Of a DNA stretch of 56,969 nucleotides, positions 1 to 56,969 are shown in pieces (position 1 is the stretch's first letter; each line of letters opens with the position of its first letter). The notes beneath the pieces were generated by a model. That model had not been told where the DNA came from. It did not search any database and worked only from the letters and a program-made list of their open reading frames with translations. A program made the position numbers and the translations under genes. Where the stretch lies: the IMG/VR virus record IMGVR_UViG_2061766007_000461; one strand, written 5' to 3'. This DNA is from an uncultured virus (IMG/VR IMGVR_UViG_2061766007_000461). Taxonomy: Duplodnaviria > Heunggongvirae > Uroviricota > Caudoviricetes.

Positions 1-428
1 AATGCTGCACTCCGTTCGAACATTCGCAAGTTTCGCCCTTGTAGCCAAGCCCGGTGTGGGCCATGACCTTCGGGTTGCCTTTCTTTTGATAAAACAGGCA
101 CACAAGGGTGTTCTCCGGCATGCCGTCGCTGATTTTCCCTTTGGCTTTCCAGTTGCTTTCCGTGTTCCATTGGGNNNNNNNNNNNNNNNNNNNNNNNNNN
201 NNNNNNNNTCCATCCGTAGATTTGCAGCAGGATCCAATACGTGAATCCGCGGCAGTCAAAAGCCCGGACTCGCTTGCCCCCGGGGAACCACTGACAGCCC
301 ACACAGGATGCTTTGCCCGCATTTAGGCATTGGCATTTCGTCTTCAGCGTGGTATATTCCGGGTATTTGTTGAATACGGCCTGACGGTGTGACGGTGTAC
401 AGTTGGCTCCCCGGTCGCCGTAGATGTA
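1..428 (-). CDS. Endolysin, NlpC/P60-type (partial, phage B; not in ORF track)
   Basis: Manual translation: YIYGDRGANCTPSHRQ...RVRAFDCRGFTYWILLQIYGW [gap] QWNTESNWKAKG...VMAHTGLGY; DC-x-G-F and H-x-G catalytic motifs, parallel to DCSGL/HVGLY in 26784..27713. Confidence 0.75.
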
Positions 429-551
429 NNNNNNNNNNNNNNNNNNNNNNNNNNNNNNNNNNNNNNNNNNNNNNNNNNNNNNNNNNNNNNNNNNNNNNNN
501 NNNNNNNNNNNNNNNNNNNNNNNNNNNNNNNNNNNNNNNNNNNNNNNNNNN

Positions 552-686
552 CTCCTGCTCCCAGAGCAGCCGGGCCTCTTCTTCAGGGGTGATCCTGTCT
601 CCCGCAGAAGCCAAGGCCAGAAAGAGCAGTCCGAGAAGAATGAACACAATGCCGCCCAGCACCCACCATGCCCATGCACACTCCAT
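552..686 (-). CDS. Small single-TM membrane protein upstream of endolysin (partial)
   Basis: RBS GAGAGGGTG, then MECAWAWWVLGGIVFILLGLLFLALASAGDRITPEEEARLL; positional and sequence analogue of 27697..27834. Confidence 0.6.
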
Positions 687-712
687 GCGATCACCCTCTC
701 TAATTCATTCAT

Positions 713-1400
713 TTACACCCCGTAGGATGCACTGAATCCGATCTGCACAGCGATAACGCTGCTCGAATAATTGATCGTAACTTCGCCGTTTGTGTTGATA
801 TACGCCAACACGTTTACAGTATTTCCGTTGTTAAGGGTTAAATAGGCAAATCCTCTCGCGGCTGTCCTTGGCCTGTATCCCTCCGGAATGACAAAAAATA
901 CCCCGTTCGCCGTTTGGGAAGCGCCGTAGATTCTGGCTCCCAGATTCANNNNNNNNNNNNNNNNTATCAAGCGTACCGCCAATGCCTGTCGCTTTTGAAA
1001 CGGTGGATGTTGCACTGTCGTTTTGCGCACATACAGTCCACGCTCCCCAACTCTCGGTTGTTGCTGTCCTGTTGCGCATCGCATAGAATTTGTCACCCAA
1101 TGCAATCTGAGCATAGTTATTTGAGGATAGCTGCACGTGCATCAGGAGGCCCAGCCCTTTGACAGGCGGGATCCCGGTTCCGGGNNNNNNNNNNNNNNNN
1201 NNNNNNNNNNNNNNNNNNNNNNNNNNNNNNNNNNNNNNNNNNNNNNNNNNNNNNNNNNNNNNNNNNNNNNNNNNNNNNNNNNNNNNNNNNNNNNNNNNNN
1301 NNNNNNNNNNNNNNNNNNNNNNNNNNNNNNNNNNNNNNNNNTTGATCTGATCATCGGCATCCGGTTTTACAAGCTGTAAGTTTGTCGTTGTCGTTGCCAT
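713..1400 (-). CDS. Tail fibre / receptor-binding protein (gapped)
   Basis: N-term MATTTTNLQLVKP, internal YAMRNR..SWGAW, C-term IPEGYRP..INTNGEV, typical of fibre tips; frame broken by N gaps. Confidence 0.6.
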
Positions 1401-1568
1401 TTACTCACCTTCTTCCTCTTCTTCAAGGTCTTCCCATGTCATTTCCCTCAAGACAACAGCGCTGTCAATAATTTCCATGTTGGCATTGAAGCTATTTTCG
1501 CTCTGCGAGATCCGGAACTTGTCCGTCCCCGCATAAATTGTGAGGCCCATATTTGCAGTATGATCCAT
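1401..1568 (-). CDS. Small tail-associated protein (55 aa)
   Basis: Manual translation MDHTANMGLTIYAGTDKFRISQSENSFNANMEIIDSAVV..., RBS AAGGAGGG; FNxNMEIIDSA is common in tail-fibre N-termini. Confidence 0.55.
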   Translation of the reverse strand: MDHTANMGLTIYAGTDKFRISQSENSFNANMEIIDSAVVLREMTWEDLEEEEEGE

Positions 1569-1876
1569 GTTCGACCCTCCTTTATCACCTATCTGATCCT
1601 ATATAAAATTTAATATGCCTTATCGTCATTTTCCCAAACGTTTGATTATAGTTAATCACATAACTGGCGTTGTCCGAATTGTTTCTGATCAATATCGTAA
1701 ATTTATTCTCTGCTGCATTTGTNNNNNNNNNNAAAGGAAGAAAAACGGAAACTTGTGGAATTACCAGCGATTCCGTTGAAAATCTTTTTTCTAAATTTGG
1801 ATCCAGCTTGGTTTTTCCAACATTCTTCTTATGAAAAATCCAGGACTCCCATGGAAAAATCAGGAGGTTCAGAAAC

Positions 1877-1905
1877 TTTACTTTATAGAAAGTTTCCTGT
1901 ATGAT
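1877..1905 (+). promoter_or_regulatory. Early sigma-A-like promoter copy 1
   Basis: TTTACT-17bp-TATGAT, overlapped by inverted repeat GAAACTTT..AAAGTTTC; repeated at 3943 and 6862. Confidence 0.75.
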
Positions 1906-1944
1906 TATCTTGGTTCCCGAAATATAGCAAGGAGGTTCCCGGAG

Positions 1945-2307
1945 ATGACGCTGACTGGAAAGGTTTTCAAGGCCTACGCCGCTGAGATCGTTGCGAAGCA
2001 CGGATTTGGGAGCAACAAGATGGTCAAGGCAAGTTCCCCTGAGTTCATCGACAGCGAAGAAAGCCGTGCTCAGCGGTTGGCTGATTCCCAGACTTGGGGA
2101 CGGGACGAAAACGGGCTTGAAAAGGCGCAGGAGATTTTCGAAGGGCTGAAGGCCGCTGAGAGCTGGCTGATTGAGAACGGCTGGATGAGCGAGTACGTAA
2201 AGCTGTACAGTGTGAATTACGGGCTTACAGGCCGCATCCGTGGGAAGCGGTTCATCGGCCTGACGGACAAGGGCTGGGCGGTTGCCCGGAAGTATCTGGA
2301 AGCGTGA
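1945..2307 (+). CDS. Hypothetical early protein
   Basis: RBS AAGGAGG, ORF MTLTGKVFKAY... Confidence 0.7.
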   Translation: MTLTGKVFKAYAAEIVAKHGFGSNKMVKASSPEFIDSEESRAQRLADSQTWGRDENGLEKAQEIFEGLKAAESWLIENGWMSEYVKLYSVNYGLTGRIRGKRFIGLTDKGWAVARKYLEA

Positions 2308-2366
2308 AACAGACAGCCAGCCGGGGGGCTTCAATCCCCGGCAGAAAGATGAGGAGGGCAAAAGAA

Positions 2367-3590
2367 ATGGCAACCTACACGATTTGGGAAGGCAGAATGG
2401 AAACCCTTGAGAAGCGGATGAAGACGATCATGAACAAGTGCCGGAAGTACGGCTTGGACTTCTCTTACCGGGTGACCGGGGAAGAGTTCCGTGAGCTGAA
2501 GGACAGGGATGGCGAGCTTCACACCCTCCGGTACGTGGTGGTTGAGGTTGAGGGGAAAGCGGTTATCAACGGCTGGGAGTGGCTGGCGAGCGTAGAGCGC
2601 ACGGAGAAGGGGAACCTGATCCACAGCGCAAAGGATGTAACGGTGCCGACCAAGTACTACACCAGCGATTGCTACTGCGAGCACTGCCGGAAGAACGTTT
2701 GGCGCAAGTATCTCCATCTGGTGAAGAACACGGCTACCGGGGAGATCAAACAGGTTGGACAGAGTTGCCTGAAGGATTATACCCACGGACTGAGCGCAGA
2801 AGCGGTTGCCGCTTACAACAGCATCTTCAGCGGAATGGAAGAGGAAGAGGGTTGGGAACCCGGTGATGGATTCGGCTGGTACGGAAACACTGAGTACTAC
2901 GATGCGGATGAAGTAACCCGGTACATGAGCGAGACCATCCGGCACTTCGGTTTCGTGCCGACCAGCGATGACAGCAAGCTTCCCACAGCGAGCCGGGCAG
3001 GAGACTTCTACGATGTAGCGCACGGGCGGCGGGGAAAGTTCCGGTACTGCCCGGAACGGTTTGATCAGATCAAGGCTGAGATGGAACGGGTTGGATTCAA
3101 CGCTGAGTCTCCGGAAGCCCGGAAGGAAGCGCAGGAAGCCCTGAAGTGGATCGCAGAGCAGGACGATTCCAAAAGCTCCTATATTCACAACCTGAAGCTG
3201 GTGTGCGGGATGGAACGGGTTCACAGCTACCACTACGGGATTTTGGCAAGCCTGATCCCCACTTGGAACAAGAGCTTGGTTCGGGAAGCGGAACGGAAAG
3301 CCAAGGAAGCCGCTGAGAGCAACAGTAAGCACGTTGGAAACATCGGTGAGCGGATCACCTTCAACGTTGCTTCTACCAAGATTGTTACCTCTTGGGAAAC
3401 CGATTACGGAACCATGTGGCTGGTGAAGTTTGTGAGCGTTGAAGGAAACGTATTCATGTGGAAAGCTTCCTCCTTGAACGCTCTGCCGGATGACTTTGAG
3501 CTGGTGAAGAAAATCACCGGGACAGTGAAGAACCACGATGAGTTCCGGGGAATCAAGCAGACCTTCATCAACAGGTGCAAGGTTGCCTGA
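2367..3590 (+). CDS. Conserved phage early protein with CxxC zinc motif and probable C-terminal OB-fold
   Basis: CEHCRK..R...VGQSCLKDY motif; C-term SKHVGNIGERI...TGTVKNH...KQTFINRCK. Confidence 0.65.
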   Translation: MATYTIWEGRMETLEKRMKTIMNKCRKYGLDFSYRVTGEEFRELKDRDGELHTLRYVVVEVEGKAVINGWEWLASVERTEKGNLIHSAKDVTVPTKYYTSDCYCEHCRKNVWRKYLHLVKNTATGEIKQVGQSCLKDYTHGLSAEAVAAYNSIFSGMEEEEGWEPGDGFGWYGNTEYYDADEVTRYMSETIRHFGFVPTSDDSKLPTASRAGDFYDVAHGRRGKFRYCPERFDQIKAEMERVGFNAESPEARKEAQEALKWIAEQDDSKSSYIHNLKLVCGMERVHSYHYGILASLIPTWNKSLVREAERKAKEAAESNSKHVGNIGERITFNVASTKIVTSWETDYGTMWLVKFVSVEGNVFMWKASSLNALPDDFELVKKITGTVKNHDEFRGIKQTFINRCKVA

Positions 3591-3601
3591 TAGACAGCCG
3601 G

Positions 3602-3631
3602 GAAGCGGGGGTTGCCCCGCTTCTTTTTTTT
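3602..3631 (+). terminator. Rho-independent terminator
   Basis: GAAGCGGGG-gttg-CCCCGCTTC followed by T-run. Confidence 0.85.
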
Positions 3632-3637
3632 ATCCTC

Positions 3638-3760
3638 AAAACGGAAACCACCGTAATTTGGCCTGTAAGGCACCTGTAAGCTTGAGGATGGGTTCGGATG
3701 GAAGACAGCCCATTTTGAAGCGCAGACGCACCTCTGAGCGCAAAATGCTGGCTACGCCAA
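3638..3760 (+). repeat. Dispersed ~120-bp non-coding element, copy a (divergent)
   Basis: ccaccgtaatttgg...cggatggaagacagcccattttgaagcgcagacg...tggctacgcca aligns with copy at 50733-50860. Confidence 0.6.
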
Positions 3761-3942
3761 GCCCGGAGAAGCAGAAAAAATTTTTCCCGTGGGGAATTCA
3801 CTGGTAAGCTCCGGAACCTATGGAAATTTCAACAAANNNNNNNNNNNNNNNNNNNNNNNAATTTGGAAACCGTCTGGAAATTCCAAGATTCTCAAAGAGA
3901 AAAATCCACATGAGCCATGGAGAAACCAAGCGGTCTGAAAAC

Positions 3943-3971
3943 TTTACTTTTTATAAAGTATCCCGTATGAT
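3943..3971 (+). promoter_or_regulatory. Early promoter copy 2
   Basis: TTTACT-17bp-TATGAT within the same ~130-bp conserved block. Confidence 0.75.
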
Positions 3972-4171
3972 ATTGGTGAGCCCGAAAAAGGGCCAGAAGG
4001 GAGCAGGACAGGATGAAGCGGTACGAATGGCGGGTCATCAACAAGGATTTGAACTGGTGGGGGCTGTGGGATACGGTCAAGCGGGANNNNNNNNNNNNNN
4101 NNNNNNNNNNNNNNNNNNNTACGGCATGGAAGCTTACAAAAAGATGGGATTCTGAGAAGGAGGAAACGGAA

Positions 4172-4639
4172 ATGACTACCAAGGAACAGGAACGCAAGGT
4201 GCTGGCGCAGATTCGGAAGCTGGTTGAGGGACTGGGTGATGACAGCTACGCGGGAACCGCTCTGGAGGGTTGCTGGGAAGTAGCGGAGCAGAACATTGAG
4301 AATGACTGGGCTTGCTCCATGAAGGACAGAGCGGAATCCGCTGAGCGCAAGCTCAACGCTCTGGAACTCCGGTACAAGCAGGACATGGAGCGGATGACCG
4401 CTTGCAAGGAGCATCTGGAGAAGAGCCGGGATGAAGCGCAGGAAAAGGCGGCTGAGAATTTTCAGGAAGCTCTGAAGCGTGCTGACAAGGCTCGCACCCT
4501 TGAGTCCCGGATTCAGGAGCTTGAGGAAGCCGCCCGGAAACAGCAGGAAGCGATTGACCAGCAGAGCGCTGAGAAAGAGCAGATGGCGTTGGAGATCATG
4601 AAGCTTAAGGCAAAACTGTTTGACCTGATGAACCTGTGA
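4172..4639 (+). CDS. Coiled-coil hypothetical protein
   Basis: RBS AAGGAGG; MTTKEQERKVLAQI...EIMKLKAKLFDLM, heptad-rich. Confidence 0.7.
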   Translation: MTTKEQERKVLAQIRKLVEGLGDDSYAGTALEGCWEVAEQNIENDWACSMKDRAESAERKLNALELRYKQDMERMTACKEHLEKSRDEAQEKAAENFQEALKRADKARTLESRIQELEEAARKQQEAIDQQSAEKEQMALEIMKLKAKLFDLMNL

Positions 4640-4689
4640 GAGAAAGAAGCCGGGCGGGGCGGCTAAACCCCGCAGAAAGGAAGAGGGCT

Positions 4690-4929
4690 ATGAGTATCAA
4701 GGAAGTCATGAAGCTGGGGACTGCCGGAATGAACACGGCACAGCGGCAGGAGGAGAAGGAACGCAGGATCAAGGTTGCGGAGCAGATCACCAAGCTGGGT
4801 GGACAGCTTGCGATCAGCAAGGCGGCGAAGGATGAGAATCGGGTAAAGGTTCTCACCCGGAAGCTCAACCGGATCAAGGCTGACGAAAGCATCTGGCTTA
4901 AGGAAGCGGCTTGGTTCATGTACTGCTGA
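4690..4929 (+). CDS. Hypothetical early protein
   Basis: RBS-led ORF MSIKEVMKLG... Confidence 0.6.
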   Translation: MSIKEVMKLGTAGMNTAQRQEEKERRIKVAEQITKLGGQLAISKAAKDENRVKVLTRKLNRIKADESIWLKEAAWFMYC

Positions 4930-5082
4930 CATCGACAGACTGGAACCGGAACCCGGAACCCGGNNNNNNNNNNNNNNNNNNNNNNNNNNNNNNNNNNNNN
5001 NNNNNGGAACGGTTGGAGATTCACCGCCAGATTGAAGCGGAGAATCAGCGAAAGCTGGAGCAGTGGAAGGAGGGTGAGCTGG

Positions 5083-5280
5083 ATGTGGATGGTGAACGGC
5101 TTCAGGACGTTGGATGAAGCGAAAGCTTTCCAGAAGACCCACGGTGGATATGTTTGCTGGGAACAGCGCACCCCGAAACGGAAAAAGCTGACGGAGCTTG
5201 GAAAGGAATACGTGATTGCCGCTGGTGCTGTAGGGCTGGATACGGAAGAGTGCAAGTACATTGTTGAGAGAAGAATCTGA
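5083..5280 (+). CDS. Hypothetical early protein
   Basis: RBS GGAGGGTG; MWMVNGFRTLDEAKAF... Confidence 0.6.
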   Translation: MWMVNGFRTLDEAKAFQKTHGGYVCWEQRTPKRKKLTELGKEYVIAAGAVGLDTEECKYIVERRI

Positions 5281-5332
5281 GAGAAAAAGCCGTGCCGGGG
5301 CGGCAAATCCCCGGCAGAAAGGAAGGATTCAA

Positions 5333-6210
5333 ATGAAGTTTGATGCGTATCAGATGGTCACGGACAGGATTTGCGCTATGATGGAGCAAGGCTTCATACC
5401 GTGGGACAAGCCTTGGGCGATGGCGAAGGATTCTGCGTGGAGCGGCTGTGACGGGCATATCTACTCCCTGATCAACCAGTTCCTTCTGGCTGACCCGGAG
5501 AAGAAGTACACCAGCTGGGAAGACATGGAGAAGGATGTAGCCGGGGAGTGGGTCACCTTCAAGCAAGCTATTGACCGGGGCGGCAACGTGAAGAAGGGTG
5601 CGAAAGGCCGCAAGATTGTCTTCTTCACGATGATCCCGGAAAAGGATGAGGACGGGAATGAGACCAAGAAGCTGTTCCCCTTCCTGAAGTGGACAACGGT
5701 CTTCAAGATTGACCAGTGTGAGGGGATTGAACAAAAGTTCCACAAGGATGCCGATTGCCTGTATGACTTCAATCCGGATAANNNNNNNNNNNNNNNNNNN
5801 NNNNNNNNNNNNNNNNNAATGTGAAGAAGAGCAACAAGGCAAGCTATTCTCCGGAAACGGATACCGTGAAGATGCCGTTACCGGAACAGTTCCGGAACAG
5901 CGCAGAATACTATTCCACGCTATTCCATGAGCTGACCCACAGCACCGGGCATCAGAAGCGGCTGAAGCGCATCGTGAAGACAGCGGCGTTTGGGGATGAT
6001 GATTACAGCGCAGAAGAGCTTGTGGCTGAGATTGGCTCCGCTTCCATCCTTGCCACGCTGGGCATAGAGAACGCTGGAACCCTCCGGAACAGTGCTGCAT
6101 ACATTCAGGGCTGGCTGAAAGCCCTTCGGAATGATAAGCGGCTGATTGTGACCGCTTCCGCAAGAGCGGAAAAGGCCATCAAGCTGATTCTGGGAATCAA
6201 GGAGGGCTGA
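5333..6210 (+). CDS. ardC: ArdC-like antirestriction protein (ssDNA-binding N-term + zincin-like metallopeptidase), split by gap
   Basis: YQMVTDRI..MEQG.IPW.KPW, W.TFKQA...GG.VKKGAKG, YYSTLFHELTHSTGH, YSAEELVAEIGSA, SAAYIQGWL. Confidence 0.9.
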
Positions 6211-6266
6211 AGGACTTGAAGTATTTGCGGAAGAGTGATATCGTAAGCGGCAGGAGGTTGATCCAA

Positions 6267-6473
6267 ATGCCGCTTACGCCACAGACCAAGGAGAAGAAGT
6301 ACGGATATGACCAGAGCTATCTCAGGCAGAACATTGTTCAGGTGGGAATCACCTTCAACAGACGGAAGCCGGATGACATGAAGCTGATTGAGTGGATCAA
6401 CAGCCGGAAGGAATCGAAAGTTTCCTACGTGAAGCGGCTCATCCGGGAAGACATGGAGCGGGGGAGCAAGTGA
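6267..6473 (+). CDS. Small Arc/ribbon-helix-helix-like DNA-binding protein
   Basis: QVGITFNR..DDMKLIEWIN...SKVSYVKRLIREDM pattern. Confidence 0.6.
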   Translation: MPLTPQTKEKKYGYDQSYLRQNIVQVGITFNRRKPDDMKLIEWINSRKESKVSYVKRLIREDMERGSK

Positions 6474-6569
6474 AAAAGCCCGGTTAACTGTCCGGGCGGT
6501 GAATCAGGTGAGTTTCAGTCGAAATTCGCCTGATTTTTGTTTTCCGGGAAAAAGCATGCCGTTTTTCTG

Positions 6570-6660
6570 GCCAATTTTTGGCTGTAAGGTGCGTCTTCTT
6601 CCGAATGGACTCTAACCCATTTGAAAGGCCGGACGTGGGTAAATGCGTAAATGAGTGGCG
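6570..6660 (+). repeat. Dispersed non-coding element, copy b (runs into gap)
   Basis: ccgaatggactctaacccatttgaaaggccggacgtgggtaaatgcgta. Confidence 0.75.
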
Positions 6661-6861
6661 NNNNNNNNNNNNNNNNNNNNNNNNNNNNNNNNNNNNNNNN
6701 NNNNNNNNNNNNNNNNNNNNNNNNNNNNNNNNNNNNNNNNNNNNNNNNNNNNNNNNNNNNNNNNNNNNNNNNTTTTATAATTTGGAAACCGTTTGGATTT
6801 TCCATACGTTTTCTGTTCAAAAATCCACGAAAAGCATGGACATGGCAAGAGGTTCCGAAAC

Positions 6862-6890
6862 TTTACTTTATAAAAAGTTTCCTGTATGAT
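6862..6890 (+). promoter_or_regulatory. Early promoter copy 3
   Basis: TTTACT-17bp-TATGAT with GAAACTTT..AAAGTTTC inverted repeat. Confidence 0.75.
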
Positions 6891-6934
6891 ATTCCTGAAC
6901 CCGGAAACCGGGCGAAAGAGGGAGGGAAACCACG

Positions 6935-7159
6935 ATGAAGAGCTTTGAGGAACTGCTGAAGGCCAGCCGGGAAAGCCGGAAAATGTTTGGTGGAACGTTT
7001 GAAATCCACTACACTGACCCGAAATGCGGAAAGATGGTTGCTTTCGTAGAAGCGTGTAGCGAAACGAAAAGCGGCGTGCGGAAAGCGGCGATCAAGAAAG
7101 CGGTTGAAGAACAGTTCATTCCGGAAGAAGCGATCACGATGGTGAAGCGGTTTGACTGA
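6935..7159 (+). CDS. Hypothetical early protein
   Basis: RBS GGAGGG, ORF track. Confidence 0.65.
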   Translation: MKSFEELLKASRESRKMFGGTFEIHYTDPKCGKMVAFVEACSETKSGVRKAAIKKAVEEQFIPEEAITMVKRFD

Positions 7160-7179
7160 GAAAGGAAGGATTGAGGGCT

Positions 7180-7383
7180 ATGACGATCAGCGAGCTGAAG
7201 CGGGGCGAATACTTCACGGTGAAGCCCATCGCAGAACCTACTCCGGATCAGGTTTTCATCAAGGGAGCTTTCGACAGGAAGCTGAACAAGTACGATTGCG
7301 AGCGGTACAATGCCAAGTGCCGCCACGGGGCAAAGCGGATGTTCACCAGTAACACCAAGGTTTACACTGAGTTCGTGTTTTGA
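7180..7383 (+). CDS. Hypothetical early protein
   Basis: MTISELKRGEYFTVKP..., operonic packing. Confidence 0.65.
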   Translation: MTISELKRGEYFTVKPIAEPTPDQVFIKGAFDRKLNKYDCERYNAKCRHGAKRMFTSNTKVYTEFVF

Positions 7384-7396
7384 GGAGGAAGAGAAA

Positions 7397-7825
7397 ATGA
7401 AGACTTGGAAAATTGGTTGGAAAATTGGCTACATCGTTGAGGATTATGAGTGGATTGAAGCCGAAAACAAGCGGGAAGCACGGAAGCTTTGGAAAGCTGA
7501 GAACCTTGGAATTGATGCCGAAATCGTGAGCGTTGAAGAACGGGTTGACCTGATTGGCTTGTTCTTCAAAGCGGAAGACAAGATTGCCGAAGCTGTGAAG
7601 CCGACCAAGCATCTGGAAATTGATGATACCCGTGGCAATGATGTGAGCTGGTTCGCTATCCCGGTTTGGTACAGCCGGATGAACGGCTGTAAGCCGGAAT
7701 CTGAATTGGTTTGTGAGTTTCGGTTCAGCCGGAACAGCTATGAGTCTGAAGCGGAAATGGTTGAGCGGTTCAACAAAGAGCTTGATGAATTTGTTGGTCA
7801 GAACTGGAAACATATGGACAAGTGA
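7397..7825 (+). CDS. Hypothetical early protein
   Basis: RBS GAGGAGG, MKTWKIGW... Confidence 0.65.
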   Translation: MKTWKIGWKIGYIVEDYEWIEAENKREARKLWKAENLGIDAEIVSVEERVDLIGLFFKAEDKIAEAVKPTKHLEIDDTRGNDVSWFAIPVWYSRMNGCKPESELVCEFRFSRNSYESEAEMVERFNKELDEFVGQNWKHMDK

Positions 7826-7838
7826 GGAGGAAGAGACA

Positions 7839-8135
7839 ATGAAGAATACCTATTGGGCGAACAGCGGAGCAGAACAGGCCAAGTACGATGAGATCATGAA
7901 AGCGGTTGAGAACGGGGAGTTTGAACTGCTGAAGAAGACGGAGACGATTTTCCATAGCTACTATCGCTACAACAATGACGGAGACTTCCCCGGCTGGGCA
8001 CGGGGGAACTGGAGACTTCAGCGGTGGGGGCGTTGGGGGCTTGAGCTGAATGAAGCCGGGGAGGAAGCGCAGGAAAAGAGGGTGACTGAAGCAATCCTCA
8101 AGGAATACGGGCGGCTCCTGAAAAGCCGGAAATGA
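7839..8135 (+). CDS. Hypothetical early protein
   Basis: RBS GAGGAGG, MKNTYW...YYRYNNDGD. Confidence 0.65.
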   Translation: MKNTYWANSGAEQAKYDEIMKAVENGEFELLKKTETIFHSYYRYNNDGDFPGWARGNWRLQRWGRWGLELNEAGEEAQEKRVTEAILKEYGRLLKSRK

Positions 8136-8156
8136 CCGGAAAAGTTCCGGAAATAG

Positions 8157-8191
8157 ACCTGTTCACGAACTCGTGAACAGGCTCTTTTTTT
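8157..8191 (+). terminator. Rho-independent terminator
   Basis: CCTGTTCACGA-ac-TCGTGAACAGG followed by T-run. Confidence 0.85.
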
Positions 8192-8218
8192 GTGACAATA
8201 TGCGCAGGAGGTGGTGAG

Positions 8219-8599
8219 GTGAGCCGCTGGGTGATGTATAACCCTTCTCCAGCCGGAAGGCACGTAGGGGATTGCTCTGTGAGGGCTGTAGCGAAAGCTC
8301 TGAACACGGATTGGGAGACAGCGTATGCAATGATCGCAACGATGGGATTTGCTATGAATGATGTTCCTTCCAGCAATTCGGTCTGGGGGGCTGTTCTCCG
8401 GCAACACGGGTTCAACCGTTCCGGGATTCCGAATACTTGCCCGGACTGTTATACCGCAGAAGAGTTTGCACGGGATCATCCGAAAGGCGTTTACGTGCTT
8501 GGCTTCTGGAACCATGTGGCAACGGTGAAGGATGGAAAGATATGGGACAGCTGGGATTCATCGCAGGAAATCCCTCAATATTACTGGCAGAAAGGGTGA
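8219..8599 (+). CDS. Small papain-fold-like protein (putative Cys-His-Asp triad)
   Basis: GDCSVRAVA...NHVATVKDGKIWDSWDS. Confidence 0.55.
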   Translation: MSRWVMYNPSPAGRHVGDCSVRAVAKALNTDWETAYAMIATMGFAMNDVPSSNSVWGAVLRQHGFNRSGIPNTCPDCYTAEEFARDHPKGVYVLGFWNHVATVKDGKIWDSWDSSQEIPQYYWQKG

Positions 8600-8604
8600 T
8601 GTAG

Positions 8605-9036
8605 GTGGCTCTGTTCAATAACGGATATCCGGCTTCATATCCGCAATATTTTCCGCAATATCAGCCGTTTTCGGCTGTTCCGGCTCAGAGCAATTCTCAG
8701 AGCCAGCAGAACGGGATTATCTGGGTGAGCGGGGAAGCCGGGGCAAAAGCGTATCTTGTGGCTCCGAATACCACAGTGCAGCTTTGGGATTCTGAATCGC
8801 AGACGATTTACCTGAAGTCCGCTGACGCTTCCGGAATGCCTTCAATGAAGGTTTTAGACTACACCATACGGGATTCACACAAAACTGCACCTGTAACGCA
8901 ATCCGGAGCTTCGGATGGGAATTTATCCATCTTTGCGACAAAAGACGAAATACGGGTGGTTACAGACCAAATAACGGCACTCCGTGAGCGCATAGACAAT
9001 CTGTCAAAACTGGAAAAGGAGGAAGATGAAAAATGA
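8605..9036 (+). CDS. Conserved phage hypothetical (cluster gene 2)
   Basis: Y/P/Q-rich N-term, IIWVSGEAGAKAYLVAPN..LWDSE..IYLKS.D..G.P. Confidence 0.75.
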   Translation: MALFNNGYPASYPQYFPQYQPFSAVPAQSNSQSQQNGIIWVSGEAGAKAYLVAPNTTVQLWDSESQTIYLKSADASGMPSMKVLDYTIRDSHKTAPVTQSGASDGNLSIFATKDEIRVVTDQITALRERIDNLSKLEKEEDEK

Positions 9037-9233
9037 GTAATCCGCTCTTTGGCCTGATTCAACAGCAACAGCCGAACAATATTTTCCAGCGGTTTCAGCA
9101 GTTTCAGCAGATGTTTAGGGGTGACCCGAAACAGCAAGTTCAGCAGTTGCTTAACTCCGGGAAAGTGTCTCAGGCGCAGTATAACCAAGCTGTCCATATG
9201 GCACAGCAGTTTCAGAAAATGATTGGAAGATAA
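9033..9233 (+). CDS. Gln-rich small protein (cluster gene 3)
   Basis: MSNPLF...FQQFQQMFRGDPKQQVQQLLNSGKVSQAQYNQA. Confidence 0.75.
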   Translation: MSNPLFGLIQQQQPNNIFQRFQQFQQMFRGDPKQQVQQLLNSGKVSQAQYNQAVHMAQQFQKMIGR

Positions 9234-9377
9234 TATCAAAAAATGACGATTTTTTGATATATCAAGGCTGTTTTTGCGAGATTTCCGCAAAAATCGCCAG
9301 AATATTGTTCAAATTGATTCTTTTCGGTTGAGTGCGCATAGACCGATTGAATAAATAAACTGAAAGGAATCAAAAAA

Positions 9378-10154
9378 ATGGCACTTACTGATGAAGGAAC
9401 CAACACTACGATGCTGGTTCAGCCTTCCGGCTTCGGCGGGAATGGCGGTATGTTTGGAGACGGAAATGGCTGGTGGATTCTGCTTCTGTTCATTCTGATG
9501 GGCGGCTGGNNNNNNNNNNNNNNNNNNNNNNNNNNNNNNNNNNNNNNNNNNNNNNNNCAGCGGTTTTCGGGATCAGATGCTTGGTACGCAGATTGGCGGC
9601 ATCCAGAACAGCATTACAAGCGGGTTCGGTGACGTTGCGACTTCCCTTTGCGGCGGCTTCGCTGGCGTGAACGCTTCCATCGTTGGAGCGCAGAACGCTC
9701 TGACCCAGCAGATGTATTCCAACCAGCTTGCTGATCTTGAGCGGAGCTTTGCGGCGCAGACTGCGAGTACAGCCGGAATGACCGGGCTTCAGGCTCAACT
9801 GGCGAATTGCTGTTGCGAAAACAGGGCGGCAACGGCTGACCTGAAATACACTGTCGCAACGGAAGCCTGTGCTGACCGGGCGGCTATCGCTTCCGCTCTN
9901 NNNNNNNNNNNNNNNNGAACCAGACCCAGACGATTCTGGACAAGATGTGCCAGCAGGAGATTGACGCTTTGAAGTCACAGAATATTGCTTTGCAGAATCA
10001 GGTGAATATGCAGGCTCTGGCGGCTTCTCAGGCGGCTCAGACTGCGGCACTGGTTGCTGACAACACGATGCAGACTCAGTATATCGTCAACCGGGTGGCT
10101 CCGTATCCGGTTCCGGCTTATACGGTTACCAACCCGACTGCCCCTGCGGCGTAA
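9378..10154 (+). CDS. Membrane-anchored coiled-coil protein with CCC motif (one gene broken by two gaps)
   Basis: GNGWWILLLFILMGGW TM, QLANCCCENR, ILDKMCQQEI..coiled coil, PYPVPAYTVTNP end. Confidence 0.75.
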
Positions 10155-10166
10155 GGCGGTGAGCGT

Positions 10167-10489
10167 ATGAAGGAACTGTATGAGCTGAAGGAACGGCTGA
10201 TTGATGAGCTGAAGGACTACGGTAAGAAAGACCTTTCCGGCAGTGCGCTGGAAACGATTGACACGCTGGCTCACGCCACCAAGAATCTGTGCAAAATCAT
10301 TGAGGATTCTGAAGCGGATGGAAACAGCGGATATTACCCGTATGACCGCAACCGTGGATCGTATAGGCGTGACAGCATGGGGAGATACTCCGGCAACGGC
10401 TATNNNNNNNNNNNNNNCGGGAACTGATGGAAGAAGCTCCGGACGATTCTACCCGGATGGAGATCAAGCGGCTGATTGACAAGATGTAA
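10167..10489 (+). CDS. Hypothetical (cluster gene 5; gapped)
   Basis: MKELYELKERL...RRDSMGRYS [gap] RELMEEAPDDSTRMEIKRLIDKM. Confidence 0.7.
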
Positions 10490-10503
10490 TTGGAGGGATA
10501 GCC

Positions 10504-10830
10504 GTGATTACAGAACGTGATCTGGATGCGGCTATAGCCGAATGCCAAGGCAAGCGGAATCCTGATGCGAGTGTATGTATCAAGCTGGCGGCGTTCCTGA
10601 CGATCAAGCGTGAACTGTTCGGGGAAGGAAAGGAAGCCGGACAACCGCAATATTCATTCGCTTCCGCACCGAATCGGAACCTGATTGAGATTGACAGCGA
10701 TTCAGAGTTTGCGAAAGCAATTGAAGGACGGGAACAGCGTGATGTTATGCCTGTTCTGGATGAGCTGATGGATACGCTGAGTTTTATTCAGCCAAGATTG
10801 TACAGCGCAGTGATGAATAAGCTTGCCTGA
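10504..10830 (+). CDS. Hypothetical (cluster gene 6)
   Basis: MITERDLDAAIAEC...DELMDTL..IQPRLYSAVM. Confidence 0.7.
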   Translation: MITERDLDAAIAECQGKRNPDASVCIKLAAFLTIKRELFGEGKEAGQPQYSFASAPNRNLIEIDSDSEFAKAIEGREQRDVMPVLDELMDTLSFIQPRLYSAVMNKLA

Positions 10831-10833
10831 AGC

Positions 10834-10859
10834 GGGGAGGGGTTGCCCTCCCCTTTTTT
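10834..10859 (+). terminator. Rho-independent terminator
   Basis: GGGGAGGG-gttg-CCCTCCCC + T-run. Confidence 0.75.
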
Positions 10860-11103
10860 GACCCCCAAATGACCCCCAAGTTTTTCTTTTTGTTCGCTTT
10901 TTTTCTCCGGCGAAACGGCATACAAAAACGGGCTGATTATTGATTTTCCGGGGCTTCCGGCGTTCAATANNNNNNNNNNNNNNNNNNNNNNNNNNNNNNN
11001 NNNNNNNNNNNNNNNNNNNNNNNNNTAAGTAGGCTCAAACCGTTGATTCTTCAGTGGTTTCAGGCTGTCCGTTTTCGGCCCGACCCCCGGATTGACCCCC
11101 AAA
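10859..11103. other. Probable attP with arm-type integrase sites
   Basis: Tandem GACCCCC pairs at 10859-10880 and 11081-11103 flanking a gap, at the 3' end of the integrase. Confidence 0.55.
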
Positions 11104-12231
11104 CAGCTTTTTTTCCAGCTTTTTTCGCTCTGAATCTGAGCGGTCATCCGAAACGGAATCATATACCCGGAGAATCATCTGAGTATCGGCGTGCCCCATC
11201 CAGCGGCGTGCTGTATTGAGTTCTACGCCAGCATCTCTAAGCCAAGCACAGTAAGCGTGCCTGAGCATATAGGGCGTGATATAAAATTCAATCCAATCCG
11301 GCAGTTTTCCTTTGTCCTCAAGAATTTTCCTATGCTCAACTGATCGCCCGTACCACAGCTTCCGCATTCCGTTGATAGCTGTCTCCATAGCGAAAAGGTA
11401 GCTTTTCCAAAGAGAATGCCAGCTTTCAACTGAGATTCGCTTGCCCCGTGCTGAAAGGACAATATACCCGTGCTTTCCAAGCAAGACTTCTCTGAGCGGC
11501 GGGAACAGGGGGATTTGACGCTTTGACCATTCGGTCTTCATCTCCGTTGTGAACTCATACTGGCTTCCGTTGATATGCGCTGTTTCCTGAACGGTGATGA
11601 TGTTCTTTTCAAAATCCACATCCCGGTCAACGTTGAATGCCTTGACTTCCTGCGGCCTGAGTCCTGCGTACAGCATCGTCATGACAGCCGGATATGCTTT
11701 GTGGTCACGGCAGAGCGTTTCAACCCAGACACGCTGTTGCGGGGAAAGTGTTCTCACCTGAACCTTTTTCCCTTTGTGCGGCTTTGCTGTCTTGTCTCTT
11801 GCAGGATTGGATCGGCAGTACCCGTCCGCAACGGCTGAATCAAACAGGTTGCAGAAAAGCTGTTTTGCTTCCAGAATGTAGGAATTGGACAGCCCTTTGT
11901 AATGCGCTGTGTAAACGGCTTTAATATCTGATGGCGTGACTTCCGTGAGCTGTTTTCCTCCGACTGCGTCCACAATGTGCTGAAGGTGGATCGTTCGCTG
12001 ATTGTACGTTGATTTGGCGATATCCGGGTACGTTCTTTCAATCCAAGGCAATGCGTAGTCCGCTACGGTTGCCCGTTTGATCAGTCCGGTTTGAAGTTGA
12101 CGGATATATTCATCACGCTGGGCGTAAGCATCATCGGAAGAAATGGTTGAGTAGAACTCCTTTCCCTTGTAGCGCACTCTGTATCGCCCGTCAGGACGTT
12201 TTTTGACTTGCGGCTTCTTCTGGCGTGGCAT
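11035..12231 (-). CDS. int: Tyrosine integrase (phage A)
   Basis: YAGLRPQE, MKT, PYMLRH, WMGH, RVY catalytic motifs; N-term arm-binding KRPDGRY. Confidence 0.95.
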   Translation of the reverse strand: MPRQKKPQVKKRPDGRYRVRYKGKEFYSTISSDDAYAQRDEYIRQLQTGLIKRATVADYALPWIERTYPDIAKSTYNQRTIHLQHIVDAVGGKQLTEVTPSDIKAVYTAHYKGLSNSYILEAKQLFCNLFDSAVADGYCRSNPARDKTAKPHKGKKVQVRTLSPQQRVWVETLCRDHKAYPAVMTMLYAGLRPQEVKAFNVDRDVDFEKNIITVQETAHINGSQYEFTTEMKTEWSKRQIPLFPPLREVLLGKHGYIVLSARGKRISVESWHSLWKSYLFAMETAINGMRKLWYGRSVEHRKILEDKGKLPDWIEFYITPYMLRHAYCAWLRDAGVELNTARRWMGHADTQMILRVYDSVSDDRSDSERKKLEKKLFGGQSGGRAENGQPETTEESTV

Positions 12232-12240
12232 ATTATCACC

Positions 12241-12702
12241 TTACTTGAATCCAAGGTCAGGCTTTCCGGAATACGGGGTGAAGACAGCTGGCCCATTCCA
12301 AGGGTTGATGTAAATATAGTCCCCGTCCTTCACATCAATGGTATATTCGGCTGGAGCAGTTTCTTCACGTGTTTCGGAAGCGATTATGACATCAACCCAG
12401 CGTTTCATGATGTTTATTTTCTGACCGCTACTGTCAAGCTCGCCAACCTGAATGTAGGTTGTCTTGTCCGGAAGGGCTTTCACAGTCCATTTCCCGGATG
12501 GGATATCCTCACCAACTTTCCAAATGCCTTGCGGTACAGTGACTTCCTGCCATTCCTTGCTATTCCAAATCGCAAGGTTGAGCTGATCCCGGAGGGCTAC
12601 AAGCTCTTCAAATGTCATTTCGGACAGATCGACAGCGGAAGCGGAGAGAACCAGCGTGAGCGTAATCAGTGCGGACAGGATAAAAGCAACCAGACGATTC
12701 AC
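12241..12702 (-). CDS. Secreted/membrane protein, possible superinfection exclusion
   Basis: GTG start after GAAGGGGG; signal peptide NRLVAFILSALITLTLVLSASA; G.WKVGEDIPSG.W motif; lies between repressor and int. Confidence 0.6.
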   Translation of the reverse strand: MNRLVAFILSALITLTLVLSASAVDLSEMTFEELVALRDQLNLAIWNSKEWQEVTVPQGIWKVGEDIPSGKWTVKALPDKTTYIQVGELDSSGQKINIMKRWVDVIIASETREETAPAEYTIDVKDGDYIYINPWNGPAVFTPYSGKPDLGFK

Positions 12703-12721
12703 AAAAAATTCCCCCTTCTCA

Positions 12722-12838
12722 GAATGGTGGTAATTCCAAGCTCTGACGCAATAACCCACGTCTCGCATTTCAAATGGGTAAATATCCATCCGGGGGCTAT
12801 CGCACGTAATAGGTGCCTTTTACGCACAAATAGGCATA
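12722..12838 (-). repeat. Dispersed non-coding element, copy c
   Basis: rc: ctatttgtgcgtaaaaggcacctattacgtgcgatagcccccggatggatatttacccatttgaaatgcgagacgtgggt..., colinear with 50543-50660. Confidence 0.8.
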
Positions 12839-12861
12839 TCCGCAAAATTCATCCTGAAAGC

Positions 12862-13010
12862 CGGAACAAGAGACAGCAAACGAAAGCAAACTGAAACAAA
12901 ATGAAGCAAAACCGAACAAACGGAACAAACCAAAACGAATAAGAAGAAGAATAATACAAAGAATAAGAAAAAGAAGAATAGTAAAGAGAGAGAAGTAAGA
13001 GAGAGAAGTG
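12862..13010 (+). repeat. Origin-like ~10-bp iterons plus purine-rich tract
   Basis: agcaaacgaa/agcaaactga/aacaaaatga/agcaaaaccg/aacaaacgga; same family as repeats at 26376-26430. Confidence 0.6.
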
Positions 13011-13033
13011 CTGGCACACTTCCTTCCTCCCCT

Positions 13034-13693
13034 CTACTCTTCATAACCATCCATGAAGGAACCGAAATCAGCGAGCGGTGAGGAATCCTTCTGAACAAGG
13101 ATGGACTGATAGTTGACGAAATTTTCGATATAATCCGCAAACTGCGCTTTGACCGTTCTGTTCATATCAGCCGGAATATTCACGCCCGGAATCTTTCTCA
13201 TGATGTTCATGCATCGTTCGTAACAGCCCGTAACACTTCCAACGGCTTCAACAGTCAACGGGGTTCCGGATTCCTGTATAGCGTTGATCAGCGCACGGGG
13301 GCAGAGAAGATGGCAGGAAAAGCACTGTGCTTCCGCTTCCCGGACTTCGTAAGGAAGGGAACCGTCATGACCAAGGATGATATGCCCAAGCTCACGGGCA
13401 AGGGAACGTTGAAGCATATAGAATGGCAGACGCTGATTATACGCAACAAGATAGCGGAGCTTCCCATCATCAATTTCTACGGATGTAACTGCGTCTTGAT
13501 GTTCAAGCCCGAACAGCGTGACAAGATTGTTCCGTTCAATCCCAATTTTCTCTGACATTTCAGCGAATGAAAGCACCAGAACTCCGGGCGTTCGCTTGAA
13601 GATCGGCAGAGGAATAACAGGAGCAGTATTTATTCCATATTTTATGAGGGTTTCGGTGGCCTTGATTGCGGCACGTTCATAATCAGGTGTCAT
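13034..13693 (-). CDS. ImmA/IrrE-family metallopeptidase-like protein (RExxH variant)
   Basis: YNQR...RSLARELGHIILGH...EAEAQCFSCHLLCP; adjacent to repressor. Confidence 0.8.
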   Translation of the reverse strand: MTPDYERAAIKATETLIKYGINTAPVIPLPIFKRTPGVLVLSFAEMSEKIGIERNNLVTLFGLEHQDAVTSVEIDDGKLRYLVAYNQRLPFYMLQRSLARELGHIILGHDGSLPYEVREAEAQCFSCHLLCPRALINAIQESGTPLTVEAVGSVTGCYERCMNIMRKIPGVNIPADMNRTVKAQFADYIENFVNYQSILVQKDSSPLADFGSFMDGYEE

Positions 13694-14093
13694 CGGTTCC
13701 TTCTCCTTTGGTGAATAAATCAGCATATTGCGGGGAAAACATGGCTTTCACAACCGCCAAAGCCTGTTCCCGTTGCGCTTTCGGAAGCTTGTCAATGGCT
13801 GACGAAAGGATTTTGGCTTCAGGGGTTTTCGGTTGCGATGCGTTCAGCTTGATCAGAAGCTGTTGCTTGATAAGCTCTGTCTCAGTGTACTGCTTCCCGC
13901 CCGGATTATCTGAAAAGTAATCCAGCGGGATGGAAAATTCCTTTGCGATTGAAATAAGCCGTTCTGTATCTGGTCTGGTTGTTCCTTTTTCCCATTGGCT
14001 TACTGCGGCGGGAGTAACAAAAAGCCGTTTGGCAAAATCTGTTTGGGTCAGACCTTGAGATTTGCGAAGCATCTTTATTTTATCCCCCAGCAT
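13683..14093 (-). CDS. XRE-family repressor (CI/ImmR-like, phage A)
   Basis: IKMLRKSQGLTQTDFAKRLFVTPAAVSQWEKGTTRP; divergent from cro. Confidence 0.9.
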   Translation of the reverse strand: MLGDKIKMLRKSQGLTQTDFAKRLFVTPAAVSQWEKGTTRPDTERLISIAKEFSIPLDYFSDNPGGKQYTETELIKQQLLIKLNASQPKTPEAKILSSAIDKLPKAQREQALAVVKAMFSPQYADLFTKGEGTDDT

Positions 14094-14111
14094 GAAATTC
14101 ACCTCCTGATT

Positions 14112-14217
14112 CAATTTTAATAGTTCCGCTATAAAATTGCAAGTACAAAAAATTTTTTAAGAAACGCTTGACTTTTCGGTAAAGAGCCGCTATGATTAAG
14201 GAGTGCTTAATAAGCAC
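14112..14217 (+). promoter_or_regulatory. Lytic promoter and operators, phage A
   Basis: TTGACT(14168)-17bp-TATGAT(14191); palindrome GTGCTTA-A-TAAGCAC 14203-14217; imperfect IR aattttaatag..ctataaaatt. Confidence 0.75.
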
Positions 14218-14243
14218 AGCTTAATTCAAGGGGAGGTGAAAAG

Positions 14244-14444
14244 ATGAGGGAGAAAATCCGGGAAGCAAGGAAAGCCGCAGGAATAACTCAGACGGAGCTT
14301 GCCGCAAAGCTTGGCGTGACAAGCGGGGCTGTAAGCCAGTGGGAGAAGGGTTTGACCCGTCCGGAGATTGGAAAGCTGAAACAGCTTGCTGATGTGCTGA
14401 AGATCACTGTGGACGATTTGCTGACGGAAGGGAGTGCCGGGTGA
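14244..14444 (+). CDS. Cro-like XRE regulator
   Basis: 66-aa HTH GITQTELAAKLGVTSGAVSQWEKG. Confidence 0.9.
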   Translation: MREKIREARKAAGITQTELAAKLGVTSGAVSQWEKGLTRPEIGKLKQLADVLKITVDDLLTEGSAG

Positions 14445-14686
14445 TGGAGCGGCTGGTCACGGTGAAAGATATTAGGGAGCGGTACGGTTGTAGTAGCCCA
14501 ACAGCCCGGAAGTATCTGCGGCAGTGCGCTCCTCACATGGAAGACCCGCTGGTTGCCCCGGCGTGGGCTGTAAGGGAATGGGAAGCCAGCCGGACAGTGA
14601 TTCCAGCCGGGATCAGCCGCAGACGGGAACGGGAACTCAGGGAAAGGATGAACCAAGGCCGGGTGATTGTTCCAAAGAGGAGGTGA
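14441..14686 (+). CDS. Excisionase-like HTH protein
   Basis: LVTVKDIRERYGCSSPTARKYL; homologue at 21045. Confidence 0.6.
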   Translation: MMERLVTVKDIRERYGCSSPTARKYLRQCAPHMEDPLVAPAWAVREWEASRTVIPAGISRRRERELRERMNQGRVIVPKRR

Positions 14687-14691
14687 GAAGG

Positions 14692-14979
14692 ATGGAACAG
14701 ATTGCGGATGCGCCGTGGATCAGGGATGCGGAAATGTATGGCCCACCACCATATGATGATGATGAACCATTTCCGGCTGATGCGATCAATGACAACATTG
14801 GGGAAGCTGATGCGATGATCGGGAAAGCGATTGAGTACCTATGCGAAGCAAGCAAAAAGGTTGAGTACGGAGCTGAGTTCTATAAAGACCTGATTGACAG
14901 CCTGATATCAGTGCTGGATAACTGGCGGGATGAAGCCGGGGAGACGATGGAACAGATTGAGAAAGGGGAATGGGACTGA
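14692..14979 (+). CDS. Hypothetical protein
   Basis: DAPWIRDAEMYGPPPYDDD motif shared with 21577..21783. Confidence 0.65.
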   Translation: MEQIADAPWIRDAEMYGPPPYDDDEPFPADAINDNIGEADAMIGKAIEYLCEASKKVEYGAEFYKDLIDSLISVLDNWRDEAGETMEQIEKGEWD

Positions 14980-15341
14980 TGAAATACCAGATCGAAACAG
15001 AAGCTGATTGGAAGTGGGCGAAAGAAACGTACGCCAAGGCGTTTGAATCCACGCTTTCGGCAAGCNNNNNNNNNNNNNNNNNNNNNNNNATTGGATTGCG
15101 GGAAGCGGCTCAACAGGCCGGGGACGGGGTTCTGGCTGACAAGTTTCTGAGCCATGCGGCACAGCTGGAGCAGGCGCACAATGCGCTGGTAGCGGATTAC
15201 AAAGAGATTGAGAACAAGAACACAGACCTGTATCTGAGCATCTATGTTTACGAAAGGAGCAAGGAAGATGGCAAGGACAAGCCGATGGATTCAAACTCCG
15301 GCAGTGAAGAAGACAGCCGGAACACGGGTGACGCTGATTGA
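14979..15341 (+). CDS. Hypothetical protein (gapped)
   Basis: ORF track; coupled start. Confidence 0.45.
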   Translation: MKYQIETEADWKWAKETYAKAFESTLSASXXXXXXXXIGLREAAQQAGDGVLADKFLSHAAQLEQAHNALVADYKEIENKNTDLYLSIYVYERSKEDGKDKPMDSNSGSEEDSRNTGDAD

Positions 15342-15533
15342 GCGGATATCCCGCTGGAATTACGAACGGAAGCACCCGATACCCAGACTGATGGTGGTTA
15401 ACTTCAATCAGCCAGTATATCCGGGAAAATAAAAAGCCCGGCAAGGCGTTTGGAACCTTACCGGGAGAAAGTTTTGAGGGCTATTCAAAACCTACGCCCT
15501 CATTATAGCAGAAAACGAATGGAGGGTCAAGCA

Positions 15534-15758
15534 ATGTCACGGGAAGAAGCGGAAAAAAAAGTAGCGGAAAATCTGGAAGAGATTCTCAAGGTAGTGAAAG
15601 ATTATATGCCGGGTGTTGGCGGTTCCGGGCTGTGCATTGGTGTTAACACAGATGGGTATTGGGCGTTTGAGCTTGAGAAAAATAAGAAAAACGNNNNNNN
15701 NNNNNNNNNNNNNNNNNNNNNNNNGAGAAAGGAAGCTGAAAACAATGGAAAGCAATAA
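15534..15758 (+). CDS. Hypothetical protein (gapped)
   Basis: RBS GGAGGG, MSREEAEKK... Confidence 0.5.
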   Translation: MSREEAEKKVAENLEEILKVVKDYMPGVGGSGLCIGVNTDGYWAFELEKNKKNXXXXXXXXXXXRKEAENNGKQ

Positions 15759-16395
15759 TTATTTCGTTGAGCTGTTCAATGTGAACGTTTCGGACAAGAT
15801 TGAGAAGAAGAACGGCCTGAGTTATGTGAGCTGGCCTTACGCATGGGCAGAAGTCAAGAAGCGGTTCCCGGATGCGACTTACCGCATCTATGAGAACGCA
15901 AACGGCTGGGNNNNNNNNNNNNNNNNNACCTGCTGGGTGAAGACGGGATTGACTGTGAACGGGATTGAGCATATTGAGATGCTCCCCGTGATGGATTTCA
16001 AAAACAGAAGCATTCCGGCTGATGCTGTTACCAGCACTGATGTGAACAAGGCTATCCAGCGGAGCCTGACGAAAGCGGCGGCACGTCACGGCATCGGGCT
16101 GTACGTATATGCCGGGGAAGACCTGCCGGAATGTGAAGCGGAGAAGAAGGAAGAAAAGCCGGAACAGAAGGAAACGCAGACTCAGGCGTATCTCCGCAAG
16201 AATATTCCGCTGATGATGAAGGCTTTCGGGGTGACGGAAGAGATCAAGATGAAGAAATATATCGCAGAGTGGAAAAAGGCTTTGATTGCTGGCGGGATCA
16301 TTCCGGATGTGAAGTTTGATGATATGACGGTGGCACAGGCTGAAGAGCTTGTCAACGCCATTTACGCCAATTACAAGCCGGGGGATGCGGCATGA
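15745..16395 (+). CDS. Sak3/DUF1071-like single-strand annealing protein
   Basis: EKKNGLSYVSWPYAW...LPVMDFKN...DVNKAIQRSLTKAAARHGIGLYVYAGEDLP. Confidence 0.85.
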   Translation: MESNNYFVELFNVNVSDKIEKKNGLSYVSWPYAWAEVKKRFPDATYRIYENANGWXXXXXXTCWVKTGLTVNGIEHIEMLPVMDFKNRSIPADAVTSTDVNKAIQRSLTKAAARHGIGLYVYAGEDLPECEAEKKEEKPEQKETQTQAYLRKNIPLMMKAFGVTEEIKMKKYIAEWKKALIAGGIIPDVKFDDMTVAQAEELVNAIYANYKPGDAA

Positions 16396-16931
16396 TCGGG
16401 CGGCTGAAAGAGCTGACGCTGAACCGTGACGGGACGCAAAACATCACCGTCACGGTGACAGCGGACTTGGCTGAAGTTTTCGATGAGCTGAAGGGAAAGG
16501 ATATTGACCTTGAGATCAAGCGGGTAAGCAAGAAGCGGAGCTTGGACGCAAATGCGTACTGCTGGGTTCTCATAGACAAGATAGCAGAGCGGACAGGAAT
16601 CAAGAAAACAGAGGTTTACCGCAACGCTATCCGGGAAATTGGTGGAGTAAGCACTACGGTTTGCGTGTTGGATCAGGCGGTTGAGAAGCTCCGGGAAGGA
16701 TGGCAGAAGAATGGAATTGGCTGGCAGACGGAGACGATCAAAAGTAAGGTTCCGGGCTGTACAAACGTGATTCTGTACTACGGTTCCTCCGCTTACGACA
16801 GCCGCCAGATGAGCCAGCTGATTGATTCCTTGATTCAGGACGCTGAAGCGTTGGGAATACCAACAATAACTGAGGAACAGGCTCAGAGGATGCTTGGAAA
16901 GTGGACAGAGAAACGAAAGGAAGAGGGCTGA
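16392..16931 (+). CDS. NinB-like recombination protein
   Basis: KRSLDANAYCWVLIDKIA...GSSAYDSRQMSQLIDSLIQDAEALGI. Confidence 0.75.
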   Translation: MIGRLKELTLNRDGTQNITVTVTADLAEVFDELKGKDIDLEIKRVSKKRSLDANAYCWVLIDKIAERTGIKKTEVYRNAIREIGGVSTTVCVLDQAVEKLREGWQKNGIGWQTETIKSKVPGCTNVILYYGSSAYDSRQMSQLIDSLIQDAEALGIPTITEEQAQRMLGKWTEKRKEEG

Positions 16932-16933
16932 AC

Positions 16934-17733
16934 ATGGAACTGAAGGTTGAGAAAATCACTCCGGCAATCGCTGTTCAATACCTGAAAGCGAATAAGGATA
17001 ACTACCGCAAGATCAACCGGGGGACGGTGAACCGTTACGCTGAAGATATGAAAGCCGGGAAGTGGGAGCTGAACGGTGAAGCAATCATTTTCGGGGCGAA
17101 CGGAATCTTGAAGAACGGTCAGCACAGGTTAGCGGCTATCGCTCTGGCGGGGATTCCGGTGATGATGACCGTGATTCGGGGCGTTGAGGATGATGTGCGG
17201 ATTTTCGATGTAGGCGGGAATCGGACGGTGAACCAGATCGCCAGCGCAAACGATGTTGCTGTGAGCAAGTCCTTGGCGGCGGCGGCAAGCATTATCGTGA
17301 ACAATTTCGGACAGCAGATCAAGGGGAAGACGGTTGATTACGTCCGGAATAACGTTTCTGAACTGAGCCGGGCAGAGCGGATCAGCGGCGTGAAAAACGG
17401 CGGGTTCAAGAAAGCGTCNNNNNNNNNNNNNNNNNNNGGAACGGTGTCATGCCAAGCTATGAAGCGGAACTGTTCATGAAGGTTTTCCAGAGCGGAGAAA
17501 CCTTTGGAACAGACGGGTATGAAACATCCAGCGCATTGGTAGCCAGACGGATGTTTGAACAGCGGAGGAAAGAGATCAGCCAGAGGGCGCAAAAGGAACA
17601 GCTGGACATACTTTGTCAGGCGATGACGGACTTTCACGAAGGGAAAAACCGGGTTCAGGCTTACAAGGTATCGGAGCCGTTCAGCTTTGAGCCGCTGATG
17701 AAGGAAATTTGGAAAAAGGATGGACTGAGATGA
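16934..17733 (+). CDS. ParB-like N-terminal domain protein (gapped)
   Basis: ITP..A..YL..N..NYR...YAEDM..GKW..NGEAI.F...G.L.NGQHRL.AI. Confidence 0.7.
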
Positions 17734-17999
17734 AGAAGAGCATCATGCAGGACGAAAAGCGGTGCTTCATAACCGGAAGCCGGGAAAGATTGGATATGCA
17801 CCATTGTTTCCACGGATGCCGCAGGAAAGCGGCTGACAAATACGGGTGCTGGGTCTGGATCCGGAGAGATATTCACCGGGAACTGCATGACCGGAATAAG
17901 GAGCTTGACAGAATGATCCAGAGAGCCTGTCAGGAGCGGTTTGAAGAGATTTACAGCCATGAGGAGTTCATGGAGATTTTCGGAAAGAGCTATTTGTAA
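17730..17999 (+). CDS. Small HNH/Zn-finger nuclease-like protein
   Basis: SIMQ...CFITG...LDMHHCFHG..R..ADKYG..VW....H..LH...FGKSYL; homologue at 25511. Confidence 0.7.
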   Translation: MKKSIMQDEKRCFITGSRERLDMHHCFHGCRRKAADKYGCWVWIRRDIHRELHDRNKELDRMIQRACQERFEEIYSHEEFMEIFGKSYL

Positions 18000-18012
18000 G
18001 GAGGGCTGTTCA

Positions 18013-18252
18013 GTGTTTGAGGGAGCTTACCCGCCCGGAGTAACTGGAAAAATGGTTGATCAGGCTTTCGGAACGGATATCAACGTTGAAGAGGGCTGTT
18101 GGAATTGCATCCACTATGACGGAACATGGTGCGCCTGCACGAAAGAGTGGAACAACATGGATGAAAGCAACTACGTTTCAGAAAGGGACGATGTAGAGGA
18201 AGACGGTTGGTGCTCTGATTGGGAGCTGGATGAAGGAAGCTTGGAGGAATGA
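18013..18252 (+). CDS. Cys-rich hypothetical protein
   Basis: YPPGVT...CWNCIHY...C...WCSDWE. Confidence 0.5.
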   Translation: MFEGAYPPGVTGKMVDQAFGTDINVEEGCWNCIHYDGTWCACTKEWNNMDESNYVSERDDVEEDGWCSDWELDEGSLEE

Positions 18253-18255
18253 GCG

Positions 18256-18465
18256 ATGACGCAGAGTGAGCGGATTTTGAAATATATGGATGATTTCGGC
18301 AGTATCTCCCCGATGGAAGCGTTCAAAGACCTTGGGATTACCAAGCTTGCCACCCGGATCAGTGAAATGATCCGGGGCGGGGAGCGAATAGAAAAGCGTA
18401 TGGAGTACCAGATCAACCGCTACGGCGAAAAGGTTGGATTCATGCGGTACTCAAGGGGGTCGTGA
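18256..18465 (+). CDS. Winged-HTH protein
   Basis: TQSERILKYM..FGSISPMEAF..LGITKLATRISEM. Confidence 0.75.
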   Translation: MTQSERILKYMDDFGSISPMEAFKDLGITKLATRISEMIRGGERIEKRMEYQINRYGEKVGFMRYSRGS

Positions 18466-18467
18466 TT

Positions 18468-18693
18468 ATGGGAAAGGGGTATGTGCCAGTGTTCCACGAT
18501 TGGCTGGAAGTAACGGAAGAACTGAACGCTGAAGAGAAAGGACGGTTGATTGATGCCATCGTGCTGTACGCACGGGGGGACGATTATTCAGGCCGGATTC
18601 AGGGTAATGAGCGGTTCCTGTTCCCGGCGTTCAAACAGCAGATTGACCGCAGTGCGGAGATATCGGAAGCCCGTTCAAAGGCTGGTGGAACCC
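18468..18693 (+). CDS. Replication initiator N-terminus (DUF6291-like), truncated by gap
   Basis: HDWLE..EEL..EEKGRLIDAI..YA...RFLFPAFKQQIDR...ARSKAGG. Confidence 0.75.
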
Positions 18694-18704
18694 GNNNNNN
18701 NNNN

Positions 18705-19071
18705 CCGCAACGACCGCGTCAAACAGCGCGCAGAATAGCTGGTGCGCAGCCTTGATGTAGCTGTTTGACTTGTTCAGGTACCGCGATGAGTATACCTCTT
18801 TGATCTGGGACGGCCTCACATCCGTGACAAGCTCATCCCCCACCGCGTCAGTCAGTTTCCGCAGNNNNNNNNNNNNNNNNNNNNNNNNNNNNNNNNNNNN
18901 NNNNNNNNNNNNNNNNNNNNNNNNNNNNNNNNNNNNNNNNNNNNNNNNNNNNNNNNNNNNNCGCTTATACTCGTCTCGCTGGGCAAGCGCGTCTTCCTCA
19001 GAGATATACGAATAAAACCATTGATCTTTATACCGGCAGGCAAATCTTCCGTCTGCCCGCTGTTTCAAGTG
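18705..19071 (-). CDS. int: Tyrosine integrase N-terminal fragment (phage B)
   Basis: KQRADGRF..RYK..FYS...DALAQRDEY; VRPSQIKEVY...SNSYI...QLFCALFD aligns with 11035..12231. Confidence 0.85.
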
Positions 19072-19115
19072 NNNNNNNNNNNNNNNNNNATTGCCCTCAG
19101 ATTATCATTATTCTT

Positions 19116-19568
19116 TCAAAACAGCCGTCCTTCAATTCCTAACTTAACAAGAATGATGATAAGGAAAATCAGCATCGTCCAAGTCAGGACGCGATTGCGC
19201 CGCTTTATTCTCGACCTGATAATGTCCTTGATTTCCTCATCCGGAACGCCGACAAGGCGCTTGGGATCCTTCTTCACGATCCTTTTCAGCTCGCGGATCT
19301 CTCTTCTGGAAAGGCCATCCTCTTTCCTGACGCGCCCTTCAATTTCGTGCAAGCTTTGCGAGCTGGCCGCAGCTCTGACGCGTTTTGCTCTTTTGGCGCG
19401 GGATGTCACCTGCGTGGAGTAACTTAACCCTGATCCCGGGATTCCGACGGTAGCTCTTGTTCCGCGTCCGGAAACGTTCATTGNNNNNNNNNNNNNNNNN
19501 NNNNNNNTGCTGATATTCAGTTTCACACCCGGGAGCAATTTGATTTGTTTCCTGTACCGAAGGCCCAT
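19116..19568 (-). CDS. DUF4236-family membrane protein
   Basis: MGLRYRKQIKLLPGVKLNIS...GTRATVGIPGSGLSY; C-terminal TM. Confidence 0.8.
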   Translation of the reverse strand: MGLRYRKQIKLLPGVKLNISXXXXXXXXXMNVSGRGTRATVGIPGSGLSYSTQVTSRAKRAKRVRAAASSQSLHEIEGRVRKEDGLSRREIRELKRIVKKDPKRLVGVPDEEIKDIIRSRIKRRNRVLTWTMLIFLIIILVKLGIEGRLF

Positions 19569-19610
19569 GGCATCCCATCCTCTCTGCTGTTCCCAAAAAA
19601 GCGCGGATTA

Positions 19611-20234
19611 TCATTTCAGCATTCGAATAAACCCGACTGCAACACCTTGGATTATAGCATATTCGCAGTCATCCGGGGATAGCCGGATTGGGGCATATTT
19701 CCTGTTCTCAGATACGAGCATAATCTCATTCTCCCCGTAATAGACATGCTTGAGAGTGGCGCTTCCGTCAATCAGGACGGCCGCAATCTGTCCTTCCTCA
19801 ACTTCTTCGGCCCGCTTGATTAGAACCAGATCCCCGTCAAAGAACATGGGTTCCATGCTGTCTCCCTTGCAACGCAGCGCAAAATTAGCGCTGATTCCTT
19901 CCGGAAGATCCGCATACCCGTCAATATTTTCCTGAGCGTCAATAGGAGTACCGCAAGCAATAGCCCCGACGATAGGGACAGCATCTTTTCTTATAGGAAT
20001 AAAGTCACGGACGAAAGCTGGTTTGAGATTATCCGGGATCACATCATATCCGAGAATGACCGACATAGGCACATCCAGAAACGCGGAAAGCTTTTCAAGG
20101 TTTTCCCCTTTGGGATTCTTTTTGTTATTACACCAATCGCTTACGGTTGGCTGCGATACGCCGATGCTGATTGAAATCTCTTTCTGGCTGATCCCGAGAC
20201 GATCAATAAGTTCCTTAACGCGATTCATGCCCAT
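19611..20234 (-). CDS. CI/LexA-like repressor with S24 peptidase (phage B)
   Basis: HTH plus VPIVGAIACGTP, GDSMEP, ATLKH. Confidence 0.9.
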   Translation of the reverse strand: MGMNRVKELIDRLGISQKEISISIGVSQPTVSDWCNNKKNPKGENLEKLSAFLDVPMSVILGYDVIPDNLKPAFVRDFIPIRKDAVPIVGAIACGTPIDAQENIDGYADLPEGISANFALRCKGDSMEPMFFDGDLVLIKRAEEVEEGQIAAVLIDGSATLKHVYYGENEIMLVSENRKYAPIRLSPDDCEYAIIQGVAVGFIRMLK

Positions 20235-20311
20235 TGCCCTTTCTTCTGCCGTTCTTAATGAAAATNNNNNNNNNNNNNNNNNNNNNNGAAGAAAAAAATC
20301 ACTAAAAGCTA

Positions 20312-20340
20312 TTGACATGCGCTTAGCACTTAGCTATAAT
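20312..20340 (+). promoter_or_regulatory. Consensus sigma-A promoter with operator
   Basis: TTGACA-17bp-TATAAT; TAGCACTTAGC in the spacer recurs at 20560-20570. Confidence 0.85.
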
Positions 20341-20361
20341 TAGCCTCAGGAGGTGAACTAA

Positions 20362-20562
20362 ATGCGACTGAAGGAAATCCGGGAGAGCAAGAACATGAGT
20401 CAGGAACAGCTCTCCAAGCAGACCGGTCTGACTCAGCCCTTTATTTGCGAAATTGAGCGGGGCCGAAAGAATCCGAGTCTAAGCACACTGATCAAGGTAT
20501 CCAACGCCCTTGAGTGCTCGATAGACGATCTGATCGGAACCGAAGAACGTCGCAGGGCATAG
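20362..20562 (+). CDS. Cro-like XRE regulator
   Basis: 66-aa HTH. Confidence 0.9.
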   Translation: MRLKEIRESKNMSQEQLSKQTGLTQPFICEIERGRKNPSLSTLIKVSNALECSIDDLIGTEERRRA

Positions 20563-20604
20563 CACTTAGCCAAGAATAGCTTACCACGGAATGAGGGCAT
20601 CAGT

Positions 20605-21048
20605 ATGACTACATTCGACGGAAACGACCTGAAAAAGTGGCGGGATTCGCAGCGAATCAGNNNNNNNNNNNNNNNNNNNNNNNNNNNNNNNNNNNNNAGT
20701 ACCCTGTACCGCTACGAGAACGGCAAAATCAAACCGGATCCAGACGTGATGTACCAGATTTGCCGGGAACTTGGCGACGTTCGCAAGTGGGCCGTGTGGA
20801 TGCGGACAGAGTTCCCCAGCAGTTACGGCCGGATGCATCCTGAGCCGATCCTGTACGACCTGCCCGGCACCATCATGACGCTGTACTCCGAGGTCAGGGA
20901 TCTGGAAGAGCTCGAACGGAACGCGATGCGGGACGGCGCAGACGGCAAGATTGACAGCCTCTCCCTGCATGAGCAGATGCTCAAGGAAGTTACCGAGCTG
21001 ATCAAGGCCGCGCAAAGCGCCAAGGCAATCTTGGAGGACGGGAAATGA
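20605..21048 (+). CDS. XRE-HTH regulator (CII-like position)
   Basis: LKKWRD...STLYRYENGKIKPDPD. Confidence 0.65.
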   Translation: MTTFDGNDLKKWRDSQRIXXXXXXXXXXXXXSTLYRYENGKIKPDPDVMYQICRELGDVRKWAVWMRTEFPSSYGRMHPEPILYDLPGTIMTLYSEVRDLEELERNAMRDGADGKIDSLSLHEQMLKEVTELIKAAQSAKAILEDGK

Positions 21049-21225
21049 TGNNNNNNNNNNNNNNNNNNNNNNNNNNNNNTCAGTGCTCCCGGCAAACAGC
21101 AAGCCGCTACATGCGGAAGCTGGAACACATGGAAAAGCCGTTGACCGTCCGGGCCAGTGTGGTTGAGCAGTGGGAACGCGAACGCACGGTTAGGCCTCCG
21201 GAGGTAGTACGGCGGGAAATGATGC
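21045..21225 (+). CDS. Excisionase-like HTH fragment
   Basis: CSRQTASRYMRKLEHMEKPL, homologous to 14441..14686. Confidence 0.55.
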
Positions 21226-21576
21226 NNNNNNNNNNNNNNNNNNNNNNNNNNNNNNNNNNNNNNNNNNNNNNNNNNNNNNNNNNNNNCGGCAGTTACACGC
21301 TGGATAGCAGCACAATTCTCTGGGCTCGGACACGCGTTCAACAGATTGACGAAGCAGAGACTGAGATAGGGTGTGCGATTGAGCGCCTGATGGGTATTCC
21401 CGGGGATCTGCGGGGAAGCGCAATCCTGATGGACAACCAACCAGAATCCGACATGATGAGATCGTTTGCGGATGATGCTGAGAGGCTTGTGAACGACTTG
21501 CAGAGCCGGTTCCGCGGGATGCTGACAGACCGGGGAAAGCTCCGGGCGGCAATCCGGAGATGGGAGGGCAATAACC

Positions 21577-21783
21577 ATGATGATACCTGACGCGCCGTGG
21601 ATCCGGGAGGCAGAGATGTACGGGATGCCGCCTTATGACGATGATCCGGATCCCATTTGCCCGATTTGCGGGAAGGAATGCGAGACGATTTACACCGACA
21701 AGGATGGAGAGATCTTCGGTTGTGATAACTGTGTGACGCTGTGGGAAGCAGCAGAGTGGTGCGATGGGCACAGAGAGGAGTAA
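21577..21783 (+). CDS. Small Zn-finger protein
   Basis: CPICG...GCDNC. Confidence 0.7.
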   Translation: MMIPDAPWIREAEMYGMPPYDDDPDPICPICGKECETIYTDKDGEIFGCDNCVTLWEAAEWCDGHREE

Positions 21784-22086
21784 ATCAGATGGCAAACGTT
21801 GGCCGGTACACCTACTGCCCGATGGCGGGAAAGATCAAACGAGACACCCCGAATCCCCTGCGCTGGCTCCGGAAGCGGTTTTCCCGGCGGGAGGCTTACC
21901 CGCTGCACATTGTGGACTTCTGGCCCGCATGCTACCCCACAAAAAATGACCGCTGACAGTGGGCGGTCAGCGATCATCAGCGACTGAGGGCAATTCAGTC
22001 AGGCAATCCAAACGAACGGCAGTTCAAAAGGATCAATTCAATTATAACACGGGAATCCGACAAAAAGAATAGGAGGAATGAAAAAA

Positions 22087-22603
22087 ATGTCTGAGGTTCT
22101 GAAGGCNNNNNNNNNNNNNNNNNNNNNTCCAGTTCGACGTAACCGACGATGAAAAGGCCGAGTGGTGCCTGAAGAAGATCCGCGAGAAACAGGAAGAGCT
22201 TGCCATGTGGGAAGAGCATTACAAGAAGCAGCTCGACGGCATCAAGTTCCGGCTGAACGGCGACATTGATTACCTGAAGGTACTTCTTTCCAAGTACTTT
22301 GCCGCGCAGCAGGAAGCCGGGTGCACGAAGAAGACGAAGACCCAGACTTCCTACGCGCTGCCCACCGGCAAGCTGGTTATGAAGCATCAGGAGCCGTCCT
22401 ACGAGGTCAAGGATGAAGAGCTTGTGCCGTGGCTGGAAAAGGCCGCGCCCGAATTTGTGAAGGTCAAAAAGAGTGCTGATTGGGCCAGCCTCAAGAAATC
22501 CCTTGCGCAGTTCGGGGATCACATGATCACGGAAGACGGCGAAGCGGTTCCCGGCGTGACGGTAACTCCCCGACCCGACATTTTCAAAGTGGAGGTCAAG
22601 TAA
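22087..22603 (+). CDS. Mu Gam-like host-nuclease inhibitor (gapped)
   Basis: FDVTDDEKAEWCLKKI...SYALPTGKL...DWASLKK...GEAVPGVTV. Confidence 0.75.
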
Positions 22604-23428
22604 ATGGCAACGAAGACTGAGGGCATGAACATTTATCAGCTTATTGGTGTGGGCATGCGCATGATTGGCGCGATTGGCAAGGACTCGAAGAACCAGCAGC
22701 AGGGGTTCATGTACCGCGGAATTGACGCGGTATACAACGCCCTGAATCCGGTGCTCTCCGAGCTGGGAATTTTCATTACTCCCGAGGTGCTTGAGCAGAA
22801 ACGCGAAGAGCGGGTGAACGCGAAGGGCACCGTCCTGATTTACACGATCCTGACCATGCGGTACACGGTCTATGCGCCGGACGGCAGTAACGTCTCCCTG
22901 ACGGTGGTGGGCGAAGGGATGGATACCGGCGACAAGAGCACGAACAAGGCAATGTCCGTTGCGATGAAGTACGCCATGTTCCAGCTCTTCTGCATCCCGA
23001 CGGAAGAAATGAAGGATCCTGACGCGGATGTTTACACGGACGTGCTCCCACGCAGCCAGAAGCCACAAGTCCCGCAAACCGCACAGAAACCGGCCCCGCA
23101 GCCCCGCCAGCTGCCCGCACCGGCCAAGGGCGAAGTAACTATCACGCAGCAGCAGGCCGTGCCACAGGCCCAGCCAGATGCCACCAAGAAGACGCTGACA
23201 GAGGCCCAGACCTATCTCAACAATGAGATCGCGTTCATGGCCCAGCGCCTCGGGGTGGATGCGAAGCAGGCCAAGGCGATGTTCGCGAAGTACCGCAAGT
23301 CCCTGATTGACATGAAGGCAATCCCGGACGTGCAGAGCTCTGAGATGACCCGCGGACAGGCTGAGGCGCTGATGAAGGCAATTTACGCTAACTTTATTGA
23401 CAATCCTGAAGGGAAGCGGACGGCATGA
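22604..23428 (+). CDS. ERF-family single-strand annealing protein
   Basis: IGKD..N..QGF.YRGIDAVYN...GEGMDTGDKSTNKAMSVAMKYAMFQLFCIPT. Confidence 0.9.
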   Translation: MATKTEGMNIYQLIGVGMRMIGAIGKDSKNQQQGFMYRGIDAVYNALNPVLSELGIFITPEVLEQKREERVNAKGTVLIYTILTMRYTVYAPDGSNVSLTVVGEGMDTGDKSTNKAMSVAMKYAMFQLFCIPTEEMKDPDADVYTDVLPRSQKPQVPQTAQKPAPQPRQLPAPAKGEVTITQQQAVPQAQPDATKKTLTEAQTYLNNEIAFMAQRLGVDAKQAKAMFAKYRKSLIDMKAIPDVQSSEMTRGQAEALMKAIYANFIDNPEGKRTA

Positions 23429-23982
23429 TTGGACGGCTCCGGGATCTGACAAGAGGGTTTGGGAACGAACAGATTATCACTCTCTCCGTAAAGGCAGACT
23501 TCCGGGAGAAATACGATCAGCTCAAGGATATGGATCTCGATATTGAGATCAGGAGGCACCGGGAGACGCGAAGCAAGAGCGCAAACGCATACTTCCACGT
23601 GCTGGTAAACAAGATCGCCAACGAGACCGGTGAGAGTGACGAAGCCGTAAAAATCCGGCTGGTTACGGAATACGGCGTGGTGGACAAGTCCGAGGACGGG
23701 CTGGTGCTGGGATTCAAGCTCCCGGCATCAGTCCCACCGGAGCGGATCTACAAATACACCCGGTACATTGAGACTCGGACGGAAAATGGGAAGCTATTCA
23801 AGTGTTATCTGGTTCTAAAGGAAACACACGAGATGAATACAAAGGAAATGGCCAGACTGATTGACGGAACGATAGCTGAAGCAAAGGAGCTCGGGATCGA
23901 GACGGACACCCCGGAAACGCTGGCCAGACTCAGGGAACAGTGGGAAGCGTATGAGGCGACTCAGAGACGCAGAGCAATATAA
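23425..23982 (+). CDS. NinB-like recombination protein
   Basis: RSKSANAYFHVLVNKIA...NTKEMARLIDGTIAEAKELGI. Confidence 0.75.
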   Translation: MIGRLRDLTRGFGNEQIITLSVKADFREKYDQLKDMDLDIEIRRHRETRSKSANAYFHVLVNKIANETGESDEAVKIRLVTEYGVVDKSEDGLVLGFKLPASVPPERIYKYTRYIETRTENGKLFKCYLVLKETHEMNTKEMARLIDGTIAEAKELGIETDTPETLARLREQWEAYEATQRRRAI

Positions 23983-24003
23983 AAGAAAGTGAGGGCAATC
24001 ACA

Positions 24004-24702
24004 ATGGCAACTAAGGTTAAGGAACAGGAAATCATTTCCATTAAGCCGCTGAAGGTCAGCAAGGCAAAGATCACGATCGTTGGAGACTCTCCGCTGATTG
24101 TGCATGCATGGAGCGAGAAGGCAAAGAAAGAAATGCTGGAAGACCAGCAGAAGAACGGCAAAACCAAGAAGGCGAAAGAAATCCGCGACCCGTTTGCAGA
24201 GTTTATGGACGCGCTTTACTGGGTGACGGAAAAGCCAGAAGAATCCACGCCGGAAGAGTTTGAAAAAGCGTGGAGAGCGGGCGCGAAGTTTGGGTTCCCA
24301 CTGATTGCCATCAAACAGGCGGCGCTAAGCGCATGCTACCGAGCCGGATTGATCCCGAATCAAACCGGAATGAAGTCCGTTTTCTACCTGAACGCAGTTG
24401 ACGGAATCAACCCGGGGAGCGGCACAGAGCTTGGAGTGATTGAGACTGACGAGCCGCCCGTGTGCCGGGAGGACATGGTAAAGATTGGATCCCTGACGAA
24501 AGTCGCTAACCTTCGCTATCGCCCGTGCTTCAATCACTGGAAGATTCAGGTCGTAGTATCGCTGATTGAGGTAGGAACCTTCACGATGGCAAGCGTGATT
24601 AACGCTATCAACATGGGCGGGTTCATGAACGGGATTGGCGAGTGGAGAATGGAACGCGACGGGGACTTTGGACGATACCACGTCGAGATGGAGGGCGAAT
24701 AA
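24004..24702 (+). CDS. Cas7/RAMP-like RNA-binding protein #1 (stand-alone, phage-encoded)
   Basis: beta1 KITIVGDSPLIVH (cf. RAMP SPLHIG), FPLIAIKQA (cf. IPGSSLKGA), C-terminal G-rich loop GGFMNGIGEWR...GDFGRY. Confidence 0.75.
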   Translation: MATKVKEQEIISIKPLKVSKAKITIVGDSPLIVHAWSEKAKKEMLEDQQKNGKTKKAKEIRDPFAEFMDALYWVTEKPEESTPEEFEKAWRAGAKFGFPLIAIKQAALSACYRAGLIPNQTGMKSVFYLNAVDGINPGSGTELGVIETDEPPVCREDMVKIGSLTKVANLRYRPCFNHWKIQVVVSLIEVGTFTMASVINAINMGGFMNGIGEWRMERDGDFGRYHVEMEGE

Positions 24703-24703
24703 G

Positions 24704-25180
24704 ATGGCGGCATTTGAGTACGCATACTCCGATTACTTCAGCGCTTGCAAGGTTCAGGCGCAGACGGTTGGCGAGATCATGGAAGGATTGGAAAAGCAGG
24801 GAGAATTGAGCCCGAGAACGCTGCTTGACGCAAGCCGGGAGGCAAACTCCCCGCTCCACGAATACTTTGATTGGGACGATACGACAGCGGCAGAGAAGTG
24901 GAGACTGGAACAGGCGCGAGTCCTGATAGCAAACGTTCGGATTATCAGAAGCGATGACAAGCAGGAACGCGAAGCTTTGAAGGATCGGTGCTTCGTTCCG
25001 GCTACTGGTCAGAAAGGCGTATACGTTCACATGGATACAGCGTTGCACAAGGACGAATACCGGAAAAGGCTGTTGGAACAGGCGAGACGGGATTCAGAGA
25101 TATACATTGCAAAGTATCGCAGGATTGAGGAATTAGCAATGGTTGTGCAGGAAATGGAAAACTTCTTGAATGTAGGCTGA
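24704..25180 (+). CDS. Conserved partner protein between RAMP gene and array
   Basis: SPLHEYFDWDD..AAEKWRLEQARVLI; starts 1 nt after the RAMP stop. Confidence 0.75.
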   Translation: MAAFEYAYSDYFSACKVQAQTVGEIMEGLEKQGELSPRTLLDASREANSPLHEYFDWDDTTAAEKWRLEQARVLIANVRIIRSDDKQEREALKDRCFVPATGQKGVYVHMDTALHKDEYRKRLLEQARRDSEIYIAKYRRIEELAMVVQEMENFLNVG

Positions 25181-25192
25181 AGAAGCTGAGAC

Positions 25193-25502
25193 ATGGCTTG
25201 TCAGTCATGGATAGTTTTGGCTTGATCTGGACAGGTAGCGTTAGGCGCGGAAGGTCACGGCAGTCGAGGATTGTTTAGTTCTGGACAGGAGCGGAACGTT
25301 GTGGAGAGGCAGTCTTGGCTCGGAATTGAAAGGTGAGTTTTTGTGCGTAGCAGTTTGGAAAGTTCGGGTATGTTTCCGAGGGGAGAGGCAGTCAAGGATC
25401 GTCTTGGAACGTTGCGGATGGGTAGACCATGGAATGGAGCGGGTTGGCAGTCAGGGATAGTCTGGGAGTAGTTCGGATCGTAATGTTACGGTTAGGAAAG
25501 GA
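25193..25502 (+). ncRNA. 5-nt-periodic guide-like array (5 units, NN + GGA/GTT/GGY, delimiter GGCAGTC)
   Basis: Delimiters at 25200 (GTCAGTC), 25259, 25308, 25387, 25446; spacings 59, 49, 79, 59 = 5n+4; no ORF. RNA expression is inferred. Confidence 0.8.
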
Positions 25503-25510
25503 GTGACCGG

Positions 25511-25789
25511 ATGACTAAGAGCATCCTGCGGAATGAAAAAGAGTGCTATGTGTGCGGCGGGATGCGGGATCTGGAACGGCACCACGTGCTCGGCGGCACA
25601 GCCAACCGGAAGTTATCAGAAAAGCACGGTCTCTGGGTCTGGTTGTGCCGCGAGCACCACACCGGGAAATACGGCGCTCAGTATGACAACGCGCTCAACC
25701 TGAGGCTGAAGCAGGAAGCGCAGCGGGCATTTGAGGCGCTCCACGGCCATGAGCAGTGGATGCAGATATTCAGAAAAAACTATTTATGA
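25511..25789 (+). CDS. Small HNH/Zn-finger nuclease-like protein
   Basis: CYVCG...LERHHV.GG..NRKLSEKHGL.VWLCREHH. Confidence 0.75.
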   Translation: MTKSILRNEKECYVCGGMRDLERHHVLGGTANRKLSEKHGLWVWLCREHHTGKYGAQYDNALNLRLKQEAQRAFEALHGHEQWMQIFRKNYL

Positions 25790-25802
25790 GGAGGGCAATT
25801 CA

Positions 25803-26365
25803 ATGGTTCTGAAGGTGAAGGTCACGATGTTTGAAGAGATTCTTGGCACGGCAAGCGCGAATCCGGAGATTCACGAGGAGTTTATTGCCAGCAAGGCTCC
25901 GGACGCTCCGAGCCGGGAAGAAGAGGTCGCTGCAATTGGTGCGGAAGGCGTGTTCGAAAAGGGCATGACCGTGTTCCCCCGGGACGCGAACGGAAATCCG
26001 ATTGCGTGGGACTACCAGTGGAAAGGGTTCTTCAAGGATGCATGCGGCAGCTTGAGGAACGTTCCCGGCTCCGAGTGCAGCAAGATCAAGGCTTACAAAA
26101 AGCTGATTGACGGTCTTGTGTTCCCCCAGCCCCGGCAGATCCCGATCAAGTTTGACGGGCCTATGGGCATCTGTCAGCGGCCGCTCAGGGGCCAGACGGC
26201 TCAGGGTGAGCGTGTAGCGCTGGCCAGCAGTGAGAGCATACCGGCCGGTGCAACGATGGAGTTTGAAATCAAGCTGCTGAATCCTTCCCTCGAACCGGCA
26301 ATTCTTGAAATGCTGGAATACGGGGAGCTTCGCGGGTTCGGTCAGTGGAGGAACAGCGGCAAAGG
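25803..26365 (+). CDS. Cas7/RAMP-like protein #2 (different subfamily; end in gap)
   Basis: KVKVTMFEEILGT, DYQWKGFFKDAC, RPLR...ESIPAGATMEFEI, G-loop YGELRGFGQWRNSGKG. Confidence 0.75.
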
Positions 26366-26375
26366 NNNNNNNNNN

Positions 26376-26561
26376 CAACACCAATCAAACCGGAACAAAC
26401 GGAAGCAAACCGAAGCAAAGCGGAACAAAAAAAGTTCAGGAAGCCAACGGTGGAGGAAGTCCGGGACTATTGCCGGGAACGTGGAAACAAGGTGGACGCT
26501 CAAACGTTCATTGACTTCTATGAGAGCAAGGGCTGGCGGGTTGGAAACCAGCCGATGAAGG
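26376..26561 (+). CDS. Replication initiator middle/C-terminal fragment with iterons
   Basis: Iterons then FRKPTVEEVRDYCRERGNKVDAQTFIDFYESKGWRVGNQPMK; continuation of a DUF6291-type gene such as 18468. Confidence 0.8.
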
Positions 26562-26571
26562 NNNNNNNNNN

Positions 26572-26679
26572 GCAAAGGAAAGGCAGAGATCTGCTGGGCA
26601 GCGAATGGGTAAAGCTCAGAAATGACAGGCGACGGATAAGCTGGGAAGCGCTAGGCATTGGAAGAGCAGCGGACAGAAC
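26572..26679 (+). repeat. Second periodic array fragment (NN-xG[C/A] pentamers, ~26-31-nt units)
   Basis: G every 5 nt with a 6-nt step at xGG-NNN-(A/G)GC; bounded by gaps. Confidence 0.55.
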
Positions 26680-26689
26680 NNNNNNNNNN

Positions 26690-26777
26690 TGTTGATCCGG
26701 GTGACCCCCGTTGTCAAGCCCGTCACGATGATCCCAAACAGAATTTCCAACCAGTACTTGACGATGAACTCCAGCAT
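26690..26777 (-). CDS. Holin-like membrane protein, N-terminus
   Basis: Manual translation MLEFIVKYWLEILFGIIVTGLTTGV directly after endolysin. Confidence 0.55.
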
Positions 26778-26783
26778 AAAGCA

Positions 26784-27713
26784 TCACCCTTCCTTCACCG
26801 ATATTTTACCCGGAAACTCCTTCTGAAGTGAAGCTATCTGTTCAGCATTCAGCCCGGTAATTGTAGCCGTGTACGTTATTGGCTCATTTTGCTGGTCTAA
26901 GGCACTCCACGTCTGTTTCCCAACTATTCCGTCATCCTTCAGTCCGGAAGCCATCTGAAAAGCTTTTACGGCCTTTTCTGTGGCCTTTCCGAAATCACCA
27001 TCAACCCCCGCAGTTCCAAGGTCATATCCAAGGTTCAACAGCTTGGTCTGAAGAGCGGTCACCCATTCTCCCTTGCTTCCCCGCTTCAGGGTTGGGCGAT
27101 TGCTCTGCGGCTGTGCAGGAGTCCAGCCTGATTCCCCGGTTCCCTGATCGCTGGGATTGACAGGCTCAGTCTGCTGTTCGGGCGGCTTGATGCTTTCGTA
27201 ATCCGAATAGCTCACGCCCTTCAACTCACCCCAGTTCTCCCACTTTTTGTTGGTAACCTTGCTCTTGATAACTCCTGCGTTCGTTCCTTCGGCTTCAATT
27301 ACTTCCCCGTTCCCGATATACAGCCCCACATGGCTGTAAACGCCATCGCTTTCCCGGAGACAGAAAACAGCGGTTCCGGGCTTGAGGGCTTGCCCGTCCG
27401 TGCGCTTGCCGTTCACCATGGTTCCCTTGGAGGTACAGTATTTCAGGTACATCGTGTTGCTTCCGTGGCACATATAGCCGCCAAGCTTTTCGAACCAGTA
27501 CGTGAAAAGCCCGGAACAGTCGGTAACCCAATGGCCTACCCACTTCCCGCCGTTAAGTGCGCTGTTCTTCCGTTTCGGGTCATCCTTGTATTTTTTGTAA
27601 TAGCTGTCCTGATCTTCCTGCGTCCACATTTTGTGGGTCATTCCGTAGATATATCCCCACTTTTCCTTCAGCGAACTCTGGAACCCGGCTATCAAATCAT
27701 TTGGCTTTATCAC
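26784..27713 (-). CDS. Endolysin: NlpC/P60 + peptidoglycan-binding domain
   Basis: YIYG..DCSGL..HVGLYIGNG; TLKRGSKG..V..LQ..L...VDGDFG..T..AVK.FQ...GL..DGIVG..TW. Confidence 0.92.
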   Translation of the reverse strand: MIKPNDLIAGFQSSLKEKWGYIYGMTHKMWTQEDQDSYYKKYKDDPKRKNSALNGGKWVGHWVTDCSGLFTYWFEKLGGYMCHGSNTMYLKYCTSKGTMVNGKRTDGQALKPGTAVFCLRESDGVYSHVGLYIGNGEVIEAEGTNAGVIKSKVTNKKWENWGELKGVSYSDYESIKPPEQQTEPVNPSDQGTGESGWTPAQPQSNRPTLKRGSKGEWVTALQTKLLNLGYDLGTAGVDGDFGKATEKAVKAFQMASGLKDDGIVGKQTWSALDQQNEPITYTATITGLNAEQIASLQKEFPGKISVKEG

Positions 27714-27834
27714 GTCTCATTCTCCTTTCTTCCCGGTCATCCTCTTCCGATGCGATTGCGAACAATCCCATCATCATCGCTCCGATGAGCGTTCCAATCA
27801 GCAGAGCGGGTAACAGCCACCAGATATCAACCAT
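27697..27834 (-). CDS. Small TM protein
   Basis: MVDIWWLLPALLIGTLIGAMMMGLFAIA. Confidence 0.6.
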   Translation of the reverse strand: MVDIWWLLPALLIGTLIGAMMMGLFAIASEEDDREERRMRRDKAK

Positions 27835-27850
27835 AAGCTCACATCCTTTC

Positions 27851-30800
27851 TCAGCTTGGCGTAGTCGGAATAATCTTGCCGGGGAAAACCAGAACATACG
27901 TGGCTTTATTGGGTGCGGTAATTTTAACGCTACCGTTTGTAACGGTGATTGTTGCGCCCGTTGCGCTGTTCAATCCGGAAGCCCCGTAAAGCGTCCCGCC
28001 TACCTTCATAGCAAATCCCAATCCAGTGCTGTTTCCAACCGCAAAAATCGTTCTGCCGCTGGTCAGCCCTCCGGGAATAGTCACTGAACCACCTGATGAG
28101 ATATCGAAATTGTGGCTCAGTCGGCTGTCTATACTGAACGCCGTTCCGGAAAGAGACAAGCCGCCATCCGTAGCCGCTGAATACGTTGTGTTCGTCCACG
28201 GAACATTGACTGACAGATATCCATTCAAATCAGGAACAACCGCATATTGCCTGTTCGCCGTTGTAGCTACAGCCACAGTAGCCTGAGAAGCGTTTGATTC
28301 ACTTCTCATTTTCGCCTTGATCGTGGTTCCGGAAAGAGCTATACCAACGCCTGCGCTGTACGTGGTATTCGCTGGCACCGCCCACGTTCCGTCTGCCCTG
28401 AAGAATTTGGTATTGTAGCCATCCTTCGGTGGCGTGGCGTTGATATAACCCACGGAACCGTTGGCAGAGCTTGTCGCACCAACCAGCGCAGTCCAAGTAT
28501 TGTTATCCGTCCACGGAACATTGACATACAGGTTTCCAGAATTGTCAGCCTGAACCTTGTAATTCTTCCCGCTGGTGGTATATCCAAGCTTGACAGAGAA
28601 CGCACCACTGCTCAGGCTCAATCCCGTTCCGGCCGTATACGTTGTGTTCGCCGGAACCGCCCACGTACCGTCCGCTCTGAAGAACTTGGTATTATATCCA
28701 TCTTTCGGCGGGGTAGCGTTGATATAACCAACAGAGCCATTCGCAGATGAAGTCGCACCGACCAGCGCAGTCCACGTATTCGCCGGGACTGCCCACGTAC
28801 CGTCAGCCCGGAAGAATTTGGTATTGTACCCGTCTTTCGGCGGGGTTGCGTTAATGTACCCTACGGAGCCGTTTGCGGAACTTGTAGCCCCAACAAGGGC
28901 TGTCCACGTATTATTGTCCGTCCAAGGAACATTCACATACAGGTTCCCGGAGCTATCCGCTTGAACCTTGTAATTCTTTCCGCTTGAGGTATATCCAAGC
29001 TTGACGCTGAACGCCCCACTGCTTAAACTCAATCCGGTTCCAGCCGAATACGTGGTATTTGCGTCATCACGCCAAGCCGGAACTCCATCTGCATTTGTTT
29101 TCCAGACTTTATTGGCCTGACCAGAGCCGGAAGCAACATATCCCTCAGAGGATGAGCTGTTGGCTTTCCAAGTATTCGGAGGAACAGTCCATGTGCCATC
29201 CGCTCTGAAATACTTGGTGTTGTACCCGTCTTTCGGAGGAACGGCATTGATATATCCAACGGAACCGTTTGCGGAACTTGTAGCCCCGACAAGCGCAGTC
29301 CATGTATTCGCCCAAGGAACATTCACATACAGGTTCCCGGAACTGTCAGCCGCAATCGCATAGTTCTTTCCACTTGCTGTATAACCAAGCTTCACGGAGA
29401 ACGTTGTACTGCTCAGGCTCAGTCCCGTCCCGGCTGAATATGTGGTGTTCGCATCAGCTCTCCATGCCGGAACCCCGTTTGCGTCCGTCTTCCAAACCTT
29501 ATTCGCCTGACCGGAACCGGAAGCCACATACCCTTCAGATGTTGAGCTGTTGGCTTTCCAAGTGTTCGTGGGAACAGCCCACGTTCCATCAGCCCGGAAA
29601 TACTTGGTATTGTAACCGTCCTTCGGCGGGGTGGCATTGATATATCCCACTGAGCCGTTCGCTGAGGAAGTCGCACCAACAAGGGCTGTCCATGTGTTGT
29701 TATCCGTCCAAGGAACATTCACGTAAAGATTTCCAGAACCGTCTGCCTGAACCTTGTAGTTTTTCCCGCTTGTGGTGTAACCAAGCTTCACAGAGAACGT
29801 TCCGCTACTCAGGCTGAGTCCTGTTCCGGCTGAGTATGTGGTGTCCGTCCAAGGAACATTCACGTACATCATTTCAGAACTCAGCTGTACCGGGTAATTC
29901 TTCCCGCTTTGCGTGTATCCGATCTTCACGCCGCCAAGGGCTGTTGAAGTCGCAACCGGAAGCGTATACTGGCTTCCTCCACCGCTGGCTTCCTGCCACG
30001 TTCCGTCTCCCCGGAGGAACTTTACCTGATCACCAGCGCTTGGTTTCGGAACCAATCCTGTAGTCCCGTCTGAGATACTGCTTGCTCCGCTCATGGTTCT
30101 GACGGTTTTCTTGGTGACGGTAATATCGCCGTTCGTGTTCTGGGAGATTGTAGCTATGAACTGGACAGCCGTTCCGCTGGCAGAAGGATCAGGAACCGCT
30201 GTCTGGATTTCCTTTTTATGTTCATTTAGCCACTTGCCCATGTTCGCAGAAAGGGCTTTATCCGTATCCGTATGAACAAGGTCATTGATGACCGTCAGGC
30301 CGGGAAGGTCTTCTGCGCCGTTGCCGTTTCCATAAAAATTGAAGTCATCTGAATCCGTGCCGTTTTCAACCAGTTCTACAACAGTCGGAGACAGCGAACC
30401 GTAATCAACGCTTCCGCTCCCAATTCTCCGTCCCGGAATCCGTTTGAAGCCGTTAACCGTTCCGATACAGATGCTGTTGTACCGCTCAAGGATACAGTCA
30501 TATTCATACTCCGAAACCAGTGCCGTGCTGATAATCCCAGACCGTTCAGCCCTGACAGTGATCTCATCGTACAGGTTCACCCGCTGAAGCCCCCGGAACT
30601 GCTTGTAGCCCTCCGTATCGCCCATCAGAACGAACTCAACCTCAAGCGTGATCGCCGTATCGTCAACATGCGCTTTGCTGAACCGCTCCTGCGCTTTCTT
30701 CAGCATCTCAGCTTTCGCTGTTTCTTCTGTCCACTTTTCCTTGGTTCCGTCAATCTTTTCGTACTCGCTCCCAATCGTACAGTCGCAATCCAGAATCTCA

Positions 30801-32023
30801 ATCCTGTGGAACGGGTAATCATTGATTTTCGGGCTGTCTACGAACAGGTCATCCAGATACAGGTAGCCCTCCTTGCCATTCTTACAGCGTGGAACCACCC
30901 TTGTGATAACGTTCTCTGTATTCCTTCCCCAATGGACTCCCAGCAAATTAGAGCCATAATCCAGCATAATTCCCGGCCTTGGATTGCTGTTATCCAGAAT
31001 GTAATAATCCTCATTGTTCCGGATCAGCTTTGCGTCCATCAACGGAACAATCCCGGCATCCTGCCCCAACAGGGCATTCACCGGGTTCTTTCCGCTGTAG
31101 TCCTCATTGATCCGCACATCGCTCTCAATATCACAAGCAATTTTTCGGTTGTCTTCCTCAATCAGGGAACCCCGTATACGGGCTATCGCATCGGCTACCG
31201 TTGCTTCCTTCAGCTTACAGTCCAACAGCGTGTTTCCTGCGAAGTCATAGCTGATATGACGGGCTTCCACGGTTACCGTTCCAGTGTCATCCTCGCACTG
31301 AACATCGTATACCCGGAAAAGCTGTCTGGTTATTTCCTGTGCGTCAATCGTTTCTCCGCTGTCTTCCGTTTCAGTTTCTTCCATCGCAGACCGCTGGACG
31401 TAACCAACATTTCCCTGAGAATCCCGCACCTGAATGTAGGTCGCATTGTAATTCGCTACAAAGGCAACCTGTTCATTCGTAGACAGGTTTCTGATAATCG
31501 TTCCGGGAATATAGTCATTGCTTACAGAATTTCCTGAGATAATCAGTTCAACGTAACTCCATATGCTTGCGTTTTGCCCCGGAACGGCTCCACTGAAAGA
31601 CGCATAATGCGATACAAGGCACCGCCAGATTGTATTATTGTAAACGCAATATGCGCCCTTGTTATACCATTTATTCGCAGTCCACGCATAATTGTTCGGA
31701 TGCGCCCGAACATCATCCAGCCCTTCCTTGTTAACAGGCTTGGTATATCTGGGAAGCGTCTTGAACAGCGGCGTATTCTGTTTCGCTCTCCAGACTTTCG
31801 TCACCGGAAGCGTGATTGACGGAACCGAAAGCGGAGGAACAGGAGCCTGAATGATCGTATCCTCTTCAATCAGCTTGAATTTTTCCCATTCGTGATCCAT
31901 CGGATGCTCCATGTGAAGCTCATAAGCCCCGCCAGCAACCTCATGGACAGTGCAAACAGTGGGTTCCAGAACCGCAAGCCCGTTATGCTCAAAATCTGTT
32001 TCGCCCTTGGCGAACAGCCGGAT
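27851..32023 (-). CDS. Tail spike/Tal endopeptidase-fold protein fused to repetitive fibre (start in gap)
   Basis: Frame open upstream of 31912 (FEHNGLAVLEPT..YELHMEHP); QLFRVY..EARHISYD, YGSNL..VITRVVP; CBM5/12-like and SH3-like inserts; C-terminal repeats. Confidence 0.85.
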   Translation of the reverse strand: MRLFAKGETDFEHNGLAVLEPTVCTVHEVAGGAYELHMEHPMDHEWEKFKLIEEDTIIQAPVPPLSVPSITLPVTKVWRAKQNTPLFKTLPRYTKPVNKEGLDDVRAHPNNYAWTANKWYNKGAYCVYNNTIWRCLVSHYASFSGAVPGQNASIWSYVELIISGNSVSNDYIPGTIIRNLSTNEQVAFVANYNATYIQVRDSQGNVGYVQRSAMEETETEDSGETIDAQEITRQLFRVYDVQCEDDTGTVTVEARHISYDFAGNTLLDCKLKEATVADAIARIRGSLIEEDNRKIACDIESDVRINEDYSGKNPVNALLGQDAGIVPLMDAKLIRNNEDYYILDNSNPRPGIMLDYGSNLLGVHWGRNTENVITRVVPRCKNGKEGYLYLDDLFVDSPKINDYPFHRIEILDCDCTIGSEYEKIDGTKEKWTEETAKAEMLKKAQERFSKAHVDDTAITLEVEFVLMGDTEGYKQFRGLQRVNLYDEITVRAERSGIISTALVSEYEYDCILERYNSICIGTVNGFKRIPGRRIGSGSVDYGSLSPTVVELVENGTDSDDFNFYGNGNGAEDLPGLTVINDLVHTDTDKALSANMGKWLNEHKKEIQTAVPDPSASGTAVQFIATISQNTNGDITVTKKTVRTMSGASSISDGTTGLVPKPSAGDQVKFLRGDGTWQEASGGGSQYTLPVATSTALGGVKIGYTQSGKNYPVQLSSEMMYVNVPWTDTTYSAGTGLSLSSGTFSVKLGYTTSGKNYKVQADGSGNLYVNVPWTDNNTWTALVGATSSANGSVGYINATPPKDGYNTKYFRADGTWAVPTNTWKANSSTSEGYVASGSGQANKVWKTDANGVPAWRADANTTYSAGTGLSLSSTTFSVKLGYTASGKNYAIAADSSGNLYVNVPWANTWTALVGATSSANGSVGYINAVPPKDGYNTKYFRADGTWTVPPNTWKANSSSSEGYVASGSGQANKVWKTNADGVPAWRDDANTTYSAGTGLSLSSGAFSVKLGYTSSGKNYKVQADSSGNLYVNVPWTDNNTWTALVGATSSANGSVGYINATPPKDGYNTKFFRADGTWAVPANTWTALVGATSSANGSVGYINATPPKDGYNTKFFRADGTWAVPANTTYTAGTGLSLSSGAFSVKLGYTTSGKNYKVQADNSGNLYVNVPWTDNNTWTALVGATSSANGSVGYINATPPKDGYNTKFFRADGTWAVPANTTYSAGVGIALSGTTIKAKMRSESNASQATVAVATTANRQYAVVPDLNGYLSVNVPWTNTTYSAATDGGLSLSGTAFSIDSRLSHNFDISSGGSVTIPGGLTSGRTIFAVGNSTGLGFAMKVGGTLYGASGLNSATGATITVTNGSVKITAPNKATYVLVFPGKIIPTTPS

Positions 32024-32059
32024 NNNNNNNNNNNNNNNNNNNNNNNNNNNNNNNNNNNN

Positions 32060-33072
32060 AAATTATCTGAACATTGTCCTCACAGATGATCTGATTGGTT
32101 CCGGGATACAGCCAGAAGTACGCCCCATCAACCTTGTCTTCCCACAGAGCGTCCTCATCATCGTTCGTGCATATCTGCGGGTTGCACAGAACATGAACGG
32201 AAGCGGATTTCATGTTGTAAAACTTCATAGACTGTTCGTACAGCTTCCCAGTATCGGGGTGAGTCCACCTCAGCGTGACGGTGATATCCTTCCCGGTGCT
32301 TCTTCCGCTTCCAAGCCGTTTCAGGTACATGGTCGGCCTTGTTGGAACGTTCCCCTGAACATCAATCGTGGTATCAATCTCTTCCGCTCCGTCTTCCGGC
32401 TCATACTGGAAACGGGTACTGGTCAGGCTCATCCGGTACGGACTGCACCAGAACGGAACCTTGGCCTGAACCATATCCTCACCCAGCTTATTGAACTCAA
32501 TCTTTCCGGCAATATAGCAGTGATATCTGTAGCCGGGTTCAGTGCTGAACTGAACGTGTCCTTCTCCCCGCAACCATTCGTGAATCACGCACAAGTCCGG
32601 GAAGCCGATGAAATTGATATCTCCNNNNNNNNNNNNNNNNGGATTCCGAACTGCTTGTACCGCTTCCGCTTTCTCCGCTTGTTCCACCAATCTCCCCTTC
32701 GCCGGAAACCTCACCGCTCAAACCACCGCTGGAACCTCCGGAGCCGCCGCCGCCAGTCTCAGATGATGTAGTGCTTTCGCCCTGCATACCGCCATTCGTC
32801 TCATACTTGTACAGCGGAACAATAATGGTTACTTCCTTCAAATAGCTCTTGTACGCCCATTCCCCTTCGGAAACAGTGATGAACGATCCACGCCCCGGAA
32901 TCTCAATGAACTGGCTCTTCTCTTCTGGCTTCGTAACGGGCGGCATCTTGGCGCACCAGATACCCATATTCCGGCTATCTACCCACGTTTCGTCCTCAAC
33001 GTTCATCCGTCTCCACTTGAACCAGCCAACGCCTACACCAACGCCCTGACGGACTTCACTGATTGCGCTCAT
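32060..33072 (-). CDS. Distal tail protein (Dit)-like, gapped
   Basis: DSRNMGI...IEIPGRGS...Y, WLRGEG...STEP..RY, F.CSPYR, LYPGTNQI; between TMP and Tal. Confidence 0.75.
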
Positions 33073-33075
33073 CTT

Positions 33076-35849
33076 TTACCTCTCCCCGTATCCGGCAAGG
33101 AATCTGTTCTCACTCCCGCCAATGTAGCTTTCCATCCGGCTTCCACCGTAGTCAACCATCGTCCGTCCCAGCGTGCGCTTTCCAACTACAATCCTCATGT
33201 TCTCAAAGTCCTGCTTCAGTCCCTGAATAGCGTCCACAAGCTGGTTGCTCAAGCCGCCGCCGTCCTTCTTCCGGGCTTGCGAAGCTGTGAGGACTTCCTC
33301 CCCACGGTGAAGCAACGCCGGATAATTGTCAAACGGCACCTCATGAAGCCCCTTGGCGTGCTTTCCAAACGGCTTCCCGCCAAGGTTAAAACCGCCAAGC
33401 GTGGGAAGCACAGGAACATTCAGATTCATATTATTCAGCTGTTGCTGAAGGAAAGCCTGTGCGCCATTATCAAGCTTCGGTTCAGTCTCCGCTTCAACTG
33501 GGTTCTGAGTCAGAATACGGTTCAGCTCTTCATTGACTCTTTCCGCAAGCTCTACCATGCCCTGAGGGTCAAGCTGTTCTCCATCTGAGATATCCTCAAG
33601 CATTTTAGACAGCGCATCACCCGTCTCATCGCTGAGATTGTTGATAAGCCCTTCGATTACAGGCTCATCGCCCATATCCTCAAAAGCCGTTTTATATCTC
33701 TCAGCCAGATCAGCCAGCATATCGCCAACAGCGGAGCTATTGGAATCAGACAGTGCTTCCGTGAACATCCGCTGTGCCTGTTCAAGTTCCGGCCTGTTTT
33801 CCTGAACCTGTTCGGCAATAGCCTGTCGCAGACCCATCTGTTCATACGAAAGCTGATAACTGGTTTCGTTTTTCCCGCCAGTTGACCATTCGGGATTGTT
33901 ATTTACTTCCTGCTGATGATAATATTCATAAGTCGGGTTCCCGTTTTCATCAAACAAATCGCTGTTTCCGATCTCATCGTGAGTATTCTCATTCGGCTTC
34001 AGCGTCAAATATGCTCCAAGGCCAAGCCCACCAAGAACTTTCGCCCCAGTTGTACTCAAGAAAGCTCCAATTTTTCCAAGAAGCCCAGTCTTTGCCGCCG
34101 TTCCACCAGCCGCCNNNNNNNNNNNNNNNNNNNNNNNNNNNNNNNNNNNNNNNNNNNNNNNNNNNNNNNNNNNNNNNNNNNNNNNNNNNNNNNNNNNNNA
34201 GGAAAGTCAGAAGGGAAGCGGAGATTTTTATGCCATTAAACAGCAGGAAAGCTCCTGCGATTCCTTTGATTGTTCCCTCAATTCCAACGTTCTCAACGAA
34301 AAAGTTACAAACATCATACAGCGTTTGAAGCGCACCAGCGGCTATATTGGACAGCGGGGTATCNNNNNNNNNNNNNNNNNNNNNNNNNNNNNNNNNNNNN
34401 NNNNNNNNNNNNAGCTCCGGGGATTCCGTCATTGAATCCGGCCTTGATAACCTCAATCGCCGCCTTGACCGTTTCAAGAGCTTCAGCAAGGAGCCTTACG
34501 CCCTCACTGTCACCGCTCTTCATGCTGGCAATCGTGGTATCCCAGTCAGTCATCAGTCCAACAATCGTTTCGCTGATGCTTGTTACCGTTTCAAGGATTT
34601 TCGCCGCCGCCTGAAGAAGCGGGTTATCACTTTCCTCCCACTCTTTTTTTGTTTCCTCAAGTGATGTTTTAAGGGCTTCAACAGCACCCTTCAAACCGCC
34701 ATCTTTGAAACCATCCGTAAGCTCAGTAACCCAATTTGTTCCAGCCTGTACAAATGCTCTCAGCGTAGGCTGAAGCCCTTCCGCAATCGTGATTTTCGCT
34801 TCACTCAGAGCAGACTTGAATTTGGTGATATCTCCGGGGAGATTGTCCAGCTGGGTTTCAGCCATTTGGCTGGCGGCATTCTTGCTGTTGACGATCTCTC
34901 CGACCAGCTCAGCCCAGCGATCTGTGGTTGTTCCCAACAGAGCATTGATACTCTTCATATCGTTTTTGTTGAAGATATCGCTCAAAATGTTGGTTTTCTG
35001 CTCATCCGTCATGCCTTCCATAGCTACATTCAGGTCTTGCATGATGTTGGGCAGTTCCCGCATATTCCCGCTGGAATCGAATACCTCCACGCCCAGCTTT
35101 TTAAGCTGTTTTGCCGCTTTATCAGTCGGAGCAGACAGAGCCAGAAGAACGTTCCGCAACGCTCTGCCGCCCTCAGAACCCTTTATGCCATTATCAGCCA
35201 AAACGCCAAGAACGGCATTCAGTTCCGTGGTGCCGCCCTTCATCATCTTGGCAGTACCACCAACGGAAAGGATAGCTTCACCCAGCTGGGCAACGGAAGT
35301 GTTGCTCTTGCTGGATGTTTTCGCCATCTGGTCAACCAGAACTTCAGTCTGCTCCATGCTCAGACCCAGAGCGGAGGAAGCGTCAGTCACCATATCGGAA
35401 GCGGACGCAAGCCCGATTCNNNNNNNNNNNNNNNNNNNNNNNNNNNNNNNNNNNNNNNNNNNNNNNNNNNGTCATCATATCCAGCCAGAGCCATGTAGTT
35501 CAGAGCTTCGGCGGCTTCCGTAGCGGAAAAGGCAGTAGTTTGCCCCATTTTACGGGCAAAATTGCTCATTTCCGTCATGCTTTCCGTTGACCGTCCCATC
35601 GTAGCGGCAACCTGACTCATGGCCTTGTCAAACGCCGCCCCTTCCTTCACGGAACTCACAACAAAAGCTGTTGCGGCGGNNNNNNNNNNNNNNNNNNNNN
35701 NNNNNNNNNNNNNNNNNNNNNNNNNNNNNNNNNNNNNNNNNNTTCAGCGTGCCGCCAAATTTGGAAAAACGGCTTTCGGCTTTCGCCATCGCCGTTTCAA
35801 ATCCGCTTGTTTTCAGAGACAGGACAGCACCAAGGCTCATTATGTCCAT
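33076..35849 (-). CDS. Tape measure protein (gapped)
   Basis: TTAFSATEAAEALNYMALAG, SNTSVAQLGEA, LADNGIKGSEGG..LRN, QLDNLPGDIT; C-term HAKGL..VP.DNY.ALLHRGEEVLT. Confidence 0.92.
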
Positions 35850-35862
35850 ATCTTCACCTCAT

Positions 35863-36168
35863 TTATCCGGACGGGGTCAGCAGAGCAAGCAGATGATCTT
35901 TCACCCCTTCTGTATTCACTTCCGGTTCTTTCTCCTGTTCGCTGTATAGCTCCGTAAATATCGGGAACTCAAAATCATCAGCCCCGCTGTACCGGAAAAA
36001 CCGCTTCAGGATAGCTCCCATACAGTCAGCCGTATATTCAGCGCATTCCCGTTCCCGCTTATCTGCTATCAGACAGCTGATCAACGCCCGGATTCCGTGA
36101 TACCCGTATCGCAGAAGCAGTAACGTTATTCGGCTCCGGGTTCTGCTGTCGCATTCCCGGACGGTCTG
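35863..36168 (-). CDS. Tail assembly chaperone -1 frameshift extension (gpGT-like)
   Basis: -1 frame open from slippery T-TTT-TTC to the stop at 35863. Confidence 0.7.
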   Translation of the reverse strand, partial: QTVRECDSRTRSRITLLLLRYGYHGIRALISCLIADKRERECAEYTADCMGAILKRFFRYSGADDFEFPIFTELYSEQEKEPEVNTEGVKDHLLALLTPSG

Positions 36169-36494
36169 AAAAAACTGATCAAATCCTCATCCACGCTTTC
36201 CTTCAGAACCTTCAGCGTAGCCAGAAAGTTCATTCCGCTGACTTCCTTGGTCGGCTTGAAGTCCAGCGCACCCACGATCTCATACAGGTCTTTCTTGTGC
36301 GTCTGGAAGCAGAACGGCACGATTTTTGGAAGAATATCACCGATCATCTGGTACAGCGGTTTCTTTCTTCCGTCCGCATAAGCTTTCAGCATAGCGTCCA
36401 CGGTTTCTTTGTCTTCCAGAATAGCAGTCACAGCCGGGGTCATTCTGACCAAGCACTCGCAAGCCTGATCGTTGGTCATTTCACTGATTTTCAT
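36126..36494 (-). CDS. Tail assembly chaperone (gpG-like)
   Basis: Position between major tail and TMP; ends ...DLISFF. Confidence 0.75.
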   Translation of the reverse strand: MKISEMTNDQACECLVRMTPAVTAILEDKETVDAMLKAYADGRKKPLYQMIGDILPKIVPFCFQTHKKDLYEIVGALDFKPTKEVSGMNFLATLKVLKESVDEDLISFFRPSGNATAEPGAE

Positions 36495-36560
36495 TCATTT
36501 TTCCTCCTCAAAAATGAATATCGGGGCGGGGATCATCCCACGCCCCGCATAGGGTTTCTG

Positions 36561-37181
36561 TTAGGTACTGGCAGGATTCAGGAAGAACACGCTGAACGGG
36601 GCAATATCGTAATCGTTTACGAAGTCCTGACAGGCGTGAAGCTCCACAGCCAGCGTACCTTCATTCTTGTCCGCAAAGGTCAGGCTGAAGTCCGCAGTAT
36701 TCAGAGCGTTCTTAAGCTGAATAGCCACAAGACCACCATCAGCAAGCTCTCCAACCCAAGTGATGTTGGTGATATACGCCGCAGACGGAATCACCGTGGT
36801 CATCTCAAGGTGGGAGGGAACTGTCTGGGTAGCCGNNNNNNNNNNNNNNNNNNNNNNNNNNACGTTCTGCTTTGTGACTTCCACCAGCGTGGTGGACAGG
36901 TAAGCATCCACGGAATCCACGAAATTGCCGCCCTTGAACCGATACCGCATACCGTCAATATCCGGAACACGCATATCACGGGTCACGGTAAACGTGCCGC
37001 CGCCACGGGTTGCGCCAATCAGGTTGGTTCCAGCTGTGATAATTGAAGCAATTTTCGCCCGCATATCCGCAGCATCTTCGCCCGGATCAATCTCAAGGTT
37101 TTTGATGAAAATGCCAGCGTTCAACTGGAGCTTCTGAAGCGTATCACTCCGGAGCGGAGTCATCATTCCATTGATCGCCAT
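36561..37181 (-). CDS. Major tail protein
   Basis: LQLNAG...IGATRGGGTF...IQLKNAL...F.DKNEG; position. Confidence 0.8.
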   Translation of the reverse strand: MAINGMMTPLRSDTLQKLQLNAGIFIKNLEIDPGEDAADMRAKIASIITAGTNLIGATRGGGTFTVTRDMRVPDIDGMRYRFKGGNFVDSVDAYLSTTLVEVTKQNXXXXXXXXXXATQTVPSHLEMTTVIPSAAYITNITWVGELADGGLVAIQLKNALNTADFSLTFADKNEGTLAVELHACQDFVNDYDIAPFSVFFLNPAST

Positions 37182-37202
37182 GTTTTTTCTCCCTTCTCCG
37201 GG

Positions 37203-37574
37203 TTATACGCCCGGAAGATGATAAGCGTTGATTGAAAAATTGAGATATATCCCTTTCAGGTCATTCTCTTTGTCATTCATTTCCTGAACAGCTGGGCTTT
37301 CAGGCCATATCACAAGGTATCCATCCGCAAGGTCAATCTTCACGCCCCGTCCTACACTCCGCAGGATATTATCCGCAACCGTCAACAGCCCGGTATAATT
37401 GGTGGTCTTGTCCCAGATAACCATATAAAAACTGGCTTTCTGATCCCACTCCGGTTCCGTCATCGGGTAAACGATGTAAGGAAGGGCTACCTCATCAGGA
37501 ACTGAGCTATTGGAATAGGCAGGAAGCCCGAACCCAGAAGCAAACGTTTTCAACGCTTTCGCTGTTTCTCTCAT
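37203..37574 (-). CDS. Tail terminator-like protein
   Basis: FGLPAY...VPD...LPYIVY; position. Confidence 0.6.
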   Translation of the reverse strand: MRETAKALKTFASGFGLPAYSNSSVPDEVALPYIVYPMTEPEWDQKASFYMVIWDKTTNYTGLLTVADNILRSVGRGVKIDLADGYLVIWPESPAVQEMNDKENDLKGIYLNFSINAYHLPGV

Positions 37575-37581
37575 TGCTTCC

Positions 37582-37945
37582 TCACCCCGCACTCACCTGA
37601 ATCCCGCCTTCAGGGATTTCCCACTTCTCAGCGGTCACCTTGGAGATTGGTACCGTACTCCGTTTGGGGGCTTCAGAGTCAACCGTATTTCCGGTCACCC
37701 GGAATAGCTGTCCATCCTCCACCCGCTTGAAAATATCGTGGTATTCCAGTCGGAAAGGCTTGTTGGTTACAATCGTGAAGGTTTCAGTTACTCCCTGCTT
37801 TTCCGCAAGGATAGCTTCCGTGGTGTTGTTCTTAATCACAGCCGCTTGGAAGCTCGCTCCCTCTGCCCATGTTTCGCTGTAACCGCCANNNNNNNNNNNN
37901 NNNNATCAGCTTACATGGAACCATCATTTCAGCTATCAGAGTCAA
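37582..37945 (-). CDS. Head closure/adaptor (gapped)
   Basis: GGY.ETW.EG..F.AA...AEKQGV...LEYHDIFKR..DG..FRVT. Confidence 0.65.
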
Positions 37946-38406
37946 TAAAAATGCACCTTCCTCCACCGATCCAGTCGGCTTTTGAAAACGTCCATCCACG
38001 TTATAGCCCCGCCAGCCCCGGTTCCCCCGGTTGCTTTTGTGTAGCTGTAAACGCCAATCACATTTTCGCTCTGGTACGGGCTGTCTGACGCTTCACCGCT
38101 TTTTTCCACCCAATCACTGATCTCTCCGGACAGCGCAATCACCGCAGGAGGAACGGCAAGAGCGCATATCGTGCCCGCCCACGTTTCGTCCGTAAGCCCC
38201 GCCGCCGCAGTGTCATCGTCATTGTTGATTCCGTCTGGATGATACGTGTAAACCCCGTCATTCATTGCGGACTTGTAAATCAAAATTCGCTGTCCGTCAA
38301 TCAAAGCGGGAACGGGGGAGACCATGCCACCGGATATCTCAAACTGACCTGTCAAACGGTCATGAATGAAATAATTGTGGATTGTCTCCAGCACATCCTG
38401 TAGCAT
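37942..38406 (-). CDS. Head-tail connector
   Basis: SPYQSE..G.YSYTKA...F..RL..WRK. Confidence 0.7.
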   Translation of the reverse strand: MLQDVLETIHNYFIHDRLTGQFEISGGMVSPVPALIDGQRILIYKSAMNDGVYTYHPDGINNDDDTAAAGLTDETWAGTICALAVPPAVIALSGEISDWVEKSGEASDSPYQSENVIGVYSYTKATGGTGAGGAITWMDVFKSRLDRWRKVHFY

Positions 38407-38419
38407 GATCTCACCTCCT

Positions 38420-38683
38420 TTATTCCTCCGGCTTTTCTTCCACCTTTTTTGTGGCCTTTTTGCGCCGTTTAGGTGCGTCCGGGGCTTCGGCTGGGTCTTT
38501 CCCAATCTCGCTCTGGACAAGCTCTATGACCGCTTTACGGGCTTTATTTTGCGTGCCAGTCAATTCGGCAATACGCTCATCCGGGATTTCCCGCCCGTCA
38601 AATGGGAACACTTCCCCCTGACGGTACAGGTGATTGTCCGTTATGTCACGCCACAGAATTTTACTGACGTACATTCTCATCAC
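38420..38683 (-). CDS. Small head-associated protein
   Basis: D......Y..G..FP......ERIAELTG..N; follows capsid gene. Confidence 0.55.
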   Translation of the reverse strand: MMRMYVSKILWRDITDNHLYRQGEVFPFDGREIPDERIAELTGTQNKARKAVIELVQSEIGKDPAEAPDAPKRRKKATKKVEEKPEE

Positions 38684-39765
38684 GCTCCCGCCGTTTCAAC
38701 AGCGGACGCAATGAACAGGCTGTTGGGATTGTACAGCACGGGCATGAACAGGGTGGAAGCTTTCGTCCACAGAACAGTCGGATCATGTTCAGCCCACTGG
38801 GTGATCGTGATGTACGGGCTTTCGGAGCTTCCGGAAACGGCATTGTTGATCTCCACGCCGCTGTCCGCTTCAGGCGGGTCACCCCACAGGCCATCGCCAA
38901 GCTTGGAACCGCCATTGGGAGTCCCGAAGAAGGTAATGCCGTTCACAGGGAAGTACCGCACAGCCTTGATCTTGGGTCTGCCGTTCGCATCGAAACCGTC
39001 CGGCAGTCCGTAGGTCGCATCGTTCACAATAACGTTGGTCAGGCCATACTCTTCCGTCAGGTAAGCACGCAGAGCGGAAGTAGCCAGCAGACTGTCATTC
39101 AGGGAGCCGTTGATAGCTTTCTGAATCGCCGAATTTTTCCGGAACTTGGTCAGCGTAGCACGGGACAGCATAAAGCCGTTCAGGGTTACACCAGCGTCAC
39201 GTGCGGCCTGAACAAGGTTCTCAAGCTGTACATCCACCGGGTCAGTAGCTACGGAACCGAAGTCAATGGTAAGACCCTTCTGGGCTTCCGGTACGCCATA
39301 ATCCACGGTCAGATCAAGGTCATTTTCCTTGATGGTAACCTGACCAGTAGCCATCAGCTCGTTCTTCGCAACCTTCGTGCGGGTGATAACCTGTTCAGCC
39401 AGACGGATACCGTCATTGATGACATAGTCATACATCTGGTCATTCTGAACGCCAGCACGCAGGAGCGCACGCATTCTTTCGGACTGATCCAGCTTGACCT
39501 TGATCAAGCCCTTCTCAATATTGTGGGTATCCACGGGCACCCGGAAAGTCTTCTGGGCTTCCGTATCAAAGCCGTGGAACTGAGCCATCAGCGGAACCTG
39601 ATACTCAGCCGCAATAGATTCCCAATACGCCATCAGGTTGTCGGTCTTCACATCACCGAACAGCGTATCAACGGGGTTGGCATCGGGGCGGTTGACTACG
39701 AAAGGAATATCAAGCCAATCCTGCCGGGGGATCAAACCCATGATGTTATTCTCAAAGCGAGGCAT
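38680..39765 (-). CDS. Major capsid protein
   Basis: 361 aa; VDYGVP, G.GLWG.PPE, DP..LWTKAS.LFMP (gpE-like). Confidence 0.85.
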   Translation of the reverse strand: MPRFENNIMGLIPRQDWLDIPFVVNRPDANPVDTLFGDVKTDNLMAYWESIAAEYQVPLMAQFHGFDTEAQKTFRVPVDTHNIEKGLIKVKLDQSERMRALLRAGVQNDQMYDYVINDGIRLAEQVITRTKVAKNELMATGQVTIKENDLDLTVDYGVPEAQKGLTIDFGSVATDPVDVQLENLVQAARDAGVTLNGFMLSRATLTKFRKNSAIQKAINGSLNDSLLATSALRAYLTEEYGLTNVIVNDATYGLPDGFDANGRPKIKAVRYFPVNGITFFGTPNGGSKLGDGLWGDPPEADSGVEINNAVSGSSESPYITITQWAEHDPTVLWTKASTLFMPVLYNPNSLFIASAVETAGA

Positions 39766-39782
39766 ATCTCAATCTCCTTTCA

Positions 39783-40402
39783 TTAAGCTTTGGAGTCAAT
39801 CGTGGCACTGCCATAAGCTACAGCCGCACCAGTCCCGTCCACCGCCGCAACAGCGATCTTGTAACCATCAGTCGCAGTCAGCTCATCCAGCGGGAAAGTA
39901 GCCGCAGTCCACTTCCCAGAGCCAACGGGAAGAACCTCACCCAACGTAACAGTCGGGGCGGCACTCGCATCAATCTTGTACACATAGCTCTCACCNNNNN
40001 NNNNNNNNNNNNNNNNNNNNNNNNNNNNNNNNNNNNNNNNNNNNNNNNNNNNNNNNNNNNNNNNNNNNNNNNNNNNNNNNNNNNNNNNNNNNNNNNNNNN
40101 NNNNNNNNNNNNNNNNNNNNNNNNNNNNNNNNNNNNNNNNNNNNNNNNNNNNNNNNNNNNNNNNNNNAGCCGGGCATATTTCCGGTGGATACATCCACAT
40201 CCTCATACAAGATTCCCTTTGCGGTGGAACCGTTCGCCGGAATTACAGCACCCGCAGGAACGTACTTGCTACCGTCAGCCTTGGTTACAACCTGAGAATG
40301 GCTGGCAGAGATTTCAGCCGTGATTCGCTTGCAATCGGCGTGCGCAAGGAACCATCCGGGCTGGTACAGGGTATTCAGAGCGTCATTCTGAATAAAGCTC
40401 AT
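39783..40402 (-). CDS. Head decoration/cement protein (gapped)
   Basis: DGSKYVPAGAVIP.N...AKGILYEDVDVS.G..PG. Confidence 0.65.
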
Positions 40403-40404
40403 TT

Positions 40405-41001
40405 TTACTCCTCTCCGGCATCATTCGTTTTGATGCCTTGCTGTTTCAAGTGGTTCATATAGATTTCCCTTGCCCTGCTTCCAGCAGAGCCTGTGTTATC
40501 CCGTGGGGGAGTCGCAACGAACTGTTTGCGCTCAGTGCGGGTAACCTTGTAATCTGACCATTCCTCACCAATGCTCTTCTTCAGAGCATCCAGATTCTCC
40601 AGCTTTCCTTCCTTATCCAGCTTCATTTCGGAAAAATCCGTCAGCTTCAGGACAGCCGGAACCCGTTTCTCACTGATGTTCTCATCCAGCAATAGCTGTC
40701 TGTAAGCGGCCTTCACCTTTTCGGTTTCAGCTTCACGGGCAATCTGGGCTTTGTAGTCCTCAAAGGCTTTATGTTCAGCGTTGAACTTTTCTTCAAAGTC
40801 AGCCTTGCCCTCATAGCCTTTCAGCTTGGTTTCAAGCTCCGGGACTTTTTCTGCTTCGGTCTTGTACTTCTGAGCTTCCTGCTCGTACTTGTCCCTCTGT
40901 GCTTTGAGGGCATCGGTCACGCTGGTGTGTTCATCGATGATCGCTTGAATCTGTTCTCCGCTCAAGCTCATCGCTTCAAGGAATTTTCGGGTCAGTGCCA
41001 T
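40405..41001 (-). CDS. Capsid scaffolding protein
   Basis: MALTRKFL..M.L..EQI.AIIDEH, coiled coil; position. Confidence 0.8.
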   Translation of the reverse strand: MALTRKFLEAMSLSGEQIQAIIDEHTSVTDALKAQRDKYEQEAQKYKTEAEKVPELETKLKGYEGKADFEEKFNAEHKAFEDYKAQIAREAETEKVKAAYRQLLLDENISEKRVPAVLKLTDFSEMKLDKEGKLENLDALKKSIGEEWSDYKVTRTERKQFVATPPRDNTGSAGSRAREIYMNHLKQQGIKTNDAGEE

Positions 41002-41167
41002 GTTGTAACCTCCCATTTCTTCGGGGCTGTCCTTCGCCCTACGGAGTTTTTCCAGAGCGGTGCCTTGCTCTTCCTGAATTGTAACTGTCAGAACCCGGAA
41101 AAGTCATTATTACCAATATTCATAAAGCTGAAACGCCACGGAAAACCCAGGATATTCAGCTTTTTGC

Positions 41168-41200
41168 GCAAAAAAAGAACGTGCATTTTTTGCACGTTCC
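41168..41200 (-). terminator. Rho-independent terminator
   Basis: GAACGTGCA/TGCACGTTC stem with T-run on minus strand. Confidence 0.7.
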
Positions 41201-41215
41201 TCTTTCCGGCTGTTC

Positions 41216-41587
41216 CTATTCATGCATGATTTTGTCAATCACGTTCCGATATTCATCCATATGGTTCTCAATCGCCGGACGCAGGAAGGGCTTTGCTGGA
41301 ACCCAGTCTTTCACCAGCCGCTTTCCGATTGCGGGTACATATCGCCCCGGCTCCTGATGGTGACCAAGCTCAACGAACGGGGCATATTCAACCGCAGTTC
41401 CGATCAGTACGGAATCCTTATCAATCTGCTGGTGCGTTATGCTGTTCTTCAGGTTGCTTGTTTTTGTTGGGCAAAGCCGTTTCGCATAGGTTTCCGCTTT
41501 CCCGCCTACAACCTCAAGGATTTTATCCTTTTTCCGCTGTAGTTCCCGGAGACATTCAGGAACCATGTTCTGATACGTGACGCTCAT
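41216..41587 (-). CDS. HK97 gp10-like tail/neck component
   Basis: AKRLCP.KT.NLKNSI...IGT.VEYAPFVELG...AKPFLRPAI. Confidence 0.85.
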   Translation of the reverse strand: MSVTYQNMVPECLRELQRKKDKILEVVGGKAETYAKRLCPTKTSNLKNSITHQQIDKDSVLIGTAVEYAPFVELGHHQEPGRYVPAIGKRLVKDWVPAKPFLRPAIENHMDEYRNVIDKIMHE

Positions 41588-41600
41588 AAGCTCACCGCCT

Positions 41601-43232
41601 TCATTCTTTCTTCACGTTCTTCCCTTTCTTGGAATACAGGCTGATATGAATCGTTCCATCCGGGTCAGTCCAGAATCTTTCAACCCTGAACTCTGATCCC
41701 TTCGGCAAAACAGTCTCCAGATCATCCCTTAAGAACCCATATATACCATCGGATTTCTGGATTTCAAGCATAACAGGAACACCAAACCCGCCAGCATTTT
41801 CAACATCCGTATAGATTCCAGCAATTTTCTTATCCGGAGTTGCCGCACTGAGTGTGTTGAACTCGTACATTTTCCCAAGCTTGAAAACCTCACGGGCATC
41901 TTCAGGTTCCATAACCATACCACGGTAAAGTGTTTTATACTTGGTTTTTGTTTTCTCGCCAATCTTTTGAATGAGTTCCGCTTCAGCCGCAAGCCGCTGG
42001 CGTTCTTCATCGCTGAGTTTCCTCTGATACATATCCTTTTCTGGCATTATCCCAGTTTCAATATATTCACGCATAAGATTGGCTTTCTCATACTCAAACC
42101 AATCTTCAGATGCGCTTTCGCTTGTAACGGCTTTCCTTACCTCTTCCGGGATTTCAAATTCAGGTTCTTTTTTCTCTTCCTTCACTTCAGGCTCTTCACG
42201 CTTCTCAGGTTCCTCTTCCTTCGGTGGTCTGGGAACTTTCTGGAATTCAGGCCTGTTCTCTTCCTTCCAATCCTTCCACTCATCATAGGTCATATCCTCA
42301 ATCTCTTCACCCGTCTCCTGATCCCGCCGCTTCCCGTTCCCGTCTGACTCATAGTCCACGTAAACGCTTCCAAGCGTACAGCGGCAATTCCAAACGTTGG
42401 CTGGCTCTGCGTCCGGGTCACCGGGAAACATGATATCACCAAGGATTGAAGAGAAGGGTTCATCCACTTCAGCGGTCTGCCCGTCAAGGTGCTGGTGACT
42501 GTCTCTTGTCCGGCTGTCCAGCGTGGCAATCCACTCTTTCTTCACGTGTAGCCCCATATCCGTAGCCCGGTGCATGGTTTCTATCCGTCCGGAGTTCTGC
42601 GCACAGGTCATAGCCGTTCTGGCGTACAGCATCATGTGGGTATTGTTCCGGTCGCAGGTGTCACGGGCTATCCGCTCTGCGATCTTCGGGATGGATTCGC
42701 CCTGAATAATCCCCTGTGCTATGCTGTTGGAAATTATTCCCTGATTCCATGCCTTATCCTTCCGGCTTTTCCAAGTACTCCGCTTCAGCAGTTCCGGCTT
42801 TTCCTGAATTAAGCGTCTGACGGTGGTTTCATCGTAGATATCAAAGCTGATCCCGGCATTGTGCTTCTGTCCGTCTTTTTCCAGCATATAGGACTGGTAA
42901 TTGCTGTTCTCAGCGAAAACCTTGTACTGCTCTCCCCGGATCATAGCCAGAGCTTTCTGGTTGGCTTCCGTCAGCGTCCCGGTTACCTCATCAAGCTTCG
43001 CATCCCACCGCTTCCCGATGAATACCTGACCCTGTTTCCAGTTGTCGAACCAGCTTTGCGTCAACAGTCCGGCTTCAACCTTTTTCTCATACAGCTTTTC
43101 CCGTGCCGCACTCCCCGCCAGAAAATCCTTCAGTTTCTTCTCAAGGTTCTTCTGCGCTTCCCGGTACTGCCGCCGCAACCGCCTGTACAGGATACGCCGT
43201 TGCCGCTCAGTGTACTCAGCTCCGTAATCCAT
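41601..43232 (-). CDS. Minor head protein (MuF/SPP1 gp7) with C-terminal ADP-ribosyltransferase-like domain
   Basis: KEWIATLDSRTRDSH..LDG...FPGDP....NCRC; C-term LYRG..TLSAAT...ETVLPKGSEFRV. Confidence 0.85.
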   Translation of the reverse strand: MDYGAEYTERQRRILYRRLRRQYREAQKNLEKKLKDFLAGSAAREKLYEKKVEAGLLTQSWFDNWKQGQVFIGKRWDAKLDEVTGTLTEANQKALAMIRGEQYKVFAENSNYQSYMLEKDGQKHNAGISFDIYDETTVRRLIQEKPELLKRSTWKSRKDKAWNQGIISNSIAQGIIQGESIPKIAERIARDTCDRNNTHMMLYARTAMTCAQNSGRIETMHRATDMGLHVKKEWIATLDSRTRDSHQHLDGQTAEVDEPFSSILGDIMFPGDPDAEPANVWNCRCTLGSVYVDYESDGNGKRRDQETGEEIEDMTYDEWKDWKEENRPEFQKVPRPPKEEEPEKREEPEVKEEKKEPEFEIPEEVRKAVTSESASEDWFEYEKANLMREYIETGIMPEKDMYQRKLSDEERQRLAAEAELIQKIGEKTKTKYKTLYRGMVMEPEDAREVFKLGKMYEFNTLSAATPDKKIAGIYTDVENAGGFGVPVMLEIQKSDGIYGFLRDDLETVLPKGSEFRVERFWTDPDGTIHISLYSKKGKNVKKE

Positions 43233-43235
43233 CGG

Positions 43236-44678
43236 TTATTCCTCCGCTGGCTGTTCTTCGGCTTCCTTCTCTTTTTCCTCTTCCTCTTCCCCAAACCGCT
43301 CTTCAGACTCAAGTCCCTTCCGGGCAAGGATTCCGTCAACCTCATCAATCGTCACGAAAGGAAGCTTTTTCAACAGCGTTTCATCATCCAGATACTGAGC
43401 CGCCATCATAATCATCTGGGTTTCTTCCAGCTCATTGCTGATCCGGTTCCTGTCGAATACCGGATAATCCTCAATCCCAACCAGCGCAAGAATCTGCTGA
43501 ATGAACAGGTTCACCTGATATTCAAATGCGTCCGCTTCTTCATCCATCGCCTGATACGCCGCCCGAATCTGCGTTGCGGTCACGTTCTGGCTCTGAATAT
43601 TGTCCACATCAATAATTCCATAGTCCCGGTATATGCTGTTCTTTATTCGATTCAGGCACGCTTCCCGGCTGTTGAAAGGAATTTCCTGAGCGTAAGGCGT
43701 GATCTGGCTGTTGCTCTCATCGGCTACCACGATATGCTGAAGCAACATCCGGTCACGCAGTCGGGCAATATCGCCCTCATCCATTCCAGCGGCATTGTTG
43801 ATAATCCAGTAAACCTGTGCGCATTCAGACAGGTCATTGGCATATCCGCTGTGGATCAGGTCATAAGCATCAATATTTGCCCTCATTCCAACAAGCGTAC
43901 TCTGCTTCGCCCGATTCCCGTACATCACGGCAATCGGAATGGTCGGAGTATCGCCAACCAGATAGTTCTCCCCGCCTATGATCTCATCCCCGTCCGCTTC
44001 ACTGTGCTGAACGGCTTCCTTGTACGGTCTTTTCGGCTCAACAAGCTCCAGCGCACCAAGCCCGTATTTATTCTTTGCGGTCATATAACGGCTGTAACCG
44101 TCTTCCTCATACAGGTCAACGATAATCGGCCTTTTCTTCCAATCCAGTGACCAGAAGCGCATACCCGCACGGATTTTCCCGGTCACCTCATCCTGAAGCG
44201 GCAGGAACTCCGTCATCGGGAAAATGTAATACTCCCCATCATTGAAAAAGCAATAGCACCGTCCGTGTTCAGTCGCATAAAGGGCTGTCCGGAACAGCGC
44301 ATCGTCAAAATCGTTTCCAAGGGCTTCCTTGGTGCTATCCTTCCATTCCACAGTCATGTCCGGCTTCCGGACTTGTTCCTTGGAGGAAAAGCTCACCCCG
44401 TTGCCCAGCGAGTAAGCTACCCTTGCAGTGTTGAGCCGATGAAAAAAGTTACTGGCAATCCGGTTGTTCGTGCTGGTAAAATCAGGGGTTCCCACGCCAG
44501 TAATGTCATAGACCATCCGCACGTATTCGTTGATCGTGATATTCTTCTGCTTTTCGTATTCGTCTGCGTCCAGAGCGAGCTTGTATTCATCGCTCTTCAT
44601 GTACTGCCCGATTGCCTGACCGATCCATTTTGCCCGGTCTGCTTCGTGCTGTTCAAAATCCTGAAATGTGATAATCAA
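43236..44678 (-). CDS. Portal protein (SPP1 gp6-like), phage A
   Basis: RIASNFF, IDAYD...S..AND, TATQIRAAY; follows TerL. Confidence 0.88.
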   Translation of the reverse strand: MIITFQDFEQHEADRAKWIGQAIGQYMKSDEYKLALDADEYEKQKNITINEYVRMVYDITGVGTPDFTSTNNRIASNFFHRLNTARVAYSLGNGVSFSSKEQVRKPDMTVEWKDSTKEALGNDFDDALFRTALYATEHGRCYCFFNDGEYYIFPMTEFLPLQDEVTGKIRAGMRFWSLDWKKRPIIVDLYEEDGYSRYMTAKNKYGLGALELVEPKRPYKEAVQHSEADGDEIIGGENYLVGDTPTIPIAVMYGNRAKQSTLVGMRANIDAYDLIHSGYANDLSECAQVYWIINNAAGMDEGDIARLRDRMLLQHIVVADESNSQITPYAQEIPFNSREACLNRIKNSIYRDYGIIDVDNIQSQNVTATQIRAAYQAMDEEADAFEYQVNLFIQQILALVGIEDYPVFDRNRISNELEETQMIMMAAQYLDDETLLKKLPFVTIDEVDGILARKGLESEERFGEEEEEKEKEAEEQPAEE

Positions 44679-44842
44679 TCCTGTTCGCCGCCTTTCGTCA
44701 TTTCGCTGAGAAACCTGTTCACCTTTTCCATTCCGTCCTTTTCCTTCAACAGCCCGTGAATCACGTCCAGCTGTTCCCGGCTCAGAAGCACGGTTTCAAG
44801 CTGTGCTTCCAGCCTTTCCTCAAGTTCTTCCCTGTCCGGCAT
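44675..44842 (-). CDS. Small hypothetical (55 aa)
   Basis: Manual translation MPDREELEERLEAQLE..., RBS GAAGG; stop overlaps portal start. Confidence 0.5.
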   Translation of the reverse strand: MPDREELEERLEAQLETVLLSREQLDVIHGLLKEKDGMEKVNRFLSEMTKGGEQD

Positions 44843-44847
44843 CCTTC

Positions 44848-46136
44848 TCACCGCCCGAAAATTGATTTATATTCAACTCCGCTCTTGGAGTCAAACCAGC
44901 GGCAGACCACGCTTGCGCTGTCCGGTGCGTCATCGTGTTCTGCATCCTCCGTAAAATCCATAATTTGGTTGATATACTCTCTGTCCGTTCCTCTCAGCCA
45001 GATGATATCCGTCCACCATTTCCGCAGAAAAGTGGCGATTTTCACCACCTTGTTTTCCTTCTCCGGATAATCCAACGCCTTCACGCCCATCTTCCGGATT
45101 GTAGAAGCCAGAAAGCCTTTATCTGCGTTGCTCTCGCACAGTATCGGGGCGCACATCAGCCGTTTCGATTCCGCTGTTATAATATCCAGCACCGTATCCA
45201 CATGGTTGTGCCAGATTCGCCCGTACATATACAGCTTGTTCCCTCTCCGCTTCCCGCAGGTAAACGCAGTGTAATCCTCACCTCCGTAAGCCGCATCCAC
45301 GTGCGCTATTCCGTCCCGCAGAAGCTCCTCATCATCCGTAAACTCCGGAGGAACAGTGAACAGCGCATTTTCGGCGGCTATATGCTCCAATTCATAGTTG
45401 GCGGCAAACAGTGACGGAGCCNNNNNNNNNNNNNNNNNNNNNNNNNNAGCTTGTCCCTGTCTATCAGTCCGGTGGAATAGCAGTCATATTTCAGCGGTTT
45501 CGGCATCAGCGCAAAAGCGTCATCTTTATGCCACGGGGTTCCCGTGTTCACAATCGTACAGCCATAATTCCGGTTCTTCACGTTCTGAATTTCCTGATAT
45601 ACGGCTCTGGTATGTTCCCTCTCCGCACGGCTCTTCCGGTCATCCAGATTCACGATATCGTCAGTGAGAATCTTGTCAGCGTGCTTTCCTGTGATGCTTC
45701 CCTTGATACCGATTCCCAACAGCTGGGATGCACCTTTCGGGGCTGTATAATTGCTTGTTGTAATCTCGCTCCCAGTGCTTTTCAGTAACACCAGTTCCCG
45801 GCCTGTCATCGCCCGGTACAATTCCTGTGTAACCGGGTGAAGCAATATCCGCTCAACGCTCTTGATGACTTCCTCAATATCCTTATCCGTTTTCCGCATG
45901 AAAATCATGTTCTGATCTCCCCGAAGAATCATATTTTCGGACAAGTATATTTCATCGCAGGTTGTCTTGAAGCTTCCACGGTGACTCTGTATCGTCAGGT
46001 CTTCCTTTGAAAAAAGCATCTTCCGAATCCATTCACCGTGCAAGTCATCCCGCAAGTCTGGAAACCCCAGCATTTGCCCGTACTGCGCTGGCTTTTCCGT
46101 CAAAAAGCGGTAAGCGGTTTCGGCATCTGGGTTCAT
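44848..46136 (-). CDS. terL: Terminase large subunit, phage A (gapped)
   Basis: HRGSFKTT, ILTDDI, GTPWH.DD, HVDAAYGG.D, HDDAPDS. Confidence 0.93.
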
Positions 46137-46549
46137 GCGTTCGTCTGCTCCATTCTTCTCCGGATTTCTTCCATGACAGTCGGGTCAGGCATATTCACAT
46201 TCACGGTTTCCGCTGGCTTTTCTCCCAACAGCCCCAAAGCGATCTCAACCATTCTGGCGTTTCCGTTGTTCGCTCCCTTGAAGATTGACATGGCAATAAT
46301 CTCAGCCCCTGACATTTTATTGCCCTTGTCATCCGTGAACTCCTGCGTCAGCCGTTCCTTGAAAGCTTTCGCAATTGACCGTTTTTCCCGTAATGACTCC
46401 ATAGCTTTCTTCTGGTATTCCCGTGCGTTTTCCGGTGTGATCGGCCTGTGCTTCGGAGTCGGAACCCCGTTCACTGGTGATATCGGGTTCCCGTCAGCGT
46501 CCCGTGTTCCGTTCTGAAACTCCTTGCCAGTTTTTGATCTCTTTGCCAC
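46133..46549 (-). CDS. terS: Terminase small subunit, phage A
   Basis: Directly upstream of TerL; A..G...A....LGEKP pattern. Confidence 0.7.
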   Translation of the reverse strand: MAKRSKTGKEFQNGTRDADGNPISPVNGVPTPKHRPITPENAREYQKKAMESLREKRSIAKAFKERLTQEFTDDKGNKMSGAEIIAMSIFKGANNGNARMVEIALGLLGEKPAETVNVNMPDPTVMEEIRRRMEQTNA

Positions 46550-46562
46550 TCTCTCACCCCTC

Positions 46563-47885
46563 TCACAGCTTCTTCAGATCATAGTCCATATTGGTTGTCG
46601 GCTGGAACGTAACCCCCGGATTGTAGCGGTAAATGATGTTCTTATCCTCATCCAGCCCGTCCGGAANNNNNNNNNNNNNNNNNNNNNNNTATACGGGCTT
46701 TGGCCTTGAGTCGGGTCATTCCAAAGGTAATGGAGGAAGTCTTTCATCGTCATATCCGTGAATCGGGTCATCCTCTCACAGCTGGATCTTGCTATCTGGC
46801 ATTCTGTTGCCCTGTTTGCGTTGAAGTTCAGGAAATACATATCCGGCTCAATATCTTTCCACTGGACTTTCCCGGTCTTCTTTGCGATCTGTAACGCCGC
46901 AGAAAAGTTTCCCCGACTGTAATTCCAATCCGGATTCAGCGCACAGCAACAACAGTTGTCAGAACATTCCTTGAAGTGAGCGTCACTCACATAGAATCTC
47001 AGCCCAAGCTCCTTACACAATTCCTGCATTTTCCTGATGTAAGGCTCCTTGATCTTTCGGTTCAGCCGTAAATATCCGCTTCCTGCGCTGTGCTTTCGGT
47101 AAAAGTCAACGATATCAAAGCCGCAAACCTCACTGATTGTATTGTAGTGTTCCCGTGCGTGGTTCACGCTTCTCATCTCAAGGCAAAAGAACTCTGTGGT
47201 CACTGCTGAAGCTCCGGCTTTCGCCGCTTCCCGTATCAAATCAAGGTACGTTTTATCTGTCACGCCGATTATGAACGGACGCAAGCGTAGCGTAGCCCCG
47301 CCCTTACTCAGCTGAGTGTATTCGTGCATAGCCGCCAGCCGTTCCCTTGGCGAAGGAACACCAACCTCAATTCTCCGGGCGGCTTCCTCATCCAGCGTAA
47401 TGATGGAGAACTTCATGTTCCAGTTGTCCGCTCCCCGGAACAATTCCCGGTATTNNNNNNNNNNNNNNNNNNNNNNNNNNNNNNNNNNNNNNNTTCGTGC
47501 TGAAACAGATTGGATAATTGATTTCCTTCAGAAATTTCAGCAGTTCATAGGTCTTCCCGTACTTCCGCTCATATCCGTCAAACTGATCTGACAGCCCTCC
47601 GAACTGAATTGGCCTACGGTCTTTCACGTATTCATAGAACTGGTTGTTCTTATCCTGTCCAGAAAGAATGCGCTTTACTTTCTCTATGTTTATGCTTCTG
47701 ACGCTCTTACTCAGATACGCTTCTTTCGTTGATCCAGTTCCCCGCTGATATTGGGAAAAGCAGTAGACGCACCCGAAGGAACAGTTGCTGTACGTGTCCA
47801 GCGTCATAGGCAAGGAGCAATCCGTTATTTCCCCTGTCCACCGGGGTGAATTATAGTTCTCCAGAATCTCAAGCCCCTTTTTCAA
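46563..47885 (-). CDS. Radical SAM protein (SplB-like), gapped
   Basis: LDTYSNCSFGCVYCF, GGLSDQF, EVGVPSPRERL, LRLRPFIIG; C-term ...DYDLKKL stop at 46563. Confidence 0.85.
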
Positions 47886-48846
47886 CTCCTGTCAGCCCCC
47901 TTTCTAACCACAGCTTTTTACGCTCTTTGCGGATTCCTGCCCATCCGTTCAGTTCCCCCAATAGATGATTTGGGAAAATCTCCTTGCGCAAATCGTAGCA
48001 TTTACGCCACAAAGAACAGTATTCAGGAAAATCCGCTTCATATTGCCGAATTACGCCCAGTTCCCTGTCATGGTGAAACCCTCCGTACCGTGCCGCCTTG
48101 AACAGATTCCGGAAAGAACAGATTTTTCCAATGAAAACTGAAATATCATTATCCTGTTCCGGGTACGTTCTCTTTATCTCCTCCTGAATTTTCAAAAGCT
48201 CACAGCTCAATTCAATTTTATCCCTTGTTGATACTCTGTGTTCTCTATCAAACAAATTTGCTTTTTCATCCTGATACATAATATTGAACAGCCCGGAAGT
48301 CATATTGGCGCAATTTTTCCAATCCAAGACAGTTGACCCTTTTATATCCAACTGGAACCAATCCCTCAAATATTCAAAGCAATCCACAAACCTATACGCA
48401 GAAAAATGCCCCACAAACTTTATTTTGCACAATTCCGAAAGAATATTGTTATACGTTTCTTCTGGATTCTTTCCCTTCAACGATAGTATCCATTCATATG
48501 GAATCCCATGTGTTTTCTGCTTCCATTCTGTCATAAGCGGAACGAACCAATTCAGATTCTTCACACGCCTTCTCGCAGACCCAAAGTTCAGTTTTTCCCT
48601 ATACTTTCCCCATATGACCTCCGGGCTTTCTTTCATTTCAGAAATAAGCAACGCCGTTATTTCATTGTATGTCACAGAAAGAAGCCATATCAGCTCAACA
48701 GCTTGTTCCTTGCTTACATTATACTTTTTTATCCATTCTCCCAAAAAACGGCAATCAATTGACGGAACCTCATGCTGATATTCCACAAACTTTCTCAATC
48801 TGTATGTTTGCCCGTCATCGTGCGGAATATGATACAAATCACTCAT
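47869..48846 (-). CDS. Amino acid:DNA transferase-like (aGPT-Pplase2 family) protein
   Basis: W...TYN, FGSARR, HhH-like KFVGHFSAYRFVD, C-term ICSFRNLFK..RYGGFHHDR. Confidence 0.65.
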   Translation of the reverse strand: MSDLYHIPHDDGQTYRLRKFVEYQHEVPSIDCRFLGEWIKKYNVSKEQAVELIWLLSVTYNEITALLISEMKESPEVIWGKYREKLNFGSARRRVKNLNWFVPLMTEWKQKTHGIPYEWILSLKGKNPEETYNNILSELCKIKFVGHFSAYRFVDCFEYLRDWFQLDIKGSTVLDWKNCANMTSGLFNIMYQDEKANLFDREHRVSTRDKIELSCELLKIQEEIKRTYPEQDNDISVFIGKICSFRNLFKAARYGGFHHDRELGVIRQYEADFPEYCSLWRKCYDLRKEIFPNHLLGELNGWAGIRKERKKLWLERGLTGVEKGA

Positions 48847-49379
48847 TGATAATCCTCTTCAGCCTGTTCAGGACAGCCGCCTTGTCATTCTTTTCGGTAT
48901 CGCAGAAAATAACCTTTGCGCCGATCTCCCCGGCCTTTTTCGTGGACAGGATCACCCCTCTGGCTTTACCACGCATAGCGTCATAGTTTGCGTCCACGTT
49001 CCCGCTCCGATTCAGCACCCGGTTGCAGGAGCATTCCAGACTGGCAATCAGAGCCATAAGGTAATAGTCATAGCCAACCCCGTCAGCCGCTTTCTTCAGC
49101 NNNNNNNNNNNNNNNNNNNNNNNNTTCCGGCCTGTTTCGCTGGATGATGGCTACAATCGTCTTGATGAGTTCATCGCCAGAATAATTCCCAGCATCAACG
49201 CCGCAACAATTGCGATCATTATACTTACCGACAACCGCAACCCTCCCATCAAACCACCATTCCCGGGAAATACCGGAAACTTCCTGATTGAGTTTCAGGA
49301 AGTTCCCGGAAGAAAGCAAGCCCTTCACCAGCGTGGTTTTCCCAACGCCGTTCGTGCCGCATATCTGGATTATTTTCAT
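48839..49379 (-). CDS. P-loop nucleotide kinase (gapped)
   Basis: IIQICGTNGVGKTT, GKY....CGVD, R...RSG lid. Confidence 0.8.
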
Positions 49380-50031
49380 TCTTCATCAGCCCCAATCAGG
49401 TCATCAAGGCTGTACACCACACGCATTTTCTCATCGGTGATTCCCAGCAGTTCCCTCACCTCATCCTCCTGCTCCGGAGAATAAGTGATAATCACCCGCC
49501 GCTTCAGCAGGAAGTCTTCCGCATTGTCGGAATACGCTTCCAGTTCCTCCTTGGTCAGCGGCTCCTGATAATCCCGGAAGCCCTCATCCCCGGCTCCATA
49601 ATCCGTTTCCGGCTCGCTCGCTACACCAAAATCCGAACTTCCGTTGCTGAAGCCAAATCCAAAGTCTCCCATATTGAACTCGCCAAGCCCAGACAGTTCC
49701 ATTTCCAGCTTCCCGAAATTCCACCGGGAAAGTTCAGCGGTTTTATTGTGAGCCAGCCCGTAGGCTTTCCGCTCTGCGTCCGTCATGTGATCCAGCCGGA
49801 TACAGGGGACTTCCTTCAGTCCAAGAGCTTTCGCCGCCATCAGCCGCCCGTGGCCTTCAACAATTACGTTATGGTCTGACCAAATCCCAATCGGGTCATC
49901 AAAACCGAACTTTTCAATGCTCCGCTTGATTGCGGCTACGTCTTCCTCCCCNNNNNNNNNNNNNNNNNNNNNNNNNCCAAAGATTCCACGGGCAGATACA
50001 CAATTTCCAGCCTGAAGTCCTTTTTCGCCAT
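49376..50031 (-). CDS. ParB-like domain protein (gapped)
   Basis: MAKKDFRLEIVYLP..., SIEKFGFDDPI...IVEGHGRLMAAK.LG..EVP...AHNKTAELS.W. Confidence 0.85.
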
Positions 50032-50045
50032 TGTTCCGTTCCTCC

Positions 50046-50357
50046 TCATTCTTTGATATATTTCAGCAACGCTTCCAGTTCATCCAGCGTCACGAAATAA
50101 CAGCAATCCCGGTTTTCGCACTTGTCATTCTCAACGCACAGGATCAGCTTGTTGATAATCGTCTCCGGCTCCGCTTTCGGAGCTTCCATCCATAACTCAA
50201 CATCTTTCACCGCTTCCCCGTCTACATCAATCCACTCATATCCATCCCATTCAGCGAGCTTCTTATGCGTCACAATCGTACCCATGCGTTTTACTGCCAG
50301 TAGGCACTCTGTTTCGCACTCCGGAAGTCCATCCCTGATATTTACCCATCTTTTCAT
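50046..50357 (-). CDS. DUF551-like hypothetical
   Basis: WVNIRDGLPE...V..WM..P. Confidence 0.6.
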   Translation of the reverse strand: MKRWVNIRDGLPECETECLLAVKRMGTIVTHKKLAEWDGYEWIDVDGEAVKDVELWMEAPKAEPETIINKLILCVENDKCENRDCCYFVTLDELEALLKYIKE

Positions 50358-50542
50358 ACACGCACCTCTATGGCCAAATTTGACCACTTTATGGCAATGC
50401 CCGTTTTTTGCTGATTTTCCGGTTAAGCTTCCTCATGTGCCGTTCGTAATCCCGTTTCGGATAGCAGACAGCCGGGCAGTTGCCCTTCCGCTTACATCCA
50501 GCGCACGGATTCATTTTTCGTCCCCCTTCCGAAAAGTGAATG

Positions 50543-50660
50543 CATCTATTTGTGCCAAAACCCACCCTCTTACGTGCGCAAGCCCCCGAATGGATATTTA
50601 CCCATTCAATTCGCCGGACGTGGGTCTATGCGTAGAAGCCTGGATTTTCCACCACTCTAC
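50543..50660 (+). repeat. Dispersed non-coding element, copy d
   Basis: ctatttgtgc...ttacgtgcgcaagcccccgaatggatatttacccattcaattcgccggacgtgggt. Confidence 0.8.
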
Positions 50661-50732
50661 GGCTCGCATTTTTCGGGGCGAAAATCCGCTGTTTCCCGGC
50701 TCTTCCCGTTCCGCTTCTTTCCGCTTCCCCCG

Positions 50733-50860
50733 AAAAATGACACCACCGTAATTTGGTCAAAACCGCACCTTCCTGCCGTTTTAGCTTCCGGATGGATATT
50801 TACCCATCTTGAAAGCCGGACGTGGGTAAGCGCATCTGAGAATGGCTACACCACCATCCT
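50733..50860 (+). repeat. Dispersed non-coding element, copy e
   Basis: ccaccgtaatttgg...ccggatggatatttacccatcttgaaagccggacgtgggtaagcgca...tggctacacca. Confidence 0.8.
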
Positions 50861-51098
50861 ACGGTGCAGGATTTTCCGCACCATCTCCGTCCACCCGGAC
50901 TATCCNNNNNNNNNNNNNNNNNNNNNNNNNNNNNNNNNNNNNNNNNAACGTTGACATACGGCAGTCACCCTTGCTCATTATCCGGCTCACGGTCTGCCCG
51001 TTCTTCGCATACCCGGCTACATCACTCCATTTCTTCTGGTTGAGTCCCTTCTCCCTTGCGAGCCGGTCAGCCTGAAGAATCAATGATCTCAATTCCAT
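50859..51098 (-). CDS. HTH protein (gapped)
   Basis: REKGLNQKKWS..AG....GQTVSRI. Confidence 0.6.
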   Translation of the reverse strand: MELRSLILQADRLAREKGLNQKKWSDVAGYAKNGQTVSRIMSKGDCRMSTXXXXXXXXXXXXXXXIVRVDGDGAENPAP

Positions 51099-51206
51099 TT
51101 TGTCACCCCTTCCGGAAACTGTCTATTTTCAAAAAGCTGAATTTTTTATTCCCTGTTCAGGCTCCGCTCCTCCGTGAAGCCCTCCGGGTATCTCTTCCGG
51201 AGCTTG

Positions 51207-51479
51207 TCAATATTTTTCCGTGCGATCTCTTCCAGCCACCAGCCGTTGACAGTGCNNNNNNNNNNNNNNNNNNNNNNNNNNACCAACCTCTTTCTTCACC
51301 TCTTCCGCTTCAATTTTGTGACCCTGATATACTTTTTGGTAAATACTCTGAATCTCTCCCAGTTCCCCGCACATCTCAAACAGGCTGTGCCGTAGCATCT
51401 CTTCCCGGCTCAAATTGTGATTTATAGTCCGTCCCGCCAATTCCTGATATTCATTCAGCTTCATTCCCTCAAATTCCAT
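51207..51479 (-). CDS. MazG-like nucleotide pyrophosphohydrolase (3' end uncertain)
   Basis: LNEYQELA.RT...GELGEI....K..QGH......KEVG. Confidence 0.8.
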   Translation of the reverse strand: MEFEGMKLNEYQELAGRTINHNLSREEMLRHSLFEMCGELGEIQSIYQKVYQGHKIEAEEVKKEVGXXXXXXXXXHCQRLVAGRDRTEKY

Positions 51480-51549
51480 CTTTTCCCCTCCTCAAGCTGT
51501 CTTATACACGTACACCAGAAACGCAACCAGCAATAGAATCCAGACCCAC

Positions 51550-51801
51550 TCAGGCACCGCTTTCCACCAGCCTTTCCTGTCCACCATTCCTTGAGTTCCG
51601 CTCAAACTCCGGGCATTCCCTCACGCTGTAAGTCACTTCCCTTCTCAGATCATTCTTGTAAACCTTCGCTGGCATTTTCTCCGCTACCCAGCCATCAACA
51701 GGTTCAAAACATCGGCTCCAACTGCACTCCCCGGTTGTGGACTTCCTGCAATCCCAACAAAGCTGGAACTTGTGTTTGAAATTCGGATTCCCTCTACTCA
51801 A
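51550..51801 (-). CDS. Cys-rich hypothetical
   Basis: LCWDC....CSWS....PV.GW.A...Y.V.ECPEF. Confidence 0.65.
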   Translation of the reverse strand: MSRGNPNFKHKFQLCWDCRKSTTGECSWSRCFEPVDGWVAEKMPAKVYKNDLRREVTYSVRECPEFERNSRNGGQERLVESGA

Positions 51802-51807
51802 TCCACT

Positions 51808-52077
51808 TCACCGCCTGTCCGTATTACATGGACAATCGTCCATCCTAAAAGAACATTGACCATTACATAAAGCATTGTCTAATTTGCAATACGGAACTGT
51901 TGCACCCATATCCTGTTCCCATTCGACCATTGGGCAATTTTTCTGAAGCATTATTACTTTATTGCGAAACGCTAATGTTTCTGGATTAAATGCATTAACT
52001 ATTGCGGAATTTTGTCCACATAATACAGATAAAATATTATCGTTAATCCCTTTGATAACTTTCTCCCGATCTTGCAT
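51808..52077 (-). CDS. Hypothetical protein
   Basis: MQDREKVIKG..., RBS AAGGAG. Confidence 0.55.
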   Translation of the reverse strand: MQDREKVIKGINDNILSVLCGQNSAIVNAFNPETLAFRNKVIMLQKNCPMVEWEQDMGATVPYCKLDNALCNGQCSFRMDDCPCNTDRR

Positions 52078-52198
52078 ATCAATTGTCTCCTTTAAGTTAC
52101 AGTTCGCCCATGAATTTTTCATCGGTTTCAAAGATAATCCCCTCAAGTGCAAGCCTTAACTGCCGAATTTCCGCTTCCTGCTCTTTAANNNNNNNNNN

Positions 52199-52436
52199 AG
52201 CAGTATTCAAGGCACATGGCAATGCTCTCCACACACGATTTGAAGAACGCATCTGGTGTCATTCCGTCAGGCACAGGATCCTCAGAGTAGTGGCGATACT
52301 CACCTTTGATCTGCTCTTCTTCAGACTTCAGATATTTTTCAAATTCTTCATCGGTGGGCCCAAAACATGCAAGGCGAGATTTCAAGCTCTCTCGCACAGC
52401 ATTATAGAATTCACCATACTCCTTCATTGCGTTCAC
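52199..52436 (-). CDS. Acidic hypothetical downstream of portal fusion
   Basis: Start overlaps upstream stop. Confidence 0.55.
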
Positions 52437-55299
52437 CCCTTTATGCTCCTATCCCTCTCCGCTTTCGCAGCGTCATAATCAGAGCTTGGCTTGACCCTCT
52501 TTGTGAACTCGTAATGATCCGCTCCAAACTCTTTCCGGATTTCTTCCGGCGACCTTCCGGTATATTTGAAGAAAATCACGGGCTCCGGATCGTCTCTCCC
52601 CTTAACCCAATCGTCCGGCGCGTACTGCTCGTCAAACGGGCACCAACTTACGGGTTCGAAACCGTTCTTCGTGTAGAATCCATACAATTTCCCGAAAGCA
52701 TCCAGTTTGTTGCCGCCCTGCTCCCGTGCGTGTTTCAGCAAGTCGCTTCCCTTGACAGATCCGTCATCAGGGTTTTTGCACACGCTTACGATATCTCCGT
52801 CATGCACAGCAACCGCGGAACCGCCTTCGGTAATAAAGCAATCCATTCCTTCGTAGTCTTCGTCCGAATACGTGCTGTCAACTCTCCACGCGTCCTGAGG
52901 CCGATCTTTTGCTACCGCTGCTTTTGCTGCGTGGAACGTTTCCCGGAACTTCTTTGCGACGGTCTTTGCAAAAGATTTCCCTGTTTCATTATATCCTGTT
53001 TGCGGACTATTTGCAACGGGTTCTTCGGGCTTATTTTCAAAAACCTTCGGTTCCTCTTTGGGCTTGGTCGGTTCCTTTGGCTTGGGAGGGGAGTAGGTGA
53101 CCGGCGGTTCTTCCGGCTTGNNNNNNNNNNNNNNNNNNNNNNNNNNNNNNNNNNNNNNNNNNNNNNNNNNNNCTCTCGGGTGATCTTCCTCCCGGAAGTC
53201 ATCCCGGCCCATAAAGTGTCTCAGCGCTTCGGCAACATCATGCAGGAAGCCCCGACGGACAGCCTTTTGCCGCTTCAGCGTCTCGCTCTGCACCTTCTGG
53301 GCGCTGTCAGGGTCGTTGGCCCAATAATGCCGGTTGGCCTTCACGATGGCCCGGGCCTTTTCGAGATCGCCGTTGGCCGCGGCTTTCATCACCTGCGCTT
53401 TCATCTTGCGCATGTGGCGTTCCTGCTGGGCGTTTCCCTGCACTTTCTGTTTCAGGCTCAGATCCGACCACTCTTTCCGCTCGCGGTTCTGCCGGGCGAC
53501 GCTGGCGACGGTTCTCTGTGGCCTTTTCGGCTCAGGCATTCCGGCCGTGGGGTTGGCCATGAATCGGGCCCGCTCCATCAGACCGGCTTTTGACGTACCG
53601 TTTTTATGGTATCCGGGCCTCGGGCCGCTTCCCGGGCCACCGTCTTCGCCTTCTTCTTCCGGCTCTTCTGCGGCCTCTTCCTCTGCGGCTTTAGCTTTCA
53701 GGCGCTCAATCCGCTCTCGGAGCTCGGCCATCTTTGCGGCTCNNNNNNNNNNNNNNNNNNNNNNNNNNNNNNNNNNNNNNNNNNNNNNNNNNNNNNNNNN
53801 NNNNNNNNNGGGAGGCATTCCACCTTCCGGAGGCATCCCGCCGCCTTCAGGGCCCATTCCGGGGCCCATCATGCCCATCGGATCTTCCATGCCTTCGCCG
53901 GAATCAACCTCGTCGCTTGCCCGCTCAATGCTCTCGTCGGTGATCGAAGTCCATGCGGCAATATCCTTGCCCTGATTTCGGAGCTCCGACAAGGCTTCCT
54001 TCTGTGAAATGAGGGCAGCGGAGAAGGCTTGAATCACGGGGCCCGCTTGCTTGCTCATGATATCCGCTCTCTCGGCAGGCTTNNNNNNNNNNNNNNNNNN
54101 NNNNNNNNNNNNNNNNNNNTCCGGGATTTCGCCCCATACACTCATAGCCATCACAGGCAGCAGTTTTTCAATAGCGGGCTTCAGGACAAGCTTCTGCATC
54201 CGGGAAAGCTTGTCGTAATAAATCTGCATGTCGCTTTCTCCGGTGGCGTTCATGCCCTGCGGAGCCCGACCATACAGCTTCGTGGCCGGGNNNNNNNNNN
54301 NNNNNNNNNNNNNNNNNNNNNNNNCATAAAGGACTCGTAGACCTCAGAGATACCGGCAAAGGAGTATGGGTGCTGCTCTAAGCTGTCTTCCGCGCCCATC
54401 AGCATCATGCCGAAGCTGTTCCGGATCCGGTTCGCGTTTTGGATCGCGTCCATGATCCGCTGTTTCTGCTTCTCGGTGCCCATGGCCAGCACTTCGCCGT
54501 AGTCGGCGATCTTCAGAGCCGACACGTTAGCTTGGAAGATGAGCTGGGCAATATTTGCGCTGGTAGCGTTGCGCTTCTGAAGCTCTTCGTATACGTGTTC
54601 GAGCTCAGACGCGCCCCAATACTCTTCGTCTTCCTCTTCCTGAATCGGCAGCANNNNNNNNNNNNNNNNNNNNNNNNNNNNNNNNNNNNNNNNNNNNNNN
54701 NNNNNNNNNNNNNNNNNNCAATGTCTACCTGATAGTATTTCGGATAGCCGAATTCGGGATCATCCATATCCTCTTCCAGCTCATCCGACGGCCACAGGCC
54801 TTCCGTGCGGTCAACCACAATCAGCCCCCGGAAGCATCCGGGCATCAGCGTTTCATAGTCGAGAGGCTGGTCAAGCATGTCTTCCTGNNNNNNNNNNNNN
54901 NNNNNNNNNNNNNNNNNNNGCGCCGCCGTACAGCCGTGCCCACCGGATCGCGTTCGTGATTTCTTCCTGAACGTTGTGCTTGTCTTCCTGCTTGGCCAGT
55001 TCATCAAGCTTGTCCTGATCCATCTGGGAAGCAATGGTGTACCATGGCTGTGTCATATCCTCACACGGGATATCTATGATCCTCTTGGCTATCCAGTTTT
55101 CACGGTACATGACGGTCAGAAGCTCTGTATCCCGGGTGATGGAGTGTCTCTCGTAGTCGTTCGCCTGATTCAGGTCGCTTGCTTCACCCAAATACGCCAG
55201 CGTATTGATAAAGCCATCATGAGCGCTCAGGCTTTTCTGCTTTATGTCATTTTGCGGCCGTGCTATGGGCATCGTCCGTCTCCTGTGCTTTTTCGCCAT
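52433..55299 (-). CDS. DUF1073-type portal (phage B) with long C-terminal extension ending in a GNAT-like domain (gapped)
   Basis: YRENWIAKRIIDIPCEDM, WARLYGG, YWG.SELE, PATKLYG.SP.GMNATGESD..YYD; tail KGSDLL..A...GG.KLD...LYGFY...GF. Confidence 0.75.
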
Positions 55300-55317
55300 C
55301 GCGCGTCACTCTCCTTA

Positions 55318-56408
55318 TCAATAGACTTGGTGTTTGTCGTATAACCGACATATACACGCTGCGGAATCCGGCGCGTCATCGTGCTGCGCCATGATGGTGT
55401 AATCCATGATTTGTTCAAGGTACAGGGGATCCGTGTCTTTGTGCCAGANNNNNNNNNNNNNNNNNNNNNAGGAACGTACTGATTTTGACGTACTTGTTTT
55501 CATCCTCGTGGTAGCCCTTGCCGTACAGATCCCGACGCTGGATTTCTTTCTTCAGGTAGCCCTTGTCGGCGTTGTCTTCGCAATAGACCGGCGAACAGCG
55601 GAACCGCTGCATGTCCGAGATGATTGCCGACAAGACGGTGTCTACGTGGGCATGCCAGATTTTACCGTACATGTAGATGGTGTCATCCACCCGACGGGCG
55701 CATGTAAAAGCGGTAAAGTCTTCGCCGCCATAGGAGGCATCAATGTGGGCAATGCCGTCGTATAGGCGCTGATCACCGTCGAAGAACTCAGGGGCTTTTG
55801 TGAACAGCGCTCCGGCCTCGGCGATATGCCGTAGCTCGTAGTTGGCAGCGAATAGGGAAGGGGTCATGCTCTTCCGGAGCTCTGCGATCTTTGCTTCCGA
55901 CAGCATGCCCGTCCGGCGGTAGTCCCACACTTCTGCCGGTGGCATCAGGGAGAACGCGTCTTCCTTGTGCCACGGGGTGCCGGTGTTGATGATCCTGCCG
56001 CCCGGGTTGCGGACATTCTGCAATTCCTGATATACCGCTTTGGTGTGCTCCCGCTCGGCCTGTGATACGCGGTCTTTCAGGTTGATGATATCGTCAGTAA
56101 TGACGATGTCCGCGTGTTTACCGGTCAGGGAGCCGGAAATACCGATACCCAGCAGCTGCGGTGCGCCACGCGGTGCGCAGTAGNNNNNNNNNNTTGTGAA
56201 CCATCATGAGCGCGATGGACACGCCGAGGCATGTGGTTTTGTATGAGCCCCGGTGCGCTTGCAGCGTCATATCATCGGTGCCCATAACCATCTCCCAGAT
56301 CCACCGACCATGCATGTCGGTCATCTGCTTGTAGCCCAGTTCTTTGCACAGGGCTACCGGGTGCTCAATGAACCATGCCGCCTTCTCTTGCTCAGTCACT
56401 GCCACCAC
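55318..56408 (-). CDS. terL: Terminase large subunit, phage B (gapped)
   Basis: HRGSYKTT, GTPWH.ED, HIDASYGG.D, HDDAPDS; clear homologue of 44848..46136. Confidence 0.93.
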
Positions 56409-56772
56409 TCATTTTACTGAAAGCAGCGTCCAGTGTTTCGAACTGTGGCAGCGCTACCGACATTTCAACCTTCTCGGCGAACTTCTCGCCCAGTGTGTCG
56501 CGGATGGTTTCATAGGCCCTCACGTCGCCGCTCATGGCTTTCTTCAGCAGCGCCACGGAGATTGCTTCCTGAGCGGACACGTCCCGGCCCTTTTCGTTTT
56601 TGGATGTGACCGGCAGCAGATCCAGCAGCTCTTCCCGGAGTGTTTTGCGGGCCCTGCGAATTTCGGCTGATCGCTTCCCGCCCTTCTTTCCTGCTTCGCT
56701 CGCTTCTTCCCTCGTTTTGAAAGTCTTGCCTATTGGGATAGGTTGCCCGTTAATCGGTGATCTTGGTCGTTC
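56392..56772 (-). CDS. terS: Terminase small subunit, phage B (start in gap)
   Basis: TREEA...GKKGGK.S...RR..KTLRE.L..LL...KAMSGDVRAYETIRDTLGEK. Confidence 0.8.
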   Translation of the reverse strand, partial: ERPRSPINGQPIPIGKTFKTREEASEAGKKGGKRSAEIRRARKTLREELLDLLPVTSKNEKGRDVSAQEAISVALLKKAMSGDVRAYETIRDTLGEKFAEKVEMSVALPQFETLDAAFSKMSGGSD

Positions 56773-56969
56773 NNNNNNNNNNNNNNNNNNNNNNNNNNNN
56801 NNNNNNNNNNNNNNNTGAGCGGTTAAGGCGATCTTGACCTCTGCCTTCTCCGCTGCGGTTTTCCGGGTTGCTGGTTTCTTTGCAGTCGCGTTTTTCTTGA
56901 CTGCTGGTTTAGCTTCCGGCTTTTTGGCAGTAGCTAAACCCTTTGCGGCTGGCGCTTTCGCCTTCTTGA

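What the first reader, a model, noticed from the sequence alone, without database searches (positions are those of the whole stretch)
25207..25502. Array dinucleotides decode to protein motifs when read antisense with wobble bases skipped
I reverse-complemented each unit's NN series and treated each pair as codon positions 1-2. Unit 5: TTn TAn GTn ATn GAn GAn ACn CAn TAn CTn = [FL]YV[IM][DE][DE]T[HQ]YL, like a DExH helicase Walker B. Unit 4: AAn GCn ATn ATn CTn CAn GCn GTn AAn GAn TTn, compatible with NAIILQAVKD[FL], a motif I recall from small Firmicutes phage proteins. Unit 3: SP[DE][IM]R[FL][KN]AA[KN]S[FL][IM][DE][KN], like an RLxAAxxLLD helix. Unit 1: VLAYL[CW][RS][KN][KN]Y[IM]. Unit 2: STVA[CW][RS]Y[KN]S. 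Inference: guides recognise gapped NNx targets in conserved coding motifs and are insensitive to synonymous escape. I saw no target in this window by eye. The motif reading is subjective because of degeneracy.
Basis: partly seen in the sequence, partly recalled or inferred. Interest (0 to 1): 0.92.

Follow-up and report, generated by a model that had tools for sequence, protein, structure and literature searches.

The report
Phage VIPR guide-RNA array with targets
This stretch of a cattle-gut phage is an array of guide RNAs of the recently described VIPR kind, whose two-letter code words spell out, with every third letter skipped, conserved genes of rival phages.

Summary
Window 25193-25502 is a 310-nt non-coding array of 5-nt units NNG[G/T]H. 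It splits into five guides, each starting CAGTC.

It is a VIPR (Viral Interference Programmable Repeat) vrRNA array, described in 2026 bioRxiv preprints. The gene two ORFs upstream (23989-24702) is a RAMP protein. Its only significant PDB sequence match is the SUSP1 Vipr protein (E 1.6e-4), the GG-binding residues are kept, and its model has a Cas7 fold. Related arrays occur only beside homologues of this gene or of a second RAMP-like gene (25803-).

The published "1-nt skip" code is borne out for 2 of 5 guides:
- Unit 4 has 7 exact IMG/VR matches.
- Unit 2 has 26 exact matches.
- Skips of 0, 2 or 3 and shuffled guides give nothing.
- Units 1, 3 and 5, including the "DExH" reading, have no target in what I searched.

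Verdict: a real new member of a known, very recently described kind.

The parts
23989..24702 (+). vipr-like gene (called p237 here): a Cas7-type RAMP protein, the likely vrRNA-binding filament subunit. The probable true start is the ATG at 24004.
   Evidence: A profile of 35 homologues hits only PDB 36pp 'SUSP1 Vipr protein' significantly (E 1.6e-4; single sequence E 0.0063). R178, E218, W219 and R220 align with SUSP1 R138, D177, W178 and R179. H39 aligns with H17 only in a non-significant stretch. The AF2 model (pLDDT 77, pTM 0.74) matches Cas7/Csm3/gRAMP chains (35 hits with E<=1e-3, best 1.1e-5). PHROG phrog_4652, function unknown.
24704..25180 (+). Candidate vipr-accessory (vap) gene, called p181 here. 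The ORF was listed from 24635, but the likely start is the ATG at 24704. Function unknown.
   Evidence: phrog_15946, function unknown; no Pfam or NCBIfam family. tblastn finds it only in L006 and L041, the two loci that also carry p237. The Atlas holds it from residue 24 on, in viral-only clusters, one auto-named DUF4494.
25193..25201 (+). Short leader of two pentamers (ATGGC TTGTC) before the first CAGTC junction.
   Evidence: Pentamer chain trace. It overlaps a weak hairpin at 25192-25209.
25202..25260 (+). vrRNA unit 1. NN series: AT TA TT TT CT CA AG TA GC AG AC.
   Evidence: No target found: 0 exact matches in viral contigs and 0 in metagenome contigs. At most 15 of 22 in ten whole target contigs, at or below the shuffled-guide best (17).
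25261..25309 (+). vrRNA unit 2. NN series: GA TT TA CT CA GC AC GT GA.
   Evidence: 26 exact 1-nt-skip matches in viral contigs. 25 are in sense codon phase in a GGACT/AIG2-like gene of about 147 aa, at the motif EFYLHATVE. 18/18 only at skip 1 in 5 whole contigs.
25310..25388 (+). vrRNA unit 3, with 15 NN. Four of its pentamers are irregular.
   Evidence: No target found. A near-identical contig in run X3 reads G at 25342, which turns TTTGT into the regular TTGGT.
25389..25447 (+). vrRNA unit 4. NN series: AA TC TT AC GC TG AG AT AT GC TT.
   Evidence: 7 exact matches in viral contigs, all antisense and in codon phase at residues 11-21 (16-26 in one ORF called from an upstream TTG) of a 78-83 aa phrog_7024 ORF, encoding NAIILQAVKDF. 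22/22 only at skip 1. 21/22 in contig G007, which also carries the unit 2 target. 16 of 401 Clostridia-class genomes match with <=2 mismatches, against 1 of 401 for the reversed control.
25448..25502 (+). vrRNA unit 5. NN series: AG TA TG GT TC TC AT AC TA AA. Its 3' end runs into the ribosome-binding site of the next gene, and no GGCAGTC junction closes it.
   Evidence: 0 exact viral matches. The relaxed 18-base pattern gave 4 loci with stop codons in both phased readings (guide sense and antisense) and no shared gene, i.e. chance.
25803..26365 (+). Second RAMP-like gene, called p216 here. It is cut by a masked N run at 26366, and its 3' end cannot be read.
   Evidence: A profile of 25 homologues gives weak G-loop matches to type VII Cas7 (8yhd, E 0.0085) and Csm4 (6xn3, E 0.04). 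Homologues occur only in L002/L081 and L059, each directly followed by a 600-650 nt A/G-rich pentamer array. No Pfam or PHROG family.

Best explanation
The 310-nt stretch is a staggered array of five VIPR guide RNAs (vrRNAs) in the early operon of a cattle-gut Clostridia phage. The RAMP protein encoded at 23989-24702 serves it.

Proposed mechanism, following the published VIPR mechanism:
1. The + strand transcript is cut or bounded at the GG-C-AGTC junctions. There neighbouring guides share one base, so unit lengths are 5n-1.
2. One Vipr protomer binds each pentamer. It flips out the scaffold triplet, which here is G-[G/T]-H rather than the published GGY.
3. The two variable bases are presented for pairing.
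4. The 9-15 dinucleotides of a guide pair with one strand of double-stranded DNA, and every third target base is skipped.
5. Because the skipped base falls on the codon wobble position, the guide reads a conserved peptide motif and tolerates synonymous changes.
6. Binding blocks transcription of genes in competing phages.

What is shown here:
- the array anatomy;
- the homology and fold of the protein;
- the exclusive co-occurrence of array and RAMP gene;
- real 1-nt-skip targets for guides 2 and 4 in other phages and prophages;
- the absence of self-targets.

What is inferred from the papers:
- expression and processing of the RNA;
- filament formation;
- silencing as the outcome;
- the role of the neighbouring 158-aa gene as an accessory.
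For: Array:
- A strict pentamer register with G at position 3 in 46 of 53 pentamers and variable positions 1-2.
- All five units have length 5n-1 (59, 49, 79, 59; the last is open-ended) with a shared C at the junction. This fits the 'staggered arrays' whose vrRNAs overlap by 1 nt (legend of fig. S18).

Protein:
- The only significant PDB sequence hit is SUSP1 Vipr (E 1.6e-4). R178, E218, W219 and R220 align with R138, D177, W178 and R179, which the cryo-EM paper names as the GG-binding residues.
- Foldseek of the AF2 model gives only Cas7-type RAMPs at the top.

Association, among 144 loci fetched through the neighbouring 92-aa gene:
- Pentamer arrays of >=70 bits occur in 5 loci, or 4 independent ones because L002 = L081.
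- All 5 carry a p237 or p216 homologue directly upstream of the array. None of the other 139 has either gene within the roughly 3-kb flanks.

Targets:
- Unit 4 has 7 exact matches on 22 specified bases. Unit 2 has 26 exact matches on 18 specified bases.
- 32 of these 33 fall in two gene families in codon phase.
- A control-like 18-base pattern (relaxed unit 5) gave 4 scattered loci with stop codons and no common gene.
- In 10 whole target contigs only skip 1 gives full matches. Skips 0, 2 and 3 reach <=17 of 22 or <=14 of 18, and shuffled guides <=19 or <=15.
- Skipped columns vary among sites: 8 of 8 for unit 2 and 5 of 10 for unit 4.
- Contig G007 carries both the unit 2 target (18/18) and a unit 4 site (21/22).
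- There is no self-target in the window and no target in the 144 related loci. The best skip-1 scores there equal those of shuffled guides.
Against: - Three of five guides (units 1, 3, 5) have no target in anything I searched.
- The scaffold is not the published GGY. After GG the next base is A in 21 of 35 cases, and 20 of 63 pentamers have GT instead of GG. In SUSP1 the Y pocket is said to exclude purines.
- There is no conserved structured 3' tail or pseudoknot, only a 7-nt GGCAGTC junction. The fold energy is only mildly better than shuffles (z -1.95).
- Similarity to SUSP1 Vipr is distant. It covers mainly the thumb and G-loop; the N-terminal alignment, including H39, is not significant by itself.
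- No RNA data exist for this phage, so transcription and processing are not shown.
- The array is separated from p237 by one gene here, and a second RAMP-like gene lies downstream. Assigning the array to p237 rests on comparison with L006 and L041.
- I could not read the supplement that defines the seven VIPR types, so the type is not assigned.
Confidence: 0.9

Rival explanations
1. It is a VIPR array, but the downstream RAMP-like protein p216 (25803-) uses it, or p216 and p237 both do.
For: - p216 lies 300 nt downstream of the array.
- In L002/L081 and L059 its homologues sit directly beside long pentamer arrays.
- In the window p216 has no array of its own. The next gene follows closely, although masked N runs hide parts of this region.
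Against: - The window array is G/T-rich, with -1 junctions at GGC|CAG, like the arrays beside p237 homologues in L006 and L041.
- The arrays beside p216 homologues are A/G-rich, have many +1 slips and almost no GT pentamers.
- The p237 and p216 profiles share only the G-loop (hhalign probability 1.9%).
Confidence: 0.08
2. It is a GGA-rich decoy RNA that soaks up an oligomeric RNA-binding protein, such as a CsrA-type sponge or a TRAP-like ring wrapped by triplets with 2-nt spacers. The variable dinucleotides carry no information.
For: - 21 GGA in 330 nt. Base-shuffled versions have a mean of 11, and the maximum of 5000 shuffles is 21.
- Several units have about 11 pentamers, reminiscent of the 11 triplets bound by TRAP (that number is recalled, not tested).
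Against: - The dinucleotides of units 2 and 4 match foreign phage genes perfectly over 18 and 22 bases, in codon phase. A sponge does not predict this.
- The array co-occurs with RAMP genes, not with CsrA or TRAP genes.
- No Rfam family matches.
Confidence: 0.01
3. It is a DNA-level site read as double-stranded DNA: replication iterons, or a packaging or partition site with GGA/GTT alternating every half helical turn.
For: - It lies in the replication and recombination module, next to Gam, Erf and NinB.
- The 10-bp alternation could favour bending.
- Pentamer-like repeats of 15 nt occur inside a likely replication gene in L052 and L068.
Against: - There is strong strand asymmetry (G 127 against C 45). 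All related arrays lie on the strand of the surrounding genes.
- Terminase is about 27 kb away.
- The target matches and the RAMP association are unexplained by this reading.
Confidence: 0.01

Closest known systems
VIPR systems (Vipr RAMP protein plus vrRNA), type II of Escherichia phage SUSP1 and a Pseudomonas fulva prophage. Sources: bioRxiv 10.64898/2026.04.26.720920 and 10.64898/2026.04.26.720927.
   Same: - It is phage-encoded.
- A small RAMP gene is flanked by long non-coding DNA.
- Guides consist of 9-16 five-nt repeats with a conserved G-rich triplet and two variable bases.
- Targets follow the 1-nt skip rule, with the skip on the wobble base, on either strand, in other phages.
- There is no self-target.
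- The thumb arginine and the G-loop [D/E]-W-R are conserved.
   Different: - The host is a cattle-gut Clostridia lineage.
- The protein is only distantly related (E 1.6e-4) and longer (237 aa against 202).
- The scaffold is G-[G/T]-H, with A the commonest third base, where SUSP1 requires a pyrimidine.
- There is no pseudoknotted 3' tail.
- Guides abut with a 1-nt overlap.
- One gene separates vipr from the array.
Staggered vrRNA arrays and the variant repeat consensuses (NNNGG, YNNNG, NNNNG) mentioned for other VIPR types in the same preprint (section 20 and the legend of fig. S18).
   Same: - Units of length 5n-1 share one base at each junction.
- Only the first G of the triplet is nearly invariant.
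   Different: I could not see the figure or the supplement. Whether the GG-C-AGTC junction, the GT pentamers or this protein clade are among the described types is therefore unknown.
Class 1 CRISPR-Cas backbones (Cas7/Csm3 filaments of types III and VII, and gRAMP).
   Same: - It has a Cas7-type RAMP fold (Foldseek E about 1e-5, TM 0.4-0.5).
- One protomer binds per fixed number of guide nucleotides, with periodic base flipping.
   Different: - There are no CRISPR repeats, no spacers of foreign origin, and no cas1, cas2 or other cas genes.
- The period is 5 rather than 6.
- Three guide bases but one target base are skipped, so guide and target differ in length.

Membership tests
VIPR system | A Vipr protein: a minimal RAMP with an RRM core, a glycine-rich loop and a thumb, related to the described Vipr proteins. 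| tested here: met
   The profile hits SUSP1 Vipr (36pp) at E 1.6e-4, the only significant PDB sequence match. The AF2 model matches Cas7-type RAMPs, with 35 hits at E<=1e-3. R178, E218, W219 and R220 align with R138, D177, W178 and R179.
VIPR system | vrRNA: tandem 5-nt repeats (>=4; typically 9-16 per guide) with a conserved GGY triplet alternating with hypervariable NN. | tested here: inconclusive
   Period 5 and variable NN are met, with 9-15 NN per unit after the conserved CAGTC pentamer. The strict GGY is not met: GG in 35 and GT in 20 of 63 pentamers, and the base after GG is A 21, C 8, T 5, G 1. The preprint allows 'a related consensus' (NNNGG, NNNNG). The NN of GT pentamers are matched in real targets.
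VIPR system | Targets obey the 1-nt skip rule (NNxNNx...), mostly in coding sequence with the skip at the wobble position, on either strand. | tested here: met
   Met for 2 of 5 guides. Unit 4 has 7 exact matches and unit 2 has 26, of which 32 of 33 are in codon phase in two gene families. Skips 0, 2 and 3 and shuffled guides stay at background. Units 1, 3 and 5 have no target found.
VIPR system | No self-targeting of the source contig. | tested here: met
   The best skip-1 score of every unit against the window plus 144 loci equals that of shuffled guides. Only skip 3, which is the array itself, gives full matches. No homologue of either target gene occurs in the window.
VIPR system | An invariable structured 3' tail (a pseudoknot in the SUSP1 clade) capping each guide. 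| tested here: not met
   Only a 7-nt GGCAGTC junction is shared between units. There is no Rfam match, hammerhead included. The MFE z-score is -1.95. The preprint describes tail-less staggered arrays in other types, so this feature defines type II, not VIPR as a whole.
VIPR system | An adjacent vipr-accessory (vap) gene. | tested here: inconclusive
   The 158/181-aa gene at 24704-25180 accompanies p237 in 3 of 3 loci (window, L006, L041) and appears in no other fetched locus. It has no recognisable domain. Whether it equals one of vap1-6 could not be checked because the supplement was unreadable.
VIPR system | vrRNAs are expressed, processed and co-purify with Vipr, and the complex silences transcription. 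| not testable with these tools
   No RNA run is listed for this sequence.
CRISPR-Cas | Identical direct repeats of 20-50 nt separating unique spacers, with cas1/cas2 or an effector module. | tested here: not met
   No long repeats; the only shared motif is 7 nt. The neighbouring genes are Gam, Erf, NinB and an HNH-like protein, with no cas genes.
CsrB/RsmZ-type protein sponge RNA | A match to a known family model, with GGA motifs displayed in hairpin loops. | tested here: not met
   No Rfam match even at E<=10. The GGA motifs follow a 5-nt register rather than hairpin loops.

The most novel reading that the evidence does not exclude
This phage may carry two different Vipr-type RAMPs in one operon. 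The second one (p216, 25803-) would found a VIPR lineage not recognisable from SUSP1 Vipr by sequence.

What supports this:
- Its G-loop is closer to type VII Cas7 and Csm4 than to SUSP1 Vipr.
- It has 6541 unnamed homologues.
- In other phages it has its own looser, A/G-rich arrays (NNGGA/NNGCA with +1 slips).

In the window p216 has no array of its own. It would then either borrow the p237 guides or act on rivals' guides, for example as an anti-VIPR. Separately, the G-[G/T]-H scaffold, with purine tolerated at the third base, would mean the scaffold-reading pocket of Vipr is itself evolvable.
Probability: 0.3. Interest if true: 0.7.

Novelty: new member of a known kind. Interest (0 to 1): 0.5.

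Why it matters
VIPR was first reported in 2026 preprints. Its natural targets were worked out mainly for Escherichia and Pseudomonas elements there.

This window adds a Clostridia-phage member from cattle gut with two concrete natural targets:
- a phage gamma-glutamyl-cyclotransferase-like gene;
- a small phrog_7024 gene at the head of a helicase and late-activator block.

It also shows several further points:
- GT and irregular pentamers still contribute code letters.
- One rival phage is hit by two guides.
- The protein families involved are very large and entirely unannotated (3181 and 6541 homologues).
- A gapped guide code can be read straight off raw sequence and checked by pattern search.

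For annotation this means that long G-rich 'intergenic' stretches in Firmicutes phages can be assigned a function, and that phage-phage conflict networks in the rumen can be mapped from sequence alone.

Tried and rejected
Ideas rejected:
1. My first ideas were a CsrA-type GGA sponge, a TRAP-like ring binder, a G-quadruplex tract, a Shine-Dalgarno decoy, or a terminase or origin DNA site. I dropped them once the RAMP link and the targets appeared.

Searches that gave nothing:
2. Rfam: none of 4227 families matched, at gathering level on the whole window or at E<=10 on 24900-25800, bar a meaningless lncRNA hit.
3. blastn of 24635-25800 against GenBank phages: no match.
4. No whole genome is held for the window.
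5. Earlier-findings look-ups: nothing.
6. The 92-aa protein alone found no viral relatives. Its alignment did.

Protein work:
7. AF2 of p237 without an alignment gave pLDDT 38 and was unusable.
8. p237 against p216: BLASTP E 0.039 over 17 residues; hhalign probability 1.9%. Common ancestry beyond the G-loop is not shown.

Target searches for the unmatched guides:
9. Unit 1: 0 exact in viral and metagenome contigs, and 0 of 5 target records at <=3 mismatches.
10. Unit 3: first 10 NN, 0 viral; pattern with irregular pentamers wild-carded, 0 metagenome; full pattern at <=3 mismatches, 0 of 401 genomes.
11. Unit 5: 0 viral; 0 of 5 records at <=3 mismatches; the relaxed pattern gave chance hits only.
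12. Class-wide genome searches were not run for units 1 and 5.

Other:
13. The target phages share almost no genes with the window phage and carry no p237, p216 or p181 homologue.
14. No RNA holder is listed among public runs. The laid runs were DNA contigs and cannot show RNA ends.
15. The supplement PDF of PMC13142463 could not be read, twice timed out. bioRxiv supplements are closed, so the type assignment and the lists of known Vipr proteins were not checked.
16. The promoter and terminator scan was at background.

Full report
**What is in the sequence**

Window 25181-25510 is a 330-nt gap between two + strand ORFs. Its base counts are G 127, T 84, A 74 and C 45, with 21 GGA against 1 TCC.

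Written in register, it is a chain of 5-nt units. Over 53 pentamers, position 3 is G in 46. Position 4 is G in 36 and T in 14. Position 5 is A 25, T 19, C 8, G 1. Positions 1-2 are variable.

Five units begin with CAGTC at 25202, 25261, 25310, 25389 and 25448. The four closed units are 59, 49, 79 and 59 nt long. Each is 5n-1, because the last C of ...NNGGC is also the first base of CAGTC.

A pentamer log-odds chain scores 142 bits here. The next best place in the window scores 23 bits, and nothing scores on the minus strand (the model was trained on this array). The period-5 power of G is also the window maximum here.

**Context**

The window is a phage or prophage. The array lies near the end of a + strand early operon:
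- an HTH regulator;
- Mu Gam-like, Erf and NinB/Orf genes;
- an unknown 237-aa gene (phrog_4652, 23989-24702, called p237 here);
- an unknown gene (phrog_15946, to 25180, called p181);
- the array;
- a 92-aa HNH-like gene (phrog_7566);
- an unknown gene from 25803 (called p216).

This operon converges on a minus-strand late operon with endolysin, tail fibre and tape measure genes.

No whole genome is held for the window. Public runs that hold the stretch are cattle-gut metagenomes.

**Relatives**

I fetched 144 loci through the 92-aa protein. Pentamer arrays of 70 bits or more were found in five of them, all on the gene strand: L006 (177 bits), L041 (112), L002 and its duplicate L081 (82), and L059 (70). 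Two weaker signals were L052 (45 bits, a coding 15-nt repeat) and L135 (35 bits, not examined).

tblastn of the window's proteins showed an exclusive pattern:
- p237 homologues occur only in L006 and L041, with the array starting directly after the gene in each.
- p216 homologues occur only in L002, L081 and L059, again with the array directly after the gene.
- None of the other 139 loci has either gene within its flanks.
- p181 occurs only where p237 does.

The arrays beside p237 homologues are G/T-rich with the same -1 junctions (GGC|CAGG or GGC|CTGG). Those beside p216 homologues are A/G-rich with many +1 slips. One guide is identical in L006 and L041.

**Identity of the proteins**

p237:
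- It matches PDB 36pp, 'SUSP1 Vipr protein', at E 0.0063 as a single sequence.
- As a profile of 35 homologues it matches at E 1.6e-4, the only significant hit.
- The significant stretch covers the thumb and the glycine-rich loop. R178, E218, W219 and R220 align with SUSP1 R138, D177, W178 and R179.
- H39 aligns with H17, but only in a stretch that is not significant on its own.
- An AlphaFold2 model built with the alignment (pLDDT 77.1, pTM 0.74) matches Cas7-type RAMPs: type VII Cas7, Csm3 and gRAMP. There are 35 hits at E<=1e-3, the best at 1.1e-5, with TM 0.4-0.5.

p216:
- It gives only weak G-loop matches, to Cas7 (E 0.0085) and Csm4 (E 0.04).
- It is not demonstrably homologous to p237 beyond that loop.

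Both families are large, with 3181 and 6541 homologues, all unnamed.

**What is known**

A literature search led to three 2026 bioRxiv preprints.

*10.64898/2026.04.26.720920.* I read the abstract, all Results, methods sections 18, 20, 26 and 27, and legend passages. It describes Viral Interference Programmable Repeat systems:
- A phage-encoded minimal RAMP (Vipr) works with vrRNAs of 9-16 YNNGG repeats.
- The NN bases pair with double-stranded DNA under a '1 nt skip rule'. The skipped base falls mostly at the codon wobble position, on either strand.
- The system silences competing phages and satellites.
- It lists variant consensuses (NNNGG, YNNNG, NNNNG), staggered arrays whose vrRNAs overlap by 1 nt, and accessory vap genes.

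*10.64898/2026.04.26.720927.* I read the abstract and sections 5-6. It shows one protomer per repeat. G1 is read by H17 and D177, G2 by R138 and W178, and Y3 sits in a pocket with R179 that excludes purines.

*10.64898/2026.10.15.759431.* I read the abstract and section 17. It describes the codon-periodic targeting and the scanning nulls.

The supplement of the first paper could not be read, so I cannot assign a VIPR type.

**Testing the code**

Local search. Against the window plus the 144 loci (1.73 million positions), every unit's best skip-1 score equals that of shuffled guides. Only skip 3, which is the array itself, gives full matches. So there is no self-target.

Exact-pattern scans of IMG/VR contigs:
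- Unit 4 (22 specified bases) gave 7 matches. All 7 lie antisense and in codon phase at residues 11-21 (16-26 in one ORF called from an upstream TTG) of a 78-83 aa ORF (phrog_7024, function unknown), encoding NAIILQAVKDF.
- Unit 2 (18 specified bases) gave 26 matches. 25 lie in sense codon phase in a roughly 147-aa GGACT/AIG2-like gamma-glutamyl cyclotransferase gene (PF06094, 3e-12; phrog_2520, 1e-31), encoding EFYLHATVE. One lies in an unrelated 974-aa ORF.
- As a yardstick for chance, an 18-base relaxed unit 5 pattern gave 4 loci. They are AT-rich, have stop codons in both phased readings (guide sense and antisense), and share no gene.

Whole target contigs. In ten contigs only skip 1 gives full matches (22/22 in 5 contigs and 18/18 in 5). 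Other skips reach at most 17 and 14, and shuffled guides at most 19 and 15.

Other observations:
- Skipped columns vary among sites: 8 of 8 for unit 2 and 5 of 10 for unit 4.
- Contig G007 carries both a unit 2 site (18/18) and a unit 4 site (21/22, encoding KAIILQAIKDF).
- In an even sample of 401 genomes of the class around G011, 16 have a unit 4 site with <=2 mismatches. The reversed control matches 1. Most of the 16 begin TA, which is the ...KDY variant.
- The NN of GT pentamers, and of the irregular AGACC pentamer, are matched in the targets. These units therefore carry code letters too.

**Where the targets sit**

In the complete provirus G004 the phrog_7024 gene lies in the replication module. 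It follows a primase/helicase and a nuclease. Its stop codon overlaps the start of an SNF2-like helicase, which is followed by a transcriptional-activator-like gene. A roadblock there could silence that block; this is inference.

The target phages share almost nothing with the window phage, and they lack p237, p216 and p181. The window has no homologue of either target gene.

**What remains open**

- Units 1, 3 and 5 have no target in any search made. Class-wide genome searches were not run for units 1 and 5. The 'DExH' and 'RLxAAxxLLD' readings are unsupported.
- The scaffold departs from GGY. After GG the next base is A in 21 of 35 cases, and GT replaces GG in 20 of 63 pentamers.
- There is no structured tail.
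- No RNA data exist for this phage.
- A near-identical contig in run X3 differs in the array only at 25342 (T>G), which makes an irregular pentamer regular.

**Verdict**

It is a new, divergent member of the VIPR kind published in 2026, with two natural targets identified here. It is not a new kind of system.

Noticed in passing
window 25803-26365 (and L002:3295-3945, L059 about 3620-4230): A second RAMP-like gene (p216) in the same operon. Its homologues in other phages are followed by 600-650 nt A/G-rich pentamer arrays of a looser kind (NNGGA/NNGCA with frequent +1 slips). It may be a separate VIPR lineage.
   Followed up: partly
window 26386-26429: A tandem repeat of about 10 nt (CAAACCGGAA-like, 4.4 copies) just after a masked N run at the end of p216. 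It could be the low-complexity N-terminus of the next gene (phrog_15768) or a remnant of a p216-type array. Masked runs at 26366, 26562 and 26680 hinder reading.
   Followed up: no
L006:2418-2497 and L041:2357-2436: Two different phages carry an identical 16-pentamer guide, with the same NN series throughout. This suggests a conserved, widely useful target. I had no scans left to look for it.
   Followed up: no
L052:1090-1144 and L068:4343-4400: 15-nt repeats (TAGGTTAGGTAAGGA-like) inside an ORF, encoding GKDRL repeats. They give a strong period-5 G signal but are coding and lack a RAMP neighbour. They may be origin iterons within a replication gene (recalled analogy, not tested).
   Followed up: no
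L087:620-900: A long run of 18-nt tandem repeats (GGCGATGCAnGGGTTTnC-like) within what looks like coding sequence. It is unrelated to the pentamer arrays.
   Followed up: no
window 25342: A near-identical contig from another public run reads G instead of T, turning the irregular pentamer TTTGT into the regular TTGGT without changing its NN.
   Followed up: partly
window 25511-25789: The 92-aa HNH-like zinc-finger protein (phrog_7566) is widespread in Clostridia phages, next to NinB, irrespective of VIPR (tblastn hits in 141 of the 144 loci fetched through it). It is therefore probably not a VIPR accessory, although HNH vap genes are described for other VIPR types.
   Followed up: partly
G007 (IMG/VR record behind L188), about 8257 on the reverse strand: One rival phage carries both a perfect unit 2 target and a 21/22 unit 4 target. 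Its single mismatch changes V to I (KAIILQAIKDF), which could be an escape substitution.
   Followed up: partly
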